From assembly GCF_041392005.1 (NCBI RefSeq), contig NZ_JAWKMX010000004.1, positions 61,325 through 125,324 of the forward strand: 64,000 nt of DNA, given 5' to 3'. The notes below the pieces were generated by a model. The model saw only the letters and a list, made by a program, of their open reading frames with translations, did no database searches and had not been told where the DNA came from. Origin of the DNA: Flavobacterium sp. (GTDB lineage: Bacteria > Bacteroidota > Bacteroidia > Flavobacteriales > Flavobacteriaceae). The translations under genes were made by a program, and so were the position numbers. Shown piece by piece: positions 1-64,000 of the stretch (positions are counted from its first letter, which is position 1; each line of letters opens with the position of its first letter).

Positions 1-168
1 AAAGGAAAAGCTATTTTTATTGGTGCTTCAATTTCGCAGTTAATTATTTTTTATATCTATTATGTTGATGTTGTTAGCTTTTTATGGTTAAATTTTATTG
101 GTGCATTATTAACTATTTTGCTATCATTAGGCTTTCAATTCTTTTTAAATAAAAAATCGAATGCCTAA
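1..168 (+). CDS. 3' end of a membrane protein, probably sodium:solute symporter family (partial)
   Basis: Frame 1 is open from the window edge: KGKAIFIGASISQLIIFYIYYVDVVSFLWLNFIGALLTILLSLGFQFFLNKKSNA*, two hydrophobic helices; resembles the C-terminus of flavobacterial SSS transporters. Confidence 0.45.
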   Translation, partial: KGKAIFIGASISQLIIFYIYYVDVVSFLWLNFIGALLTILLSLGFQFFLNKKSNA

Positions 169-170
169 TT

Positions 171-716
171 TTAAATTACATTAATAGTACTCAAAAATAC
201 AGTCCAAACTTCTTTTTGTTTGGAACCAAATGTTTTTTGAACAGGTTTAAAAAAAACCTTTTGCGAACAATTTACGATTTTTACTTTTTTGTTTTGCGTA
301 ATTTTTAATTGATAATTTGTTATCCAAAAATTAAATTCTGTTGAAGGTGTATTTTGAATAGCATCAACTTCAAATGTGTAATTTTTATTGTTTATTGCGG
401 CAAGAAAATTAAGTAACAAAATAGTTTCATCTGTAGCAATTGTAAAATTTGAAAGTAAAATAGTTTCATTTTCTACCAATCGAAAAATATTTTTTTTCAC
501 TTCAATTTTTAATTCTTCCGAAGTATTTTCTTGAGAATATAGCGATAAATAATTATAAAAATCTTCTATCTTCAAATTTGCATTATTTTGATACACTTTA
601 ACCGATTCTACAGAAAAATTCGATTCTATTGCTAACAATTTTGGCGTGGCAACACTTTGCGAAAACCCAAAAAAGGAAATAAAAAAAAGTACTGTTATGT
701 AAAAGGTAAATTTCAT
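171..716 (-). CDS. hypothetical exported protein
   Basis: 181 aa ORF with N-terminal signal peptide (MKFTFYITVLFFISFFGFSQ); start overlaps the stop of the upstream gene at 716. Confidence 0.75.
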   Translation of the reverse strand: MKFTFYITVLFFISFFGFSQSVATPKLLAIESNFSVESVKVYQNNANLKIEDFYNYLSLYSQENTSEELKIEVKKNIFRLVENETILLSNFTIATDETILLLNFLAAINNKNYTFEVDAIQNTPSTEFNFWITNYQLKITQNKKVKIVNCSQKVFFKPVQKTFGSKQKEVWTVFLSTINVI

Positions 717-1615
717 TATTCTTGTTGTATTCTTATAAAGTTAATTTTCTTATTGTTAGCATATTGTATTTCCAAAACTTCCATTTTTTTAACCGAAATA
801 CTTGGTACAACTAATAATTCAGTAAATTCTTCTTTGTTAAAATATTCTGTTCCTAAATTGTTTTTTAACATTACCAAAACTTCTAAATCACTAGAAAGTA
901 TAAGTTGAAGTTGCGCTTTTCGGGTTTGCCAATCTTTTATATCGGCTTTCATAAATGCTTTTAACATCATTGCATAATCGTTAGGTTGCAATTCTATTTT
1001 AGTTGTTTCCTTGGGTTTAATTATTACTGTTTTTTCGTTGTAAAACGGACTTTTTATTTTCAGTTTTATGCTATCCGATAAAGATGTTTCTATTTTAGAA
1101 TGATTAACTTCAATTGGTATTTCTTTATTGTTTTCAATTGCAACTGCTTTTATTTGTTCATTTTCAATGGTTTTTTTTGTATAAATATCTTGAATTTCAA
1201 TATGTTGTTTTTCTTCTTTTTTAAAAAATTGAAAACCGAAAAATGAAACGAATATTAGTATAAAAAAAGCTACAATCCATTTCCAATTAAATTGTTTTTT
1301 TTTGTTTTTTTCTTCAACAACAACTTGCTTTGTATTGCGAAAAACATATTCGTCCCAACCCGAAAAACCTACAAATTGCGAAAAAATATCTAACATATCT
1401 TTTCGTGGCAACTTTTCATTCTGTTCGGGTTTTAAATGCGTGTAAATCCATTTTTCGCTTACCGTTTGCTTTACTTCAACCGCAATTAAATCAATTAAAT
1501 TTTGAATGTCTTGCGAAGTAAACGATTTCCAGTTTCCTTCAAAAAAAGGATAATGCTCTTTGTATTGCAAAAGAACATCTTTTTTTAATTGTTGAAAAAC
1601 TGATAGTACTTCCAT
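716..1615 (-). CDS. single-pass membrane protein with N-terminal helical, putative DNA-binding domain
   Basis: 299 aa; helical N-domain (..VSEKWIYTHLK..LPRKDMLDIFSQFVGFSGWDEY), one TM helix (WKWIVAFFILIFVSFFGFQFF), soluble C-domain. Confidence 0.7.
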   Translation of the reverse strand: MEVLSVFQQLKKDVLLQYKEHYPFFEGNWKSFTSQDIQNLIDLIAVEVKQTVSEKWIYTHLKPEQNEKLPRKDMLDIFSQFVGFSGWDEYVFRNTKQVVVEEKNKKKQFNWKWIVAFFILIFVSFFGFQFFKKEEKQHIEIQDIYTKKTIENEQIKAVAIENNKEIPIEVNHSKIETSLSDSIKLKIKSPFYNEKTVIIKPKETTKIELQPNDYAMMLKAFMKADIKDWQTRKAQLQLILSSDLEVLVMLKNNLGTEYFNKEEFTELLVVPSISVKKMEVLEIQYANNKKINFIRIQQE

Positions 1616-1774
1616 TTAATCGTATTCAAAAGTAACTTTTCAAATTTTATAGCTACTGTAAAACCACTGTAAAAGTAGCGAAAAATCTTTACAGTAACCA
1701 GAAAGCGGTTTTTCTAAAACTTGTAAATCGAAACGTTGTAGTATTGCTTCAAAATAATTTTAAAAACAAATAAT

Positions 1775-2677
1775 ATGAAAACAAAAACAGTAGGTATTGT
1801 AGTATTTTTATTAATTGTAACAATGCAATTACAAGCGCAAATTAGCGGTAACCAAGTGTATGGCAATCAAACCAATTATTCTGGTAACAACTACTCTGGA
1901 AATAGCAGAACCGTATCGGTAAACGACAATATACTTTCGGTTACGGTAAAAATTTTAATGAATAAAAAAGCAGATGGTTTTTCGCTAACACTAGGTCTAA
2001 ATCAGGAAGCCGAAACGGTAAATGACTGCAACACAAAAATTAATAAACGAATTGATGGTTTTTTAGCCAAAGCCAAATCGTTAGGCATAAAAAAAGACGA
2101 TTTTTATGTCGATTTTATTTCGCAAACCAAAATTTACGACTTTTCGGTTAATGAAAATACAGCCAATCAATATGAAAAAGGATTTGAAATTAAAAAGAAT
2201 ATTATTATTACCACATCAAACGCTACGAATATTGAAAAACTAATTGATATGGCTTCTGAATTTGAAATTTATGACGTAATAAAAGTTGATTATTTTAACT
2301 TTGATACCAATACTACACATTATTCGCTTTTTGATGAAGCACTTGCAATGGCCGATGTTAAAAAAGATAAGTATTTAAAAGCTTTTAAAAAAAGAATAAT
2401 AGGTACACCAAATGCTACAGAAGAATTTTCAATTGTTTTTCCGAAAACACAATACAGTACGTATCAGGCATATGAAAGTTCTGAAATTCAAGCTAGTTAT
2501 GGTTATAGAAGTGATGCCAAGTACTTAAAAAAAATAGAACGAAAAAACAAAACTTTCTATTATAATGGTGCTTCATTAACAGATTTTGATAAAGTAATTA
2601 ATCCCAATCAGGTAGAAGTTGGCATTCAATATATACTAACACTAACGGTAAGCTATAAAATTGATACTTCAATTTAG
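1775..2677 (+). CDS. SIMPL (DUF541) domain-containing exported protein
   Basis: Signal peptide; beta/alpha pattern typical of SIMPL proteins (ADGFSLTLGLNQEAET..GFEIKKNIII..LFDEALAMA..LTVSYKI). Confidence 0.7.
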   Translation: MKTKTVGIVVFLLIVTMQLQAQISGNQVYGNQTNYSGNNYSGNSRTVSVNDNILSVTVKILMNKKADGFSLTLGLNQEAETVNDCNTKINKRIDGFLAKAKSLGIKKDDFYVDFISQTKIYDFSVNENTANQYEKGFEIKKNIIITTSNATNIEKLIDMASEFEIYDVIKVDYFNFDTNTTHYSLFDEALAMADVKKDKYLKAFKKRIIGTPNATEEFSIVFPKTQYSTYQAYESSEIQASYGYRSDAKYLKKIERKNKTFYYNGASLTDFDKVINPNQVEVGIQYILTLTVSYKIDTSI

Positions 2678-2729
2678 TACAAAAAAATTATTATATTTCA
2701 ACCCTCATTTTTTTAATAAATAGTTTAAA

Positions 2730-2778
2730 TAAAAAAGCCCAGCAAAACTGGGCTTAAGGGTGAAAGACGGGTCTCGAA
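2730..2778. repeat. 49-bp direct repeat copy 1 (tRNA-His 3' end plus terminator)
   Basis: taaaaaagcccagcaaaactgggcttaagggtgaaagacgggtctcgaa is identical to 2849..2897. Confidence 0.95.
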
Positions 2779-2848
2779 TACCGACGATAAATGTCGGCAT
2801 TAATACAAACTATGTTTTTCTCAACCTAAGACCTAAATGTTTATAAAC

Positions 2849-2876
2849 TAAAAAAGCCCAGCAAAACTGGGCTTAA
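2849..2876 (-). terminator. intrinsic terminator after tRNA-His
   Basis: On the minus strand, AAGCCCAG-TTTTG-CTGGGCTT hairpin followed by a U tract. Confidence 0.8.
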
Positions 2877-2952
<76 letters not shown>

Positions 2953-3037
2953 ATTTATTATGAAAAAACGCAAAATTGCTTTTGCGAGTGCAAATATAGT
3001 GTAATTCTTTTTTTGCACAAACAAAAAATAACAAATT

Positions 3038-3757
3038 TTATTTTAAATCTGCTAAACTATTGACAGCCAAACACCTTTCTACCGTAAAACCTTCGGCATA
3101 CTCTACCCCTACTATTCTTCCTAAATCGCGAGCACGATACGTTATGCTGTCTAAAAAATTTTGTGTAGCAATTGGTGTAACAGGTTCATCAGAATTTTTA
3201 TCGAAAAATTGTGAACTATATGCTAAAACCGATTCTGTTTTTTTATCCATAAATTCCGAAATATCAACCACAAAATCGGGCTCTATATTTTTCCATTGAA
3301 TATAATGATACACTTGTTTTGGTCGCCACGCTTCTTGTATTTTTCCGTTTAGTTTGGTTTCTATTTTTAATAAACCCGATAAAAAACAAGCATCGCTTAC
3401 TAATTTACTTCCTTTTCCATGATCTATATGGCGGTCGTCTATAGCGTTACACAAAACAATTTCGGGTTTATACTTTCGTATCATTTTTATAATTTCAAGT
3501 TGGTGTTTATCATCATTTACAAAAAAGCCATCTCGAAAATGTAAATTTTCACGAACCAAAACACCTAAAATTTTTGCGGCTTTGGCGGCTTCATTATCTC
3601 TAATTTCTGCTGAACCCCGAGTTCCTAATTCGCCCCGAGTTAAATCGACTATTCCTACTTTTTTGCCTAACGAAATCTCTTTCGAAAGTGTGCCGCTACA
3701 ACCTAACTCTACATCGTCTGGATGTGCACCAAATGCTAGTATATCTAATGTTATCAT
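3038..3757 (-). CDS. bshB1: bacillithiol biosynthesis deacetylase BshB1 (PIG-L family)
   Basis: LDILAFGAHPDDVELGCSGT, DLTRGELGTRG, DRHIDHG and YAEGF motifs. Confidence 0.92.
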   Translation of the reverse strand: MITLDILAFGAHPDDVELGCSGTLSKEISLGKKVGIVDLTRGELGTRGSAEIRDNEAAKAAKILGVLVRENLHFRDGFFVNDDKHQLEIIKMIRKYKPEIVLCNAIDDRHIDHGKGSKLVSDACFLSGLLKIETKLNGKIQEAWRPKQVYHYIQWKNIEPDFVVDISEFMDKKTESVLAYSSQFFDKNSDEPVTPIATQNFLDSITYRARDLGRIVGVEYAEGFTVERCLAVNSLADLK

Positions 3758-4806
3758 AATACTTTTTTAATTGTTTCCGATTTGTTTACCGTTTCAAAAA
3801 ATTCGTTTTCGGCAATACTATCGGCAGTTATTCCACCGCCAACATAAATATTGGCAACTGAATTTTCAACTTTCATACACCTCAAATTTACAAATAAATC
3901 GGAATTATTGGTTGAATTATTATTTGATGAAAAATTTAATTCGCCCAAAAATCCTGCATAAAATTCTCGATTATAGCCTTCATTTTGTATGATAAAATCT
4001 TTTGCTATTTCTTTTGGAAAACCACAAACCGCAGGTGTTGGATGCAAGGCTTCAATTATATTTTTTAACTGATTTTTATATGTTAAAATTGCTGAAATAT
4101 CGGTTTTTATATGCAATAAAGTTCCAGCTTTATATGTGTAAGGCTTTGTAATAGTTAAATTCTCAACAAATTTTGATACATTTTTTACAATAAAATCTGT
4201 TACCAATTGTTGTTCTATTTGTTCTTTCTTGCCCCAATTTTCAGCAGTTTCACTTGCTTTTTTGGTTCCAGCAAGCGCTACTGTTTTTACAAAATTATCT
4301 TCAACTTTTAGTAATTGCTCTGGTGTTGCCCCTAACCACATTCCTATTTTTGGATGGTAAAAACAATAACAAAATGCTGTAGGGTATAATGCAAGTAACT
4401 TTTTAAAAGTGGCTAATTCTGAAAAATGTAACAGTGCTACTTCTTCTCTTCTTGATGTTACTACTTTTTGGCAATTTCCTTGTTTTATAAAACCAACTGT
4501 TTTAGTAACCAATTGTTCATAACTAATTTTGGTTTCAATTGAAAAATGATGCGTAATTGTTTTGGTTTCTGGTGGAAAACTTGATTTTTTTTCAGTTATA
4601 ATTTCAGATTGTGCAATAGGTAAAAACACTTTTTCTTCGGTAGTAAAGGAAACAAATGCAAAGCCTTTTTCAGCATAATCATTAAGTAAATACAAATTAG
4701 CATTTTTTTGAAAAATTCCAATTACTTCATCGGTATTGGGTTTACAGTACAAAACAAACGGGAGTGCTGCTTTGCAATGATTTTTGGCTTTTTCAAACAA
4801 ACTCAT
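3754..4806 (-). CDS. menF: isochorismate synthase (chorismate-binding), menaquinone pathway
   Basis: WLGATPEQLL, TVALAGT, LHPTPAVCGFP, NREFYAGFLG, VNLRCM, YVGGGIT motifs. Confidence 0.85.
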   Translation of the reverse strand: MSLFEKAKNHCKAALPFVLYCKPNTDEVIGIFQKNANLYLLNDYAEKGFAFVSFTTEEKVFLPIAQSEIITEKKSSFPPETKTITHHFSIETKISYEQLVTKTVGFIKQGNCQKVVTSRREEVALLHFSELATFKKLLALYPTAFCYCFYHPKIGMWLGATPEQLLKVEDNFVKTVALAGTKKASETAENWGKKEQIEQQLVTDFIVKNVSKFVENLTITKPYTYKAGTLLHIKTDISAILTYKNQLKNIIEALHPTPAVCGFPKEIAKDFIIQNEGYNREFYAGFLGELNFSSNNNSTNNSDLFVNLRCMKVENSVANIYVGGGITADSIAENEFFETVNKSETIKKVL

Positions 4807-4807
4807 A

Positions 4808-5230
4808 TTATCTTTTTCTAGGCAATACCATATTGGTTAATTTACATAGCGAAATTAAATTATTTTCCTCATCTACAATTTTTATTTCCCATAAGTGTAA
4901 ACTTCTTCCTTTATGAATAATACGTGCCGTTGCAAAAACAACTCCTTCGCGCTTGCTTTTTAAATGATTGGCACTAATTTCTATACCTCTAACTTCTTGT
5001 TTTTCTGGGTTAACAAACATAATAGAAGCAGCACTTCCTACGCTTTCGGCAAGTGCTACGGTAGCACCGCCGTGCAATAAACCCATAGGTTGATGCACTT
5101 TTGAGTTTACAGGCATTTTAGCTGTTAAAAAATCTTCTCCAGCATCTATGTATTCTATTTCTAAAGTTTCCATTAAGGTATTTTTAGAAAGTTGGGTACA
5201 CAATGCTAGTACTTTATCTTTGTTGAACAT
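4808..5230 (-). CDS. PaaI/hotdog thioesterase, probable DHNA-CoA hydrolase (MenI-like)
   Basis: VHQPMGLLHGGATVALAESVGS, GIEISANHL; directly upstream of menF. Confidence 0.85.
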   Translation of the reverse strand: MFNKDKVLALCTQLSKNTLMETLEIEYIDAGEDFLTAKMPVNSKVHQPMGLLHGGATVALAESVGSAASIMFVNPEKQEVRGIEISANHLKSKREGVVFATARIIHKGRSLHLWEIKIVDEENNLISLCKLTNMVLPRKR

Positions 5231-5346
5231 ACTGTATATTTTTTTTCAAAAATAAAACTAAATTTTGGTTTGCGAAACAAACTAAGTAGTAGTAAATTTT
5301 CGTTATGTTAAAAATAGTAGTATTTTTACCCTAAAATGAAAGCAAA

Positions 5347-6906
5347 ATGAAATCGTATATAGTGGCTTTTATAGCTGTTTTTATCATAATATTAACTTCT
5401 TGTCGAAATGATTTTGAATTTGAATCGAGTGTAGGAAATTTAGGTTTTTCTAAAGACACCATTTATCTCGATACTGTTTTTACCAATATTAGCTCTAGCA
5501 CTTACACTTTAAAAGTTTATAATAAATCTGATAAAGATATTGCTATTCCTAAAATTCGTTTAAAAAATGGCGACACTACAAAATATCGTTTAATGGTTGA
5601 TGGTATGGCGGGAACAACATTCGATAATGTTGAACTATTAGCAAAAGATAGTATGTTTGTAATGATTTCGGTTACTGCCGAAGTTGCCGATGCAAATCCG
5701 TCTGACTTTTTATACACCGATCAATTGTTATTTGGCGACGAAGGAAATTTTCAAAAAGTGGAATTGGTAACGCTTATACAAGATGCTTATTTTATTTACC
5801 CACAACGAACACAAAACTCGGATAATAGCTACACTTACGAAGAAATTAATTTAGGAACTGATGAAAACGGAAATCCTATAACTATTCGTGGAATGGAACT
5901 AGACGAAAATGATGCTATAAATGGAAACGAACTTATTTGGAATAATACCAAACCTTATGTTATTTATGGTTATGCGGTTGTTCCACCAACCAAAACTTTA
6001 ACTGTAGAAGCAGGTGCAAGAATTCATTTTCATGCCGAATCGGGTTTAATTGTAGCCAATAATGCTTCGCTTCAAGTAAATGGTAGTTCTTCTTCAACGG
6101 AAGATTTAGAAAATGAAGTTATTTTTGAAGGCGACCGGCTTGAACCTGATTTTGCTGATGTAGCTGGGCAATGGGGAACTATTTGGTTAACGAAAGGTAG
6201 TCATTCTAATATATTAAACAATTTAACTATAAAAAATGCCGTTATTGGTTTGTATGTAAACGGAAACGACGAAACCAATTCGGTTACTACAAGTTTACAC
6301 AACGTTCAAGTTTACAATTGCTCAAATATTGGTATTTATGCCACTACAGCTTATATGCAAGGTGAAAATGTAGTGATCAACAACTGCGGCCAAGCAGCTT
6401 TTATGGGAAGCTTTGGTGGAAGCTACGAGTTTACACATTGTACATTTGCAAATTATTGGGGTTCGCCTACGCAATATTGCGTAGTACTCGATGATTATGA
6501 TGGAAGTATGGAATATACTTTAGTACAAGCTAATTTTAAAAACTGTATTATTTATGGTTCGCCTAATATTTCATTAAATATTCTACAAGAAGGTACTGAT
6601 GCTAATTTTAATTATCAATTTGAAAATTGTTTACTAAAATTTATAGACACTTCAAATCAATTAAGTGCATTACCGCAATATAATTTTGCCGGTTCACATT
6701 ATACCAATTGTATAGTTGCTGAAAGCTATAATAATAATTTACCCGATTTTAAAAACCCAAATAATAACGAATTAATAATTGGTGAAGATTCTGCTGCAAA
6801 AGGAGCAGCAAATTTTACATATTCTGCAGGAAGTTTTGATATTTTAAATAACAGTAGAACAAATCCTTCAGATATCGGCGCTTATAATTTTATTATATTT
6901 GAATAA
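5347..6906 (+). CDS. lipoprotein with Ig-like N-region and right-handed beta-helix
   Basis: Lipobox LTSC; repeated short beta-helix-like motifs (NLTIKNAVIG, NVQVYNCSNIG, FTHCTFAN, FKNCIIYG); C-terminal DIGAY. Confidence 0.75.
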   Translation: MKSYIVAFIAVFIIILTSCRNDFEFESSVGNLGFSKDTIYLDTVFTNISSSTYTLKVYNKSDKDIAIPKIRLKNGDTTKYRLMVDGMAGTTFDNVELLAKDSMFVMISVTAEVADANPSDFLYTDQLLFGDEGNFQKVELVTLIQDAYFIYPQRTQNSDNSYTYEEINLGTDENGNPITIRGMELDENDAINGNELIWNNTKPYVIYGYAVVPPTKTLTVEAGARIHFHAESGLIVANNASLQVNGSSSSTEDLENEVIFEGDRLEPDFADVAGQWGTIWLTKGSHSNILNNLTIKNAVIGLYVNGNDETNSVTTSLHNVQVYNCSNIGIYATTAYMQGENVVINNCGQAAFMGSFGGSYEFTHCTFANYWGSPTQYCVVLDDYDGSMEYTLVQANFKNCIIYGSPNISLNILQEGTDANFNYQFENCLLKFIDTSNQLSALPQYNFAGSHYTNCIVAESYNNNLPDFKNPNNNELIIGEDSAAKGAANFTYSAGSFDILNNSRTNPSDIGAYNFIIFE

Positions 6907-6923
6907 ATTTTAAAACTAAACTA

Positions 6924-7577
6924 ATGAAAAAAATTTTTATTCCAATTGCTGCATTAGCAATAACTGTGATTTCTTGTAAAAAAGAAGAAGCAAAAACCGA
7001 AGCTACACCAGAAGCTACAAAACCTGAAACTGAAGTTGCTGATGCTGTAACTGAAATTCCAGACTCAACTACAATTACAAATGCTTGGACGGCATATATG
7101 ACACCTTCAAAAGCACATGAAATGTTAGCTAAAGATACAGGAAAATGGACTGCCGATATGAAATTTTGGAATTCATATACGCCTGATGCGCCTGCAGAAA
7201 CTATGCAATCAACTGCAGAATACAAAATGATTTTAGATGGACGCTACCAAGAAGGTGTTTATAAAGGCGAAATGTGGGGCATGCCATTTGAAGGTAGAAG
7301 TACTACTGCTTTTGACAATGCTAGCCAACAATATATTTCAACTTGGATAGATAATATGGGAACTGGTTTAATGGTAATGCGTGGCACTTATGATGAAAAC
7401 TCAAAAGCTATAACATTAACTGGTAGTATGATGGATCCAGTTACTAAAAAAGAAAAAAATCAAAAAGAAGTGCTTACTTATATTGATGAAAATACTCAAA
7501 AAATGGAAATGTACGATGTAAATGCCGATGGCACTGAATTTAAAACTATGGAAATTATTTCTAAAAGAGTGAAATAA
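6924..7577 (+). CDS. DUF1579 family lipoprotein
   Basis: Lipobox VISC; ILDGRY, MPFEG, YISTWIDNMGTG motifs. Confidence 0.8.
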   Translation: MKKIFIPIAALAITVISCKKEEAKTEATPEATKPETEVADAVTEIPDSTTITNAWTAYMTPSKAHEMLAKDTGKWTADMKFWNSYTPDAPAETMQSTAEYKMILDGRYQEGVYKGEMWGMPFEGRSTTAFDNASQQYISTWIDNMGTGLMVMRGTYDENSKAITLTGSMMDPVTKKEKNQKEVLTYIDENTQKMEMYDVNADGTEFKTMEIISKRVK

Positions 7578-7594
7578 TTTTCTTATATCATTAT

Positions 7595-7627
7595 AAAAAT
7601 AGCTATTCAATTGAGTAGCTATTTTTT
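7595..7627 (+). terminator. intrinsic terminator
   Basis: aaaaatagcta-ttcaattgag-tagctattttttt hairpin with U tract. Confidence 0.75.
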
Positions 7628-7672
7628 TATAACTTTTTAACTTTCAAACTTTCGCCTTTCAACTTTTTAAAA

Positions 7673-7680
7673 TAAATTTG
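7673..7680 (+). promoter_or_regulatory. Bacteroidota -7 promoter box for purL
   Basis: TAAATTTG matches the TAnnTTTG consensus about 30 nt upstream of the ATG. Confidence 0.6.
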
Positions 7681-7712
7681 CACAATCAACAACACACTAA
7701 CTTTTATATACA

Positions 7713-10700
7713 ATGATTCATTTCTTCGGAAACCAATCCAACACTGTTTATGCGGTACAAACGCAAAACAATTTATCGAATGAAGATAGCAACAAATTAA
7801 ACTGGTTATTCAACTCACAACAGAATAACATTTATACCAAAATAAATTCTACTGAGGCATCGTTAGATGCTTTTTTTGTTGGCCCAAGAGCCGCAATGGT
7901 TACGCCTTGGAGTACAAATGCCGTAGAAATTACTCAAAATATGGGAATTTCTGGGATAATTCGAATTGAAGAATTTCATATAGTAAAAGAAGATTTTACT
8001 GATTTCGATCCGATGATTTCTCAAAAATATTCGCAACTAAATCAAAATATTTTTACAATAAATGTTCAACCAGAAGCAATTTTAGAAATAGATGATATAG
8101 CTGCCTATAATAACCAAGAAGGATTAGCTTTAAGCGAAGAAGAAGTTGATTATTTATATAATTTATCAAAAAAAATAGAAAGAAAATTAACCGATTCTGA
8201 AATATTTGCTTTCTCTCAAGCCAATTCTGAACATTGTCGTCATAAAATTTTCAACGGAACATTTATTATTGATGGTGAAGAAAAACCTTCTTCTTTATTC
8301 AAATTAATTAAAAAAACATCTGAAACAAATCCCAATGAAATTGTTTCAGCTTATAAAGACAATGTAGCGTTTATAAAAGGACCAAAAGCAACTCAATTTG
8401 CTCCTAAAAGTGCAGACAAACCTGATTTCTACCAAGAAACAACATTTGATTCTGTACTTTCATTAAAAGCAGAAACACACAACTTTCCAACAACTGTTGA
8501 ACCATTTAATGGTGCTGCAACAGGTTCAGGTGGAGAAATTCGTGACCGTTTGGCAGGTGGACAAGGTTCATTGCCGTTAGCTGGAACAGCCGTTTACATG
8601 ACATCATATTCTCGATTGGAAGAAACACGTCCTTGGGAAAAGGGTATGGATGAAAGAAAATGGTTGTACCAAACTCCTATGGATATCTTAATCAAAGCGT
8701 CAAATGGTGCTTCTGATTTTGGAAATAAATTTGGGCAACCTTTAATTGCTGGTTCAGTTTTAACTTTTGAACATGAAGAAGAAAATCGTAAAATTGGTTA
8801 CGATAAAGTAATCATGCAAGCGGGAGGAATTGGATACGGAAAATTAGATCAAGCCATTAAAAAAGAGCCAAAATCTGGCGATAAAATCGTTATTTTAGGT
8901 GGTGAAAATTATAGAATTGGAATGGGCGGTGCTGCCGTTTCATCTGCTGATACGGGTGCATTTGGTTCTGGAATTGAGCTAAATGCTATTCAACGTTCCA
9001 ATCCTGAAATGCAAAAACGAGCTGCAAACGCCATTCGTGGATTAGTGGAAAGCGAAAATAATCCAATCGTTTCTATTCACGATCACGGTGCCGGTGGACA
9101 TTTAAATTGTTTGTCGGAACTTGTTGAAAATACAGGTGGTTTAATCGATTTAGATAAATTACCCATTGGCGATCCGACCTTATCTGCTAAAGAAATAATA
9201 GGTAACGAATCGCAGGAACGAATGGGATTGGTTATCGGTAATAATGACCTTGATACCTTACAAAAAATTGCTGAAAGAGAACGTGCACCAATGTATACCG
9301 TTGGAAATGTTACTAATGATCATCGATTTACATTCGAATCAAAAACTACGGGTGAAAAACCAATGGATTATGCTTTGGAAGATTTCTTCGGTAGTTCACC
9401 TAAAACCATTATGAACGATAAAAATATAGTTCATAATTATGCTAGTCCCGATTATACTATTTCAGAAATTCCAAATTATTTAAATCAAGTTTTACAATTA
9501 GAGGCTGTAGCTTGTAAAGATTGGTTAACCAATAAAGTTGACCGTTGTGTTGGAGGGCGTGTAGCAAAACAACAATGTGCGGGTCCTTTACAATTACCTT
9601 TAAACAATGTGGGTGTGATGGCATTAGATTTTAAAGGAAAAGAAGGCATCGCTACTTCAATTGGGCACTCCCCTATTTCAGCTTTGGTTGACCCTATAGC
9701 TGGTTCAAGAAATTCAATTGGAGAAGCTTTATCAAATTTAGTTTGGGCACCTTTAAAAAATGGATTACAATCGGTTTCATTGTCTGCAAACTGGATGTGG
9801 CCTTGTAAAAATGAAGGCGAAGATGCACGTTTATACGATGCTGTACAAGGTTGCTCCGATTTTGCAATTGAATTAGGAATCAATATCCCAACGGGTAAAG
9901 ATTCGTTATCTATGAAACAAAAATATCCTAATGATGAAGTTATTGCACCAGGAACTGTAATAATATCAGCCATAGGAAATTGCTCTAATATTACAAAAGT
10001 AGTTGAGCCTGTTTTACAAAGAAATGGAGGCAATATTTATTATTTGAATTTATCGCAAGATACCTTTAAATTAGGAGGAAGTTCATTTTATCAAATTCTA
10101 AATAAAGTTGGTTCGGAAGTGCCAACTATTAAAAATGCTGATTATTTTAAAAAGGCATTCAATACGTTACAATTATTAATTAAAGAAAGAAAAATTAATG
10201 CTGGACACGATATTGGAAGTGGCGGTTTAATTACTACTTTATTAGAAATGTCTTTTGCTGAAGTAGGTGTTGGAGCTAATTACGATTTATCTATTTTAGG
10301 CGAATCAGATTCTGTAAAAGCGTTATTTAATGAAAATATTGCAGTTGTTTTTCAAGCGGATAATGAAGTTGAAGCGACTTTCAAAGCCAACGGAATTGAA
10401 ATTTTCAATATTGGTTCAGTTGTAGAAGGTGATTTCGTTTCTATCAATAACGGAAAAGATTACTTCAATTTTTCTATTGCTGAAACCAGAGATATTTGGT
10501 ACAAAACGTCCTATTTATTAGATCAAAAACAATCAAAAAATGGAATGGCTGAGGCGCGTTATGCAAATTACAAAAACCAACCATTACACTTTACATTTCC
10601 AAATAATTTTGATGGAAAAAAACCTGAAATTCCTGCAGGAACTCAACCAAAAGCTGCAATTATTAGAGAAAAAGGAAGTAATTCCGAACGTGAAATGGCA

Positions 10701-11396
10701 AATGCTATGTATTTAGCAGGTTTTGATGTAAAAGATGTGCACATGACCGATTTAATTTCGGGTCGTGAAACTTTAGAAGATATTCAATTTATTGGTGCTG
10801 TTGGTGGTTTTTCAAATTCTGATGTATTGGGTTCAGCAAAAGGTTGGGCGGGTGCTTTCTTATACAATGAAAAAGCCAATACCGCTTTAAAAAACTTCTT
10901 TAAAAGAGAAGATACATTATCTGTTGGAATTTGTAATGGTTGTCAACTTTTTATGGAATTAGAATTGATTAACCCTGAACATAACGTACATGGAAAAATG
11001 CAGCATAATACTTCTCAAAAACATGAAAGCGGTTTTACTTCAGTAAAAATTCAAAAAAATAATTCCGTAATGCTTTCATCTTTAGAAGGTACAACTTTAG
11101 GCGTTTGGATTTCTCACGGCGAAGGAAAATTCAATTTACCTTATGCTGAAGAAAACTATACTATTGTAGCCAAATATGCTTACGAAGGCTATCCTGCCAA
11201 TCCTAATGATTCAGACTATAATACTGCCATGTTATGTGATGCAACTGGAAGACATCTTGTAATGATGCCACATATCGAACGTTCTATTTTCCCTTGGAAT
11301 TGGGCATATTATCCAGAACGCAATCAAAAAGACGATGTTTCGCCTTGGCTAGAAGCATTTGTTAATGCACGTAAATGGATTGAAAATAAAAAATAA
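7713..11396 (+). CDS. purL: phosphoribosylformylglycinamidine synthase (large fused type)
   Basis: NSEHCRHKIFN, KAETHNFPT, IHDHGAGG, GFSNSDVLGSAKGW, GICNGCQ, MMPHIER motifs. Confidence 0.98.
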   Translation: MIHFFGNQSNTVYAVQTQNNLSNEDSNKLNWLFNSQQNNIYTKINSTEASLDAFFVGPRAAMVTPWSTNAVEITQNMGISGIIRIEEFHIVKEDFTDFDPMISQKYSQLNQNIFTINVQPEAILEIDDIAAYNNQEGLALSEEEVDYLYNLSKKIERKLTDSEIFAFSQANSEHCRHKIFNGTFIIDGEEKPSSLFKLIKKTSETNPNEIVSAYKDNVAFIKGPKATQFAPKSADKPDFYQETTFDSVLSLKAETHNFPTTVEPFNGAATGSGGEIRDRLAGGQGSLPLAGTAVYMTSYSRLEETRPWEKGMDERKWLYQTPMDILIKASNGASDFGNKFGQPLIAGSVLTFEHEEENRKIGYDKVIMQAGGIGYGKLDQAIKKEPKSGDKIVILGGENYRIGMGGAAVSSADTGAFGSGIELNAIQRSNPEMQKRAANAIRGLVESENNPIVSIHDHGAGGHLNCLSELVENTGGLIDLDKLPIGDPTLSAKEIIGNESQERMGLVIGNNDLDTLQKIAERERAPMYTVGNVTNDHRFTFESKTTGEKPMDYALEDFFGSSPKTIMNDKNIVHNYASPDYTISEIPNYLNQVLQLEAVACKDWLTNKVDRCVGGRVAKQQCAGPLQLPLNNVGVMALDFKGKEGIATSIGHSPISALVDPIAGSRNSIGEALSNLVWAPLKNGLQSVSLSANWMWPCKNEGEDARLYDAVQGCSDFAIELGINIPTGKDSLSMKQKYPNDEVIAPGTVIISAIGNCSNITKVVEPVLQRNGGNIYYLNLSQDTFKLGGSSFYQILNKVGSEVPTIKNADYFKKAFNTLQLLIKERKINAGHDIGSGGLITTLLEMSFAEVGVGANYDLSILGESDSVKALFNENIAVVFQADNEVEATFKANGIEIFNIGSVVEGDFVSINNGKDYFNFSIAETRDIWYKTSYLLDQKQSKNGMAEARYANYKNQPLHFTFPNNFDGKKPEIPAGTQPKAAIIREKGSNSEREMANAMYLAGFDVKDVHMTDLISGRETLEDIQFIGAVGGFSNSDVLGSAKGWAGAFLYNEKANTALKNFFKREDTLSVGICNGCQLFMELELINPEHNVHGKMQHNTSQKHESGFTSVKIQKNNSVMLSSLEGTTLGVWISHGEGKFNLPYAEENYTIVAKYAYEGYPANPNDSDYNTAMLCDATGRHLVMMPHIERSIFPWNWAYYPERNQKDDVSPWLEAFVNARKWIENKK

Positions 11397-11406
11397 ACAT
11401 ATAAAT

Positions 11407-12384
11407 ATGAAAAATTTACTACTATCAATTTTGATTGTATTCATTTCTTGTGATAGCGCTAATGAAGCACCAACAAATGAAACTAATAATGAAAACAATA
11501 ATAATCAAAACGAAGTGGTTACAGATACTTATAAAATTGTAACGGCAAACTCAGAAGGTAAAATTTTTGAAATCGGAAATAATACGGGAACAATAAATCA
11601 AATTGGGCAAATTACTACGCAAGACAATTTACTTATGTTAACATCTTTTATAAATTTCAATACTAAAATTATTTGTAAGGAAGCTAATATTCCTTTAGCC
11701 AATGTAATTTATGAGTATGACAAGGCAACAAATACTACATCAACCATAAATATTACTATTCCTAGCTCTGTAACCAGCACTATGAACGAACCTTTCTTAG
11801 CACAAATGACATTTGATGGTAATTCTATTCTTGCTGTTGTTAATGAGAATCTACCCAATAGCACACATCCAAGTAAAATAGTTGCCATTGACCCAGAAAC
11901 CTATACTATTACAGATTTGGAAATAAGTTTTTATCAAGTAGGCATAACGTCATTGGTATATGCAAATGATAAATTATACATGTCTTCATTAAACAACGGA
12001 ATTTTAGAAGTAGATCTTAATTTAAAAACTGTAACCCAAATTACCACAACGGTTGGCGCATCAACATTAGCTAAAATTGATAACACAACTTTGTCTTATA
12101 CTCAATTAGGAGGTACAAATTGGGTAAATGCTTGTAAACCTTTTGAAATAAACCTAACAAATAATGTTGTAACCGATAAGTCGCAAAACACATTTTACAG
12201 TCTTGGCAACATTTATTCTAATGGATTTTGTACAGACGAAGAAGTTTTAAATTTAGTATTTAAACAAACAAATCAATTTGGACTTTTAAAATTAAACTAT
12301 ACAACAAATGAAGTAAAATTTGTTGCCATTAATCAAAATAGCATAAGTGTAAACGCTGTTATTATTGATAAGAAAAATTTATAA
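11407..12384 (+). CDS. hypothetical beta-rich (propeller-like) lipoprotein
   Basis: ATG at 11407 gives MKNLLLSILIVFISC (lipobox), an Asn-rich linker and then repeated beta strands. Confidence 0.7.
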   Translation: MKNLLLSILIVFISCDSANEAPTNETNNENNNNQNEVVTDTYKIVTANSEGKIFEIGNNTGTINQIGQITTQDNLLMLTSFINFNTKIICKEANIPLANVIYEYDKATNTTSTINITIPSSVTSTMNEPFLAQMTFDGNSILAVVNENLPNSTHPSKIVAIDPETYTITDLEISFYQVGITSLVYANDKLYMSSLNNGILEVDLNLKTVTQITTTVGASTLAKIDNTTLSYTQLGGTNWVNACKPFEINLTNNVVTDKSQNTFYSLGNIYSNGFCTDEEVLNLVFKQTNQFGLLKLNYTTNEVKFVAINQNSISVNAVIIDKKNL

Positions 12385-12531
12385 ACATACATTATAAAAA
12401 AATAAATTATTTAGTATGCATACATAATATACTAAAGTTCAATATTTTAAAAAACACCTATTAACATATTCATAAAAAATTGGTTAATTAATGAAATTTT
12501 CATAATTTGCATCACACATTAATTGCAAAAT

Positions 12532-14304
12532 ATGAACAATATTAACCGCTTATTTGATTTTCCATATTATCAATTGGAAAAATACCCGCTATCAGACGCA
12601 TTAGTAACCAAGTATGGAAACGAATGGGTTAAAACATCTACTCAAGAATATATTGACAAGGCCAATTGCATTTCCAGAGCTTTTCTGCGTTTAGGCTTAA
12701 ATAAAAATGAAAAAGTTGCCATTATTTCTTCAAATAATAGAACCGAATGGCATATTTGCGATATTGGTGTTTTACAAACAGGCGCACAAACTGTACCTAT
12801 TTACCCAACCATTTCCGAAGACGATTACGAATACATTTTAAACCATTCCGAATCGTCGTATTGTTTGGTTTCTGATGAAGAAGTGTTAAATAAAGTAAAT
12901 GCTATTAAACATAAAGTTGCATCATTAAAAGAAGTTTATACTTTTAATGAAATTGAAAATGCTAAAAATTGGAAAGAACTGCTAGAATTAGGTAAAGAAA
13001 CTTCCAATCAAGATGTAGTTGAAGATAGAAAGAACAGCATTAAAACCGAAGATTTGGCAACAATTATTTATACTTCGGGAACAACAGGAAGACCAAAAGG
13101 AGTTATGTTAACCCATCAAAATATTGTTTCAGATGTACTTATGAGTGCACCACGAGTACCATTAGTTAAAGGACAGGCAAAAGCCTTAAGTTTTTTACCA
13201 ATTTGTCATATTTTCGAACGTATGATTTTATACCTCTACCAATATTATGGTATATCGGTTTATTTTGCAGAAAGCATCGAAAAAATGTCAGAAAATTTAA
13301 AAGAGGTAAAACCCAATGTAATGACTGTGGTACCACGTTTGCTTGAAAAAGTGTACGACAAAATTTACGCTAAAGGAACCGATTTAACAGGTATAAAAAA
13401 GAAACTTTTCTTTTGGGCACTCGATTTAGGAATGCAGTACAAACCTAATAATGAAAACGACTTTTTATACAATTTAAAATTAAAAATAGCACGCAAACTC
13501 ATTTTCTCAAAATGGCAAGAAGCTCTAGGTGGCCAACTCGATGTTTTAGTTTGTGGAAGTGCGGCCTTACAAGAACGTTTGGCTCGAGTCTTTTCGGCAG
13601 CAGGCATTCCAGTTCTTGAAGGTTATGGTCTAACCGAAACTTCACCCGTAATTTCGGTAAATGAGCTAAATAACAAAGGTGTTCGTTTTGGTTCTGTGGG
13701 TCGCGTTTTACAAGGTGTAGAAGTTAAAATTGCCGAAGATGGCGAAATTCTTTGTAAAGGTCCAAATGTAATGATAGGTTACTATAAAGACCAAGAAAAA
13801 ACAGATGAAGCTATTAAAAATGGCTATTTTCATACAGGCGATATTGGCGTAATCGATAGCGATGGTTTCTTAAAAATAACCGACCGTAAAAAGGAAATGT
13901 TCAAAACTTCTGGCGGAAAATATGTTGCGCCTCAAGTTTTAGAAAATAGCTTTAAACAATCGCGATTTATCGAACAAATAATGGTAATCGGCGAAGGGCA
14001 AAAAATGCCAGCCGCTTTTATTCAACCTAGTTTTGAATTTTTGGCCGAATGGGCAAAACGAAAAAATATTGAACTAGGAAATACACCAGAAGACATTATA
14101 AAAAATGAACGCGTTATAAAACGTTTCCAAAAAGAACTAGATCGTGTAAATGAAAATTTTGGTAATTGGGAAAAAGTAAAAAAATTCGAGCTAACACCAG
14201 ATATTTGGTCTATCGAGTCAGGGCATTTAACACCAACTATGAAATTAAAACGAAAAATAATACTAGAAAAATATAAAGATTTATACCACAAAATTTATAG
14301 TTAA
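12532..14304 (+). CDS. fadD: long-chain fatty acid--CoA ligase
   Basis: IIYTSGTTGRPKG, EGYGLTETSP, YFHTGDIG, KITDRKK, LTPTMKLKR adenylate-forming motifs. Confidence 0.92.
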   Translation: MNNINRLFDFPYYQLEKYPLSDALVTKYGNEWVKTSTQEYIDKANCISRAFLRLGLNKNEKVAIISSNNRTEWHICDIGVLQTGAQTVPIYPTISEDDYEYILNHSESSYCLVSDEEVLNKVNAIKHKVASLKEVYTFNEIENAKNWKELLELGKETSNQDVVEDRKNSIKTEDLATIIYTSGTTGRPKGVMLTHQNIVSDVLMSAPRVPLVKGQAKALSFLPICHIFERMILYLYQYYGISVYFAESIEKMSENLKEVKPNVMTVVPRLLEKVYDKIYAKGTDLTGIKKKLFFWALDLGMQYKPNNENDFLYNLKLKIARKLIFSKWQEALGGQLDVLVCGSAALQERLARVFSAAGIPVLEGYGLTETSPVISVNELNNKGVRFGSVGRVLQGVEVKIAEDGEILCKGPNVMIGYYKDQEKTDEAIKNGYFHTGDIGVIDSDGFLKITDRKKEMFKTSGGKYVAPQVLENSFKQSRFIEQIMVIGEGQKMPAAFIQPSFEFLAEWAKRKNIELGNTPEDIIKNERVIKRFQKELDRVNENFGNWEKVKKFELTPDIWSIESGHLTPTMKLKRKIILEKYKDLYHKIYS

Positions 14305-14350
14305 ACCTTTATATTTAGTTACTTAAATTAAAAAATAATAAAATTTTATT

Positions 14351-14378
14351 AAAAATACTATGCGCGCATAGTATTTTT
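14351..14378. promoter_or_regulatory. perfect 28-bp palindrome, putative MarR operator
   Basis: AAAAATACTATGCGCGCATAGTATTTTT lies immediately before the -7 box TATATTTG (14382..14389) of marR. Confidence 0.7.
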
Positions 14379-14407
14379 TTTTATATTTGAACAATTATCT
14401 AAAATAA

Positions 14408-14854
14408 ATGAAGGATAAAACAATTGATTACGCTTTAAGAGCTACTTGGCAAGCTGTATCGAGAATGTATAATGAAGAAGCTACAAAATATGGCGCAACA
14501 ATGGCAACAGGTTTTGCATTATTAAGTATTGATAGAGAAAATGGCACACCATCAACAGCCCTTGGGCCAAAAATGGGAATGGAAGCCACAAGCTTAACTA
14601 GAACCTTAAAATCGATGGAAGAACGCGGATTAATCATAAGAAAAAAAAATCCAGACGACGGCAGAGGTGTATTAATACATTTAACAAAAGAAGGGCTAGA
14701 AAAAAGAGAACTTTCAAAAAATACGGTTTTAAAATTTAACGAGGTAATTAAAAATAATGTATCCAAAGAAAAATTAAATCATTTTATGGAAGTTGCCGAA
14801 TTAATTAACGATTTAATATCCGACAAAAAAATTTTTAACAACACATCAAAATAA
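14408..14854 (+). CDS. MarR family transcriptional regulator of the beta-oxidation operon
   Basis: wHTH: PSTALGPKMGMEATSLTRTLKSMEERGLI..DGRGVLIHLTKEG. Confidence 0.92.
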   Translation: MKDKTIDYALRATWQAVSRMYNEEATKYGATMATGFALLSIDRENGTPSTALGPKMGMEATSLTRTLKSMEERGLIIRKKNPDDGRGVLIHLTKEGLEKRELSKNTVLKFNEVIKNNVSKEKLNHFMEVAELINDLISDKKIFNNTSK

Positions 14855-14866
14855 ATCATTTATATA

Positions 14867-17248
14867 ATGAAAAGAAATATTAAAAAAGTAGCCGTAATTG
14901 GTTCAGGTATTATGGGAAGTGGCATCGCTTGTCATTTTGCCAATATTGGCGTAGAAGTGCTACTACTCGACATTGTTCCAAAAGAACTTACGGAAACTGA
15001 ACAAAAAAAAGGTTTATCATTAGAAAATAAATTAGTTCGCAACCGAATTGTAAATGAACATTTAACCAATGCTCTAAAATCGAAACCTTCTCCTATTTAT
15101 CATCAAAGTTTTGCCAACCGAATTACGACTGGTAATACTACTGATGACATGGCTAAAATTGCAGAAGCCGATTGGATTATTGAAGTAGTTGTGGAACGTT
15201 TAGATATTAAAAAATTGGTTTTTGAACAAGTTGAAAAATATCGAAAACCAGGAACATTAATTACAACCAATACTTCTGGAATTCCTATTCATTTTATGAG
15301 TGAAGGTAGAAGCGATGATTTTCAACAACATTTTTGCGGAACCCACTTTTTTAATCCGGCACGTTATTTAAAATTATTTGAAATTATTCCAGGACCAAAA
15401 ACTTCACAAGAAACGCTTGATTTTTTAAATGGTTATGGCGAAAAATTCCTTGGAAAAACATCGGTTGTTGCCAAAGATACTCCAGCATTTATAGGTAATC
15501 GAATCGGAATTTTTGGCATTATGAGTTTATTTCATCAAGTAAAAGAGATGAATTTAACCATTGAAGAAGTTGATAAATTAACTGGTCCAGTTATTGGTCG
15601 TCCAAAATCAGCAACGTTTCGTACGGTCGATGTTGTTGGTTTAGATACTTTGGTGCATGTAGCCAACGGAATTTTTGAAAATTGTCCTAATGATGAAGCG
15701 CATAATTTATTCAAATTGCCAGATTTCATTGATACGATGATGAAAAATAATTGGTTAGGAAGTAAAACTGGGCAAGGTTTTTATAAAAAAGTAGATAAAG
15801 ATATTCTTTCACTAGATTTAAATACATTAGAGTATCGACCAAATAAAAAAGCGTCTTTTGCGACTTTAGAGCTTACTAAAACTATCGATAAACCTATTAA
15901 TCGATTCAAAGTTTTAGTTGGTGGTAAAGATAAAGCAGGCGAATTTTACCGAAAAAACTTCTCGGCAATGTTTGCTTACTGCTCAAACAGAATTCCTGAA
16001 ATCACGGATGCCTTATACAAAATTGATGATGCTATGAAAGCTGGATTCGGTTGGGAAAATGGTCCATTCGAAATTTGGGATGCAATTGGTGTTGAAAAAG
16101 GTATCGAAATGATGAAAGCTGAAGGTTATGAACCAGCTTCATGGGTAAATGAAATGATAGCTTCAGGAACGACTTCTTTTTATTCTGTAAAAGATGGCGC
16201 CACTAATTACTACGCTATTTCTTCCAAATCAGTTGAAAAAATTCCTGGACAAGATGCTTTTATCATTTTAAATAATATAAGAGAAAATAAAAAAGTTTGG
16301 AATAACAACGAATCCATAATTACTGATTTAGGCGATGGTGTTTTAAATTTAGAATTTACTTCAAAAATGAATTCTATTGGTGCTGGTGTACTTCAAGGAA
16401 TTAATAAAGCAATCGATTTAGCCGAAAAAAATTATAATGGTTTAGTCATTGGCAATCAAGATGCTAACTTTTCAGTGGGTGCCAATTTAGGTATGATTTT
16501 TATGATGGCAGTAGAACAAGAATACGATTTAAATGAATTTGGCTATCAAAATGTTTCAAGATACGATGATGCGTTGTCGCTATCTTGGCACACTGGTAAT
16601 TGCTGCCCACACAATGGACATTGGGTGGTGATGAATTAACCATACGCCGACCGAGCTGTTGCAGCAGAAACGTATATCAGATTAGTCGAATTGGTGTATT
16701 AATTCCTGGTGGTGGCGGATCTAAAGAATGGCATTACGTGCAGCTGATACTTCGGTAAAATGATGTTGAACTAAACGTTTTACAAGAATATTTCTAATCG
16801 TTGGTATGGCGGTGTTGCAACATCAGTGAGCATGAAGGTTTTGATACTCGGAGTTTTACAAAAGTAAGACGCGATATAGTAGTAGTAAAGAAAGATCGTC
16901 AAACAGAATCTGCAAAACAAGTAGCTTACAATGGCCGAACAAGGTTATATGCAAACTGTAAAACGAGAAAAGATATAAAAAGTATTTGGGAAAACAAGCA
17001 TTAGGTATGTCTTTAGTAGGAACTGATAGTATGGTGTTTGGGAAATACATATCGGCTCATTGATAAAAAATTGCACAAACAGCTGGTGACGGCAGGTGGC
17101 GATTTGTCAGAAACCGAATTTGAAGAAGGTAAACAATATTTTATTAGATTTTGAAAGAGGGAAGCATTTTTAAGTTTAACTGCTGAACGAAAAACTTTAG
17201 AACGCATTCACATATGTTAGAACTAAAGGGAAGCCGCTTAGAAATTAG
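14867..17248 (+). pseudogene. fadN: 3-hydroxyacyl-CoA dehydrogenase/enoyl-CoA hydratase (FadN-like); apparent multiple frameshifts after about 16525, probably sequence error
   Basis: VAVIGSGIMGSGIA, HFFNP and FIGNRIG motifs; the hydratase half is recoverable in shifting frames and ends ..KPLRN* (TAG at 17246..17248). Confidence 0.85.
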
Positions 17249-17317
17249 TATCAAGTAATAAAAATTAAGTATTAAGACAATTATTTCTCTTTCTTCTTTC
17301 ATCTAAAATAAATTAAA

Positions 17318-18507
17318 ATGAAAACAGCATATATAGTAAAAGCATATCGTACTGCCGTTGGAAAAGCTCCAAAAGGATTATTCCGATTCAAAAGACCCGA
17401 TGAATTGGCAGCTGAAACCATTGATTATTTAATAAATCAATTACCCAATTTTGATAAAACCCGTATAGATGATGTAATGGTTGGAAATGCCATGCCCGAA
17501 GCCGAACAAGGTTTAAATATGGGGCGTTTAATTTTTATTGATGGGTTTGAAATGCACCCGATGATGTTCCAGGTAACAGTAAATCGCTATTGTGCTTCTT
17601 GGTTCAGAACACCAGCGGAGTGGCAACTGCAAAATCGTTGGCATGGTTTGATTGTATTATTGCTGGTGGTGCTGAAAGTATGAGTTATATACCATGGGTG
17701 TTTACAAACCAACTCCTGATTATAAAATCGCCAAAGAAGGTCATGAAGATTATTATTGGGAATGGGTTTAACCGCAGAAGCTGTCGCTAAACAATTTAAT
17801 GTTTCTCGTGACGATCAAGATGAATTTTGTATCAATCGCACATGAAAGCTTTAAAAGCACAAGCAGAAGGTAAATTTGATAACCAAATTGTTCCTATTTC
17901 AGTAGAGCATACATTTGTTAATGAAAAAGGTAAAAAAGAAACCACTTCTTATACGGTTTCAAAAGATGAAGGGCCAAGAGCAGGAACTTCAGTACAAGCA
18001 TTAGCAGGATTAAAACCTGTTTTTGCTGATGGAAGTGTAACTGCTGGAAATTCATCGCAAATGAGTGATGGCGCTGCTTTTGTTTTAATTATGAGTGAAG
18101 AAATGGTAAAAGAATTAAATCTTGAACCAATTGCACGATTAGTAAATTATGCAGCAGCAGGTGTTGAGCCACGTATAATGGGAATTGGCCCTGTAAAAGC
18201 AATTCCAAAAGCACTAAAACAAGCAGGTTTAAAACAATCAGATATTGAATTAATTGAATTGAATGAAGCCTTTGCTTCACAGTCATTAGCAGTTATTCGT
18301 GAACTCGACTTAAACCCAGAAATAATCAATGTTAATGGCGGTGCTATAGCTTTAGGACATCCATTGGGTTGTACAGGTGCCAAATTAGCCGTTCAATTAT
18401 TCGATGAAATGCGTTTACGTAATAACAAATACGGAATGGTTACCATGTGTGTAGGAACAGGACAAGGAGCAGCGGCAATGAGAATTATTATAAATGTTGA
18501 ATTTTAA
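17318..18507 (+). pseudogene. fadA: acetyl-CoA C-acyltransferase (thiolase); apparent frameshifts, probably sequence error
   Basis: AYRTAVGKA, VNRYCAS, IIAGGAESMS, ELNEAFASQ, GGAIALGHPLG, MCVGTGQG motifs spread across several frames. Confidence 0.85.
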
Positions 18508-18510
18508 ATT

Positions 18511-18847
18511 ATGAAGGGTGATAATTTAATAGCTAATAAAATCTTTGAATTTTCAATTAACAATTATTGCACTTTATATTCTATTAAAAGGAAAGTAATT
18601 TGTCATTTCAGCAACTTTGAAAACTGGAACAAGTATTGGTGTTAATATAGAAGAAGCTATTGCAGCACAATCTAAAAAGATTTATTAGTAAATGTCAATC
18701 GCTTCCAAGGAGGCAAGAGAAACAAAATATTGGTTAAAATTATTAGATAAATCAGAATTAACAAAAGTTGGATGTATCACCTCATCTTGAGAAATTGAAC
18801 ATATAATAAATATTATTGCCAAAATAATAATAACATCAAAAAAATAA
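18511..18847 (+). pseudogene. four-helix-bundle protein (23S rRNA IVP / TIGR02436 family); apparent frameshifts
   Basis: Reconstructable across frames: MKGDNLIANKS.. GTSIG.NIEEAIAAQSKKD.. KMSIASKEARETKYWLKLLDKSEL.. EIEHIINIIAKIIITSKK*. Confidence 0.8.
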
Positions 18848-18882
18848 TAAAACATTTAAAATTCATTTAAAATAACAACACT

Positions 18883-20658
18883 ATGGCTGATATACTAAGA
18901 GGAGGTCAATCTTTGTTAAAGAAACTAAATGTGAAGACGTTTTCACACCCGGAAGATTTCTCGGAAGAACAAATCATGATGCGCGATTCGCTATCGAATT
19001 CGTAGATAAATAATTATGGCCGTTTAAAGAACGTTTCGAAAAAAAGATTATGCCTTACGGAAGAAGTAATGCGCAAAGCAGGTGAATTGGGGCTATTTAA
19101 GTGTAGCGGTTCCTGGTGCTTATGAAGTGATTGAATGGGTTTCATCAATACCGTTTTGGTTTGCGATTATATCTCTGGAGCAACTGCCTATTTTCAACAG
19201 CTTTGGAGCTCATACCGAATTGGTACCATGCCAATAACCTTATACGGTACAGAAGAACAAAAACAAAAATATGTACCAAAATTGGCTTCGGGAGAATGGT
19301 TTGGTGCGTACTGCTTAACTGAACCGGGTGCAGGATCTGATGCCAATTCAGGGAAAACCAAAGCCGTTTTATCTGAAGATGGTACACATTACAAAATTAC
19401 TGGTGGCAAAATGTGGATTTCAAATGCGGGATTTTGTTCATTATTTATAGTATTTGCTCGTATTGAAGATGATAAAAACATCACTGGATTTATTGTAGAA
19501 AATGATCCTTCAAACGGAATTTCTCTTGGTGAAGAAGAGCATAAATTAGGAATTCGCTCCTCTTCTACTCGACAAGTATTTTTTAATGAAACAAAAGTTC
19601 CTGTAGAAAATATGCTAGCATAGTCGTGGTGAAGGGTTTAAAATTGCTATGAATGCGCTCAATGTTGGTCGTATAAAATTAGCAGCCGCTTGTCTTGAAG
19701 CACAAAGAAGAACGATTTCTACAGCGGTAAATTATGCTAATGAACGATTTCAGTTTAATGTCCCAATTTCTAGTTTTGGTGCTATTCAAGCCAAATTAGC
19801 AGAAATGGCAACCAATGCTTATGCTGGAGAAAGTGCCACTTACCGTGCAGCAGCTGACATTCAAAAAAGAATTGAAATTCGTGAAAATGAAGGTAATTCA
19901 CATCAAGAAGCTGAATTAAAAGGTGTTGAAGAATTTGCTATAGAATGTTCTATTTTGAAAGTAGCCGTTTCTGAAGACGTACAACATTGCACCGATGAAG
20001 GAATTCAAATTTTTGGTGGCATGGGCTTTTCTGAAGATGCACCTATGGAAAGTGCTTGGCGCGATGCTCGTATTGCTCGTATTTACGAAGGTACAAACGA
20101 AATTAATCGCATGCTTTCCGTAGGAATGTTGATTAAAAAAGCAATGAAAAGACATGTTGATTTATTAGTCCGCTGTAGCAGAAGAACGATGGCAATTCAT
20201 CATTTGATGTACCCGACTATTCGGAATTATTTACTGAAGAAAAAGAAATGATTGCCAAATTGAAAAAAGCGTTTTTAATGGTATCGGGAGCAGCGGTGCA
20301 AAAATATGGTCCAGAATTAGAATCGCACCAACAATTATTGATGGCAGCAGCCGATATGTTGATTGAAATTTATATGGCAGAAAGCACGCTTTTACGTACC
20401 GAAAAATTGGTTAAAAAAGTAGGTCAAGATAAGGCACAAGAACAAATTGCCATGGCACAATTGTATTTGTACAATGCGGTAGATATCATTAATCAAAAAG
20501 GAAAAGAAGGTATTGTTTCATTTGCAGAAGGAGATGAACAACGCATGATGCTTATGGGCTTACGCCGTTTTACAAAATATGTAAATATGCCCAATGTTGT
20601 GGCATTAAGAAATAAAATTGCTGAAAAAGTAATTGCTGAAAATGCGTATTGCTTTTAA
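18883..20658 (+). pseudogene. acyl-CoA dehydrogenase (FadE-like, about 590 aa); apparent frameshifts, probably sequence error
   Basis: YCLTEPGAGSDA, ITGGKMWISNAG, KLGIRSSST, LNVGRIKLAA, QIFGGMGF, RIARIYEGTNEI motifs across ORFs 19135, 19649 and 20248. Confidence 0.85.
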
Positions 20659-20684
20659 TTGCAAATTTTGGTTTAGTTTGTTTT

Positions 20685-20713
20685 AAAAATGCAGTCTATA
20701 GGCTGCATTTTTT
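20685..20713 (+). terminator. intrinsic terminator of the fad operon
   Basis: aaaaatgcagtc-tata-ggctgcatttttt. Confidence 0.8.
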
Positions 20714-20791
20714 GCTTTCTATAACTTTTCTTAATAAAATTCAGAATATCTTTGAAATTAAAATTTTAGATTTTGTAATTTTACATCTATT

Positions 20792-21124
20792 ATGGATTTA
20801 CAAGAACAATTAAAAAAACTTTTTCCTAATCATCAAGCTTCAACTGAAGTTGAAAAAACAGAAGAAAAAGAGCACATATTATATGTTCAAAAAGAGCCTA
20901 TGATTTGTAAATATGAAAAAAGAAAAGGAAAACCTACAACTATAATTTCGGGTTACGAAGGCGAAGATGAAGACTTTAAACTGTTAGCAAAAGAAATTAA
21001 AAGCAAACTAGCCGTTGGTGGAAGTTTTAAAGAAGGCGAAATTATTATTCAAGGCGATTATCGCGATAAAATAATGAAATTACTACAAGATAAAGGATTT
21101 AAAACCAAGCGCGTAGGTGGGTAA
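20792..21124 (+). CDS. translation initiation factor SUI1/YciH family
   Basis: EKRKGKPTTII, KLAVGGSFKEGEIIIQGDYRDKI. Confidence 0.9.
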   Translation: MDLQEQLKKLFPNHQASTEVEKTEEKEHILYVQKEPMICKYEKRKGKPTTIISGYEGEDEDFKLLAKEIKSKLAVGGSFKEGEIIIQGDYRDKIMKLLQDKGFKTKRVGG

Positions 21125-21207
21125 ATTCAATTTTTGAATTACGAATTACGAATTATAAATTACAAATTGCTTAACGTTTTTTGCCTAAAGCATAATACAT
21201 AAATAAA

Positions 21208-22074
21208 ATGATTAAAGAATCAGAATTAATACTAAACCCTGATGGTAGTATTTATCACATTAATTTAAAACCCGAAAATATTGCAAACGACATCATCTTT
21301 GTTGGCGACCAAAACAGAGTAGAAAAAATTACTAAACATTTCGATACTATTGAATTTACCACTCAAAAACGTGAATTTAAAACCCAAACAGGAACTTACA
21401 AAGGAAAGCGCATTACGGTTATGTCAACCGGAATTGGTCCAGATAATATTGATATTGTCATGAACGAATTAGATGCACTAGTAAACATCGATTTAAAAAC
21501 CCGAACCATAAAACCTGAACTTACTTCGTTAAACATTGTTCGTATTGGAACTTCGGGTTCATTACAAGCCGATATTCCTGTAGATAGTTTTGTAATGAGT
21601 CAATACGGTTTAGGTTTAGATAATATGCTACAATCGTATGTTATTGATAATATTTGCGAACACGAAATTGAAGACGCTTTTATTAAACAAACCAATTGGG
21701 ATTTACGAAAAGGACGTCCTTATGTAGTGGCAGGAAGCAAAAAATTAGCTACAAAATTAGAAAGCAATCAAATTTTTAAAGGATTTACAGGAACTGCTGG
21801 CGGATTCTATGGGCCACAAGGTAGAGTTTTACGTTTGGCTATTCAAGATCCAAAATTAAATACTAAAATGGATAGTTTTAATTATAACGGAACAAAAATG
21901 ACGAATCTCGAAATGGAAACAGGTGCCATTTACGGTTTGGGTAAACTCTTAGGGCATCAATGTTTATCGATGAATGCCATTATTGCCAATCGTGCCAACG
22001 GAACTTTTAGTAAAAATCCTTATAAAGCAGTTGATGAATTGATTGAATATACTTTGAATAAATTAGCCGAATAG
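21208..22074 (+). CDS. nucleoside (uridine/purine) phosphorylase family
   Basis: STGIGPDNIDI, IVRIGTSG, GFYGPQGR, NLEMET motifs. Confidence 0.9.
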   Translation: MIKESELILNPDGSIYHINLKPENIANDIIFVGDQNRVEKITKHFDTIEFTTQKREFKTQTGTYKGKRITVMSTGIGPDNIDIVMNELDALVNIDLKTRTIKPELTSLNIVRIGTSGSLQADIPVDSFVMSQYGLGLDNMLQSYVIDNICEHEIEDAFIKQTNWDLRKGRPYVVAGSKKLATKLESNQIFKGFTGTAGGFYGPQGRVLRLAIQDPKLNTKMDSFNYNGTKMTNLEMETGAIYGLGKLLGHQCLSMNAIIANRANGTFSKNPYKAVDELIEYTLNKLAE

Positions 22075-22077
22075 TAA

Positions 22078-22455
22078 ATGACTTTTCGTTTTGCAAGACA
22101 TACTAATAGTTTAGAAAAGCTAAAAAAATTTTACACTCAAGTTTTACACTTTGAAATATTAGGAAGTTTTGAAAATCATAATGGATATAATGGAATTTTT
22201 ATTGGAAAACAAAACCAAAATTGGCATTTAGAATTTACTGAAAATCAAGAAAAAATAGAATTTACATTTGGAGAAGATGACATGTTAGTATTCTATCCAC
22301 AAACCCAAATAGAATATCAAGATATTATTAATAGTATTATTGAAAATAACGTTCAATTAATTAAGTCCAAAAATCCGTATTGGAATGAAAATGGTAAAAT
22401 GTTTTTAGATCCAGATGGTTATAGAATAGTTGTTTCAAAATTAAAAGTAAAATGA
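22078..22455 (+). CDS. VOC/glyoxalase family protein (YycE-like)
   Basis: RFARHT, WHLEFT, NPYW..G..FLDPDGYRIV. Confidence 0.85.
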   Translation: MTFRFARHTNSLEKLKKFYTQVLHFEILGSFENHNGYNGIFIGKQNQNWHLEFTENQEKIEFTFGEDDMLVFYPQTQIEYQDIINSIIENNVQLIKSKNPYWNENGKMFLDPDGYRIVVSKLKVK

Positions 22456-22898
22456 TAAATAAAATAGATCAATTTGATAGATTACTAAGTCAAATTAAGA
22501 TTTCAAAGAAGTTTTTTGAAATTGATGATTTTGAATTAAAATTAACTCAAAAATGGTCTAAAAAAGAAATTTTAGGACATTTAGTAGATTCTGCAATTAA
22601 TAATATTCAACGTTTTACAGAAATTCAATATTTAGAAAAACCTTACATAATAAGAAAATATCAACAAGATGAATTGGTACAATCCAATAACTATCAAAAT
22701 AAAAATAGTGATGATTTAATCAATTTATGGTTACAATTAAATAGTCATATTTTATATCTTATTAATAATCAAACGAAAGAAACCTTATCCTATCAAATTA
22801 TTCTTCCCAACCAAGAAATGTCTAATTTTAAATTTTTAATTGAAGACTATTTAAACCATTTATTTTATCATTTAAAGCAAATAAACCATGAATTTTAA
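22452..22898 (+). CDS. DinB family protein
   Basis: KWSKKEILGHLVDSAINN..DYLNHLFYHLKQI. Confidence 0.85.
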   Translation: MINKIDQFDRLLSQIKISKKFFEIDDFELKLTQKWSKKEILGHLVDSAINNIQRFTEIQYLEKPYIIRKYQQDELVQSNNYQNKNSDDLINLWLQLNSHILYLINNQTKETLSYQIILPNQEMSNFKFLIEDYLNHLFYHLKQINHEF

Positions 22899-23406
22899 CC
22901 TAGAAACGCAACGTTTATTGCTTCGTCCCTTACAACTTTCCGATGCAGATGATATGTTTATAATGGACAGTAATCCTAATGTACATATTTATTTAGGAAA
23001 CAATCCGCTTACTTCTAAAGAAGAAAGTATAGGTTACTTAAAAAATATACTAAATCAATACGAAGAAAACGGAATTGGTCGTTTTGCAATGATTACTAAA
23101 AACAGTAATAAATTTGTTGGCTGGTGCGGTTTAAAGTTTATTACCGAAGAAGAAAATAATCATTCTCATTTTTACGAAATTGGTTACCGATTAAAAGAAG
23201 AATTTTGGGGAAAAGGGTATGCGTATGAAGCTGCAAAAGCTTGGTATAGTTATGCTTTTACAATTTTAAAAGTTGATACTTTATATGCCTCTGCTCATAT
23301 TGATAATAAAGGTTCTCGTAGAATTTTAGAAAAATTAGGATTACAATTTAAAAACGAATATACTTGGAATAACCATATTCCTTGTGTTTGGTACGCTTCA
23401 AAATAA
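22888..23406 (+). CDS. GNAT N-acetyltransferase (RimJ/RimL type)
   Basis: ETQRLLLRP, FVGWCGL, EIGYRL..FWGKGYA, SRRILEKLG. Confidence 0.9.
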   Translation: MNFNLETQRLLLRPLQLSDADDMFIMDSNPNVHIYLGNNPLTSKEESIGYLKNILNQYEENGIGRFAMITKNSNKFVGWCGLKFITEEENNHSHFYEIGYRLKEEFWGKGYAYEAAKAWYSYAFTILKVDTLYASAHIDNKGSRRILEKLGLQFKNEYTWNNHIPCVWYASK

Positions 23407-23438
23407 TCAGTAATCAGTTTCAGTACAGTATTCAGTAT

Positions 23439-23942
23439 ATGAATTTTAAAGAATTAATCGAAAAAGTAAAACAAATTCCGTACGGAAGAAATTCAAACAG
23501 AACTGATTTTTCGTTGATTTTAACCGAAAATAAGGGAACATGCAGCTCAAAGCACGCTTTTTTAAAAGATTTTGCCGATAAAAATGATATTGAAAACGTA
23601 AAATTGTATATCGGAATTTTTAAAATGAACGAACAAAATACGCCTAAAATAGCACCCATTTTATCGCAAAACAAATTAGATTATATTCCCGAAGCACATT
23701 GTTATTTGAGAGTAAATACTGAAGTTATTGATGTTACTACTCAAAACTCACTTTTCGAAACCATAAAAAACGATATTTTAGAAGAAATTGAAATTCAGCC
23801 CGAACAAGTAATTGATTTTAAAGTAAATTATCATCAAGACTTTTTAAGAAATTGGCTAAAAACATCGCATCAAACAAAAACTTTTAACGAAGTTTGGAAA
23901 ATTAGAGAAGAGTGTATTACAAAACTATCTACTAACATTTAA
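23439..23942 (+). CDS. hypothetical protein, putative transglutaminase-like Cys-His-Asp fold
   Basis: ATG at 23439; GTCSSKH, PEAHCYL and IDVT motifs in triad order. Confidence 0.6.
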   Translation: MNFKELIEKVKQIPYGRNSNRTDFSLILTENKGTCSSKHAFLKDFADKNDIENVKLYIGIFKMNEQNTPKIAPILSQNKLDYIPEAHCYLRVNTEVIDVTTQNSLFETIKNDILEEIEIQPEQVIDFKVNYHQDFLRNWLKTSHQTKTFNEVWKIREECITKLSTNI

Positions 23943-23952
23943 ACTACAAGTA

Positions 23953-24798
23953 ATGAAAACCATAAAAATAGCAGGTGTACCCGAACATTTTAATTTACCA
24001 TGGCAAATGTGCATCGAAAATGGCGAATTTGAAGAAGTTGGTATTAATTTACAATGGACAGATGTGCCCGAAGGAACAGGAAAAATGTGCCAAATGCTTC
24101 GCAATAACGAAACTGATATTGCGGTAATTCTTACCGAAGGAATTGTAAAAGATATTATTGCAGGAAATTCGAGTAAAATTGTGCAAGTATATGTACAATC
24201 GCCACTTATTTGGGGAATTCACGTAGCCGCTAATTCTAATTACAAAAAATTAGACGATTTAAACGGAACAAAAGCAGCTATATCGCGCTACGGTTCAGGT
24301 TCGCATTTAATGAGTTTTGTAAACGCACAAAATCAAGGTTGGAATACAAACAATCTTCAATTTGAAATTGTAAATACTATTGAAGGTGCGGTTGATGCAC
24401 TAACTACCCATAAAGCCGATTATTTTATGTGGGAACGCTTTATGACCAAACCTTTGGTCGATAACGGAACGTTTCGCAAAATTGCCGACTGCCCTACTCC
24501 GTGGCCATGTTTTGTAATTGCTGTTAGAAATGAAATTTTAGAAAAAGAACCGCATATTATAGAACACATTTTAGAAATTATCAATACCACAACAGAAGAG
24601 TTTAAATATATTCCAAGTATCGATAGAACACTAGCCTCTAAATTCAATCAAAAAATTGAAGATATTCGAGAATGGCTTTCGCTAACGCAATGGTCTCAAA
24701 AACAGATTGATAAAAAAACAATAGAAAAGGTACAACAACAATTATTTTCGTTAAATATTATTGAAAAAATAGCTCCATTTGAAGCAATCGCTAAATAA
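23953..24798 (+). CDS. type 2 periplasmic-binding-fold protein (NMT1/THI5-like), no signal peptide
   Basis: GVPEHFNLPW, PEGTG, AISRYGSGSHLM, FMWERFMTKP. Confidence 0.75.
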   Translation: MKTIKIAGVPEHFNLPWQMCIENGEFEEVGINLQWTDVPEGTGKMCQMLRNNETDIAVILTEGIVKDIIAGNSSKIVQVYVQSPLIWGIHVAANSNYKKLDDLNGTKAAISRYGSGSHLMSFVNAQNQGWNTNNLQFEIVNTIEGAVDALTTHKADYFMWERFMTKPLVDNGTFRKIADCPTPWPCFVIAVRNEILEKEPHIIEHILEIINTTTEEFKYIPSIDRTLASKFNQKIEDIREWLSLTQWSQKQIDKKTIEKVQQQLFSLNIIEKIAPFEAIAK

Positions 24799-24826
24799 AA
24801 ATGTACTTTTGTCGTTTTGAATTAAA

Positions 24827-25756
24827 ATGATAACCTTTCCAAAAATTTCATTACAACAATTAAAAGAAAAACTTTCTTTACCAAAACCTTGGGACTCGGT
24901 TATTATTTTAACCCTAAATATACTTATAACAATTCCTGTTTTTATTATTGCACATCAAAATTTAATTGAGTTAAATTGGCCGTTTCATCTAGATAGAATA
25001 CTGCTTTTTACATTTATTCTAATTGTTATTCAGCTTGTTTTACGTCTTATGAAAACCATTCTTGTTGTTTGCATTTTTATATATATGCTAGTGCTAACCT
25101 ACGGAACATTGTTTGGAAATTATGGCTTTCAACGCGTTTTCGACGATTACCGTTATATGATTTATGCCATGGCCGAAAATCCGAAACCTCAAGATATTAT
25201 TATTTCTAAACTACTGCCTTTTCCTAACAAATCAAAAATTATTGATGCTGTAGATTACACCAATCCAAAAGTTAGAAATTTTGCAGTTTACGCCACAACA
25301 CAACACTTTAAAAACATTAAACATACCGAAAAAGACAGACGAATGATTCAATGTTTTGCTGTTTTTGCCGAAATAAAAAAAAGGTGGAATTACGTAAACG
25401 ACCCAAAAGGAAGCGAATATATAGCCTACGCTTCAGAAAGTTTACAACATTTTTCTGGCGATTGCGACGATCATGCCATTTTAATGGCGGCTTGTATAAA
25501 AGCTATTGGTGGTTCACCCCGATTAATTCATACAGGCGGACACATTTACCCAGAAATGCTCATAGGCAATAATAGCGATTTAGAAACGGCCATTTATTTA
25601 ATTAAAGAAGTTTTGTTTAGTGCCGAAAGTAAAGGTAAAGATATTCATTACCACATAGACGAACGCGGAAAAATTTGGTTAAACCTCGATTATACAGCAA
25701 CCTACCCTGGCGGACCATTTATGAAAGAAGAAATTTTAGGAGAATTAACATTATAA
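24827..25756 (+). CDS. membrane-anchored transglutaminase-like domain protein
   Basis: Three N-terminal TM segments; WNYVNDP, GDCDDHA, HIYPE, LNLDYT. Confidence 0.8.
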   Translation: MITFPKISLQQLKEKLSLPKPWDSVIILTLNILITIPVFIIAHQNLIELNWPFHLDRILLFTFILIVIQLVLRLMKTILVVCIFIYMLVLTYGTLFGNYGFQRVFDDYRYMIYAMAENPKPQDIIISKLLPFPNKSKIIDAVDYTNPKVRNFAVYATTQHFKNIKHTEKDRRMIQCFAVFAEIKKRWNYVNDPKGSEYIAYASESLQHFSGDCDDHAILMAACIKAIGGSPRLIHTGGHIYPEMLIGNNSDLETAIYLIKEVLFSAESKGKDIHYHIDERGKIWLNLDYTATYPGGPFMKEEILGELTL

Positions 25757-25827
25757 TTGCGAAATAAGTTAAAAAACTTTGCCCATTTAAAAAGTTTGTA
25801 ATACTTTTAAGTTACAAAACTATTTGC

Positions 25828-28050
25828 ATGTCAGAACTAGAATTAGAAGCCGAAAACAAAGCCATTGCGCAAGAATATAAAGAACTACTTCGCATCAGCT
25901 ATCAAACACTTTCAAGTGACGATAAAAAACTCATTCGAAAAGCCTTTGACGTTGCTGTAGATGCACACAAAGATCAGCGTCGAAAATCGGGAGAAGCCTA
26001 TATTTTTCATCCTATTGCTGTAGCTAAAATTGTAGCATCAGAAATTGGTTTAGGTGCTACTTCTATAGCCGCGGCATTAATGCACGATGTAGTAGAAGAC
26101 ACTGAAATTACAGTAAAAGATATCGAAAATATGTTTAATCCTAAAATTGCAAAAATTGTAGAAGGATTAACCAAAATTGCTAAAGTAAAAACCGAACACG
26201 ATGTATCGTTACAAGCCGAAAATTTTCGTAAAATGCTGCTCACACTACACGAAGATGTTCGAGTTATCCTAATAAAAATTGCCGATCGTTTACACAATAT
26301 GCAAACAATGGACAGCATGGCCGATTATAAACAGGCAAAAATTGCATCGGAAACACTTTATATTTACGCACCACTCGCTCACCGTTTAGGACTCTATAAC
26401 ATAAAAACGCAACTTGAAGATTTAGGATTAAAATATACTGAACCAAAAATTTACAACGAAATTGTAAGTAAAATAAAAGAAACCAAGCAAGAACAAGATG
26501 CGTATATAAAATCTATTTCCGATGTTTTAACCCAATCGTTACAAGATGAAAATATAGATTTTATTATAAAAGGACGACCAAAATCTATTTATTCCATTAG
26601 ACGAAAAATGCGAACACAAGATGTAAGTTTTGAAGAAGTTTACGACAAGTTTGCACTTCGCATTATTTACAAATCGAAACCAAACGATGAAAAATTTTTA
26701 GCTTGGAAAATTTATTCCGTTGTAACCGATCATTACAGACCAAGTCCTAGCCGTTTGCGCGATTGGATTTCATCGCCAAAATCTACAGGGTACGAAGCAT
26801 TGCATATAACCGTTATGGGACCAAAAGGCCGCTGGGTAGAAATTCAAATTCGTAGTGAACGTATGGATGAAATTGCCGAAAAAGGCTACGCAGCGCACTA
26901 CAAGTATAAAAATGCCGATGCAGAAGAACACGGTCTCGAAATTTGGCTCAATCAATTAAAAGAAGCACTTGAAAACCAAACCACGAATGCAGTAGATTTT
27001 GTAGAAGATTTTAAATTAAATTTATACGCCAAAGAAATTTATATTTTTACACCAAAAGGTGATATAAAATCGTTACCAAAAGACGCTACTGCACTCGATT
27101 TTGCTTTTGCAATTCATACCGATGTTGGTTTAAAAACAAGAGGAACTAGGGTAAACGGAAAATTAGTACCACTTAATTATGTACTAAGTAGTGGCGACCA
27201 AGTAGAAGTAATTACTTCTCCAAATCAAAAGCCTACGTTACAATGGCTAGATTTTGTTACCACAGCAAGAGCCAAAACTAAAATAAAAAATGCGCTTAAC
27301 GAAAATGCTAAAAAAATTGCCGAAGACGGAAAAGAAATCCTTACACGAAAACTTCGACACTTAAAAATAACACTTAACGAATCTACAACTAACGAATTAG
27401 TTAATTATTTTAAACTGAAAACCAGTTTAGATTTATTTTATAGAGTTGGCATAGGCGCAATAGACAACCAAAATTTAAAAGATTTTGCGGCACAAAAAAG
27501 TAATACTTTAGTAAACTTTTTTAAGAAAACTATTAAACGTAGCGGAACAAATGTAAATTCCGAGCAACTAAACGCTAATGTATTAAGCAAAAACTACGAC
27601 TTATTAGTATTTGGTAAAGATGAAGAAAAATTAGATTATAAATTTGCAAATTGTTGTAACCCTATTGCTGGCGACGATGTTTTTGGGTTTGTAACCATAA
27701 ACGAAGGTATAAAAGTTCATAAAAAAGATTGCCCAAATGCTATTAGTATGCAATCCAATTATGCGTATCGTGTAATTCAAGCTAAATGGATAGATTCTAG
27801 CCAAGAAGAATTTAAAGCTATTATACAAATTCAAGGAATCGATACAATGGGATTAACTAACGAATTAACACGAGTTATATCAAACGAAATGCTCGTTAAC
27901 ATTCAAAGTTTATCTTTAAATGGAAATGCAGGTATTTTTAATGGAAAAATTACCGTTGTAGTACCTAACAACAATGTATTAAAAAAACTTATGGACAACA
28001 TTAAAAAAGTAGATGGTGTAGATAAAGTAATTCGTTTAAATAAAAATTAA
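25828..28050 (+). CDS. relA: bifunctional (p)ppGpp synthetase/hydrolase (RSH)
   Basis: HD domain (ALMHDVVED, KIADRLHNM), synthetase (GRPKSIYSI, YEALH, EIQIR), TGS and ACT domains. Confidence 0.95.
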   Translation: MSELELEAENKAIAQEYKELLRISYQTLSSDDKKLIRKAFDVAVDAHKDQRRKSGEAYIFHPIAVAKIVASEIGLGATSIAAALMHDVVEDTEITVKDIENMFNPKIAKIVEGLTKIAKVKTEHDVSLQAENFRKMLLTLHEDVRVILIKIADRLHNMQTMDSMADYKQAKIASETLYIYAPLAHRLGLYNIKTQLEDLGLKYTEPKIYNEIVSKIKETKQEQDAYIKSISDVLTQSLQDENIDFIIKGRPKSIYSIRRKMRTQDVSFEEVYDKFALRIIYKSKPNDEKFLAWKIYSVVTDHYRPSPSRLRDWISSPKSTGYEALHITVMGPKGRWVEIQIRSERMDEIAEKGYAAHYKYKNADAEEHGLEIWLNQLKEALENQTTNAVDFVEDFKLNLYAKEIYIFTPKGDIKSLPKDATALDFAFAIHTDVGLKTRGTRVNGKLVPLNYVLSSGDQVEVITSPNQKPTLQWLDFVTTARAKTKIKNALNENAKKIAEDGKEILTRKLRHLKITLNESTTNELVNYFKLKTSLDLFYRVGIGAIDNQNLKDFAAQKSNTLVNFFKKTIKRSGTNVNSEQLNANVLSKNYDLLVFGKDEEKLDYKFANCCNPIAGDDVFGFVTINEGIKVHKKDCPNAISMQSNYAYRVIQAKWIDSSQEEFKAIIQIQGIDTMGLTNELTRVISNEMLVNIQSLSLNGNAGIFNGKITVVVPNNNVLKKLMDNIKKVDGVDKVIRLNKN

Positions 28051-28126
28051 GTTAACCGTTATCTGTTTTCTGTTAGCGTTTTTTCTAATTTCTAAATTCT
28101 AATTTCTAAATTCTAATTTTTAAAAG

Positions 28127-28134
28127 TATCTTTG
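28127..28134 (+). promoter_or_regulatory. -7 promoter box for fur-purA
   Basis: TATCTTTG matches TAnnTTTG. Confidence 0.6.
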
Positions 28135-28156
28135 CAACGATTTATAAAAATTTCCG

Positions 28157-28594
28157 ATGGAAAACAATAACAATCAAGAAATTGTAAAAAACGTATTTAC
28201 CAATTATTTAGAAGAAAAAGCACATCGTAAAACTCCAGAACGCTACGCTATTCTTCAAGAAATATACAACTCTAACGAACATTTCGATATAGAATCATTA
28301 TATATCAAAATGAAAAATAAAAATTACCGCGTAAGTCGTGCCACTCTTTATAATACTATCGAACTATTACTTGATTGTGGCTTAGTGCGTCGCCATCAAT
28401 TTGGACAAAACCAAGCGCATTATGAAAAATCGTATTTCGACAAGCAACACGATCATATTATTTTAACCGACACAGGTGAAGTTATCGAATTTTGCGATCC
28501 TCGAATTCAACAAATAAAACAAACCATGGAAGAAATTTTTGGTGTTGAAATTCAAAACCACTCACTATATTTTTACGGAACAAAAAAGAAATAA
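28157..28594 (+). CDS. fur: Fur family transcriptional regulator
   Basis: [34 protein letters not shown]. Confidence 0.9.
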
Positions 28595-28628
28595 TTTTAA
28601 TTCATAAACACACAACAAACAACACAAA

Positions 28629-29900
28629 ATGACTGTAGATTTATTACTCGGATTACAATGGGGCGACGAAGGCAAAGGAAAAATTGTTGACGTACTTACT
28701 TCAAAATACGATATTATAGCTCGTTTTCAAGGCGGACCAAACGCAGGACACACATTAGAATTTGACGGAATAAAACACGTTTTACGCACTATCCCTTCAG
28801 GAATTTTTCATAAAAACGCTATAAATATCATTGGAAACGGTGTCGTTATTGACCCTGTGGTTTTTCAAAAAGAATTAGAAGGGTTAGCAAAATTTGACAT
28901 GGATGTAACTTCTAAATTATTCATTTCAAGAAAAGCACACTTAATTCTTCCAACGCATAGATTGCTTGATGCTGCTTCCGAAGCTTCAAAAGGAAAAGCA
29001 AAAATTGGTTCTACTTTAAAAGGAATTGGCCCTACTTATATGGACAAAACAGGTAGAAACGGTCTGCGAATTGGCGATATTGAACTAGCCGATTTTAAAC
29101 AGCGCTACCGCAATTTAGCCGATAAACACCAAGCAATGATTGCTTTTTATGATGTCGATTTACAGTACGATTTAAAAGAAATGGAAGAAGAATTTTTTGA
29201 AGCTATTACTGCATTAAAACAACTCACTTTCATAGACAGCGAAGACTATTTAAACCAAGCCTTAAAAAAAGGAAAATCTATTTTAGCAGAAGGCGCACAA
29301 GGTTCTCTTTTAGATGTCGATTTTGGCACTTATCCTTTTGTAACATCATCAAACACTACTGCTGCAGGCGCTTGTACAGGTCTAGGAATTGCACCAAACA
29401 AAGTAAAAGACGTTTTTGGTATTTTTAAAGCCTATACTACTCGTGTAGGTTCCGGACCTTTCCCAACAGAATTATTTGATGAAGTAGGACAAACAATGGC
29501 AAAAGTAGGTAACGAATTTGGCTCTGTAACAGGTCGTGCTCGTCGTTGTGGCTGGCTCGATTTAGTAGCGCTAAAATATGCCGTTCAAGTAAATGGCGTA
29601 ACCGCATTATATATGATGAAAGGCGATGTGCTTTCGGGCTTTAATACTTTAAAAGTTTGCACTGCATACAAATATAAAGGCGAAACTATAAAACATCTTC
29701 CATATACTATTGAACCCGAAAATCTTGAACCAATTTATACCGAAATGAAAGGATGGAATGCCGATTTAACCGAAATGACATCGTATAATGAATTACCACA
29801 AGAACTTAAAAATTATATTTCGTTTATAGAAGAAGAACTTGAAGTTCCTATTACAATAATTTCTGTCGGACCCGATAGAACGCAAACCATTTCAAAATAA
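28629..29900 (+). CDS. purA: adenylosuccinate synthetase
   Basis: GLQWGDEGKGK, QGGPNAGHT, EGAQG, GSVTGRARRCGW. Confidence 0.98.
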   Translation: MTVDLLLGLQWGDEGKGKIVDVLTSKYDIIARFQGGPNAGHTLEFDGIKHVLRTIPSGIFHKNAINIIGNGVVIDPVVFQKELEGLAKFDMDVTSKLFISRKAHLILPTHRLLDAASEASKGKAKIGSTLKGIGPTYMDKTGRNGLRIGDIELADFKQRYRNLADKHQAMIAFYDVDLQYDLKEMEEEFFEAITALKQLTFIDSEDYLNQALKKGKSILAEGAQGSLLDVDFGTYPFVTSSNTTAAGACTGLGIAPNKVKDVFGIFKAYTTRVGSGPFPTELFDEVGQTMAKVGNEFGSVTGRARRCGWLDLVALKYAVQVNGVTALYMMKGDVLSGFNTLKVCTAYKYKGETIKHLPYTIEPENLEPIYTEMKGWNADLTEMTSYNELPQELKNYISFIEEELEVPITIISVGPDRTQTISK

Positions 29901-29907
29901 TTTAAAA

Positions 29908-29938
29908 TAAAAAAGTGCTTTTATAAAGCACTTTTATT
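29908..29938 (+). terminator. intrinsic terminator
   Basis: aaaaagtgctt-ttat-aaagcactttt hairpin. Confidence 0.7.
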
Positions 29939-30006
29939 ATAAAAATTTCTTAATACTAACTGCCTTCATTACTTTTTACTTATTTTTGACTTAAAATAAA
30001 ACTGAA

Positions 30007-31659
30007 TTGAAAAAAGTAATTTTATACCTTATAATTCTATTGTTTGGTGTGCAATTTGCACACTCGCAAGAAGAAGAAAACACGAATACTATAAAAATTG
30101 TAAAAAACGATTTTGTCGATAGAAATGAAGATGAAATACCTGGCGCAACAGTATTTACAGGAAATGTAGAAGTAGTACATAAAGGCGTTATAATTAATTG
30201 TAATAAAGCATACTATTTTGATAAAGAAAATTACGTAAAAGCCTTTGGAAATGTGCGTATTAACCAAGGCGATAGCATTACATTAAATAGTCAATATGCC
30301 GAATACGATGGAAAAAAAGAATTAGCCATTGCAACAGGAAATGTGCTACTGCGTTCGCCAGAATCTACATTAACAACCGATACCATTTATTATGACAAAG
30401 CTAGGCAAATGGCATTTTATAATAATTCTGGAACTATTGTAAATAAAGAAAATACGCTAAAAAGTAGATCGGGTAAATATTATGTTAATGCCAAAATGTA
30501 CCAATTTACTACACGCGTAGTTGTTACAAATCCTAAAGCGAAAATAGAAACCAATAGGTTAGATTATTACGAAAACTCGGGGCATGCCTACGTTTTTGGA
30601 CCATCAAACATTTACAATCAAGGAAATGTAATTTATACCGAAAACGGATTTTACGATACAAAACGAAATACAGGTATTCTTAAAAAGAACTCCAAAATTT
30701 ACTACGATAATAAAATTATAGAAGGCGACGAACTTTTTTACGATAGAAACAAAAATTTTTCAAAAGGAATAAACAATGTAAAAATTACCGACACCTTAAA
30801 CAATATGGTAGCAAAAGGACATTATGCCGAATTATGGCGCAATGCTCAAACCCGAAAAGATTCTATTATTCTTACCAAAAAAGCACTTGTAATAACTAAA
30901 GTTGAAGGCGATTCTCTTTATATGCACGGAAAAAAAATGTTAGTTACCGGACCTCCAGAAGACAGGGTTATTCGTGCTTTTAACAACGTTCGTTTTTACA
31001 AAACCGATATGAGTGGAAAATGCGATTCTATACACTCTAACAATAAAACGGCGCTAACAAAACTTATTGGAAATCCTGTAGTTTGGAACAACGACAACCA
31101 AATGACTGGCGATATTATGCACCTAATAGGAAATAACAAAACCGAAAAACTCGATTCGTTAAAAGTACTTAATAACGCGTTTTTAATTCAAAAAGACACA
31201 TTAAGCAAAAATGGCTACAACCAAATGAAAGGTCAAAATTTATACGGTAGATTTGAAGACAATAAACTTCGTGAAGTTGACATTATAAAAAACACCGAAT
31301 CTATCTATTATATGTATTCCGAAGACAATGAACTTATAGGAATAGATAAGAAAAAGTGTAGTAAAATAAATTTACAAATTACCGATAATCAAATTGAAAC
31401 CGTTACAGCTTACAAAGATGTAGAAAGTAACTTATATCCAGAAGACGAATTTCCAGAAAACGCCAGAAAATTAAGAGGATTTACTTGGCGTGGCGATGAA
31501 CGTATTAAATCGAAAAACGACATTTTTCCCGAAGAAGAATTAGAACTCGACAAACAAATTCAAATAGAAGCCAAACAAAAAGCCGAAGAAAACGAAACGC
31601 CAATGGAAGTTTTGCCTGAAACTTTGGAATATGATGAAAAGAATAAAAGTGAAAAGTAA
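30007..31659 (+). CDS. OstA-like (LptA/LptD N-domain) protein
   Basis: TTG start, signal peptide, beta-jellyroll repeats (FTGNVEVVH, AFGNVRI, ATGNVLL), SGKCDSIH, LRGFTWRGDER. Confidence 0.85.
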   Translation: MKKVILYLIILLFGVQFAHSQEEENTNTIKIVKNDFVDRNEDEIPGATVFTGNVEVVHKGVIINCNKAYYFDKENYVKAFGNVRINQGDSITLNSQYAEYDGKKELAIATGNVLLRSPESTLTTDTIYYDKARQMAFYNNSGTIVNKENTLKSRSGKYYVNAKMYQFTTRVVVTNPKAKIETNRLDYYENSGHAYVFGPSNIYNQGNVIYTENGFYDTKRNTGILKKNSKIYYDNKIIEGDELFYDRNKNFSKGINNVKITDTLNNMVAKGHYAELWRNAQTRKDSIILTKKALVITKVEGDSLYMHGKKMLVTGPPEDRVIRAFNNVRFYKTDMSGKCDSIHSNNKTALTKLIGNPVVWNNDNQMTGDIMHLIGNNKTEKLDSLKVLNNAFLIQKDTLSKNGYNQMKGQNLYGRFEDNKLREVDIIKNTESIYYMYSEDNELIGIDKKKCSKINLQITDNQIETVTAYKDVESNLYPEDEFPENARKLRGFTWRGDERIKSKNDIFPEEELELDKQIQIEAKQKAEENETPMEVLPETLEYDEKNKSEK

Positions 31660-31703
31660 TTAGTGAAGAGTGATTAGTGATTAGTAACTATTCATTAGTA
31701 TTA
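31648..31703 (+). repeat. left heptamer array (AGTRATT/AGTRAAG)
   Basis: agtgaaa agtaatt agtgaag agtgatt agtgatt agtaact attcatt agtatta, eight in-phase units. Confidence 0.9.
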
Positions 31704-31710
31704 TACAATT

Positions 31711-32469
31711 ATGAAAAAAATCTTGAAATTTTTAATATTCATTTTAATAATAGTAATAATTGTAATCATCTATTTTTATATAAAACCAGCCATACAAGTT
31801 GAACAACTTGAAGTCGAAAATAACATTCCTATTAAAATTGCTCCTTATTCCTCTTTTGAAGGTAATGATAGCATTGTCATTTTTATTCCTTATAAATTTA
31901 GAGTATCTAATAATAGACTCAAACAAATTAAAATTAATCATGTAACGTTCAAAAATAAACTTTCTACAGGTATTGAACGTGATTTATTATTTGATAAAAA
32001 AGGTTATCTTTTAGGTAAAGGTTATAATTCACAAGCAATTGACAGCTTATTATTTAATAAAGAAATAATCAATTATTTACAACTCAAACATAACAAAGAA
32101 GTCTTCCCTTTTTCTGATAAAGAATATTATTTTTATAAGCCTTTTTTATTTAGCAAATTTTCTATTAAGGGATTAGACAACAATGACGATTATATAAAAT
32201 TAGTTCATAATTTTTTTAAACATCAAACACTTAAACTTCACAATAAAAGCAATCTTAATATTAATGAAAAAATTATAGATAGTTTATATAAAAATAGTTT
32301 GAACACCAAAATAATTCTAAATTATGGTTCGCTTAAAACTAATGATTACATAAATGATTATGATGTTGAATTTTATTTGGGAACTAAAAAACAAAATTTA
32401 ATTGATTTCTCTAAAATGACAACAGATGAAATAATAAAATATTTATCTAATAACCGTTTCGACAAATAA
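31711..32469 (+). CDS. orphan, very AT-rich single-pass membrane protein
   Basis: 252 aa ORF with an N-terminal TM anchor; no recognisable motif; visibly lower GC than its neighbours. Confidence 0.7.
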   Translation: MKKILKFLIFILIIVIIVIIYFYIKPAIQVEQLEVENNIPIKIAPYSSFEGNDSIVIFIPYKFRVSNNRLKQIKINHVTFKNKLSTGIERDLLFDKKGYLLGKGYNSQAIDSLLFNKEIINYLQLKHNKEVFPFSDKEYYFYKPFLFSKFSIKGLDNNDDYIKLVHNFFKHQTLKLHNKSNLNINEKIIDSLYKNSLNTKIILNYGSLKTNDYINDYDVEFYLGTKKQNLIDFSKMTTDEIIKYLSNNRFDK

Positions 32470-32495
32470 CAGATTATAATAATAGTAAATATTAA

Positions 32496-32530
32496 CTTTA
32501 CTAATTACTCTTCACTAATCACTCTTTACT
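32496..32530 (-). repeat. right heptamer array, inverted relative to 31648..31703
   Basis: ctttact aattact cttcact aatcact ctttact = reverse complement agtaaag agtgatt agtgaag agtaatt agtaaag. Confidence 0.9.
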
Positions 32531-32535
32531 AAAAA

Positions 32536-33714
32536 ATGCTTAACGACTTTTTTAAATACCAAGCCCAAACATCGCCACACCCGCTAGCAATAGCAATATC
32601 AAAAGCCGAAGGAAGTTACATTTACGATACTGATAATTATGCTTATTTAGATTTCGTTGCAGGCGTTTCCGCAAATACTTTAGGGCATCAACCAAAGCGA
32701 GTAAACGACGCCATAAAAGCACAACTCGATAAATATTCGCACGTAATGGTTTATGGCGAATACGCCCAACAACCCGCAACCGAGTTTTGCAAACTATTAG
32801 CTTCTCTCCTACCGGAACCTTTAAATAAAACGTATCTAGTAAATTCTGGAACCGAAGCCATTGAAGGCGCTTTAAAATTGGCTCGTAGAGTTACTGGGCG
32901 TAGCCAATTAATTTCGTGCCATAATGCTTATCATGGTAATACGATGGGCAGCATGAGCGTTATGGGGTTTGAAGAACGTAAACAAGTTTTTCGTCCGCTT
33001 ATACCCGATGTCGATTTTATTACTTTCAACAACGAGGCTGATTTAGAAAAGATTACTACAAAAACAGCGGGTGTCATTTTAGAAACCATACAAGGTGGCG
33101 CAGGATTTATCCAACCAGAAAACGATTTTTTGAAAAAAATCCGTCAACGATGTACCGAAGTTGGTGCAGTTATGATTTTAGACGAAATCCAACCTGGTTT
33201 TGGGCGAACAGGTAAATTATTTGGTTTTCAAAACTACGATATCGTTCCCGATGTTGTTGTTATGGGAAAAGGTATGGCAAGCGGAATGCCCGTTGGGGCT
33301 TTTACAGCTTCAGCCGAAATGATGGATTTGTTAAGTCATGATCCAAAATTAGGCCACATTACCACTTTTGGTGGTCATCCAGTTATTGCAGCAGCATCCT
33401 TAGCAACTTTGCAAGAAGTTACCGAAACTAACTTAATGCAAAAAGCATTAGAAAAAGAACAAGTATTTAGAGAACTTTTAGTTCATCCACTTATAAAAGA
33501 AATTAGAGGAAAAGGCTTAATGTTAGCCGCCATGACACCAAGTGCCGATATTACCAACCGCGTTATTTTAGAATGCCATAAACGTGGGTTAATTTTATTT
33601 TGGTTATTATTTGAAGAAAAAGCCATACGCATAACGCCACCACTAACTATTTCAAAAGAAGAAATAAAAAAAGGTTGTGGCATTATTATTGACGTATTAA
33701 ATAGTATAGTTTAA
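32536..33714 (+). CDS. class III PLP aminotransferase (acetylornithine aminotransferase-like)
   Basis: NSGTEAIEGALK, AYHGNT, ETIQGGAG, DEIQPGFGRTG, MGKGM, TTFGGHP. Confidence 0.9.
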   Translation: MLNDFFKYQAQTSPHPLAIAISKAEGSYIYDTDNYAYLDFVAGVSANTLGHQPKRVNDAIKAQLDKYSHVMVYGEYAQQPATEFCKLLASLLPEPLNKTYLVNSGTEAIEGALKLARRVTGRSQLISCHNAYHGNTMGSMSVMGFEERKQVFRPLIPDVDFITFNNEADLEKITTKTAGVILETIQGGAGFIQPENDFLKKIRQRCTEVGAVMILDEIQPGFGRTGKLFGFQNYDIVPDVVVMGKGMASGMPVGAFTASAEMMDLLSHDPKLGHITTFGGHPVIAAASLATLQEVTETNLMQKALEKEQVFRELLVHPLIKEIRGKGLMLAAMTPSADITNRVILECHKRGLILFWLLFEEKAIRITPPLTISKEEIKKGCGIIIDVLNSIV

Positions 33715-33950
33715 TGATTCTAAAGTATATAAAATTAAATAAAACCTTTTATCCAAAATCAAAAATTGTTAATTAAATTGTTTAAAACAATTGGTTTCTT
33801 ACGAATGAAACCGTGTTAAAATTCTTACCTTTATTAAGTGGTAAACTGTAAAATTGAAAGCTATGAAATGCCCATTACTATAATTACGAAACCACCGAAG
33901 ATGTTCAAAATGGGCATTCCATCTTCCATAATTTAAAATATTTTGTAAAG

Positions 33951-35345
33951 ATGAAAATGAGTTTTGATGAAGACGACAACAGCCTTTCGTTATCAAAATT
34001 TGAATCGATGCTAAAAACCAACAAAGTTTTCTTTTTCGATTCAGATGAATTTGAAGGAATTATACTTCATTATATGGATACGGGAAGAATAAATTTAGCC
34101 AAAAGAGCCTTAAAAATTGGCTTAGAACAACATCCAAAATCTACTGGAATAAAATTGGTACAAGTAGAAATGCTTATTTATGAAGATAAGCTAGAACTAG
34201 CCGAAAAATTACTAACCGAACTTTTTGCAATAGAACCCACTAACGAAGAAATTTACATTCAGCAAGCTAATATATTTTCAAAGCGCGACCAACACGAAAA
34301 AGCCATACACTCGTTACAAACTGCCCTAAAATATACTGATGATTTAGCCGATATTTATTCTATGATAGGAATGGAATATTTATTTATGGACGATTTAGAA
34401 AAAGCTAAAGACTATTTTATTCTATGTTTAGAAATTGATGAACTCGATTATTCTGCTCTTTATAACGTGGTTTATTGTTTTGATTTTCTAGACCAAAATG
34501 AAAAAGCGATTGAATACTTAGAAAAATTTATCGATAAAAATCCTTATAGCGAAGTGGCTTGGCACCAACTTGGGCGCCAATTTTACACACTAAAAAAATA
34601 CGAAAAAGCAGTTTGGGCTTTCGATTATGCTACGCTTATAGACGATACTTTTTTAGGCGCTTATATGGAAAAAGCAAAAGCATACGAAAAATTAAAACGC
34701 TATGAAGAAGCCATAACAGCTTATACCATAACTACAGAATTAGACGATGTTACTTCGTTTGCACTATTGCGAATGGGAAGATGCTATTTAAAATTAGGAA
34801 ACAAAGAAAAAGCATTAGAATTTTACCATAAAACAGTTCACGAAGATCCGCTTTTAGATAAAGGTTGGATTGCTATTACCGATTTTTACATTACCGAAAA
34901 AAATTATCGAAAAGCTTTATATTATGTAAATAAAGCATTAGGAATTGACGATACTAATACGTATTATTGGAAACGTTATGCCGCTATTAACCAAGCCTTG
35001 CATTTTTATGAAGAAGCCGAATTAGGCTACCGAAAAGCATTCGAAAATGGCGATATTAACTTAGACACTTTCATACTTTGGGCAGATACGCTTCAATATA
35101 CAGGCGAATTTGAAAATGCTATTGATATACTACTACAAGCATCCGATGTTTTTCCTGAAGAATACGAATTAGAATATCGATTAGCAGGTTTGTATTATTT
35201 GATTAACGAAATAGAAAAAGGAAGCTTTCACTTAGCCAATGGTTTGCGTTTAAACTATCACAATCATACCTTTATACAGTATTTTTTTCCTTCAGTTTGG
35301 CAATTAGTCGAAGTGCAAGATAAAATTAAAAATTTCAAAAATTAA
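33951..35345 (+). CDS. tetratricopeptide repeat protein
   Basis: Successive TPR helices (A..Y..A...DP/D...AW). Confidence 0.88.
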   Translation: MKMSFDEDDNSLSLSKFESMLKTNKVFFFDSDEFEGIILHYMDTGRINLAKRALKIGLEQHPKSTGIKLVQVEMLIYEDKLELAEKLLTELFAIEPTNEEIYIQQANIFSKRDQHEKAIHSLQTALKYTDDLADIYSMIGMEYLFMDDLEKAKDYFILCLEIDELDYSALYNVVYCFDFLDQNEKAIEYLEKFIDKNPYSEVAWHQLGRQFYTLKKYEKAVWAFDYATLIDDTFLGAYMEKAKAYEKLKRYEEAITAYTITTELDDVTSFALLRMGRCYLKLGNKEKALEFYHKTVHEDPLLDKGWIAITDFYITEKNYRKALYYVNKALGIDDTNTYYWKRYAAINQALHFYEEAELGYRKAFENGDINLDTFILWADTLQYTGEFENAIDILLQASDVFPEEYELEYRLAGLYYLINEIEKGSFHLANGLRLNYHNHTFIQYFFPSVWQLVEVQDKIKNFKN

Positions 35346-35404
35346 CCTTTACATAATATAAATACAATCGTTCTAAAGTATATTTAGCTTGATTTTTTTA
35401 ACCT

Positions 35405-36373
35405 ATGAGAAAACTTTTTCCCGACTATTTATTAATTACCCTAAAAGGAATGGCAATGGGTGCTGCCGATGTTGTACCTGGTGTTTCTGGCGGAACAATT
35501 GCATTTATTTCTGGCATATACGAAGAACTGCTCGACAGTATTAACCGAGTTAATTTTGATACTCTAAAAAATCTACGAAAAAATGGATTAAAAGCAACTT
35601 GGGCTGCACTAAACGGAAACTTTCTTTTAGCCTTACTCACTGGAATTGGAATTAGCGTATTAACATTTTCAAAAGTAATTACACATTTATTAGCCACGCA
35701 GCCTATTTTAGTCTGGTCGTTCTTCTTTGGTTTAGTCATTGCTAGTATTGTATTTATTTGGAAAGAAATTACAAAATGGTCGCCTAAAGCAATTGTTGCA
35801 TTAAGCATAGGAACTTTCATTTCATATTACATCACAATTGCACAACCCACACAAACACCAGACAGTTTACCTTTCTTATTTTTATCAGGCTTTTTAGCCA
35901 TAATTGCTATGATTTTACCTGGTGTTTCTGGTGCTTTCATTTTACTCTTATTAGGCTCGTACCAATCTGTTATTGGAACTATAAATCAGTTTCGAGAAGG
36001 TTTAACACAATTAAATGTCGAAATTTTAGCACAAGCCTTATTAAAATTAGGCGTATTTGCAATTGGCGCTATTTTAGGTTTAAAATTATTTTCAAAAGTT
36101 TTAAAATGGATGTTTTCGCATCATAAAAACACAACTTTGGCTTTATTAATTGGCTTTATGATAGGTTCTTTAAATAAAATATGGCCTTGGAAACAAGTTT
36201 TAGAAACCAGAATCGATAGCCATGGAAAAACCGTTCCTTTTATTGAGAAAAGCATTTTACCACAATATTTTAATGGCGAACCAAAGATTGCAATGGCTAT
36301 ACTTTTAGCAATAGTTGGCTTTCTTATTATTTTTATTCTTGAAAAAGTAGCCGTAAGAATCGGAAAAAAATAA
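35405..36373 (+). CDS. DUF368 family membrane protein
   Basis: KGMAMGAADVVPGVSGGTIA, AMILPGVSG, GSLNKIWPW. Confidence 0.9.
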   Translation: MRKLFPDYLLITLKGMAMGAADVVPGVSGGTIAFISGIYEELLDSINRVNFDTLKNLRKNGLKATWAALNGNFLLALLTGIGISVLTFSKVITHLLATQPILVWSFFFGLVIASIVFIWKEITKWSPKAIVALSIGTFISYYITIAQPTQTPDSLPFLFLSGFLAIIAMILPGVSGAFILLLLGSYQSVIGTINQFREGLTQLNVEILAQALLKLGVFAIGAILGLKLFSKVLKWMFSHHKNTTLALLIGFMIGSLNKIWPWKQVLETRIDSHGKTVPFIEKSILPQYFNGEPKIAMAILLAIVGFLIIFILEKVAVRIGKK

Positions 36374-36378
36374 ACCAA

Positions 36379-37131
36379 ATGAAAAAAGCAAAAAAGCAAT
36401 TGAAATATGGCTTAGTCGGACAAAATATTTCATATTCTTTTTCAAAACATTATTTTAGTAATAAGTTTTCCCAATTTCATTTTGATAATTGCGAATATCT
36501 AAACTTTGATTGCAACTCAATTGAAAATTTTCCAAAAATAATTGCAAAAAATAAAAATTTACGTGGTTTAAACATAACCATTCCATATAAAGTTACGGTT
36601 ATTCCATATTTAGATAAACTATCAAAAACAGCACAAAAAATTGGTGCTGTTAACACCATTAAAATTACTAAAAACAAAACCCTAAAAGGCTATAATACTG
36701 ATTATTACGGGTTTAAAAAAGCATTAAAACCATTACTGAAAAAACATCATAAAAAAGCATTAATTTTAGGAACTGGTGGCGCAAGCAAAGCAGTTGCTTA
36801 TGCCCTACGAGAATTAAAAATTGAATACGATTTTGTTTCACGAAACCCTTCAGAATATGAATTGGCTTACGATGAGCTAAACACCGAAATATTTAACGAT
36901 TACCAAATTATTATTAACACTACTCCACTAGGCACTTTTCCTAATATTTCAAATTGTCCGCCATTAAATTATAGCTTGTTTACAACCCAACATATTGCTT
37001 TCGATTTAATTTACAACCCCGATGAAACAACATTTTTAAAACAAGCAAAAGCCAATGGTGCAACTATTAAAAATGGTTACGAAATGCTTGTTTTTCAAGC
37101 CGAAAAATCATGGAAAATTTGGAATAAATAA
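36379..37131 (+). CDS. aroE: shikimate dehydrogenase
   Basis: GLNITIPYK, IGAVNTI, GYNTDYYGF, LGTGGAS, INTTPLG, NGYEMLVFQA. Confidence 0.93.
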   Translation: MKKAKKQLKYGLVGQNISYSFSKHYFSNKFSQFHFDNCEYLNFDCNSIENFPKIIAKNKNLRGLNITIPYKVTVIPYLDKLSKTAQKIGAVNTIKITKNKTLKGYNTDYYGFKKALKPLLKKHHKKALILGTGGASKAVAYALRELKIEYDFVSRNPSEYELAYDELNTEIFNDYQIIINTTPLGTFPNISNCPPLNYSLFTTQHIAFDLIYNPDETTFLKQAKANGATIKNGYEMLVFQAEKSWKIWNK

Positions 37132-37153
37132 TTTTCTTATCAAAAAAAATAAT

Positions 37154-37357
37154 CCGTAGTGCATTTAGAAAATTTTATTTGTTTATTTCGTCAGTTCGAG
37201 TATTTCTTAGATAAATTTTATGCAAAATTATCTACGAAATGTATCGAGAACTTACAATTTAATACTTCTCGATACAATTTTTCTTGGCTTTACTACGAAA
37301 AATTACTCGAATTAACGTCGTCGTTTAATAACTTTTAGCTTCTAAATGCACTATAGG
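37154..37357. mobile_element. about 200-bp MITE/REPIN-like element, copy 1
   Basis: Terminal IR TAGTGCATTTAGAA (37157..37170 / 37340..37353); near-identical inverted copy at 56837..57037; two internal inverted TTCGAGT..TGTATCGAGAA units. Confidence 0.8.
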
Positions 37358-37503
37358 TAAAAAATTACTAAAAATGTACTCGTTATAATCTGCAATTTAT
37401 TAATTCCCTAAAAAAATAGCAGATTTAGTAGTTTTTTTTTGAAATATCAAGTGGCTTTAGTATCTTCGGCATATAAAATTATAGTAACCTTAAACATTTT
37501 ACA

Positions 37504-39390
37504 ATGTTAGAAGAAAAGAATGATAACCTGCAAGAAGCAGACGGACAAGAACAAATAGAATCGCAAGAAAACGTTGTGGCGCAAAACCAATCTGCTCAAG
37601 ATGAAATTGATAATTCTAATGCAGAAGAAAACGAAGACGACTCTATTAAAGACAAGCATAATATACCTATGGAAGATTATGAGTCTATGCCAATGGAAAA
37701 ATTAGTTTCAGAATTAGAAAAACTAATTAACAACCATAAGGTAATGGCTATAAAAGATCATGTAGAAGAAATTCGGAAAGCGTTTATGAATCATTATCAT
37801 CATCTTATCGATGAAAAACGTGATGAATTTAACGAAAACAATACCGATGAAAATGCTACGTTTGAATACGATTTTCCATTAAAACATAAATTTGAAGAAG
37901 CTTACACCGATTACAAAGACAAACGCAATCAACACTATAATCAGTTACAAAAAAATTTAAAGGGCAATTTAAACAAACGCAACGAACTAATTGAAGAGTT
38001 AAAAGCATTAGTCGATAATACCGATGAAAATCTTTCTATTGCCGATATGTTTAAGCGCTTAAACGAAATTAGAGATCAATGGAAAGTAGCCGGTGCAATT
38101 CCACGAGATAAATACAACATTGTTTGGAACAATTATCATTTTCATATTGAACGTTTTTACGATTTAATTCATTTAGATAAAGAAGCGCGCGACCAAGATT
38201 TTAAACTTAATTTAGAGGAAAAACAAGGCATTATTGCACGTGCAAAAGAATTGCTTAACGAGAACGACACACTAAAAGCGTTTAGAGAATTACAATTGTT
38301 ACACCGTGTATGGAAAGAAGAAATTGGCCCTGTAGATAGAGAACATCGCGAAGCTATATGGAACGAATTTAGCGACATTACCAAACAAATGCACGACAAA
38401 CGCGAAGCTTATTTTGGTGCAGCTCGCGAACGAGAAAGCGAAAATTTAGTAGCTAAAAACACTATAATTGAAGCTATTATTGCGCTAGGCGAAGAGCCTA
38501 TAAACTCGCACAACGGCTGGCAAAACCAAATTAAAAAAATGGAAGCACTACGCGAACAATTTTTTAAAGCAGGCCGTGTTCCAGTAGAAGTAAACGAGCA
38601 AACTTGGGATAAGTTTAAAACAGCTGTTCGCGGTTTTAATAGTAAGAAAAATAATTTTTACAAAAATATTAAACACGAGCAACAAGAAAATTTAAACAAA
38701 AAAATGGCGCTTGTAGCGCAAGCAGAATCGTTAAAAGATAGCGACGATTTTGCGAGTGTTACGCCTATAATGAAACAAATACAAGAAGATTGGAAAAAAA
38801 TTGGTCATGTGCCAAGAAAATTTTCCGATAAAATTTGGAAAGAGTTTAAAAACGCTTGCAACCACTATTTCGACCGACTTCACACTGTACGAAATGCCGA
38901 AAACAAAGAAGAAATTGAAGCATTTGATAAGAAAAAAGAGTTTTTAGTTGAACTAAAAGAATTTGAACTTACTGGTAATCATAAAACCGATTTAGATGCA
39001 ATTAAAGCGCATATAGAAACTTGGAAAGGATTAGGCAGAGTGCCTCATAATCGCCGTCATATTGAAGGAAAGTTTAATAAAGTGCTCGACGCCTTATTTG
39101 AAAAACTTAGCCTATCTAAAAAAGACACCGAGTTAATGAAGTTTGATGCCAAATTAGAGCAATGGGTTGAAAATGACAACGAAAGAGCTATAGAAAAAGA
39201 ACAGTTTTTTATTCGTAAAAAAATAGACGAAGTTCAAAACGAAATTTTTCAATTAGAAAATAACATTCAGTTTATTACGAATGCTAAAAAAGATAATCCA
39301 CTTTTAAAAGAAGTTCAAAAAAATATTGAACGCCACAAGGAAGAATTAAAATTGTGGAAAGAAAAACTTAACAAATTAAGAGAAATTTAA
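37504..39390 (+). CDS. DUF349 domain-containing protein
   Basis: Repeated W..IG.VP..LW..F helical units (WKEEIGPV, WKKIGHVPRK, WKGLGRVP). Confidence 0.9.
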   Translation: MLEEKNDNLQEADGQEQIESQENVVAQNQSAQDEIDNSNAEENEDDSIKDKHNIPMEDYESMPMEKLVSELEKLINNHKVMAIKDHVEEIRKAFMNHYHHLIDEKRDEFNENNTDENATFEYDFPLKHKFEEAYTDYKDKRNQHYNQLQKNLKGNLNKRNELIEELKALVDNTDENLSIADMFKRLNEIRDQWKVAGAIPRDKYNIVWNNYHFHIERFYDLIHLDKEARDQDFKLNLEEKQGIIARAKELLNENDTLKAFRELQLLHRVWKEEIGPVDREHREAIWNEFSDITKQMHDKREAYFGAARERESENLVAKNTIIEAIIALGEEPINSHNGWQNQIKKMEALREQFFKAGRVPVEVNEQTWDKFKTAVRGFNSKKNNFYKNIKHEQQENLNKKMALVAQAESLKDSDDFASVTPIMKQIQEDWKKIGHVPRKFSDKIWKEFKNACNHYFDRLHTVRNAENKEEIEAFDKKKEFLVELKEFELTGNHKTDLDAIKAHIETWKGLGRVPHNRRHIEGKFNKVLDALFEKLSLSKKDTELMKFDAKLEQWVENDNERAIEKEQFFIRKKIDEVQNEIFQLENNIQFITNAKKDNPLLKEVQKNIERHKEELKLWKEKLNKLREI

Positions 39391-39394
39391 TACC

Positions 39395-39420
39395 AAACCC
39401 CAAGTGAAAGCTTGGGGTTT
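39395..39420 (+). terminator. intrinsic terminator
   Basis: aaaccccaag-tgaaag-cttggggttt. Confidence 0.75.
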
Positions 39421-39430
39421 ATAATTTATT

Positions 39431-39733
39431 ATGCAAGGAAAAATAAAATATCAATTCATAGGAAAAGTGTGGCAGTACAAAATGGAAAAAGGCGGATGGT
39501 ATTTTATTTCTTTACCAGTTGAAATTTCATCAGAAATTAGAAAATTGTTACAATGGCAAGAAGAAGGTTGGGGTCGATTAAAAGCAACAGCAAAAATTAA
39601 CACTACCGAATGGGAAACAGCTATTTGGTTTGATTCTAAGGCTAAAACCTATTTACTTCCACTAAAAGCTGCTATTCGTAAAAAAGAAAAGCTAGAAATT
39701 GATACCGAAGTTAGTGTTTTCGTTTCAGTGTAA
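39431..39733 (+). CDS. DUF1905 domain-containing protein
   Basis: GGWYFISLP, GWGRLKATAKI, WETAIW, YLLPLKAAIRK. Confidence 0.85.
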   Translation: MQGKIKYQFIGKVWQYKMEKGGWYFISLPVEISSEIRKLLQWQEEGWGRLKATAKINTTEWETAIWFDSKAKTYLLPLKAAIRKKEKLEIDTEVSVFVSV

Positions 39734-39734
39734 A

Positions 39735-40022
39735 TCAAAACTCATATTCTCGCTCCACTTTTGCAATTCTAACTTTATAGTTTTTGTACCACGTCGATTT
39801 TCCTTTTTCTTGAGCTAAAAGATGTTCTGTGTTTGCTTTCCAAGATTTTATAGCTTCTAAACTTTCCCAATAGGAAACGGTTATTCCTATTTCATTTCGT
39901 GCACTTTCCATTCCTAAAAAACCGGGTTGTTCTTTTGCTAATTCCACCATCTTAATTGCCATTTCAACATAGCCCTCTTCTATTTCTGTTCGTGTTGATG
40001 TGAAAATTACTGCGTAGTACAT
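39735..40022 (-). CDS. antibiotic biosynthesis monooxygenase family protein
   Basis: YAVIFTS, QPGFLGMES, ITVSYWESLEAIKSW, EHLLAQEKG. Confidence 0.88.
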   Translation of the reverse strand: MYYAVIFTSTRTEIEEGYVEMAIKMVELAKEQPGFLGMESARNEIGITVSYWESLEAIKSWKANTEHLLAQEKGKSTWYKNYKVRIAKVEREYEF

Positions 40023-40109
40023 GTTTATATGTTAATATGTTAATCTGTTTTTTGTTAATTTGAATTCTTCGAATAACCAAATAACCAAATAAACAAATCA
40101 ATAAATTCA
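40023..40109. repeat. inverted pair of octamer arrays with no cargo gene
   Basis: gtttatat gttaatat gttaatct.. gttaattt on the plus strand faces gaataacc aaataacc aaataaac aaatcaat (rc gtttattt ggttattt ggttattc). Confidence 0.65.
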
Positions 40110-40883
40110 CTAAAGTTTTTTCGCTTCTTCCCAAAATACATCCATTTCAGCTAAAGTCATATCAGCTAAAGGTTTTCCTAGTTCGGAAGCTTTACTTTCT
40201 AAATACATAAAGCGCTTCATGAATTTTTTATTGGTACGTTCTAAGGCATCTTCAGGGTTTACTTTCAAAAATCGAGCATAATTAATCATCGAAAATAAAA
40301 CATCACCAAACTCAGCTTCAATTTTATCTTGATTGTTATTTTCTACTTCTACTTGTAGTTCTTGTAACTCTTCTTGTACTTTATCCCAAACTTGGTGCGG
40401 CTCTTCCCAATCGAAACCTACGCCTTTTACTTTATCTTGAATACGGCTTGCTTTTACTAATGCTGGCAAACTTTTAGGCACGCCTTCTAAAACCGATTTT
40501 TTTCCTTCTTTTAATTTTAGTTTTTCCCAGTTTTGCTTTACTTCTTCTTCATTTGCTACCACTACATCGCCATAAATATGCGGATGTCTTTCTATTAATT
40601 TATCGCAAATAGCATTGGCTACATCGGCTATGTCAAAATCGTTACTTTCGCTACCTATTTTGGCATAAAACACAATATGCAACAACAAATCGCCTAATTC
40701 GTTTTTAATTTCTTGCAAATTATTATCGAGAATGGCATCGCCCAGTTCGTATGTTTCTTCAATAGTTAAATGGCGAAGACTTTCTAAAGTTTGCTTTTTA
40801 TCCCAAGGACATTTCTCACGTAAATCGTCCATAATAGTTAACAATCTATCAAAGGCTTGGAGTTGTTGTTGGCGTGAGTTCAT
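40110..40883 (-). CDS. mazG: nucleoside triphosphate pyrophosphohydrolase
   Basis: LREKCPWDKKQT, IEETYEL, ELGDLLL, RHPHIYG, EFGDVLF. Confidence 0.96.
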   Translation of the reverse strand: MNSRQQQLQAFDRLLTIMDDLREKCPWDKKQTLESLRHLTIEETYELGDAILDNNLQEIKNELGDLLLHIVFYAKIGSESNDFDIADVANAICDKLIERHPHIYGDVVVANEEEVKQNWEKLKLKEGKKSVLEGVPKSLPALVKASRIQDKVKGVGFDWEEPHQVWDKVQEELQELQVEVENNNQDKIEAEFGDVLFSMINYARFLKVNPEDALERTNKKFMKRFMYLESKASELGKPLADMTLAEMDVFWEEAKKL

Positions 40884-40997
40884 TTTAAAAATTTATAGTT
40901 AAAAACTGAAACAAGTTTAGTTAACAGGTAAAGGTAAAAATGTAAATAAAAAATCCCGCATTTAAAACGCAGGATTTTGACATATAATTACTAAGTA

Positions 40998-41423
40998 TTA
41001 CTCGGCTGTTTCTTCTTTAGCGTCTTCTTTCGATAAAGCTTCAACCGTTACCAAACCTTTTGGTTGTAAGGTATTGTACCAATTTAGTACTTTTTTAATA
41101 TCTGATGTATATACTCTATCTTCATCAAACTCGGGTAAAATTTCTCTAAAGTACGATCGTAATTTATCGTCGTTTTCTTTGTGAGAAATTGCTAATCCGT
41201 CATTTTCTTTAGTTGCAATAGCTTTAAAAACATCGAACAAACGAATTTCTTCCGAATACGTATAAACTGCAATTTCAGAAAGTAAACTAACGTTGCTACG
41301 CATTCCTACTGTAATTCGTTTTCCATCTAATAACGACTCGGCTACAAAGCCTGTACGGGTTTGCAATTTTAACTCGTATAAACCTGGCTTGCCAGAAATG
41401 GCTAATATTTTTTGAACACTCAT
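40998..41423 (-). CDS. DUF5606 family protein
   Basis: ILAISGKPGLYEL, VSLLSEIAVYT, DEDRVYTSDIKKV. Confidence 0.85.
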   Translation of the reverse strand: MSVQKILAISGKPGLYELKLQTRTGFVAESLLDGKRITVGMRSNVSLLSEIAVYTYSEEIRLFDVFKAIATKENDGLAISHKENDDKLRSYFREILPEFDEDRVYTSDIKKVLNWYNTLQPKGLVTVEALSKEDAKEETAE

Positions 41424-41566
41424 ATTTTTTATTTAAGGACAGCAAATATATAATTTTGTTGAAAGTTATAAAACTAATCGTTTAAATTTTTAATATTTTA
41501 ACTTTCCAATTATTTTTTATATTCGTATTAAAATATTTCAATTCAAATTTAAATTATAATAGAACC

Positions 41567-42368
41567 ATGAAAAATATAATTTATACACTATTTGTAGCAA
41601 CAGTAATTTTTACCAGTTGTTCAAAAACATCGCAAACTGTAGATATTATTCCTAAACACGATACATTTACGTTACAATCGGAACTGGTACATGAAAAACG
41701 TATTATTAATGTATGGACGCCTACAAACTATACCACAAGTCTAGATTCTTTACCCGTTATGTATATGGCCGATGGTGGTATAAAAGAAGATTTTCCTCAT
41801 ATAGCGAATACATTGGCAGAACTTATACAAGAAAACAAAATTAAACCTATAATTTTAGTAGGTATAGAAAATACCGAAAGACGAAGAGATTTAAGTGGTT
41901 TTACCGAAGTTGAAAAAGACAAAGAAATTGCACCAGTTATTGGCGGATCTGAAAATTTTAGAGCTTTTATTAAAAATGAACTTTTTGCTGAAATAGCCAA
42001 ACGCTACCGTATAACAAATGAAAGTATTATTGGCGAGTCGTTATCGGGGTTTTTGTTATGGAAACCTTTTTTTTAGAACCTGAAATGTTTGATAATTACA
42101 TAGCATTTGACCCATCGCTGTGGTGGAACAATCATTATTTGGTTCGCAAAGCAAATGAGCATTTAAAAAAGTTTCCTTTAAATGAAAACTTTGGTTTGCT
42201 GGTTCTAGCGCAACCGATATTTCGCCTTATACAAATGAATTGTCTGCTATTTTAAAAAATGAAAATTATCCGAATTTAAAATGGAAATATGCTGATGAAC
42301 CTTCAGAGAAACATACAACTATTTTTAGAGCAACTAAAGAAAAAGCTATAATTTGGACATTAAATTAA
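41567..42368 (+). pseudogene. alpha/beta-hydrolase esterase lipoprotein (IroE/Fes-like); apparent frameshifts near 42020-42230
   Basis: Lipobox FTSC, YMADGG, LVGIENTERRRDL, IGESL nucleophile elbow, AFDPSLWW; C-terminus ..EKHTTIFRATKEKAIIWTLN* in another frame. Confidence 0.8.
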
Positions 42369-42372
42369 AAAT

Positions 42373-43757
42373 TTAAATTCCAGCAATAGTTTTTAATTCG
42401 CTAACAAAACGTTTGGCTAAAGCATCGGCTTCTTTTTGTGTTGGTGCTTCGGTATAAATACGAATTATTGGTTCGGTATTCGATTTACGAAGATGTACCC
42501 ATTCGGTAGGAAAATCGATTTTTACGCCATCAATTGTAGTACAATTTTCAGATTTATAATTGGTTTCAATTGTTTTTAAAACGTTATCTACATCAATTTG
42601 TGGTGTTAACTCAATTTTATTTTTACTCATAAAATACTGCGGATAACTGGCACGTAACTCGGCCACCGTTTTTTCTTGATTGGCTAAATACGTTAAGAAT
42701 ATACACCTACAACCGCATCGCGACCATAATGAATTTCTGGGTAAATAATTCCGCCATTGCCTTTGCCACCAATATCGGCATTGGTTTTCTTCATTAATTC
42801 TACCACGTTTACTTCGCCTACAGCACTAGCTTGGTAACTTCCGTTATGTTTTTCGGTAATATCGCGCAATGCGCGAGAAGACGACATATTTGAAACCGTA
42901 TTTCCTGGTGTTTTGCTCAATACATAATCGGCAATGGCAACCAAAGTATATTCTTCGCCAAACATTTCTCCATCGTTTGAAATAAACGCTAAACGATCTA
43001 CATCAGGATCTACTACAATTCCGAAATCGGCTTTTTCTTCAACAACCAATTTACAAATATCGCCCAAATGCTCTTTCAATGGTTCTGGATTGTGCGGAAA
43101 ATGCCCGTTAGGTTCGCAATACAATTTTACAACCTCTACTCCCATTTGCTCTAAAACTTTAGGAATAATAATACCGCCCGACGAATTTACACCGTCAACT
43201 ACAACTTTAAATTTCTTTTGTTTAACAACATTTACATCGACCAAAGGTAAATTTAGCACTTCATCAATGTGAATATCCATATACGCATCATTTTCAGTAA
43301 TTTCGCCTAAATTATCTACCTCAACAAAATCGAACGCTTCCTTTTCGGCAATTTCTAAAATTATAGCACCATCGGCGCCACTTAAAAATTCGCCTTTTTC
43401 GTTTAACAATTTTAGCGCATTCCACTGTTTTGGATTATGCGAAGCCGTAAGAATAATACCGCCATCGGCTTGTTCAAGTGGTACGGCAACTTCAACGGTT
43501 GGTGTTGTAGAAAGTCCTAAATCAATAACATCAATTCCTAAACCTATTAAAGTATTCACTACTAAATTATGAATCATTGGACCCGAAATTCGAGCATCGC
43601 GACCAATGCAAACTTTTAATCGCTTGTTTGGTTTTGCTTGTTTTAAAAACATTCCGTAAGCCGAAGCAAATTTTACCGCATCTACTGGTGTTAAATTATC
43701 GCCTACGTTTCCGCCAATTGTTCCACGAATTCCTGAAATTGATTTTATTAATGTCAT
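42373..43757 (-). pseudogene. glmM: phosphoglucosamine mutase; one apparent frameshift near 42700, probably sequence error
   Basis: SISGIRG, TASHNP, DPDVDR, SAVGEVNV, HLRKSNTEPIIRIYTEA; the two ORFs (42693..43757 and 42373..42666) join into one protein. Confidence 0.88.
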
Positions 43758-43846
43758 ATAAATTATGCGTTATGAATTTTAAATTTTAAATTGCAAACAA
43801 ATATACTAATTGACCTTTAAACTACTAGCATTTTAAGTTTTAAATA

Positions 43847-44434
43847 ATGAATTTTTTGGCACACATCTATTTATCTGGCGACAACGAAATGCTCAAAATT
43901 GGCAATTTTATGGCCGATAGTATAAAAGGGAATAACTATTTAGAGTACACTGGCGATTTACAAAAGGGAATTTTACTACACCGAGCCATTGATTCGTTTA
44001 CCGATACCAATGAAATATACAGAAAAAGTAAACATCGGTTACATAAAAAATACGGGCATTACTCGGGTATTATTATGGATGTAGTTTATGACCACTATTT
44101 GGCTAAAAATTGGAATCGGTTTTCAACTGAAAATTTATCTGATTTTGTATTGCGTTTTTATCAATCTATTTCGAAAAACAGTTCACTTTTACCTGTAAAA
44201 ACACAACGATTAGTTCCATTTATGATTGATCAAAATTGGTTAGAATCGTATGTTACTTTAGATGGTTTACAAACCATTTTATGGCAAATGAGTCGCAGAA
44301 TAAACTATACAATAGACATGAGTGAAGCGATAAGTGAAGTACAAGAGTTTTACTTAGAATTTGAAAGTGAATTTTTTGAATTTATGGTTGAAATAGAAAA
44401 AATGTGCAAAGAAAAACTAAAAGAACTTGGGTAG
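43847..44434 (+). CDS. acpH: acyl carrier protein phosphodiesterase (AcpH/DUF479)
   Basis: MNFLAHIYLS, GNFMAD, LHRAIDSFTD, DVVYDHYLA. Confidence 0.88.
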   Translation: MNFLAHIYLSGDNEMLKIGNFMADSIKGNNYLEYTGDLQKGILLHRAIDSFTDTNEIYRKSKHRLHKKYGHYSGIIMDVVYDHYLAKNWNRFSTENLSDFVLRFYQSISKNSSLLPVKTQRLVPFMIDQNWLESYVTLDGLQTILWQMSRRINYTIDMSEAISEVQEFYLEFESEFFEFMVEIEKMCKEKLKELG

Positions 44435-44479
44435 CATTTCAATTAAAAGTAACTTTGTTTTTTATTTGAAATTGACACA

Positions 44480-46297
44480 ATGCCTACTAGAAAAAAAAAT
44501 AAAATTGTTCGTTTTTTGTATAAAACTTTTAAACGATTTGAACAGTTTTTATTTTTAATAAAATCGTTAATTACACCGCGGCAATTTATTTATGTTTCGT
44601 GTGTGCTTGTTGGTATTTCATCAGCTTTAGCCGTAATTGTATTAAAGTTTTTTGCGCATTCGGTTTATAATTTCGCGCAATATTTAGACAGTTTTTTGCA
44701 CCTGCCGTATAGCAATAGTATTTTTCCAATAATTGGCATTTTACTAACGGTTTTTATTATTAAAAAGTTCTTAGATGGTTCTATACAAAAAGGATCGGGT
44801 GCTATTTTACATGCAATAGCTAAAAAAGGCGGTATAATGCCTCGAAAACAAATGTATTCGCAAATAATTACGAGTTCATTTACCGTAGGTATGGGTGGAA
44901 GTGCTGGTTTAGAATCGCCTATTACTGTTACAGGAGCTGCATTTGGCAGTAATTATGCGCAAAACTACCGCTTAAGTTCTAAAGATAGAATTTTACTTTT
45001 AGCGTGTGGCGTTGCTGCTGGAATTTCGGCCGCTTTTAACGCACCCATTGCGGGTGTTTTATTTGCTATTGAAGTGGTTTTAGCCGAAATTAGTATTACT
45101 GCTTTTATACCTATTATGATAAGTGCGGCAACAGGCGCTTTGGTTTCGGCTGTTGTACTTAATGAAGATATTTTGCTTAATTTTAAACAAGGCGAAGTTT
45201 TCGATTATCATAACATTCCTTATTATATTCTATTAGGTTTGCTCTCGGGGTTTGTTTCTATAAATTATGCCCGAACTTTTAGAAAAATAGAAAAATGGTT
45301 TCACAAAAGAAAAAGCTCCTATAAAAAAGCTTTTTTTGGAGCATCTATTTTAGCCATTCTAATTTTCTTTTTCCCTACACTTTTTGGCGAAGGGTACGAA
45401 AGTATAAAAATACTCGCCAATCAACATCCTGAAACTATTTTAAACAATACCATTTTACAAGATTTTAAAAACAACCAGTGGGTTTTACTAGCATTTGTGG
45501 GCGCTACTATGCTTATTAAGGTGTATGCAACCGGACTTACACTAGGTTCGGGCGGAAATGGTGGCAATTTTGCACCTTCGTTGTTTGTAGGTTCCTATTT
45601 AGGCTTTGTAGTAGCAAAATTAATTAACCTTATAGGAATAACCGATAATGTTTCGGTTAGCAACTTTACATTAGTAGGAATGGCTGGCATTTTAAGTGGT
45701 TTATTTCACGCACCATTAACGGCTATTTTCTTAATTGCAGAAATTACTAGTGGTTATAATCTTATGGTGCCGTTAATGATTGTTTCTTCTATAAGCTTTG
45801 CTATTTCGAAACGATTTGAACCGTATTCGTTCGATATTAAAGATTTAGCTTATAAAGGCGATGTATATACAAATGATAAAGATAAAAACATACTAAATTC
45901 ATTAGAAACTTCGCAATTTATTGATACGCATATTAAAGTTATTTCCGAATCGAACTCGTTGCTTGAACTTCATAATATTAGCCAGCAAACCAAGCAATTT
46001 TTATTTCCTGTTGTGAATAACGATAAGCAACTTTTAGGAATTATAAATATCGATGCTATTCGATCGGTTTTGTTTTCAAATTTTACAATACGTTATACAA
46101 GTACAAAAGAAGTTATGCAGCCTCCAAAAGAAATTGTTTTTTTTAATGAGAGTATTGATGCGATTATGGATAAGTTTGATGCTTCGCAAGAAGATGTACT
46201 TCCTGTAATAAAGAATGGTGTATTTGTTGGTTTCATATCTAAAATACGAATTTTAGAAAAGTATAGAGAAAAGCTAAAAGCCATGATTATTGAATAA
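44480..46297 (+). CDS. ClC chloride channel/antiporter with CBS domains
   Basis: GGSAGLESP, AAFNAPIAGVLFAIE, GGNGGNFAPSLF, APLTAIFLIAE; C-terminal CBS pair. Confidence 0.92.
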   Translation: MPTRKKNKIVRFLYKTFKRFEQFLFLIKSLITPRQFIYVSCVLVGISSALAVIVLKFFAHSVYNFAQYLDSFLHLPYSNSIFPIIGILLTVFIIKKFLDGSIQKGSGAILHAIAKKGGIMPRKQMYSQIITSSFTVGMGGSAGLESPITVTGAAFGSNYAQNYRLSSKDRILLLACGVAAGISAAFNAPIAGVLFAIEVVLAEISITAFIPIMISAATGALVSAVVLNEDILLNFKQGEVFDYHNIPYYILLGLLSGFVSINYARTFRKIEKWFHKRKSSYKKAFFGASILAILIFFFPTLFGEGYESIKILANQHPETILNNTILQDFKNNQWVLLAFVGATMLIKVYATGLTLGSGGNGGNFAPSLFVGSYLGFVVAKLINLIGITDNVSVSNFTLVGMAGILSGLFHAPLTAIFLIAEITSGYNLMVPLMIVSSISFAISKRFEPYSFDIKDLAYKGDVYTNDKDKNILNSLETSQFIDTHIKVISESNSLLELHNISQQTKQFLFPVVNNDKQLLGIINIDAIRSVLFSNFTIRYTSTKEVMQPPKEIVFFNESIDAIMDKFDASQEDVLPVIKNGVFVGFISKIRILEKYREKLKAMIIE

Positions 46298-46319
46298 AAA
46301 AACTAAATAGGTAAAAATG

Positions 46320-46356
46320 AAAAATCCCGATTATAAATTATAATCGGGATTTTTTT
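46320..46356. terminator. bidirectional terminator between the ClC gene and rpsA
   Basis: aaaaatcccgattat-aaatt-ataatcgggattttt. Confidence 0.85.
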
Positions 46357-46376
46357 ATGATTAAATGAACGGAAAA

Positions 46377-48134
46377 TTATTTTCCTTTTTCCATTTTCTC
46401 TTTTAATTCAGCTAAAGCATCAATATCGCCTAAAGTAGTTTTTTCTACGTTAGCGGTAGTTTTTTCAGCTGCTTCTTTAATTGCTTTTTCTTCTTCTTCA
46501 CGGAAAATAGCCGTATGAGAAGCTACAACTCTTTTAAATTCTTTGTTGAACTCGATAATTTTGAAATCGGCAGTATCGCCTTTTTTCAATTTTTTACCGT
46601 CTTCTTGCTCTAAATGACGAGTAGGAATAAAAGCAACAACATCGTCACCGAAGTCTACAGTTGCACCTTTGTCAACCATTTCTCCGATTGTTCCATTGTG
46701 GATAGTTCCAACAGCAAAAGCTTCTTCATGTTTATCCCAAGGGTTTTCTGTAGTTTGTTTATGACCTAATGATAATTTACGACCATCAACATCTAATTCT
46801 AATACTACAACGTCTAATTTATCGCCTACATTAACAAATTCTGATGGATGTTTAATTTTCTTAGTCCAAGATAAATCTGAGATATATACTAAACCATCTA
46901 CACCTTCTTCTAACTCTACGAAAACACCAAAGTTTGTAAAGTTACGAACTGTTCCTGTGTGTTTAGAACCTACAGGGTATTTAGTTGTAATATCAGTCCA
47001 AGGATCGGTAGTTAATTGCTTAATACCTAACGACATTTTGCGTTCGTCTCTATCTAATGTTAAAATAACCGCTTCTACCTCATCGCCTACTTTTACGAAA
47101 TCTTGTGCGCTACGTAAATGCGTTGACCAAGACATTTCAGAAACGTGAATTAAACCTTCAACACCTTCAGCTACTTCAATAAAAGCACCATAATCTGCTA
47201 AAACAACTACTTTTCCTTTTACTTTGTCGCCAACTGCTAAATTAGCATCTAAAGCGTCCCAAGGATGTGCGTTTAATTGTTTTAAACCTAATTGAATACG
47301 TGTTTTCTCATCATCAAAATCTAAGATAACAACGTTTAATTTTTGGTCTAATTCTAATACTTCAGATGGGTGGTTAATACGAGACCAAGATAAATCGGTA
47401 ATGTGAATTAAACCATCTACACCTCCTAAATCGATGAATACACCATAAGAAGTAATGTTTTTAACTACACCTTCTAATACTTGACCTTTTTCTAATTGAC
47501 CAATAATTTCTTTTTTCTGTTCTTCGATATCAGCCTCGATAAGCGCTTTATGAGAAACAACAACGTTTTTGAATTCGTGGTTAATTTTTACCACTTTAAA
47601 TTCCATAGTTTTGTTTACGTATTGATCGTAATCACGAATTGGTTTAACGTCAATTTGTGAACCTGGTAAGAATGCTTCGATTCCGAAAACATCTACAATC
47701 ATACCACCTTTTGTTCTACATTTTACAAAACCATTAACAATTTCTCCAGTTTCATTTGCTGCAATAACTCTATCCCAAGCTTTAATAACTCTTGCTTTTC
47801 TGTGCGATAATACTAATTGACCTGTTTTATCTTCACGAATATCGATTAAAACTTCTACTTTATCGCCAACTTTTAAGTTAGGATTGTAACGAAATTCGTT
47901 TAAAGAAATAACACCTTCCGATTTAGCATTAATATCAACAATAGCATCTCTATCGGTAATTCTTACTACTACACCTTCTACTACTTCTTGATCGTCTGTA
48001 GATACGAAAGTTTTTGATACTAAATCTTCAAATTCTTGCAAGTTTTTTTCATCTACTGCATCAATTCCTTCTTCGTAATTGTGCCAGTTAAAGTTTGCTA
48101 AGAATTCTTCTTGTGTTTTGTTAATTTCAGACAT
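46377..48134 (-). CDS. rpsA: 30S ribosomal protein S1
   Basis: Six S1 repeats (YGVFIDLGGVDGLIHITDLSW, YGAFIEVAEGVEGLIHVSEMSW, FGVFVELEEGVDGLVYISDLSW); start taken at MSEINK (48134). Confidence 0.97.
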   Translation of the reverse strand: MSEINKTQEEFLANFNWHNYEEGIDAVDEKNLQEFEDLVSKTFVSTDDQEVVEGVVVRITDRDAIVDINAKSEGVISLNEFRYNPNLKVGDKVEVLIDIREDKTGQLVLSHRKARVIKAWDRVIAANETGEIVNGFVKCRTKGGMIVDVFGIEAFLPGSQIDVKPIRDYDQYVNKTMEFKVVKINHEFKNVVVSHKALIEADIEEQKKEIIGQLEKGQVLEGVVKNITSYGVFIDLGGVDGLIHITDLSWSRINHPSEVLELDQKLNVVILDFDDEKTRIQLGLKQLNAHPWDALDANLAVGDKVKGKVVVLADYGAFIEVAEGVEGLIHVSEMSWSTHLRSAQDFVKVGDEVEAVILTLDRDERKMSLGIKQLTTDPWTDITTKYPVGSKHTGTVRNFTNFGVFVELEEGVDGLVYISDLSWTKKIKHPSEFVNVGDKLDVVVLELDVDGRKLSLGHKQTTENPWDKHEEAFAVGTIHNGTIGEMVDKGATVDFGDDVVAFIPTRHLEQEDGKKLKKGDTADFKIIEFNKEFKRVVASHTAIFREEEEKAIKEAAEKTTANVEKTTLGDIDALAELKEKMEKGK

Positions 48135-48255
48135 GCTGATTAAATTATTTGTATGTTGCGTTTTTATTGGATTTTTTATGCAGCTAAAAACAACAACAGT
48201 TGTTTTACATAAATAATTGATTCCTAATGAAAATCCATTCCTGCCAAAAGGTTGG

Positions 48256-48263
48256 CAAAGGTA
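48256..48263 (-). promoter_or_regulatory. -7 promoter box for rpsA
   Basis: TACCTTTG on the minus strand, about 120 nt upstream of the ATG. Confidence 0.65.
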
Positions 48264-48301
48264 CAAATAATTATTTGTTTTACAAATATTTAAAAATAAA
48301 T

Positions 48302-48985
48302 TTAGAGGTGTTTGTTTACTATTTGGAGAACAACTTTAAACTGCTCTTCTTTAGTTAAAACAGAGTTATCTATTACAATTGCATCTTCGGCTTTAACAAG
48401 AGGCGAATCTTCGCGATGTGTATCAATATAATCGCGTTGTTGTACATTTTCTAAAACTTCGGCAAAACTTACCCGTTGGCCATTTTCAACTAATTCATTA
48501 AAGCGTCGTTGTGCACGTGTTTCGGCAGATGCTGTCATAAAAAGTTTAACATCAGCATTAGGAAATACAACAGTTCCTATATCTCTTCCGTCCATTACTA
48601 TTGCTTTATTTTTACCCATTTCTTGTTGTTGTTGCACTAATTTTGCTCGTATTTCAGAAATCTCGGCTATTCGACTTACATTTTGAGAAACTTCAAGTGT
48701 TCGAATTTGTTTTTCTACATTTTTGTTGTTCAAATACATTTCGGCGTAACCTAATTGTTCATTAAATTGAAAATGCAAATTTATTTTGTCTAAATTTTTT
48801 ACAATCGCTAGTTTATCAATTTTGGTTGGTGTTATCCAATTGTTTTGCATTATAAAATAAGTAACGGCACGGTACATAGCACCAGTATCTACATAAACAT
48901 AACCTAACGTTTTAGCTAACTGTTTTGCTAGTGTACTTTTTCCAGTAGATGAAAATCCGTCTATTGCTATTGTAATTTTTTTCAT
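48302..48985 (-). CDS. cmk: cytidylate kinase
   Basis: IAIDGFSSTGKST, DTGAMYRA, VMDGRDIGTVVFP, RDYID..R. Confidence 0.97.
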   Translation of the reverse strand: MKKITIAIDGFSSTGKSTLAKQLAKTLGYVYVDTGAMYRAVTYFIMQNNWITPTKIDKLAIVKNLDKINLHFQFNEQLGYAEMYLNNKNVEKQIRTLEVSQNVSRIAEISEIRAKLVQQQQEMGKNKAIVMDGRDIGTVVFPNADVKLFMTASAETRAQRRFNELVENGQRVSFAEVLENVQQRDYIDTHREDSPLVKAEDAIVIDNSVLTKEEQFKVVLQIVNKHL

Positions 48986-48987
48986 AC

Positions 48988-50022
48988 TTAACGATAATAA
49001 TCTCGATCTAAATCAATCATTAAACCAAACAAACTTGTATTTGCAGCCAGTGTATAACGCGAATACGAATAGTTAAAACGAACTCTTCCAAATTTTAAGC
49101 CTACGCCTACTGAAATTCCTGAAAAATTGCGTTGATCTACAATTCGAAGTTCTTCGGCTCTACGAAAATTATAGCCTAATCGAATATTAAAACCTTTTTC
49201 TGGGAATAATTCTGCACCAACAATTACGTGACGTAATGCGTTATTAAAAAACGATATCTTTTCTTCTTGAACCTCTCCATCTAATGTTTCTTCGGCTCTA
49301 TTTGGATTTGAAAACCCAATATTCCATTCTTGTAAATTTTCAAGCGTTAAATGCCAACGAATAGGTACGTGTTCGAGTAATTGTGAAATTCCAGCATCTA
49401 CAGCAAGTGGCAATTTTTCGTTGGTTTCGGCATACGGTTTTAGTTGAAACCCAAGATTTCTTACTGTTAAACCGTAGTTTATATCGTTTTTTTCATCAAT
49501 GTATAAAAAACCTATATCGGTAGCGGCACCCCAAGAATTATAATTTTCTAAAGTTGAAGAAATTAGCTTTACATTTGCGCCCATGTAAAAATCGGTCCAC
49601 GGCACATTGTAAGCATAACCAAATGACAAAGCAGCTTCACTTCCAGTAAAATCTGCAGTGCTATTACCTAATTCGTCGTAACCTTGAAACGTACCATAAT
49701 TTATATATTGAATTCCACCATAAAACGTCATTACATGTTTATCCCAGTGGTAAGCATAAGCACCTGTTCCGTAGGAAACTTCGCCATAATAGTTTCCGTA
49801 ATTTAGAGCCAGTTTATTGTCCATTTCTTCGTTAATAACTGCCGGATTGTAGCTAGCTTGGTTTACATCGTAATCTACAATTGTAACGGTTTTACCACCA
49901 AGTGCTGCTTGGCGTGGCGATTGTGCTAAGTTTAAAAACTGATATACATACTTTCCGCCAATTTGTGTGTAGCTTGGAAGCGTAAAAAGAATAAAAAGTA
50001 AAATCAGTTTTTTAGATTGCAT
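48988..50022 (-). CDS. porQ: type IX secretion system protein PorQ
   Basis: QIGGKYVYQFLNL..SPRQAALGG, NPA, LRLGYNFRRAEEL pattern; cmk-porQ-lon gene order. Confidence 0.85.
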   Translation of the reverse strand: MQSKKLILLFILFTLPSYTQIGGKYVYQFLNLAQSPRQAALGGKTVTIVDYDVNQASYNPAVINEEMDNKLALNYGNYYGEVSYGTGAYAYHWDKHVMTFYGGIQYINYGTFQGYDELGNSTADFTGSEAALSFGYAYNVPWTDFYMGANVKLISSTLENYNSWGAATDIGFLYIDEKNDINYGLTVRNLGFQLKPYAETNEKLPLAVDAGISQLLEHVPIRWHLTLENLQEWNIGFSNPNRAEETLDGEVQEEKISFFNNALRHVIVGAELFPEKGFNIRLGYNFRRAEELRIVDQRNFSGISVGVGLKFGRVRFNYSYSRYTLAANTSLFGLMIDLDRDYYR

Positions 50023-50146
50023 TACTTGTGTTTAGTAAACTTAACGTAAATGCGAAGATAAAATTATATTACCACATAAAAAACAAATCCTAATTATTTT
50101 GACAATTAGGATTTGCATTTACTAAAAGAATATTAGTGAAGAAAAA

Positions 50147-52597
50147 TTAAATCGCTTTCGCATTTTTAACTTTCTGATTGGTAATAGCAATATCTAAAAC
50201 TTCACGCATAGTATCTACATAATGAAAAGTTAACCCTTTTAAATATTCGGGTTTAATTTCATCTATATCGCGTTTGTTTTCGTTACATAAAATAATCTCT
50301 TTAATATTGGCTCTTTTTGCGGCTAATATTTTTTCCTTAATTCCGCCTACAGGTAATACTTTTCCACGAAGTGTAATTTCGCCTGTCATAGCTAACGATT
50401 TTTTTACTCGCTTTTGCGTAAAACTTGAAACCATAGACGTTAACATAGCAATACCAGCACTTGGGCCATCTTTTGGTGTAGCACCTTCGGGAACGTGAAT
50501 GTGAATATTATGAGTTTCTATTGTTTCTCTTTTAATGCCAAGGTCTTCCGCATTAGTTTTAATATACTCCATTGCTATAGTAATAGATTCTTTCATAACT
50601 GTGCCTAAATTCCCCGTCATTGTTATATTACCTTTTCCTTTAGAAATAGTCGATTCTATAAACAAAATATCGCCTCCTACACGTGTCCAAGCTAATCCTG
50701 TTACTACGCCAGCAATTTCATTATTTTCGTATTTATCGCGTTCTAGTCGTGGTGCTTTTAATATTGCAACTATATCTTCATCGGTAACTTTTATATTATA
50801 CGATTCTTCCATAGCAATAGATTTTGCAGCGTGGCGAACCATTTGTGCAATTTTCTTTTCTAACCCACGAACGCCCGATTCTCTTGTGTAGCCCGAAACT
50901 ATTTTTTCTAATTGTTTTTTACCTATTTGCAAATCTTTTTCGGTTAAACCATGTTCTTTTAACTGTTTTGGTAACAAATGACGTTTCGCTATTTCTACTT
51001 TTTCTTCAATAGTATAACCCGACATGGTAATGATTTCCATTCGATCTTTTAATGCAGGTTGAATAGTCGATAAACTATTAGAAGTAGCTATAAACATTAC
51101 TTTCGATAAATCGTAACCAATTTCTAAAAAGTTATCGTGAAACTCGCTATTTTGCTCTGGATCTAAAACTTCGAGCAAAGCTGAAGATGGATCGCCATTA
51201 TGGCTACTCGACAATTTATCGATTTCGTCTAAAACAAATACTGGGTTTGATGTTTTTGCTTTTTTTATAGCTTGTAAAATTCTACCTGGCATAGCACCAA
51301 TATACGTTTTACGATGACCTCGAATTTCGGCTTCGTCGCGCAAACCACCAAGCGACATACGCACGTATTCTCTACCAAGAGCTTCGGCAATTGATTTTCC
51401 AATAGATGTTTTACCTACACCCGGAGGACCATACAAACATAAAATAGGCGATTTCATATCGTTTCGCAATTTTAAAACTGCCAAATGCTCTATTATACGT
51501 TGCTTAACATCTTCTAGCCCGTAATGGTCGCGATCAAGTATTTTTTGAGCTCGTTTTAAATCGAAATTGTCTTTTGAATAGTCGTTCCAAGGTAATTCGA
51601 GAAACAATTCTAAATAATTACGCTGAATGCCAAAATCGGGCGAATTAGGATTTGTTCGTTGTAATTTTGATACTTCTTTTTCGAAATGTTGTGCTACCTT
51701 TTCGTTCCACTTTTTTGTTTTCGCTTTTGCACGCATTTCTTCAATTTCTGCTTCATACGAAACACCACCCAATTCTTCTTGAATGGTTTTCATTTGTTGC
51801 TGTAAGAAATATTCGCGTTGTTGCTGGTCTAAATCGGAACGTACTTTAGATTGAATATCGTTACGAATTTCTAATTTTTGCAACTCTATATTCATAAAAC
51901 GTAACGTTTCTAATGCGCGTTCTTTTAAATTTGGAATGGCTAATAAATCTTGTTTATCTTTTACCGATAAATTCATATTAGACGATACAAAATTGATTAA
52001 AAACGGACTGCTTTCTATATTTTTTATAGCAAAAGTAGCCTCGGTAGGAATATTGGGACTTTCCTTTATAATATCGATAGCCAGCTCTTTAATTTGTTCT
52101 ACTATAGCAGTAAATTCAGAATCGCTTTGTTTTGGTCTTACTTCTGGAACTTCTTTAATTGTTGCTTTAAAATACGGTTCTTCTTGTGTAAATTGGTCTA
52201 TTTCGAAACGTTTTTTACCTTGCAGAATTACTGTTGTATTACCATCGGGCATTTTTAGAACACGAATAATTCGGGCCACAGTTCCTATCGTATAAATATC
52301 ATCTTTTGTAGGTTCTTCTACAGCCTCGTCAAATTGCGATACTACGCCAACAACTTTTCCTTTTGCATTGGCATCGTTTAGTAATTTAATCGATTTATCG
52401 CGTCCTGCAGTAATAGGAATAACCACACCTGGAAACAACACGGTATTTCGCAAAGGCAAAATAGCAATGTCTTCGGGTAGTTTTTCTTGGTTCATTTCTT
52501 CCTCGTCTTCTGGTGTTAAAAGCGGAATTAATTCGGCATCTTCATTAATTTCTTGTAGTGACAAACTGTCAAAACCTAGTATTTTTGTATTTGGCAT
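50147..52597 (-). CDS. lon: ATP-dependent protease La
   Basis: LRNTVLFP, GPPGVGKTS, HRKTYIGAMPG, DEIDK, PKDGPSAG, PVGGIKEK. Confidence 0.98.
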   Translation of the reverse strand: MPNTKILGFDSLSLQEINEDAELIPLLTPEDEEEMNQEKLPEDIAILPLRNTVLFPGVVIPITAGRDKSIKLLNDANAKGKVVGVVSQFDEAVEEPTKDDIYTIGTVARIIRVLKMPDGNTTVILQGKKRFEIDQFTQEEPYFKATIKEVPEVRPKQSDSEFTAIVEQIKELAIDIIKESPNIPTEATFAIKNIESSPFLINFVSSNMNLSVKDKQDLLAIPNLKERALETLRFMNIELQKLEIRNDIQSKVRSDLDQQQREYFLQQQMKTIQEELGGVSYEAEIEEMRAKAKTKKWNEKVAQHFEKEVSKLQRTNPNSPDFGIQRNYLELFLELPWNDYSKDNFDLKRAQKILDRDHYGLEDVKQRIIEHLAVLKLRNDMKSPILCLYGPPGVGKTSIGKSIAEALGREYVRMSLGGLRDEAEIRGHRKTYIGAMPGRILQAIKKAKTSNPVFVLDEIDKLSSSHNGDPSSALLEVLDPEQNSEFHDNFLEIGYDLSKVMFIATSNSLSTIQPALKDRMEIITMSGYTIEEKVEIAKRHLLPKQLKEHGLTEKDLQIGKKQLEKIVSGYTRESGVRGLEKKIAQMVRHAAKSIAMEESYNIKVTDEDIVAILKAPRLERDKYENNEIAGVVTGLAWTRVGGDILFIESTISKGKGNITMTGNLGTVMKESITIAMEYIKTNAEDLGIKRETIETHNIHIHVPEGATPKDGPSAGIAMLTSMVSSFTQKRVKKSLAMTGEITLRGKVLPVGGIKEKILAAKRANIKEIILCNENKRDIDEIKPEYLKGLTFHYVDTMREVLDIAITNQKVKNAKAI

Positions 52598-52732
52598 AGT
52601 CGTAATTAAGTCATTTTGTCATTGTTTTTAGAGAACTTTACCGTTATAAAAAAAGTATAGCATTCTATAAAACAACAACTTATATGTTTTTTATTTATGT
52701 TTTCAATTTATATAGTCAATAGTTATGCCAAT

Positions 52733-52758
52733 AAAAAAATCCGCACAAAGCGGATTTT
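52733..52758 (-). terminator. intrinsic terminator
   Basis: aaaatccgc-acaaa-gcggatttt. Confidence 0.7.
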
Positions 52759-52780
52759 AAATTTTGATAGATTATTTTTA

Positions 52781-53665
52781 CTAGTAACTTACATCGAAAC
52801 TTCCTTCGGTAATTGAATACGAAGTTCCACTATCGGTTGCTACAAAACTAAATGTTCCTGATATTCTGTCTGCGGTTTTGGTACTTATAGTTACTGAGCC
52901 AGAAGTGGCTAATATAGAATTACCGCCTATTTCGTATGTAGCTTGTACTTCGTCTGATGAAGTATTACCTGTAATAGTGTATGTTCCTACTCCTAAATTT
53001 TCATTTACGCCTACTGTAATATTTTGGTCGTTATCATCTGAAGCTCCTATTCCTATTACCTCGTTTATAGTTGCTACAAAAATATCGGTAGCTGTAAAAC
53101 CCACACCATCTACTTTTGCAAAAAAAGAATCGGCGCCAGGATCATCATAACCTGTATATGGAATATTTTGAAAAACGCCATTTGTGAAATTTAATGGCGC
53201 AATTGAAGTTTCATCAATATTCGACCAATAACCTGTAAATTGGAAAGTTCCTGATATTGTTTTATTTGCTGTATTAATATTTGTTATGGTTATAGAACCT
53301 GTGTCTTCTGTTTCATTATCTACATTGATACTCCAGTAACCATAACCACCGCCGCTTGCAGGATTGTAGCTTAAAATATTTTCGTTTGCTGGAAATGTTC
53401 CCAATTGATTTGCTTCTATAATAAATGAAAAACTATCGCCTGTACTATTTATTCCTGCAATGGTAATAAAATCGCTTCCTAATTGTGCCGATGCCTGATT
53501 GGCATTCCAAGTAGTACCGTTAAAATCGGCTTTAAAGATGAAATTTCCATTACCTGTAGAACCTGTTTGACCAATTAAGACTGGATCAACGGGCTCATTG
53601 TCATTAGAACAAGAAAATAGAAATAGTATTGAAAAAATTGTAACTAATAAATTTATTTTTTTCAT
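52781..53665 (-). CDS. DUF6252-like lipoprotein with two tandem beta domains
   Basis: Lipobox LFSC; FKADFNG..ISGTFQF and FFAKVDG..ISGTFSF repeats. Confidence 0.7.
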   Translation of the reverse strand: MKKINLLVTIFSILFLFSCSNDNEPVDPVLIGQTGSTGNGNFIFKADFNGTTWNANQASAQLGSDFITIAGINSTGDSFSFIIEANQLGTFPANENILSYNPASGGGYGYWSINVDNETEDTGSITITNINTANKTISGTFQFTGYWSNIDETSIAPLNFTNGVFQNIPYTGYDDPGADSFFAKVDGVGFTATDIFVATINEVIGIGASDDNDQNITVGVNENLGVGTYTITGNTSSDEVQATYEIGGNSILATSGSVTISTKTADRISGTFSFVATDSGTSYSITEGSFDVSY

Positions 53666-53693
53666 TTTAATTGTTTTTAATGGCTAAAGTTAA

Positions 53694-54980
53694 TTATTTT
53701 TTTGGTACACGCAATAATAAAAATATTCCTGCAGTAAAAAACAAAGCTAAAAATACTATGGAATTTCGCATAGAACCTGTAATTTGGTCTATGAAACCGT
53801 ATAACAACATTCCTATTACAATTCCTATTTTTTCGGCTACATCATAGAAACTAAAGTAAGAAGTTGTGTCAGAAGTATTGGGTAAAAATTTAGAATAGGT
53901 AGAACGCGATAACGATTGTATTCCGCCCATAACTAACCCTACAATTCCTGCTGTAATATAGAATTCTATTGGTTCTGTAATAAAAAAAGCAATTATACAA
54001 ACTACAACCCAAATAAAATTTACAAACAATAGTGTTTTAATATTACCTATTTTTTTTGCTAAAAATGATGTTAAAAGTGCTCCAAAAATAGCTACTATTT
54101 GTATCATTAATATGCTAATAATTAATCCCATTGTTTTTTGGGTATTGCCACCCCAATTAATTTCTTGCTCTCCAAAATAAGTCGCCACTAGCATAACTGT
54201 TTGTACCGCCATACTATATACGAAAAATGCAATAAGATAGCGTTTTAATACTATATGTTGAAACAGCTCTTTTTGAACTTTTAGCAATTCTTTAAAGCCA
54301 TTAAAAAGTATATGTTTACTTATTTTGCCACTATTTTTATTACCTATTGGTAAATAATAAAATGAATATTGGCTAAATAGCAACCACCAAATACCTGTTA
54401 ATACAAACGAAAAACGCATAGCTTGTAGCGCCTCTGTTCCTTCCTTTGTCATAATTAAAAACAAGCAAGCTAAAAGTAGTAATACACTACCGCCATATCC
54501 TAATGAATACCCTTTAGCACTTAACTTATCTTGTTGCTCTGGGTAGGCAACATCGGGCAAATAGGAATTATAAAAAACGATACTTCCCCAAAAACCAATT
54601 AATCCTAAATAAAAACATAGTATTCCGAAATAAATATTTTCGGGTGTGAACCAATACATTCCTATACAAGAAAATGCGCCTAAATAACAAAAAAATTGCA
54701 TAAAACGTTTTTTATTACCCACATAATCGGCAATACCCGATAATAAAGGTGATAGTATTGCAACCGTTAAAAATGCAAATGCAGTAACAAAGCTAATTAG
54801 TGCTGTATTTTTAAAATCGTAACCTAAAAAATGTACCGTTGGATTTTCCTTTGGAAATAAAAAACCATAATACAACGGAAAAATTGCCGACGATATTACA
54901 AGAGAATAAACAGAGTTTGCCCAATCGTAAAACGCCCAAGCATTGCGAAGCTTTAAATTTCCTTTTTCTAATAATGGCAT
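53694..54980 (-). CDS. MFS transporter (UMF1/Atg22-like)
   Basis: AWAFYDWANSVY, FYNSYLP, LSAKGYSLGYGG, QSLSRSTYS. Confidence 0.9.
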   Translation of the reverse strand: MPLLEKGNLKLRNAWAFYDWANSVYSLVISSAIFPLYYGFLFPKENPTVHFLGYDFKNTALISFVTAFAFLTVAILSPLLSGIADYVGNKKRFMQFFCYLGAFSCIGMYWFTPENIYFGILCFYLGLIGFWGSIVFYNSYLPDVAYPEQQDKLSAKGYSLGYGGSVLLLLACLFLIMTKEGTEALQAMRFSFVLTGIWWLLFSQYSFYYLPIGNKNSGKISKHILFNGFKELLKVQKELFQHIVLKRYLIAFFVYSMAVQTVMLVATYFGEQEINWGGNTQKTMGLIISILMIQIVAIFGALLTSFLAKKIGNIKTLLFVNFIWVVVCIIAFFITEPIEFYITAGIVGLVMGGIQSLSRSTYSKFLPNTSDTTSYFSFYDVAEKIGIVIGMLLYGFIDQITGSMRNSIVFLALFFTAGIFLLLRVPKK

Positions 54981-54992
54981 AAAATAGTAAAT

Positions 54993-55018
54993 AAAAATCC
55001 CGACTAATATCGGGATTT
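54993..55018 (-). terminator. intrinsic terminator
   Basis: aaatcccga-ctaata-tcgggattt. Confidence 0.65.
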
Positions 55019-55041
55019 GATTTTAATATTTCTAATGTTTT

Positions 55042-55857
55042 TTAAAACTTAACACCAAATTTAGCTGCTTCGGCTTTAGCTTCAGGAATTAAGGCCTTAA
55101 TATTTGCAATACGAGTAGCATTACTTGGGTGCGTACTCATAAACTCTGCGGGTTCTTGTCCGCCAGATTGTGCTGCCATTCTTTCCCAAAACGGTACGGC
55201 TTCATCTGGATTATACCCTGCAATTGCCATTAATGTTAAACCAATCATATCGGCTTCGCTTTCGTGTTTACGAGAAAAGGGTAGCATACCTCCTACTTGA
55301 GAACCCATACCATAGGCTTGCATCCAAAGTGCTTGTTCTTCTGCCGATTTTCCTCCAGTAGCTACTGCTACGCCTACAGCGCCAGCTTGTTGTAAAACAC
55401 CTGCACTCATGCGCTGTTGCCCGTGATTTGCTAATGCGTGTGCTACTTCGTGTCCCATTACGGTTGCTAAACCTGCATCGGTTTTTGTTACGGGTAAAAT
55501 ACCACTATATACTACAATTTTACCACCTGGCATACACCATGCGTTTACAGTAGGATCGTCAACCAATTTATATTCCCATTCATATCCTTTTAAATAATCT
55601 GAATACCCGTGTGCATTTAACCAACGTTCTGCAGCAACTTTAATTTTTGTTCCTACAGTTTCTACACGCTTTGCATCTGTAGTACCTGTAATTACTTTAT
55701 TTTCAGATAAAAACTGATCGTATTGTTGAAAAGCCATTGGCAAAATTTGACTATTAGGTACTAATGCCATAGTGCTTTTTCCAGTGAACGGATTTTTAGC
55801 GCACGATAAAACCAATGCGAACAATAATCCTAAAACAAGTTTAATTTTAAAATTCAT
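55042..55857 (-). CDS. M48 family metallopeptidase lipoprotein
   Basis: Lipobox VLSC, NAWCMPGGKI, GHEVAHA (HExxH), ESEAD, STHPS. Confidence 0.93.
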   Translation of the reverse strand: MNFKIKLVLGLLFALVLSCAKNPFTGKSTMALVPNSQILPMAFQQYDQFLSENKVITGTTDAKRVETVGTKIKVAAERWLNAHGYSDYLKGYEWEYKLVDDPTVNAWCMPGGKIVVYSGILPVTKTDAGLATVMGHEVAHALANHGQQRMSAGVLQQAGAVGVAVATGGKSAEEQALWMQAYGMGSQVGGMLPFSRKHESEADMIGLTLMAIAGYNPDEAVPFWERMAAQSGGQEPAEFMSTHPSNATRIANIKALIPEAKAEAAKFGVKF

Positions 55858-55973
55858 TTTTTTATTATTTTAAACAAAGTTAATTAATTCTTAAAAATAC
55901 ATTGCAAAAATGATTCCATTTTTTAAGCATAAGTTTATTCTTTACTTTTACATAAATTTTAAATTCAGTAAAA

Positions 55974-56825
55974 TTGAAACGAAAAAAAAATCTTTCGACT
56001 ATACCAAAACCTATTCTATGGTTAGCTAAATTTCTTGAAAAAGTGGCACCTTCTTTGGCTGTATCTTTTGCTTCGCGATTATTTGTAACACCAATAAAAT
56101 ATAAAATTCCGAAACGAGAATTTGAAATGGAAAAACAAAGCCAGCAAGTTTTTATAAATGTTCCATCGCTAAATAAAACTATAAGAATTTATCATTATGG
56201 AAATTCGCCAAAAAAGGTTTTGTTAGTACACGGTTGGTCGGGTCGAGGTACACAATTAGTTAAAATTGCCGATATGCTTGTTGCAATGGGTTACAGTACT
56301 ATTAGTTTTGATGCGCCAGCACATGGTAAATCGCCAGGAAAAACTACTGTAATGATAGAATTTATTGCAAGTATATTAACAATTGAAAAACAATTTGGCC
56401 CGTTTGAATTTTGTATTGGTCATTCACTTGGTGGCATGGCAACATTAAATGCAATAAAGCAAGGTTTGCAAGTTAAAAAGGCAGTTATAATATCGAGTGG
56501 TAACAGTGTAACCGATATTCTTTTAGATTTTGTTTCTCGTTTAGAATTACAGCCAAAAATTGCAGAAAAAATGAAATATTCTTTTGAAGAAAAATATAAT
56601 TTAGACATGGAAAGCTACTCGGCTTATGTAGCGGCTAAACATGTTGCTATACCTGTTTTAGTTATTCATGATCAAGATGATGATGATGTTCCTGTTTCGG
56701 CTTCTGAAAGCATTCATAAGCACTTAGAAAATAGTCAACTTTTAATTACGAAAAAACTTGGTCACCGAAAAATTTTAGGCGATGCCAATGTGCTTAAAAA
56801 AATTAAACAGTTTTTAGAAAATTAA
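55974..56825 (+). CDS. alpha/beta hydrolase
   Basis: LVHGWSGRG, FDAPAHG, GHSLGG, IHDQDD, LGHRKIL; TTG start. Confidence 0.88.
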   Translation: MKRKKNLSTIPKPILWLAKFLEKVAPSLAVSFASRLFVTPIKYKIPKREFEMEKQSQQVFINVPSLNKTIRIYHYGNSPKKVLLVHGWSGRGTQLVKIADMLVAMGYSTISFDAPAHGKSPGKTTVMIEFIASILTIEKQFGPFEFCIGHSLGGMATLNAIKQGLQVKKAVIISSGNSVTDILLDFVSRLELQPKIAEKMKYSFEEKYNLDMESYSAYVAAKHVAIPVLVIHDQDDDDVPVSASESIHKHLENSQLLITKKLGHRKILGDANVLKKIKQFLEN

Positions 56826-56836
56826 TCCTATTTTAA

Positions 56837-57037
56837 CCCATAGTGCATTTAGAAGCTAAAAGTTATTAAACAACGTAGCTTCGAGTAATTTTTCGTAGTA
56901 AAGCGAAGAAAAATTGTATCGAGAAGTATTAAATTGTAAGTTCTCGATACATTTCTTAGATAAATTTTATGAAAATTTATCTAAGAAATGCTCGAACTGA
57001 CGAAATAAACAAATAAAATTTTCTAAATGCACTACGG
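56837..57037. mobile_element. about 200-bp MITE/REPIN-like element, copy 2 (inverted)
   Basis: TIR TAGTGCATTTAGAA at 56841..56854 and 57021..57034; reverse complement aligns to 37154..37357 with only a few differences. Confidence 0.8.
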
Positions 57038-57089
57038 GTTATTTTATTTTACTATTTACGAAAACCAACTAGTATAGCATTTGTATAAA

Positions 57090-58847
57090 TTAAAAATCGA
57101 ACTTATAACTAGCACCTAACAAAACTTGAATTCCTTGTACTGGGTAATTTACCCATCGATTATATTGCTGGTTGGCTAAATTGTTGCCGCGTAAAAATGC
57201 CGTTAAACGTTCGTTGTATTTATAACCAATATGTGCATTTAAATCGAAATAACTGTCTAAAGTAATTTGTTTTTGTGTGTAAAGTATTGGTACAACAGCT
57301 GCATCAGTAGGAATAGTTATAATATCTTTTCTTTCCCCAACAAAAAAGATATTTGTGCCTGCATACCATTTTTTAGTAATAGTAACCTCTAGGTTAGCAC
57401 CAATTTTAAGTTCTGGTAAATTCCAAGCTTCATCTTGCGTATTGGTAGAAAAACTATTAAATGTTCCGTTTAAACCCAAGCTCACTTTTTCTGAAAAATC
57501 GCCTTTAATTTCCCCATAAAAACTTATGGTTTTTACATTATCATAAACTACATTAAACGAGTTTCCATAAGCATAACCTTCGGTATTAGTATTTTCTAAA
57601 ACAGTAGGGTTACTACTAAATAATGGTTTATTTTCTTGGTTATTGTAAGAACCCCTAATATTAAAAGAAACCGAATTGGTTAATTTTCCTTTTAAACCTG
57701 CATAAACGTCGTATTTATTATCGGTTGGGCCAACAAATAGCGTAGGCGAAACAAACGGATTTTCAGCAACAAAATCGGCATACGAATTTTGATGTAGCCC
57801 ACCTTCGGCACCAGCGTAACCAATAAGTAAATCGCCTACAATTTTGTAAGAAGCTTTTACATTTGGATAAACAAAAAACTTAGCTTCGTTTTCGTTATTT
57901 ATTTTTCCTATTCCATAAAATAATCCAGCTCCTATTTGAACTGACAAATCGTCTTGTTGGTATAAAAAGCTTGGTTTTGCGCCAAAAATTAAATTGCTAT
58001 AATTTATTGCAGTTTCGTTTTCGTACATACTGTTAAAAGATCCGCCTACGTAATCTACAATTACATCAGTATCAATTTTATAATCGAGTATTTCTACATC
58101 AAAATTAGGTTGTATCCAAAAACGATTTTCTCCTGAACCAAAAGCATCTGAAAAGCGCTTAAACTGCATAGCAGCTTCGCTAAAAAAACTATTGCTCATT
58201 GCAGCACGACCACCAAGTGCTATAGTAGTATGGTTTTGTTTTGGGTCAATTGCATTACGAATTGCATCATCAAACATAACATCATCTATAGGTAAACCGT
58301 ACCAATTGTAAGTATTGTGCTTAATCCCTAAATCGGCATTCCAATTTATGTCGCGGCTACGATTTCCGTAAGTTAAATCGAAGGCTGTGTTAGCATAGTT
58401 GTCGTCTAAAACCGCATCTTTAATGCCGCCTTGCGATGACAAATGACGAAGCATTCCGCCAATATAACTGTTTCTACTAAAATTTTTTGTTACAAAAAAT
58501 TCGGCATTTACAGTTCCGTAGTTTCCAGCACCTATTGTAGCATAGTTGTTGTAAATACGTTCTTTAGTTTCTTTATCTACACCAGCTGCTTTTCCTTTAG
58601 CGGGTGTAAAAGTAGAAGCCACTGGAAAAGAAAAAATATTGTATTTTACTTCTTCTTTTTGTGTATTGGTATCGTCTTCAATTGTTGGTGTTTCTTTTAC
58701 CTTAAAAGCATCGGAAATTGTTGGTGTATAAGGTTTTACCACATTTACTACTTCAGAGCCAATAGTTTCTTCTTGTGCTAAAGAAAATTGTGAAGCCATT
58801 GCTGTGATAATTATTGGAAAATATATTCTTAAATTCTTCATGTTCAT
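57090..58847 (-). CDS. outer-membrane beta-barrel protein (TonB-dependent receptor-like)
   Basis: Signal peptide, EVVNVVKPYTPTISDAFK N-terminus, amphipathic strands, C-terminal ..LGASYKFDF. Confidence 0.75.
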   Translation of the reverse strand: MNMKNLRIYFPIIITAMASQFSLAQEETIGSEVVNVVKPYTPTISDAFKVKETPTIEDDTNTQKEEVKYNIFSFPVASTFTPAKGKAAGVDKETKERIYNNYATIGAGNYGTVNAEFFVTKNFSRNSYIGGMLRHLSSQGGIKDAVLDDNYANTAFDLTYGNRSRDINWNADLGIKHNTYNWYGLPIDDVMFDDAIRNAIDPKQNHTTIALGGRAAMSNSFFSEAAMQFKRFSDAFGSGENRFWIQPNFDVEILDYKIDTDVIVDYVGGSFNSMYENETAINYSNLIFGAKPSFLYQQDDLSVQIGAGLFYGIGKINNENEAKFFVYPNVKASYKIVGDLLIGYAGAEGGLHQNSYADFVAENPFVSPTLFVGPTDNKYDVYAGLKGKLTNSVSFNIRGSYNNQENKPLFSSNPTVLENTNTEGYAYGNSFNVVYDNVKTISFYGEIKGDFSEKVSLGLNGTFNSFSTNTQDEAWNLPELKIGANLEVTITKKWYAGTNIFFVGERKDIITIPTDAAVVPILYTQKQITLDSYFDLNAHIGYKYNERLTAFLRGNNLANQQYNRWVNYPVQGIQVLLGASYKFDF

Positions 58848-58912
58848 TTTTAAATTACGAATTACAAATTTTCAATTTTGAGATTCCGAAACAATTGCGG
58901 AATGATAAAAAA

Positions 58913-61900
58913 TTAATTGGTAATTGATGAATTAGTTTTAGCTTCTTCGGTTTTAATTTTTGTTAATTCGGTTTGGGCTTCATCTACAATATCTGTATAA
59001 TCTTTAAAGTTTTTAATAACACTTTCTAATATATAAGTAGCTTGAAAACTATCTTTTAATCCGTAGAAATTTTTAGCCATAATAACTAAACCTTTTGCAC
59101 CGTAATACTTATAGCCCGAATAATCTTTGGCTAATTTTTGCACTACTTTATTTGATTCGTCAAATTTTGCATCTTTATTTTTAAAATACGCATCGTAATA
59201 TAAAGCTTCGGCAGCCAGTTCGCCTTGAGCTATGGCAAGCAAATTAGCATACGCCGAACGCGCTTTTGATTCGTTATTGGTTTTAATTGCCGAACGGGCA
59301 ATAATTATCTGTGCATCGCTTTTAATTCTATCATCAATTTTATCGTTAGCCAATACCTTGTCGGCATAATTACCTGCATTTGTATAATCTTCTTTTTCGT
59401 AATATGCTTTCATTAAATTAGACTGCGCATAGGTTATATTTTGCGGATAATCGGCTTCGGTTTCTAAACGTTTTAAAACAGGAATTGCTTTTGTATAATC
59501 TTTTGTTTTTAAATGCACTTGGCACAAACGAGCCAGTGCTTGTTCGGTATATTCGTTTCTTGCTTGATTAATTACATACTCGTAATGCTTTATTGAATTA
59601 TTTTCTAAGCCATCTGCAAAGTAAAGCTGGGCTAAATAAAAATTGGCCTGCAAAGCGTGTAATCCTTTAGGAAACTTGGCTAAATAATTACTAAAACCAG
59701 AAATAGCCTGCTTACTATTATTTAATAAATATTGTTTTTCAGCCGATTCGTATGCGGTATTATCTAAATCTACATCGGTTACTTCTACAAAAGACAAACC
59801 TTTAACCCAAGTGGTATATTCGTCTATTCTACCATTATCTACATAAATTAATCGAGCCGTTGAAACAGCTTCTAACGATTCTGGCGTATTAGGAAAATCG
59901 GCTACAACTTTTTTAAATTTAGCCAAAGCTGGTTCATTTTTATTATTGTTATAATAAATTAATCCTTCTTTTAGAATGGATTTAGAAACATACGAACTTT
60001 TTGGATACGAAGCAATTAATTTATCGTATGTGGCAATTGCTTTACTTTCGTTATTTTGGTTTACATAAGTATTTCCTAATTCGTAAAGTGCATCATCGGC
60101 ATATTGTGAATTGGGATATTTTTTAGCAAATGCTTCTAAATCTTCTATTTTCTTTTCGTTTCTACCTACAAAACCATAGCTAATTCCTTTTTGAAATGCC
60201 GCATAATCGCTATGAACGCCATTCATATCGATAGCCTTGTTATAAGCTTCCATTGCTGGCCAATATTTTGCCGAAATAAAATTACAATCGCCCAAACGCA
60301 AATACGCATCGGTTTTTCGAATATTATTGTTTTTAACATCGGCTATAAAATTTGTAAAATATTTAATGGCGTTATCGTAATCTTTTAGTTTAAAGTAAGC
60401 ATACGCTAAATTATATGCTAAATTCTTATATTCTGGTGTTGAAATAGCTTCTGAAGAAGTTTCAAATTGACGAAAACTTAATACAGCATCATTATATTGA
60501 TCTAAATTATACTCGGTTTCACCTTTCCAATAGGTAGCGCGAGTAGTAAACAGAGCATCTTTATTTTCGGTTATTGATTTTTTAAACAAATCGTAAGCTG
60601 CATTATAATCGCCATCGGTAAACAATTCTAATCCGCGATAAAAGGCTACTTTTTGGTAGGCCAAACGGTTTTCTGCCGATTTATTTTTTTCTAATAATGT
60701 TAATGCTTCGGTATAATTTTTTGAAGTAATGTATGAACTTATCAACAAATTGTTTATTTCTTGCTTATACGAAGTATTTGGGTATTTTGCCAAATACGCA
60801 TTTAAAACTTCTGGAACCGATTGATACGGATTTCCTAGCTCATAACTTAATTTAGCATAATTCAAATACGCATCTTCCTGAATTTTGGTATCAAATTCCA
60901 TTTCAGAAGCCGTTTTAAACGCATTTAATGCTTGTTGTTTTTTATTGGTTTTTAAATAACATTCTGCCAAATGATAATAGGCGTTTTGTGCCACAACATC
61001 TTGACCGTTTATAATTTTATTAAATTGATTTATTGCACTTTCGTAATCGCCATTTTTATAGTAGGTATAACCTAATTGATAAAAATCGGTATTGTTCCAT
61101 TTGCCTTGTTTTCCTTTATAATCTTGCAGATATGGCAAAGCTTTATCGTATTGCTTTAAATTGAAATAACTTTCGCCAATAATTTTAGACAATTCGCTTT
61201 TTTCTGAAGCAGGCGATTTTGGCATTTGAGCTAATCCTAAATCGATAGCTTGTTGAAAATTACCCAATTTAAAATTCATATCGGCTTGAAAATAGCCCAT
61301 TTTTTCTTTGTACTTATCTTGGTCTGAAACTTGGTCGAAATATTGATTGGCATTTTTATAATCGTCTGTTTCGTACGACATATAACCCAAATAATACTTC
61401 GCTTGGCTACCGTATGCTTTAGAATTTACCACACGATTTAAATATTTTTCGGCTTCTTTTTTATTTTTAACCGTAAAATAAGCATACCCTTTTTGAAAAT
61501 TATAGCGTTCTTTTTCTTCGTTAGACATTGCCGAAACATTGGCTTTATCGAACCATTCTAACGATTTTGGATAATTTCCTTGATCAAAATAGTAATGTGC
61601 TACTTCTATATAGGCTTGGTTTTGCTTGGTGCTTGTTGGATAGTTTTCTACAAAACGTTCTACCATTTCATCGGCACCAATTTGGTTTAATCGAATGGCA
61701 CAATTGGCAATATAATAGGCACAATCAGCTTGAACATCTGTATTAGAAGTGTTTTCTTTTACTTTTTCAAAAATAATTTGTGCCGATTGGTATTGTTTAT
61801 CTTTATAAAGTGCTTCGGCTCTATCGAAATATTGCAAATTATGAGTATAAATTGCCGATTGTTGTGCTGTTGCAATGGTAGTGCTAAAAGCCACTACTAA

Positions 61901-61927
61901 AAAAGAAAATCTGAAAATTTTATTCAT
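58913..61927 (-). CDS. large tetratricopeptide repeat protein
   Basis: 1004 aa, signal peptide, many TPR/outer-membrane-lipoprotein-type helical repeats. Confidence 0.9.
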   Translation of the reverse strand: MNKIFRFSFLVVAFSTTIATAQQSAIYTHNLQYFDRAEALYKDKQYQSAQIIFEKVKENTSNTDVQADCAYYIANCAIRLNQIGADEMVERFVENYPTSTKQNQAYIEVAHYYFDQGNYPKSLEWFDKANVSAMSNEEKERYNFQKGYAYFTVKNKKEAEKYLNRVVNSKAYGSQAKYYLGYMSYETDDYKNANQYFDQVSDQDKYKEKMGYFQADMNFKLGNFQQAIDLGLAQMPKSPASEKSELSKIIGESYFNLKQYDKALPYLQDYKGKQGKWNNTDFYQLGYTYYKNGDYESAINQFNKIINGQDVVAQNAYYHLAECYLKTNKKQQALNAFKTASEMEFDTKIQEDAYLNYAKLSYELGNPYQSVPEVLNAYLAKYPNTSYKQEINNLLISSYITSKNYTEALTLLEKNKSAENRLAYQKVAFYRGLELFTDGDYNAAYDLFKKSITENKDALFTTRATYWKGETEYNLDQYNDAVLSFRQFETSSEAISTPEYKNLAYNLAYAYFKLKDYDNAIKYFTNFIADVKNNNIRKTDAYLRLGDCNFISAKYWPAMEAYNKAIDMNGVHSDYAAFQKGISYGFVGRNEKKIEDLEAFAKKYPNSQYADDALYELGNTYVNQNNESKAIATYDKLIASYPKSSYVSKSILKEGLIYYNNNKNEPALAKFKKVVADFPNTPESLEAVSTARLIYVDNGRIDEYTTWVKGLSFVEVTDVDLDNTAYESAEKQYLLNNSKQAISGFSNYLAKFPKGLHALQANFYLAQLYFADGLENNSIKHYEYVINQARNEYTEQALARLCQVHLKTKDYTKAIPVLKRLETEADYPQNITYAQSNLMKAYYEKEDYTNAGNYADKVLANDKIDDRIKSDAQIIIARSAIKTNNESKARSAYANLLAIAQGELAAEALYYDAYFKNKDAKFDESNKVVQKLAKDYSGYKYYGAKGLVIMAKNFYGLKDSFQATYILESVIKNFKDYTDIVDEAQTELTKIKTEEAKTNSSITN

Positions 61928-62100
61928 TTTATCTGTTTTGTTTTAAACTTCAAATATACGTTTTACTATAGTGAATAACGAACCTTTACCCTATTATATT
62001 GTAAGACTTTTGAACAGATTTATTAACGATTTTCTTTTTCGCAAACAAAATTTTGTAGCCCAAAAAATCTTCTTACTTTTACAGTCTAATTTAACGCATT

Positions 62101-62784
62101 ATGTCTTCTACAATTCTTTCTTTACAATCGGTAAATATTTATCAAGAAAAAAATCCGATATTAACCAATGTGAATCTTGAAGTTAATAGAGGCGAATTTA
62201 TATATTTGATAGGAAAAACGGGCGCTGGAAAAAGTAGCTTTTTAAAAACACTTTATGCCGATTTACCTTTGAAAGAAGGAAATGGAACTATTGTAGATTT
62301 TGAATTGCATACTTTAAAAGAAAGTAAAATTCCGTTTTTAAGACGCAAATTAGGTGTTGTTTTTCAAGATTTTAAATTATTACCCGATAGAAGTGTTAAA
62401 GACAATTTACTTTTTGTTTTAAAAGCAACTGGCTGGAAAGAAAAAGCTGAAATGAACGTTAAAATTGAAGAAGTGTTGGATAAAGTAGGTATGAAAAATT
62501 ACCAAACCAAAATGCCGCATCAACTATCGGGTGGCGAACAACAACGAATTGCAATAGCTAGAGCTTTGCTAAACGACCCAGAGCTTATTTTAGCCGATGA
62601 ACCTACTGGAAATCTTGATCCACAAACAAGTGTTGAAGTAATGGAATTACTGCGAAAAATTAACGTAAATGGTAAAACTATAATTATGGCTACACACGAT
62701 TATGCGCTTTTATTAAAGTTTCCATCGAAAACCTTAAAAATAGACGAAGGAAAAGTTTTTGAAGTAGTGCAAAGAACAGTTTAA
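62101..62784 (+). CDS. ftsE: cell division ATP-binding protein FtsE-like ABC ATPase
   Basis: GKTGAGKSS, LRRKLGVVFQDFKLL, LSGGEQQR, LADEPTGNLD, MATHD. Confidence 0.8.
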   Translation: MSSTILSLQSVNIYQEKNPILTNVNLEVNRGEFIYLIGKTGAGKSSFLKTLYADLPLKEGNGTIVDFELHTLKESKIPFLRRKLGVVFQDFKLLPDRSVKDNLLFVLKATGWKEKAEMNVKIEEVLDKVGMKNYQTKMPHQLSGGEQQRIAIARALLNDPELILADEPTGNLDPQTSVEVMELLRKINVNGKTIIMATHDYALLLKFPSKTLKIDEGKVFEVVQRTV

Positions 62785-62802
62785 GTTAGCTATTAATAAA
62801 AA

Positions 62803-62837
62803 TACTTTTTACTTTTTACTTTTTACTTTTTACTTTT
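62803..62837 (-). repeat. perfect heptamer tandem repeat (TACTTTT)x5
   Basis: Five exact copies overlapping the stop codon of the 2OG oxygenase gene. Confidence 0.9.
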
Positions 62838-63644
62838 CTTATAAACGTGTGGATTTTCTTTTATTCCTTTTTTAAAAATTTTTCTAATTCCCATTCTTAA
62901 AAAAGTATCGACTTGTAGTAGCACATCGGTAAATTTATTTTCTGGTCTGCCTCTAAATGAAGTTACATGAAACGTATCTTCTTTTCGCAACGGCTCGTTT
63001 GAAAAATAATAATTCGAAATACATTTACGCAACACATTTTCTTTAACTGGCGAAACCGAATGCAATGAAGCATTATGCGTTGCCATAACGGCCAATCTAT
63101 TAAATTTACTTTCTATTGTAATAGGCGAATTAGCCAACCCATTTGGCCATAATTCTAAATTTCCACCATTTTCTAGTTTCCAATTTGGCGAAATGTAATA
63201 CAACAAATTTAGCACACGCCACCGTTCTCTGTCTTTATCGTGAGAATTGTCTAAGTGAGGATTTAAAAATTGATTTTGTTGCATTAAAGAAATTCCTCCA
63301 GCATATAAATTTTCATCTGGAAAAAGCCCGCTTACTTTTATAATTTCTCCAATAACTTTTACAATACGTTCGTCTTGAAAAGCATACAAAACCTCTTCAA
63401 GTAAAGGATTGTAATTATTCATTTGAACGCCAATAAATTTGTCTTCTCTTAAACTCTTTTTTAATACCATTTCTTCCGAAAGTGGAAAAACCTCATTTAG
63501 TTGGTAAACCAAATCTTCAGGTAAAACATCGTCAATAAAAAAATAACCAATTTGAGTTTTAGAATGCTCAAAAAAGTTACTTAAAGTTTCTTTTTCTTCA
63601 AGTAATCTATTTAAAATTATATCGGCTAGTTGCTTTCTATTCAT
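62823..63644 (-). CDS. 2OG-Fe(II) oxygenase
   Basis: HxD (PHLDNSHD), LNLLYY, GGNLELW, distal His (SLHSV) and Arg (RKCISNYY). Confidence 0.88.
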   Translation of the reverse strand: MNRKQLADIILNRLLEEKETLSNFFEHSKTQIGYFFIDDVLPEDLVYQLNEVFPLSEEMVLKKSLREDKFIGVQMNNYNPLLEEVLYAFQDERIVKVIGEIIKVSGLFPDENLYAGGISLMQQNQFLNPHLDNSHDKDRERWRVLNLLYYISPNWKLENGGNLELWPNGLANSPITIESKFNRLAVMATHNASLHSVSPVKENVLRKCISNYYFSNEPLRKEDTFHVTSFRGRPENKFTDVLLQVDTFLRMGIRKIFKKGIKENPHVYKKSKK

Positions 63645-64000
63645 AATTCCATTAGTTTTTGTGCATTTTTTAAATCGTTATATTCATTTAAAAGCATTTT
63701 TTGTTTTTCTAAAATATGATGTTGCTCGTATGGCATTTTCATTAATTTATGTATGCTTGCAGTTAAATCTTCTTCGGTTAAAGCTAGCTCGCACAACTTA
63801 TTTATACTAGTGTCGTCTATAATATTTTGGTTAATTATTGAAAATCTAGAATTAAACAATGCGTTTAATAGTTTTAATTTTGTTCCCGATTTTTGAAAAG
63901 ACCAACTAATACAAATATGTGCTTTTTTAAACAAAAGCAGTAAATCGTTAAACGATTGTATTTCTTCAAACGAAATATTTGATGATGAACCTATTTTATT
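63641..64000 (-). CDS. 3' end of a probable glycosyltransferase (partial)
   Basis: Frame is open to the window edge; AHICISWSFQKSGTKLKLLNAL resembles a GT-B C-terminal motif (G.KLKLL.AL). Confidence 0.6.
   Translation of the reverse strand, partial: NKIGSSSNISFEEIQSFNDLLLLFKKAHICISWSFQKSGTKLKLLNALFNSRFSIINQNIIDDTSINKLCELALTEEDLTASIHKLMKMPYEQHHILEKQKMLLNEYNDLKNAQKLMEL

Follow-up and report, generated by a model that had tools for sequence, protein, structure and literature searches.

The fad operon examined here belongs to a Flavobacterium sp. and lies within a stretch of 64,000 nucleotides, referred to below as the window; its genes run in the order MarR, fadB, thiolase, IVP, dehydrogenase. 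A first-pass annotation of this DNA had placed a four-helix-bundle ORF between inverted heptamer arrays at the thiolase/acyl-CoA dehydrogenase junction, and both the sequence and profile scores confirm that arrangement. Four heptamers, ttataaa tgttgaa ttttaaa ttatgaa, occupy 18488-18515 on the 5' side of the IVP gene, whose ATG at 18511 lies within the last unit of this 5' arm; on the 3' side of the gene, ttttaaa-tgaa-ttttaaa is present in the reverse complement of 18852-18880. By orthology with the relative G021 the true thiolase stop codon is the TAA at 18491-18493, a 2-nt indel at 18479 shifting the frame in this assembly, and the 5' arm overlaps both this stop codon and the IVP ATG. The acyl-CoA dehydrogenase ATG, placed at 18883 by alignment with G021, follows some 3-5 nt beyond the end of the 3' arm. 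The features of the locus are as follows.

14867..17245, plus strand: fadB-type 3-hydroxyacyl-CoA dehydrogenase / enoyl-CoA hydratase (Pfam 3HCDH_N and 3HCDH; tblastn against the 796-aa ortholog of G021), intact up to residue ~555 and frameshifted beyond.
16528..20198, no strand: patch dense in frame-breaking indels, of which it has 39 over 3.7 kb (aligned to the G021 ortholog by MAFFT).
17318..18493, plus strand: thiolase (fadA), indel-broken in this assembly (Pfam Thiolase_N and Thiolase_C; G021 alignments).
18488..18515, plus strand: 5' arm, four heptamers of consensus T[GT][TA]T[GAT]AA (sequence, flank pairing, pattern count).
18511..18846, plus strand: IVP / four-helix-bundle gene (PF05635, TIGR02436) of the type A clade (profiles, G021 alignment).
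18852..18880, plus strand: 3' arm, the inverted copy of the heptamer array, acatttaaaattcatttaaaataac (sequence, flank score, pairing with related cassettes).
18883..20658, plus strand: acyl-CoA dehydrogenase of the 598-aa type, frameshifted as far as ~20198 (Pfam Acyl-CoA_dh_N, Acyl-CoA_dh_M and Acyl-CoA_dh_1; tblastn against G021).

No terminators were predicted in the thiolase/dehydrogenase junction, and 18300-19000 has no Rfam match at a family's gathering score.

The broken frames at this locus raise the question of whether the operon is decaying. When 12868-20700 was aligned with the G021 operon by MAFFT, all 39 frame-breaking indels fell in 16528-20198, across fadB, thiolase, IVP and dehydrogenase, and none in the coding sequence of the 3.6 kb before it (12868-16527). 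The IVP ORF itself is split over three frames by at least three breaks, and the window arms are shorter than those of G021, by 12 nt on the 5' side and 3 nt on the 3' side. Real breaks, in a lineage where the fad operon and its IVP gene are dying together, would account for all of this; such a relic is nonetheless improbable given the way the indels are distributed. The patch begins inside one gene, at about residue 555 of 796 in fadB, and ends inside another, at about residue 450 of 598 in the dehydrogenase, and the first 1.66 kb of fadB is free of indels, although the patch rate predicts ~17 for it. Inside the patch (0.72-0.77) and outside it (0.70-0.81), nucleotide identity to G021 is the same, conserved residues are kept in the in-frame stretches of the patch, and further stretches of low ORF coverage, 3-6 kb long, occur on other contigs of the assembly. 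Since the edges lie within genes and identity does not change across them, sequence error, not uniform decay, is indicated; the indel patch is most likely an assembly or sequencing error and the apparently broken fad operon an assembly artefact, as fits the local sequence errors already noted near the right-hand array by the first-pass annotation. The IVP gene is therefore probably intact in the organism, and the shortened arms may belong to the same problem.

Membership of the IVP/TIGR02436 family, as originally proposed for the ORF, is borne out by scores above the curated cut-offs. The protein stitched together from the three frames of the window scores 47.8 bits against PF05635 (cut-off 33.8) and 58.5 bits against TIGR02436 (cut-off 24), and the G021 ortholog, which is intact at 118 aa, reaches 97.4 bits against TIGR02436. 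The best solved relative found by sequence match is 2RLD (5 chains), with E = 3.9e-24 over residues 3-113. The family is widespread, being found in 61 of 61 genomes of the genus and 114 of 151 of the phylum, and to our knowledge no function has been assigned to it since IVP/S23p proteins were discovered in rRNA intervening sequences. Among same-locus IVP orthologs, dN/dS is 0.08-0.21 at a dS of 0.9-1.7, and at the fad junction it is 0.08; purifying selection thus acts on these proteins and maintains them. PADLOC holds no family matching the type A IVP, or the type B IVP introduced below, at E <= 0.01. The kinship with Avd that had been suggested for the ORF is established knowledge: Avd, the accessory protein of diversity-generating retroelements, is a pentameric, positively charged barrel similar to S23 ribosomal proteins, and it contacts a defined RNA element (bioRxiv 10.1101/2023.10.23.563531). 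The fold is related, but the setting is different. The assembly, which is 95% complete, has no match to a reverse transcriptase (RVT_1), there is no template/variable repeat pair, and the IVP gene stands alone between its inverted arrays; in the absence of a reverse transcriptase, the IVPs of this genome are not Avd partners of a retroelement.

Considering next the arrays themselves, the strength of the inverted flanks at the window locus alone is marginal. The 5' flank scores 12.5 against the reverse complement of the 3' flank, which is about the 95th percentile of 2127 ORF models, and with a short linker between them the window arms give a fold of -7.6 kcal/mol (z = -1.6). The 5' array by itself exceeds chance, as three tandem TKWTDAA units match five times in the window against 0.73 expected and none of 100 shuffles reaches five. 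Related copies give a clearer stem: the arms of the orthologous G021 cassette fold at -17.5 kcal/mol (z = -4.9) and those of the copy at the same junction in Flavobacterium terrigena DSM 17934 pair perfectly over 31 bp (-31.2 kcal/mol, z = -11.7), so that terminal inverted repeats able to form a stem around the ORF are marginal in the window copy and clear in these two.

The same organisation recurs within the genome. Its assembly contains about ten PF05635 loci, nearly all with a short tandem array upstream and an inverted copy downstream, and flank complementarity places five of the ten in the top 1% of 2127 genes (P = 1.4e-8) and seven in the top 5%. Top scores otherwise go only to two RAYT-like transposase genes whose flanks are REP-like, a gene that lies between REP-like hairpins, and an orphan cassette at 31.7 kb of the window, from which it follows that the flank test finds real elements. 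The likeness to the 31.7-kb cassette, claimed at the outset with a different repeat unit, holds, this cassette scoring 26 with arms agtgaaa.../...ttcact. Among 74 IVP cassettes drawn from the genome itself, the genus and the phylum, the 5' flank pairs with its own 3' flank (cis) at a median of 15.5 and with the 3' flanks of others (trans) at a median of 8.0, with 56 of the 74 cis scores lying above the 95th percentile for trans (p = 1.5e-36). IVP genes, whose flanks the first-pass annotation had singled out for inspection, are thus strongly enriched for inverted periodic flanks, both within the genome and across the wider set. Of 80 arms, 48 have a period of 7, 23 a period of 8 and seven a period of 9.

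The arms also travel with the protein. A search with the G021 protein against one genome per species returned 80 loci, 53-86% identical (at least 550 type A protein relatives were found overall), from Flavobacterium, Salegentibacter, Aequorivita, Christiangramia, Chryseobacterium, Elizabethkingia, Cloacibacterium, Chitinophagaceae, Prolixibacteraceae, Balneolaceae, Ignavibacteriota, Lentisphaerota and Chloroflexota, and almost all of these loci share the arm family of the window (5' ...ttttaaatgttgaattttaaattttaaat, 3' atttaaaatttaaaattcaacatttaaaa). In G021 and 75 close protein relatives, arm heptamers of the type A consensus T[GT][TA]T[GAT]AA occur at no fewer than five gene junctions in five phyla: 31 sites at thiolase/dehydrogenase, 18 at a preA-like gene, four at pyruvate dehydrogenase E1-beta/E2, three at an efflux gene, three at recN and 16 elsewhere. 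Type A 5' flanks pair with type A 3' arms at a median score of 17.5 where the junction type is the same and still at 13.0 where it differs, against 7.0 for the arms of type B, which is a different IVP subfamily with arms agaagca/tgcttct, and 8.5 (99th percentile 13.5) for AT-rich intergenic controls of 25% G+C. Three or more tandem consensus heptamers are present in 25 of 75 5' flanks and 31 of 75 3' flanks, as compared with one of 300 controls. The window copy behaves as a member of this set: its 5' flank pairs with the 3' arms of the 75 related cassettes at a median of 14.5, against 8.0 for AT-rich intergenic controls (p = 5e-30), and its 3' flank more weakly, at 10.5 against 8.5 (p = 6e-14).

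Type B cassettes provide a second example. The one at the thiolase/dehydrogenase junction of G015 is sister (98% SH-aLRT) to a cassette of the Flavobacterium genome studied here, at the different junction C1:32217; the two are homologous as DNA from one outer arm end to the other, through 5' arm, ORF and 3' arm, and no further. Because an arm family accompanies its protein clade across junctions and the arms of other IVP clades do not pair with it, arms and gene are inherited as a single unit.

Of five groups of same-locus orthologous cassettes, three have arms that changed together (cis above orthologous trans, p = 3e-5, 0.004 and 0.05), and in the remaining two they are simply conserved; at a dS of 0.9-1.7, unconstrained arms would have lost their complementarity. 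That arm sequence tracks the protein clade wherever a cassette sits supports, on comparative grounds, a specific partnership between protein and repeats. Each protein, however, lies between its own arms, an association in cis, and the trans-acting factor suggested by the first-pass annotation stays a candidate role. The arms also have a polarity, G exceeding C in the 5' arm in 32 cases against 6, which is not seen in ordinary junction arrays (70 against 86).

An ordinary small gene in AT-rich spacers that merely look periodic and inverted is one alternative to all of this, and taken alone the window might suggest it: its flank score reaches only the 95th percentile, its mini-hairpin has a z of only -1.6, and arrays of this kind are common, the genome containing 489 of period 7-9, of which 246 are intergenic although intergenic DNA is 11% of the sequence. 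However, the same arms are conserved in orthologs and throughout the family, the consensus pattern exceeds what shuffled sequence produces, and IVP loci are enriched genome-wide for complementary flanks; the chance reading, to which we would give almost no weight, is already contradicted by the cis/trans, cross-junction and consensus-heptamer tests.

The placement of the arms is equally regular. In 62 of 76 cassettes the IVP gene and the genes on either side all point the same way. From the upstream stop codon to the 5' arm the median distance is 4 nt; the 3' arm begins at the IVP stop codon, no more than 4 nt away in 26 of 40 cassettes, and a median of 6 nt separates its end from the next start codon, so the spacers between upstream stop and next start are almost wholly taken up by the arms. 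Given this geometry, pairing of the arms would join the host stop and the next start, with the cargo looped out.

The history of the cassette at the thiolase/dehydrogenase junction can be read from relatives in which filled, empty and arms-only forms of the junction all exist, a comparison that the first-pass annotation had called for. Among 29 relatives, the junction is empty (7-29 nt) in six and 65 nt long without arrays in one more; it holds a type A ortholog of the window gene in G021, a type B IVP in nine and a type B remnant in another, facing arms without a gene in four and the 5' array alone in one; four relatives have unrelated hairpin elements there instead, and two have other genes. 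One of the reduced forms, in G010, consists of type A arms without an ORF, ~90% identical to the G021 arms and separated by 24 nt. Mapped on the thiolase tree, junction state requires 16 changes, compared with 15-20 for shuffled labels, and the sister of G021, which has type A, is G016, which has type B; within the genus, then, this junction is highly labile. Loss of the copy, its reduction to bare arms, or its replacement by another IVP cassette has been frequent within Flavobacterium.

On a deeper time scale the picture is one of stability. The junction label changes five times on the type A protein tree, where the minimum is four, the thiolase/dehydrogenase copies of Flavobacteriaceae and Weeksellaceae group together, and within the genus IVPs cluster by locus and not by genome. 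Each junction type thus represents essentially one insertion followed by vertical descent, and as its junction type is nearly one clade, the thiolase/dehydrogenase copy is an old and mostly vertical resident of Flavobacteriales. The earlier description of the gene as inserted in the fad operon stands in this deep sense and fails as a recent arrival. Attempts to locate insertion boundaries gave no clean breakpoint in the filled/empty pair L028 and L029, which have near-identical thiolases and differ over the whole spacer and the first dehydrogenase codons, and no target-site duplication was found at the cassette boundaries in this comparison or in that of G015 with C1:32217.

Long vertical residence fits a domesticated function as well as a selfish element, and the cassette could be imagined as a regulatory module of beta-oxidation operons, in which the IVP and the hairpin control expression or stability of the fad transcript to the benefit of the host. 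Its retention at thiolase/dehydrogenase across Flavobacteriaceae and Weeksellaceae and the dN/dS of 0.08 at the fad junction would agree with such a role. So would the presence of IVP cassettes at the fadB/thiolase junction in Flavobacterium G010, G019 and G009 and the position of IVPs next to thiolase genes in 11 of the best 29 phylum hits, all from one other family; in a cross-class comparison, the fadB/thiolase IVPs of G010 and of family f39 are 45-53% identical, similar to their flanking genes, and are not joined on the tree. Yet many congeners with intact fad genes have the junction empty or differently filled, its state is uncorrelated with the thiolase tree, and the same element resides in unrelated operons (preA-like, pyruvate dehydrogenase E2, efflux and recN). 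Domestication of this kind is, on balance, rather improbable.

The closest known relative of the cassette is the S23p-bearing intervening sequence of 23S rRNA. In Coxiella burnetii this element has a 28-bp terminal stem that RNase III cleaves in vitro, and upstream of the S23p frame stand tandem GACAGAT heptamers, two to three of them depending on the strain (PMC4990558); S23p/IVP-bearing intervening sequences were also described in Leptospira by Ralph and McClelland in 1993 (cited in PMC4990558). Like the operon cassettes, the rRNA elements carry this protein family in a loop, have terminal inverted repeats as a stem enclosing the ORF, and lie in the sense orientation inside a transcription unit, and the Coxiella element shares the tandem heptamers of variable copy number directly upstream of the ORF. 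They differ in that the window cassette sits in the spacer of a protein-coding operon instead of helix 25 or 45 of the 23S rRNA, and that in operon cassettes both arms are heptamer arrays. Excision by RNase III is proven for the rRNA elements and would apply to the operon cassette by analogy, and the Coxiella S23p seems to be decaying whereas the IVPs of operon cassettes are under purifying selection.

Our preferred reading, to which we assign a probability of roughly 0.55, is that the window holds a discrete cassette in which an IVP gene lies between a 5' heptamer array and its inverted 3' counterpart, belonging to the type A lineage and behaving at the RNA level much as the rRNA elements do. 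The cassette would be transcribed as part of the operon, and its arms would pair in the RNA, looping out the IVP reading frame and bringing the thiolase stop beside the dehydrogenase start. The stem so formed is a probable substrate for RNase III, as it is in the intervening sequences of 23S rRNA that carry S23p. Since it is the heptamer sequence itself, and not complementarity alone, that is conserved with the protein clade, the repeat arrays are probably bound, in RNA or in DNA form, by the IVP oligomer encoded between them; binding of this kind would tie the protein to the cassette's maintenance, regulation or rare movement.

As a mechanism, RNA-level looping and processing together with an IVP oligomer that binds its own arrays is favoured because of the S23p intervening sequences, the presence of an RNase III in the genome (C2:140393-140764) and the contact of Avd with RNA, and we would put it at about one in three. 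Confidence in it is low because there is no G:U excess, the A/U arms are modest, and conservation of the arms fits recognition as DNA equally well. A wobble test for a sense-strand RNA stem gave no support, mismatches being of the G:U type in 32 cases and of the A:C type in 68, and the sense-strand excess of A is probably compositional. The arms of type A consist almost wholly of A and U, and in many copies their stem is of modest stability. Folded at full length, the window copy has only seven closing pairs; such folds close in 34 of 46 cassettes against 24 of 46 for the control, a reversed 3' flank, which makes a poor comparison because the arms are of low complexity, so that the result carries little weight.

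Several of these observations would suit a mobile element acting at the DNA level, the arrays being terminal inverted repeats recognised by the IVP oligomer or a host enzyme during rare excision and insertion, and the RNA stem incidental. Across sites and phyla the protein clade keeps its arm sequence and not just the pairing, cassettes at different junctions are homologous exactly as far as the outer arm ends, arm mismatches have no excess of G:U, and the flank test also detects RAYT-like genes with REP-like inverted repeats in the same genome. Against this, the boundaries examined have no target-site duplication, the IVP is not known to have a nuclease or recombinase fold, there has been only about one insertion per junction type over phylum-scale time, and near-identical copies within a genome are lacking; nor would a DNA-only element need co-orientation with its neighbours or arms that abut stop and start codons. 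A unit without duplication or transposase, whose paralogs are deeply diverged and locus-specific, does not correspond to a transposon or MITE. We therefore consider purely DNA-level mobility unlikely, although it deserves more weight than the other alternatives.

RAYT/REP systems (REPINs) resemble the IVP cassettes in pairing a small gene with flanking inverted repeats and in having gene-less derivatives, here arms-only hairpins and solo arrays. The IVP is, however, not a Y1 transposase, the arms are periodic 7-mers and not a single palindromic REP, and gene-less copies of the cassette are few, a search of the genome for arms-only hairpins as REPIN analogues having found only four that are periodic. 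A further parallel is offered by the intergenic heptanucleotide repeats of prokaryotes, namely the STRR of cyanobacteria and long simple-sequence repeats, which are likewise tandem 7-mers concentrated in intergenic spacers, as are the 246 of 489 arrays here. We know of no protein partner assigned to STRR-type repeats and of no description of them as inverted pairs around a gene.

The anatomy and evolutionary behaviour of the cassette are well supported. A literature search found no description of heptamer-armed IVP cassettes in protein-coding operons, heptamers being mentioned only in the Coxiella intervening sequence paper. New here are the specificity of arm family for protein clade across insertion sites and phyla, the single insertion per junction type, the stop-to-start geometry of the arms, the purifying selection on the protein, and the series of filled, empty, arms-only and replaced states at one junction.

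A broader and more tentative proposal, possible in our view but doubtful, is that IVPs and inverted heptamer arrays constitute a two-part, transposase-free system in which each clade recognises its own 7-mer and the resulting minimal cassette, by looping out at the RNA level, could establish itself in any spacer that is transcribed or at any rRNA helix tip. The operon cassettes, the intervening sequences of 23S rRNA and part of the intergenic heptamer repeats would then be one phenomenon, and the cassette is a candidate origin for some intergenic heptamer arrays. For the IVP/S23p family itself, the joint inheritance of a protein clade and its flanking heptamers supplies a testable partner, and a formerly vague association between IVPs and repeats is now specific enough for experiment, whether on binding to own versus foreign repeats, on processing by RNase III or on expression of the flanking genes.

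The arms of the IVP cassettes, i.e. the inverted heptamer arrays on either side of each four-helix-bundle gene, differ in base composition: across the cassettes of the genus and of the window's own genome (G000), the 5′ arm holds more G than C in 32 and shows the opposite bias in 6, the 3′ arm being C-rich as a consequence. Ordinary junction arrays of G000 show no such polarity (70 versus 86). The IVP copy at G000 C20:46915-47387 has a long 5′ array of about eight units (agtgaat/agtgaga) and, 3′ of the gene, an array in direct orientation followed by an inverted one, which together make up an extra arms-only hairpin at 47295-47387. When the 5′ flank was scored against the reverse complement of the 3′ flank for 2127 ORF models of G000, the highest values, IVP genes aside, were those of two RAYT-like (IS200/Y1-type) genes, C8:72745-73365 and C1:76838-77386, both with GC-rich inverted REP-like flanks.

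Repeats resembling those of type A, the cassette lineage of the window gene, also occur in G000 as a solo array and as an arms-only hairpin. A solo array of this heptamer family, ttatgaattttaaattttaaa, lies in a divergent intergenic spacer at window 43770-43790 (G000 C4:105094), where it has no inverted partner; it recurs with identical flanks at C42:3555, and this region is therefore partly duplicated in the assembly. An arms-only hairpin with type A-like units, tatgaattataaatta ... attcataatttataattcataa, separated by a 13-nt spacer, is found at C8:20690-20743, 13 nt downstream of the 3′ end of a 392-aa gene matching a thiolase paralog; it resembles an empty cassette that follows a second thiolase.

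A 3.7-kb patch at window 16528-20198 carries 39 frame-breaking indels and has sharp, intragenic edges. Very low ORF coverage is also seen in other 3–6 kb stretches of G000, which may be low-quality patches of a similar kind:

C13:43827-50203, low ORF coverage
C1:242046-248130, low ORF coverage
C8:34897-40824, low ORF coverage
C4:149233-154815, low ORF coverage
C14:14668-19849, low ORF coverage
C2:169588-174403, low ORF coverage

Among relatives, the thiolase–acyl-CoA dehydrogenase junction of other Flavobacterium species holds two further kinds of hairpin element (loci L015, L021 and L024, L027), the first palindromic and GC-rich, ccccctaaccccc...gggggttaggggg, and the second an inverted-repeat element, 'tttgtcatttcgacgaaggagaaatc'. 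One type A cassette, L166, from a MAG labelled Flavobacterium sp., sits at a preA-like junction that is elsewhere typical of Chitinophagaceae, and its protein clusters with the Chitinophagaceae copies in the type A tree; mis-binning of the contig could account for its placement, as could horizontal transfer.

Within a further family of the phylum (f39), a thiolase gene lies directly downstream in 11 of the 29 best IVP matches (L074, L075, L078, L081, L084, L087, L090, L091, L094, L096 and L102). Some of these 11 loci are fadB–thiolase junctions, a position also occupied by an IVP gene in three Flavobacterium relatives (G010, G019 and G009). The association of IVP cassettes with β-oxidation operons is a recurrent one.

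What the first reader, a model, noticed from the sequence alone, without database searches (positions are those of the whole stretch)
31648..32530. Orphan gene bracketed by inverted heptamer arrays: candidate intervening-sequence-like cassette
Seen: an AT-rich orphan membrane-protein gene lies between the ostA-like and aminotransferase genes. Eight in-phase 7-mers (agtaatt, agtgaag, agtgatt...) begin around the upstream stop codon. Five of the same units (agtaaag agtgatt agtgaag agtaatt agtaaag) lie on the opposite strand just before the downstream ATG. The arrays could pair in RNA or ssDNA and loop out the whole gene; being periodic, they can pair in several registers. Established: rRNA intervening sequences are bounded by such stems and cut out by RNase III. 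Inference: this is a single-gene cassette inserted or exchanged through repeat-built inverted ends, and possibly processed out of the operon mRNA. No transposase or integrase is encoded.
Basis: partly seen in the sequence, partly recalled or inferred. Interest (0 to 1): 0.8.

Follow-up and report, generated by a model that had tools for sequence, protein, structure and literature searches.

The report
Mobile orphan gene between heptamer-repeat arms
A small, very AT-rich gene of unknown function sits between two mirror-image runs of a 7-base repeat in a Flavobacterium operon. The repeats belong to a genome-wide class that hugs gene ends, and the gene has been swapped between diverged lineages at this same spot, but nothing shows that the repeats cut it out or carry it.

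Summary
Six exact and two degenerate AGTnnnn units start 12 nt before the ostA-like stop codon. Five units of the same family lie on the other strand, 5 nt before the aminotransferase ATG. The arms are 31 nt long and 87% complementary, and they close the predicted RNA fold.

The arrays are not special to this gene. The genome holds about 130 AGT-phased heptamer arrays, 108 of them intergenic. Their AGT end abuts a gene end, and adjacent arrays face inward 23:2. A congener shows the same rule more strongly. Many species carry such arms at this same junction with nothing between them.

The gene is a discrete mobile unit. It is absent from 399 of 400 other species of the genus, has 21.5% GC, and is under purifying selection (dN/dS 0.25). 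Between two lineages its dS is 0.23, against 1.5 for the adjacent ostA. The young tract ends about 3 nt before its ATG and at the downstream array.

Two lineages carry the gene without the upstream arm, and distant homologues have no arrays. Array pairs that bracket one gene show no preferred orientation (4 inward, 5 outward).

Verdict: cassette-like insertion or exchange is partly supported. A role for the arms and RNase III excision were not tested. IVP and GxxExxY genes in this genome share the architecture.

The parts
29981..29988 (+). TATTTTTG, a match to the Bacteroidota -7 promoter box, 19 nt upstream of the ostA-like start. It is the only such box on the + strand outside the coding sequences between here and the end of the aminotransferase gene (one more lies inside ostA at 31248).
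   Evidence: pattern scan. That it acts as a promoter is inferred.
30007..31659 (+). ostA-like gene (OstA_2 / LptD_N domains), a core gene. Its last 12 nt and its stop codon lie inside the upstream array.
31648..31703 (+). Upstream arm: 8 in-phase heptamers, 6 with an exact AGT, of the AGT[GA]A-type family. It abuts and overlaps the ostA stop.
31708..32535 (.). Tract that is 89-97% identical between lineages whose flanking core genes are only about 76-82% identical. This is the recently exchanged unit: the orphan gene, its 26-nt trailer and the downstream array.
31711..32469 (+). Orphan gene: 252 aa, N-terminal TM anchor, 21.5% GC, no known family. It is conserved in 5 metagenome homologues, with dN/dS 0.25 against its orthologue.
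32470..32495 (+). Trailer after the orphan stop, conserved together with the gene in the L036 lineage.
32496..32530 (-). Downstream arm: 5 heptamers (AGTAAAG AGTGATT AGTGAAG AGTAATT AGTAAAG on the - strand). On the sense strand it forms a G-free leader that ends 5 nt before the aminotransferase ATG. Its length varies between strains.
32536..33714 (+). Class-III aminotransferase, a core gene present in 40 of 41 genus genomes.

Best explanation
The two arrays are the arms of an inward-facing pair of AGT-N4 heptamer arrays. This is a polar, fast-evolving repeat class. In this genome and in congeners it sits hard against gene ends, with the AGT strand reading away from the gene. The ostA-to-aminotransferase junction carries such arms in many species with nothing between them.

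Between the arms lies a 0.8-kb mobile accessory segment. It holds a functional gene for a 252-aa membrane-anchored protein, a 26-nt trailer and probably the downstream arm. This segment entered the junction, and has been exchanged between diverged Flavobacterium lineages, long after their core genomes split.

The most likely route is recombination at the array-bearing junction: one crossover in or beside the downstream array and an illegitimate joint just before the ATG (inferred). The gene has no promoter box of its own and is probably read through from the ostA promoter (inferred). The long-range stem is most likely a by-product of same-family arms, not an excision device (inferred).
For: Arrays are a generic class:
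- The genome has 130 chains of at least 3 AGT at period 7, against 7-34 at periods 5, 6, 8 and 9. 108 of them are intergenic in a genome that is 87% coding.
- The AGT end lies a median 13.5 nt from the gene behind it and 75.5 nt from the gene ahead. Distances of 10 nt or less: 49 against 4.
- Adjacent arrays with no gene between them are (+,-) 23 times and (-,+) 2 times.
- Congener G011 shows the same rule: 42:3, 25:1 and 11:1.
- The arrays are patchy but widespread in the genus and the order.
- Genes next to arrays are not low in GC.
- At this locus the arms abut ostA (overlapping it) and the aminotransferase (5 nt away), not the orphan.

The junction in relatives: 14-207 bp in 24 of the 27 relatives with ostA upstream, with forward arrays after the ostA stop in about half of them and reverse arrays before the ATG in about a third (read by eye).

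The gene is a mobile unit:
- It is absent from 399 of 400 other species of the genus.
- Its GC is in the lowest 0.7% of genes.
- Orphan dS is 0.23 and its nucleotide identity 91.8%; adjacent ostA has dS 1.54 and 76.8% identity on the same contig.
- One 675-nt metagenome contig is 97% identical in the orphan's 3' part and about 76% in the aminotransferase.
- On the left, alignment stops at 31708.

The arms are not obligatory: the L036-type lineage and one in run X8 have the gene without the upstream arm, and distant homologues lack arrays.

No internal -7 box or terminator-like hairpin lies between ostA and the aminotransferase.
Against: - The orphan ranks 3rd of 2121 genes for complementarity between its flanks.
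- The arm duplex is stronger than 96% of random array pairs.
- The stem closes both the MFE and the centroid fold, z = -3.6. This is more than a casual by-product would be expected to give.
- The downstream arm travels inside the young tract.
- A second lineage, in run X6, has the upstream array next to the orphan.
- IVP and GxxExxY genes in the same genome are bracketed in the same way.
- The recombination route is inferred, not observed.
Confidence: 0.5

Rival explanations
1. The arrays are the working ends of a cassette system. Same-family heptamer arms act as portable homology, so that a promoterless gene flanked by them can be swapped in or out by a double crossover at any junction that already holds an inward-facing pair.
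For: - The borders of the recently exchanged tract coincide with the inner edges of the arrays.
- The downstream arm is inside the tract.
- Empty inward-facing pairs are common (23 in this genome) and occur at this junction in other species.
- A different ORF occupies the same junction in G041.
- The sufB-sufC junction likewise holds variable cargo across species, with IVP arms retained around a remnant.
- IVP and GxxExxY genes are bracketed by inverted repeats.
Against: - Two lineages have the gene with no upstream arm.
- In every lineage where the upstream flank can be read, the gene sits at the same junction. About 15 other junctions in this genome carry same-family arrays, so free array-mediated exchange should have scattered it.
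- Single-gene brackets show no preferred orientation, 4 against 5.
- The arms are same-family but not mirrored copies.
- Adjacent arms are only weakly complementary in general.
Confidence: 0.2
2. The locus is an IVS-like RNA element. In the ostA-orphan-aminotransferase transcript the arms pair and RNase III cuts the stem, releasing or separating the orphan mRNA from the operon mRNA.
For: - A 31-nt, 87% complementary stem closes the MFE and centroid folds, with a duplex energy of -37.7 kcal/mol.
- The genome encodes RNase III.
- Genes of the 23S-IVS protein family in this genome have the same bracketed layout.
Against: - No RNA data exist for this organism.
- Two lineages keep the gene, under purifying selection, without the 5' arm.
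- The cargo is not an IVS-type protein.
- The 5' arm overlaps the ostA stop codon and the 3' arm sits 5 nt from the next ATG, so ribosomes would often melt the stem.
Confidence: 0.1
3. The gene is an old resident of this junction and the two arrays arose independently at the neighbouring gene ends. The bracket is a coincidence and nothing here is mobile.
For: - Arrays cluster and abut core gene ends everywhere.
- The AGT[GA]A-type family makes up 29% of arrays, so two same-family neighbours are not rare.
- Orientation among single-gene brackets looks random.
Against: - The gene is absent from 399 of 400 congeners.
- Its GC is extreme.
- Its synonymous divergence is six times lower than that of the adjacent core gene on the same contig, with sharp borders.
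Confidence: 0.1

Closest known systems
Intergenic heptanucleotide repeats: cyanobacterial STRR, the long simple sequence repeats of Mrazek et al. 2007, and the TAACTGA repeats of Beggiatoaceae, Cyanobacteria and Bacteroidetes (MacGregor 2015, PMC4679880)
   Same: 7-nt units in tandem, almost all intergenic, many per genome, with a patchy phylogenetic spread. Unit counts vary in steps of about 7 nt between strains. ACT-type arrays lie just upstream of start codons. The function is unknown.
   Different: Here the conserved core is AGT plus four variable bases, not one fixed heptamer. The arrays are polar with respect to both gene ends and usually face inward in pairs. A pair brackets a recently exchanged gene. 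None of these points appears in the two heptamer-repeat papers I read; my literature searches did not target them.
ORF-bearing intervening sequences of 23S rRNA (Coxiella, Leptospira; PMC4990558, title and abstract only; excision by RNase III and the bounding stem are from general knowledge)
   Same: A small gene enclosed by a stem made from inverted flanks. The element is selfish or accessory, inserted in a housekeeping transcription unit. Genes of the IVS protein family (PF05635) in this same genome are bracketed in the same way.
   Different: This one lies between protein-coding genes, not in an rRNA helix. The cargo is not an S23p/IVP protein. No evidence of RNA excision exists. The arms occur without cargo and the cargo occurs without one arm.
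REP / REPIN elements with RAYT transposases (general knowledge)
   Same: Dispersed intergenic repeats that occur as inverted doublets able to form hairpins.
   Different: The two RAYT-like genes of this genome (identified from their sequence by eye, not by a family search) are flanked by GC-rich palindromes unrelated to the heptamer arrays. The array arms are tandem and variable, not copies of one sequence.
Integron gene cassettes (promoterless ORF plus attC), from general knowledge
   Same: A single promoterless gene with a repeat-bearing 3' end, inserted in a transcribed array and exchanged between lineages.
   Different: No integrase lies on the contig. There is no attC-like imperfect palindrome, and the gene is a single insertion in a core operon, not part of a cassette array.

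Membership tests
Intergenic heptamer tandem repeats (STRR / LSSR / TAACTGA class) | Tandem units of exactly 7 nt | tested here: met
   Period 7 is specific: 130 chains, against 7-34 at other periods.
Intergenic heptamer tandem repeats (STRR / LSSR / TAACTGA class) | Many copies per genome, overwhelmingly intergenic, patchy across relatives | tested here: met
   108 of 130 arrays are intergenic. Counts in 40 relatives range from 0 to 213.
Intergenic heptamer tandem repeats (STRR / LSSR / TAACTGA class) | Unit number varies between close strains | tested here: met
   A variant 13 nt shorter occurs in run X4. Arms 18-20 nt shorter occur in L036 and in the X6-X8 lineages.
ORF-bearing 23S rRNA intervening sequence | Inserted in a 23S rRNA helix | tested here: not met
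   The locus lies between the ostA-like and aminotransferase genes. There is no Rfam hit.
ORF-bearing 23S rRNA intervening sequence | Cargo is an S23p / IVP four-helix-bundle protein (PF05635) | tested here: not met
   The orphan has no Pfam hit. The PF05635 loci of the genome lie elsewhere.
ORF-bearing 23S rRNA intervening sequence | Bounded by a stem formed from inverted flanks | tested here: met
   Arms of 31 nt at 87% complementarity. The stem is in the MFE and centroid folds. This is in silico only.
ORF-bearing 23S rRNA intervening sequence | Excised from the transcript by RNase III | not testable with these tools
   No RNA runs hold this sequence. An rnc gene is present.
Integron gene cassette | Integron integrase and attI nearby; attC at the 3' end of the cassette | tested here: not met
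   No PF00589 hit on contig C4. The 3' end is a heptamer array, not an attC-type palindrome.
REP / REPIN-RAYT system | The repeats match those that flank the genome's RAYT genes | tested here: not met
   The RAYT-like genes are flanked by GC-rich palindromes, not AGT heptamers.
Transposon / MITE | A transposase, or near-identical terminal inverted repeats with target-site duplication and multiple copies | tested here: not met
   No transposase or recombinase was found in the ORFs of 28000-36000 (read by eye) or, for tyrosine recombinases, on the contig. The arms are same-family but not mirrored copies. The gene is single-copy in the genome. Target-site duplication cannot be judged in A-rich flanks.

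The most novel reading that the evidence does not exclude
AGT-N4 heptamer arrays are the recombination arms of an integrase-less gene-cassette system. Inward-facing array pairs at gene junctions would be docking sites. Small promoterless genes (this orphan, IVP four-helix-bundle genes, GxxExxY nuclease genes) would be swapped in and out between the arms across species. This would give the long-unexplained bacterial heptamer repeats a role in gene flow.
Probability: 0.2. Interest if true: 0.85.

Novelty: new variant of a known kind. Interest (0 to 1): 0.55.

Why it matters
Intergenic heptamer repeats have been known in cyanobacteria, Beggiatoaceae and Bacteroidota for decades, and no function or mechanism has been agreed. 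This locus adds three concrete points.
- A strict polarity rule: the AGT end abuts the gene end and pairs face inward. It holds in two species.
- The same junction carries arms with no cargo, with this cargo, or with a different cargo in different species.
- The cargo is far younger than its flanks, and the borders of the young tract fall at the arrays.

Together these make the idea that such arrays mark or mediate gene insertion points directly testable. The tests are comparative dS scans and a transformation assay in a laboratory Flavobacterium. If the idea fails, the locus is still a clean example of a horizontally exchanged gene lodged inside a core operon.

Tried and rejected
- Terminator reading rejected. 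No T-tract follows the arms, no terminator-like site lies between ostA and the aminotransferase, and arrays also occur between divergent genes.
- Selected hairpin as the general purpose of inward-facing pairs: weak. Adjacent arms are only slightly more complementary than random array pairs (-0.60 against -0.50 kcal/mol per nt, p = 0.015), and some pairs are not complementary at all.
- RAYT/REP link rejected.
- Arrays as markers of low-GC accessory DNA rejected. Genes next to arrays have slightly higher GC than average.
- A HutP/TRAP-like periodic RNA-binding site was considered. The polarity is symmetric about genes, not tied to the transcript strand, which argues against a purely RNA-level reading.
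- Structure of the orphan: the AlphaFold model had a mean pLDDT of 55, too poor for a fold search, so none was run.
- NCBIfam gave only sub-threshold hits to the TM segment.
- Searches of JGI metagenome contigs and of GTDB genome contigs with the orphan family found nothing.
- A 390-kb sample of G023 gave only 18 intergenic arrays. The trend was the same but the sample was too small to test.
- One genome search was wasted on too small a sample.
- Whether the upstream arm was gained in G000 or lost in L036 could not be settled. ostA tail lengths point to loss in L036, but this is ambiguous.
Full report
**1. The observation**

On the + strand, from 31648, run eight in-phase heptamers: AGTGAAA AGTAATT AGTGAAG AGTGATT AGTGATT AGTAACT ATTCATT AGTATTA. 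Six have an exact AGT. The array starts 12 nt inside the ostA-like ORF (30007-31659; OstA_2 and LptD_N domains). The stop codon TAA of that ORF is part of unit 2.

On the - strand, at 32496-32530, lie AGTAAAG AGTGATT AGTGAAG AGTAATT AGTAAAG. This array ends 5 nt before the ATG of a class-III aminotransferase (32536-33714).

A degenerate three-unit pattern gives 10 matches in the window against 0.01 expected. The best arm pair, 31648-31678 with 32500-32530, is 31 nt long, 87% complementary and 821 nt apart.

Between the arms lies ORF 31711-32469. It encodes 252 aa with an N-terminal TM helix and has no Pfam or NCBIfam family. Its GC is 21.5%, in the lowest 0.7% of the genome's genes.

Contigs from four wastewater metagenomes span both array-gene joins without differences, so the layout is not an assembly artefact. 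The genome is a 2.37-Mb, 32% GC, 51-contig assembly.

**2. What the arrays are**

They are not peculiar to this gene.

- The genome has 130 chains of at least three AGT (or ACT) at a spacing of exactly 7. The counts are 10 at period 5, 34 at period 6, 7 at period 8 and 16 at period 9. Other trinucleotides give far fewer chains.
- 108 of the 130 are intergenic, although 87% of the genome is coding.
- Units vary (AGTCAAA, AGTTGAA, AGTTATG, AGTTTAC, AGTGATT and others) while the AGT stays in phase.
- The AGT[GA]A-type family seen here makes up 38 of the 130 arrays.

The arrays are polar.

- Read along the AGT strand, the 5' end sits a median 13.5 nt from the gene behind it. The 3' end sits a median 75.5 nt from the gene ahead. 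The behind distance is the shorter in 86 cases and the longer in 22. Distances of 10 nt or less number 49 behind and 4 ahead.
- The gene end behind the array is a stop codon in 42 cases and a start codon in 15. On any mRNA, therefore, AGU-type arrays follow stops and G-free ACU-type arrays precede starts.
- As a result, neighbouring arrays with no gene between them face inward: (+,-) 23 times, (-,+) 2 times.
- Many apparently solo arrays have a degenerate partner ahead of them.
- In 150 kb of a congener, G011, whose unit families differ, the rule is stronger: 42:3, 25:1 and 11:1. A smaller sample of G023 shows the same trend.
- The arrays are patchy across the genus and the order, from 0 to 213 five-unit matches per genome.

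Further properties:

- Genes next to arrays are ordinary core genes, not low-GC genes.
- Adjacent arms are only slightly more complementary than random array pairs, so the hairpin is not the defining property.
- The two RAYT-like genes of the genome (identified from their sequence by eye) are flanked by unrelated GC-rich palindromes.

The class matches the long-known but unexplained intergenic heptamer repeats: STRR, LSSR, and the TAACTGA repeats of MacGregor 2015 (PMC4679880). In Nostoc, such repeats have been reported to affect expression of the downstream gene, with no partner protein identified (bioRxiv 10.1101/2022.06.06.494920).

**3. The junction in relatives**

- The aminotransferase is present in 40 of 41 genus genomes.
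- In 27 of the 29 relatives whose loci were read, ostA lies upstream of the aminotransferase. In 24 of these the spacer is 14-207 bp. One locus was mis-parsed and one has a 31-bp spacer by a doubtful start call.
- By eye, about half of the 27 have forward (C)AGTnnn arrays that start at the ostA stop. About a third have reverse-type arrays just before the aminotransferase ATG. Unit sequences differ between species.
- The inward-facing pair is therefore a recurrent feature of this junction without any cargo.
- One species (G041, locus L020) has a different 159-aa ORF in a 600-bp spacer, with only the downstream arm. That ORF has no Pfam family.
- At this locus the arms abut ostA and the aminotransferase. 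The orphan lies on the "ahead" side of both arms. This is the geometry expected if a gene arrived inside a pre-existing pair.

**4. The gene is a mobile unit**

Distribution:

- The orphan is absent from 40 relatives and from 399 of 400 other species of the genus. The one exception has two copies at 34% identity elsewhere in its genome.
- Searches of GTDB genome contigs and JGI metagenome contigs found nothing.
- Five metagenome homologues exist, at 54-87% identity. They align with 70% mean column identity.

The 87% homologue (L036) has the same synteny: ostA, orphan, aminotransferase. On that one contig:

| Region | Nucleotide identity to G000 | dS | dN/dS |
|---|---|---|---|
| Orphan | 91.8% | 0.23 (by thirds: 0.38, 0.26, 0.07) | 0.25 |
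| Adjacent 314 codons of ostA | 76.8% | 1.54 | not computed |

Contigs from other wastewater runs fix the borders.

- One 760-nt contig is 82% identical in ostA. It then has 145 unalignable letters, and is 89.5% identical from 31708 onward.
- One 675-nt contig is 97% identical over 32250-32469. It has a shorter array, and is about 76% identical over the first 185 nt of the aminotransferase.
- The 26-nt trailer and the three units nearest the aminotransferase are nearly identical between G000 and L036.

The young tract is therefore about 31708-32535: the orphan, its trailer and the downstream arm. The gene has been exchanged between lineages long after their core genomes diverged, and it sits at the same junction in each lineage where the flank can be read.

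**5. Do the arms carry or excise the gene?**

Against:

- L036 has no upstream array. Its spacer is 10 nt and its ostA tail is different.
- Another lineage, in run X8, also has a different, array-free sequence before the ATG.
- Homologues at 54-61% identity, and the one at 34%, lie in other contexts without arrays.
- Array pairs with exactly one gene between them are (+,-) 4, (-,+) 5 and same-strand 5.
- The arms are same-family but not mirrored copies.
- No recombinase lies on the contig.
- No contig joint skips the gene.

For:

- In a scan of all 2121 genes for complementarity between their flanks, the orphan ranks 3rd. Scores of 14 or more occur 19 times, against 5 with random pairing of flanks.
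- The arm duplex of -37.7 kcal/mol beats 96% of random array pairs.
- The stem closes both the MFE and the centroid structure of the 916-nt RNA, z = -3.6.
- A 216-nt contig in run X6 shows a further lineage with the upstream array next to the orphan.
- RNase III is encoded in the genome, but no RNA data exist.

**6. The same architecture with other cargo**

- Nearly every PF05635 (23S-rRNA-IVS protein, four-helix bundle) locus of this genome is bracketed by inverted short-period repeats. The unit differs from locus to locus. At least one GxxExxY (PDDEXK_3) gene is bracketed in the same way.
- Three IVP genes and one GxxExxY gene are among the 28 best-scoring genes of the flank scan.
- Two IVP genes carry arms of the same AGT[GA]A-type family as this locus.
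- The sufB-sufC junction is empty in one congener. It holds an IVP gene with arms here, an IVP remnant with the arms retained in another species, and other ORFs in two more.
- The idea of a small gene between repeat-built inverted arms is therefore real in this genome. It is clearest for IVS-type genes. The present cargo is a different protein.

**7. Transcription**

The only Bacteroidota -7 box (TAnnTTTG) on the + strand outside coding sequence is at 29981, just upstream of ostA. No such box lies in the orphan's flanks or before the aminotransferase. No terminator-like hairpin lies between the three genes. Co-transcription is inferred, not shown.

**8. Verdict**

- The arrays are ordinary members of a polar class of heptamer arrays that abut gene ends.
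- The gene is a functional, recently exchanged accessory unit whose borders coincide with the arrays.
- The claim that the arms are the cassette's own ends is not supported.
- RNase III excision is untested.
- The most novel reading that remains open is that such array pairs are docking or recombination arms for small promoterless genes. I put it at about 0.2.

Earlier notes of this scan describe heptamer-armed IVP and GxxExxY cassettes in other genomes. I reached the same association here independently, before reading them. I treat those notes as leads, not as evidence.

Noticed in passing
window 18539-18769 (G000:C4:79863-80093), plus nine other loci of the genome (e.g. C20:46915-47271, C8:834-1190, C2:8329-8676, C1:32217-32576, C1:218067-218386): Genes and pseudogenes of the 23S-rRNA-IVS protein family (PF05635) sit between core genes. 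Nearly all are bracketed by inverted short-period repeats whose unit differs per locus (AGTGAAT, AATTACG, TTTGGAAA, AGTTATG, agaaaaaagac/gtcttttttct). The copy in the window has 3 in-frame stops.
   Followed up: partly
G000:C2:8329-8676 and loci L061-L065: The sufB-sufC junction varies across congeners. It is empty (30 nt) in G004, holds an IVP gene with arms in G000, holds an IVP remnant with similar arms in G003, holds other ORFs directly upstream of sufC in G001 and G005, and has 629 nt of non-coding DNA in G002.
   Followed up: partly
G000:C6:15410-15784 and C2:42129-42533: Two GxxExxY / PDDEXK_3 genes. The first is flanked by a 13-nt perfect inverted repeat (aagaatctcaaag / ctttgagattctt).
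   Followed up: no
G000:C2:43336-43760: A second small orphan (108 aa, 25% GC) lies between a + array that abuts the upstream gene's stop and a - array.
   Followed up: no
G000:C1:76838-77386 and C8:72745-73344: Two RAYT-like (IS200-type Y1 transposase) genes, identified from their sequence by eye, flanked by GC-rich REP-like palindromes. This repeat system is separate from the heptamer arrays.
   Followed up: partly
L020 (G041), ostA-aminotransferase spacer: A different 159-aa membrane-protein ORF with no Pfam family occupies the same junction in another species. Only the downstream reverse-type array is present.
   Followed up: partly
L066/L067 (G101), L032, L037: Distant homologues of the orphan lie in runs of small AT-rich hypothetical genes. 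In G101 there are two paralogous modules in which the homologue directly follows a gene ending ...KKINW. In L037 the gene is flanked by direct repeats of about 75 nt that contain a TAtaTTTG promoter-like box. The layout recalls polymorphic toxin/immunity or cassette islands; this was not tested.
   Followed up: no
window 17247-17276, 21136-21168, 23407-23438, 28082-28124, 62803-62837: Further period-7 arrays in the window, with units AGTATTA, GAATTAC, TCAGTAT, TTTCTAA and TACTTTT.
   Followed up: partly
window 32518 (run X4) and 32482-32508 (runs X6-X8, X10): Co-occurring strains and lineages carry the downstream array shortened by 13 to 20 nt, so the array is prone to indels at population level.
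   Followed up: partly
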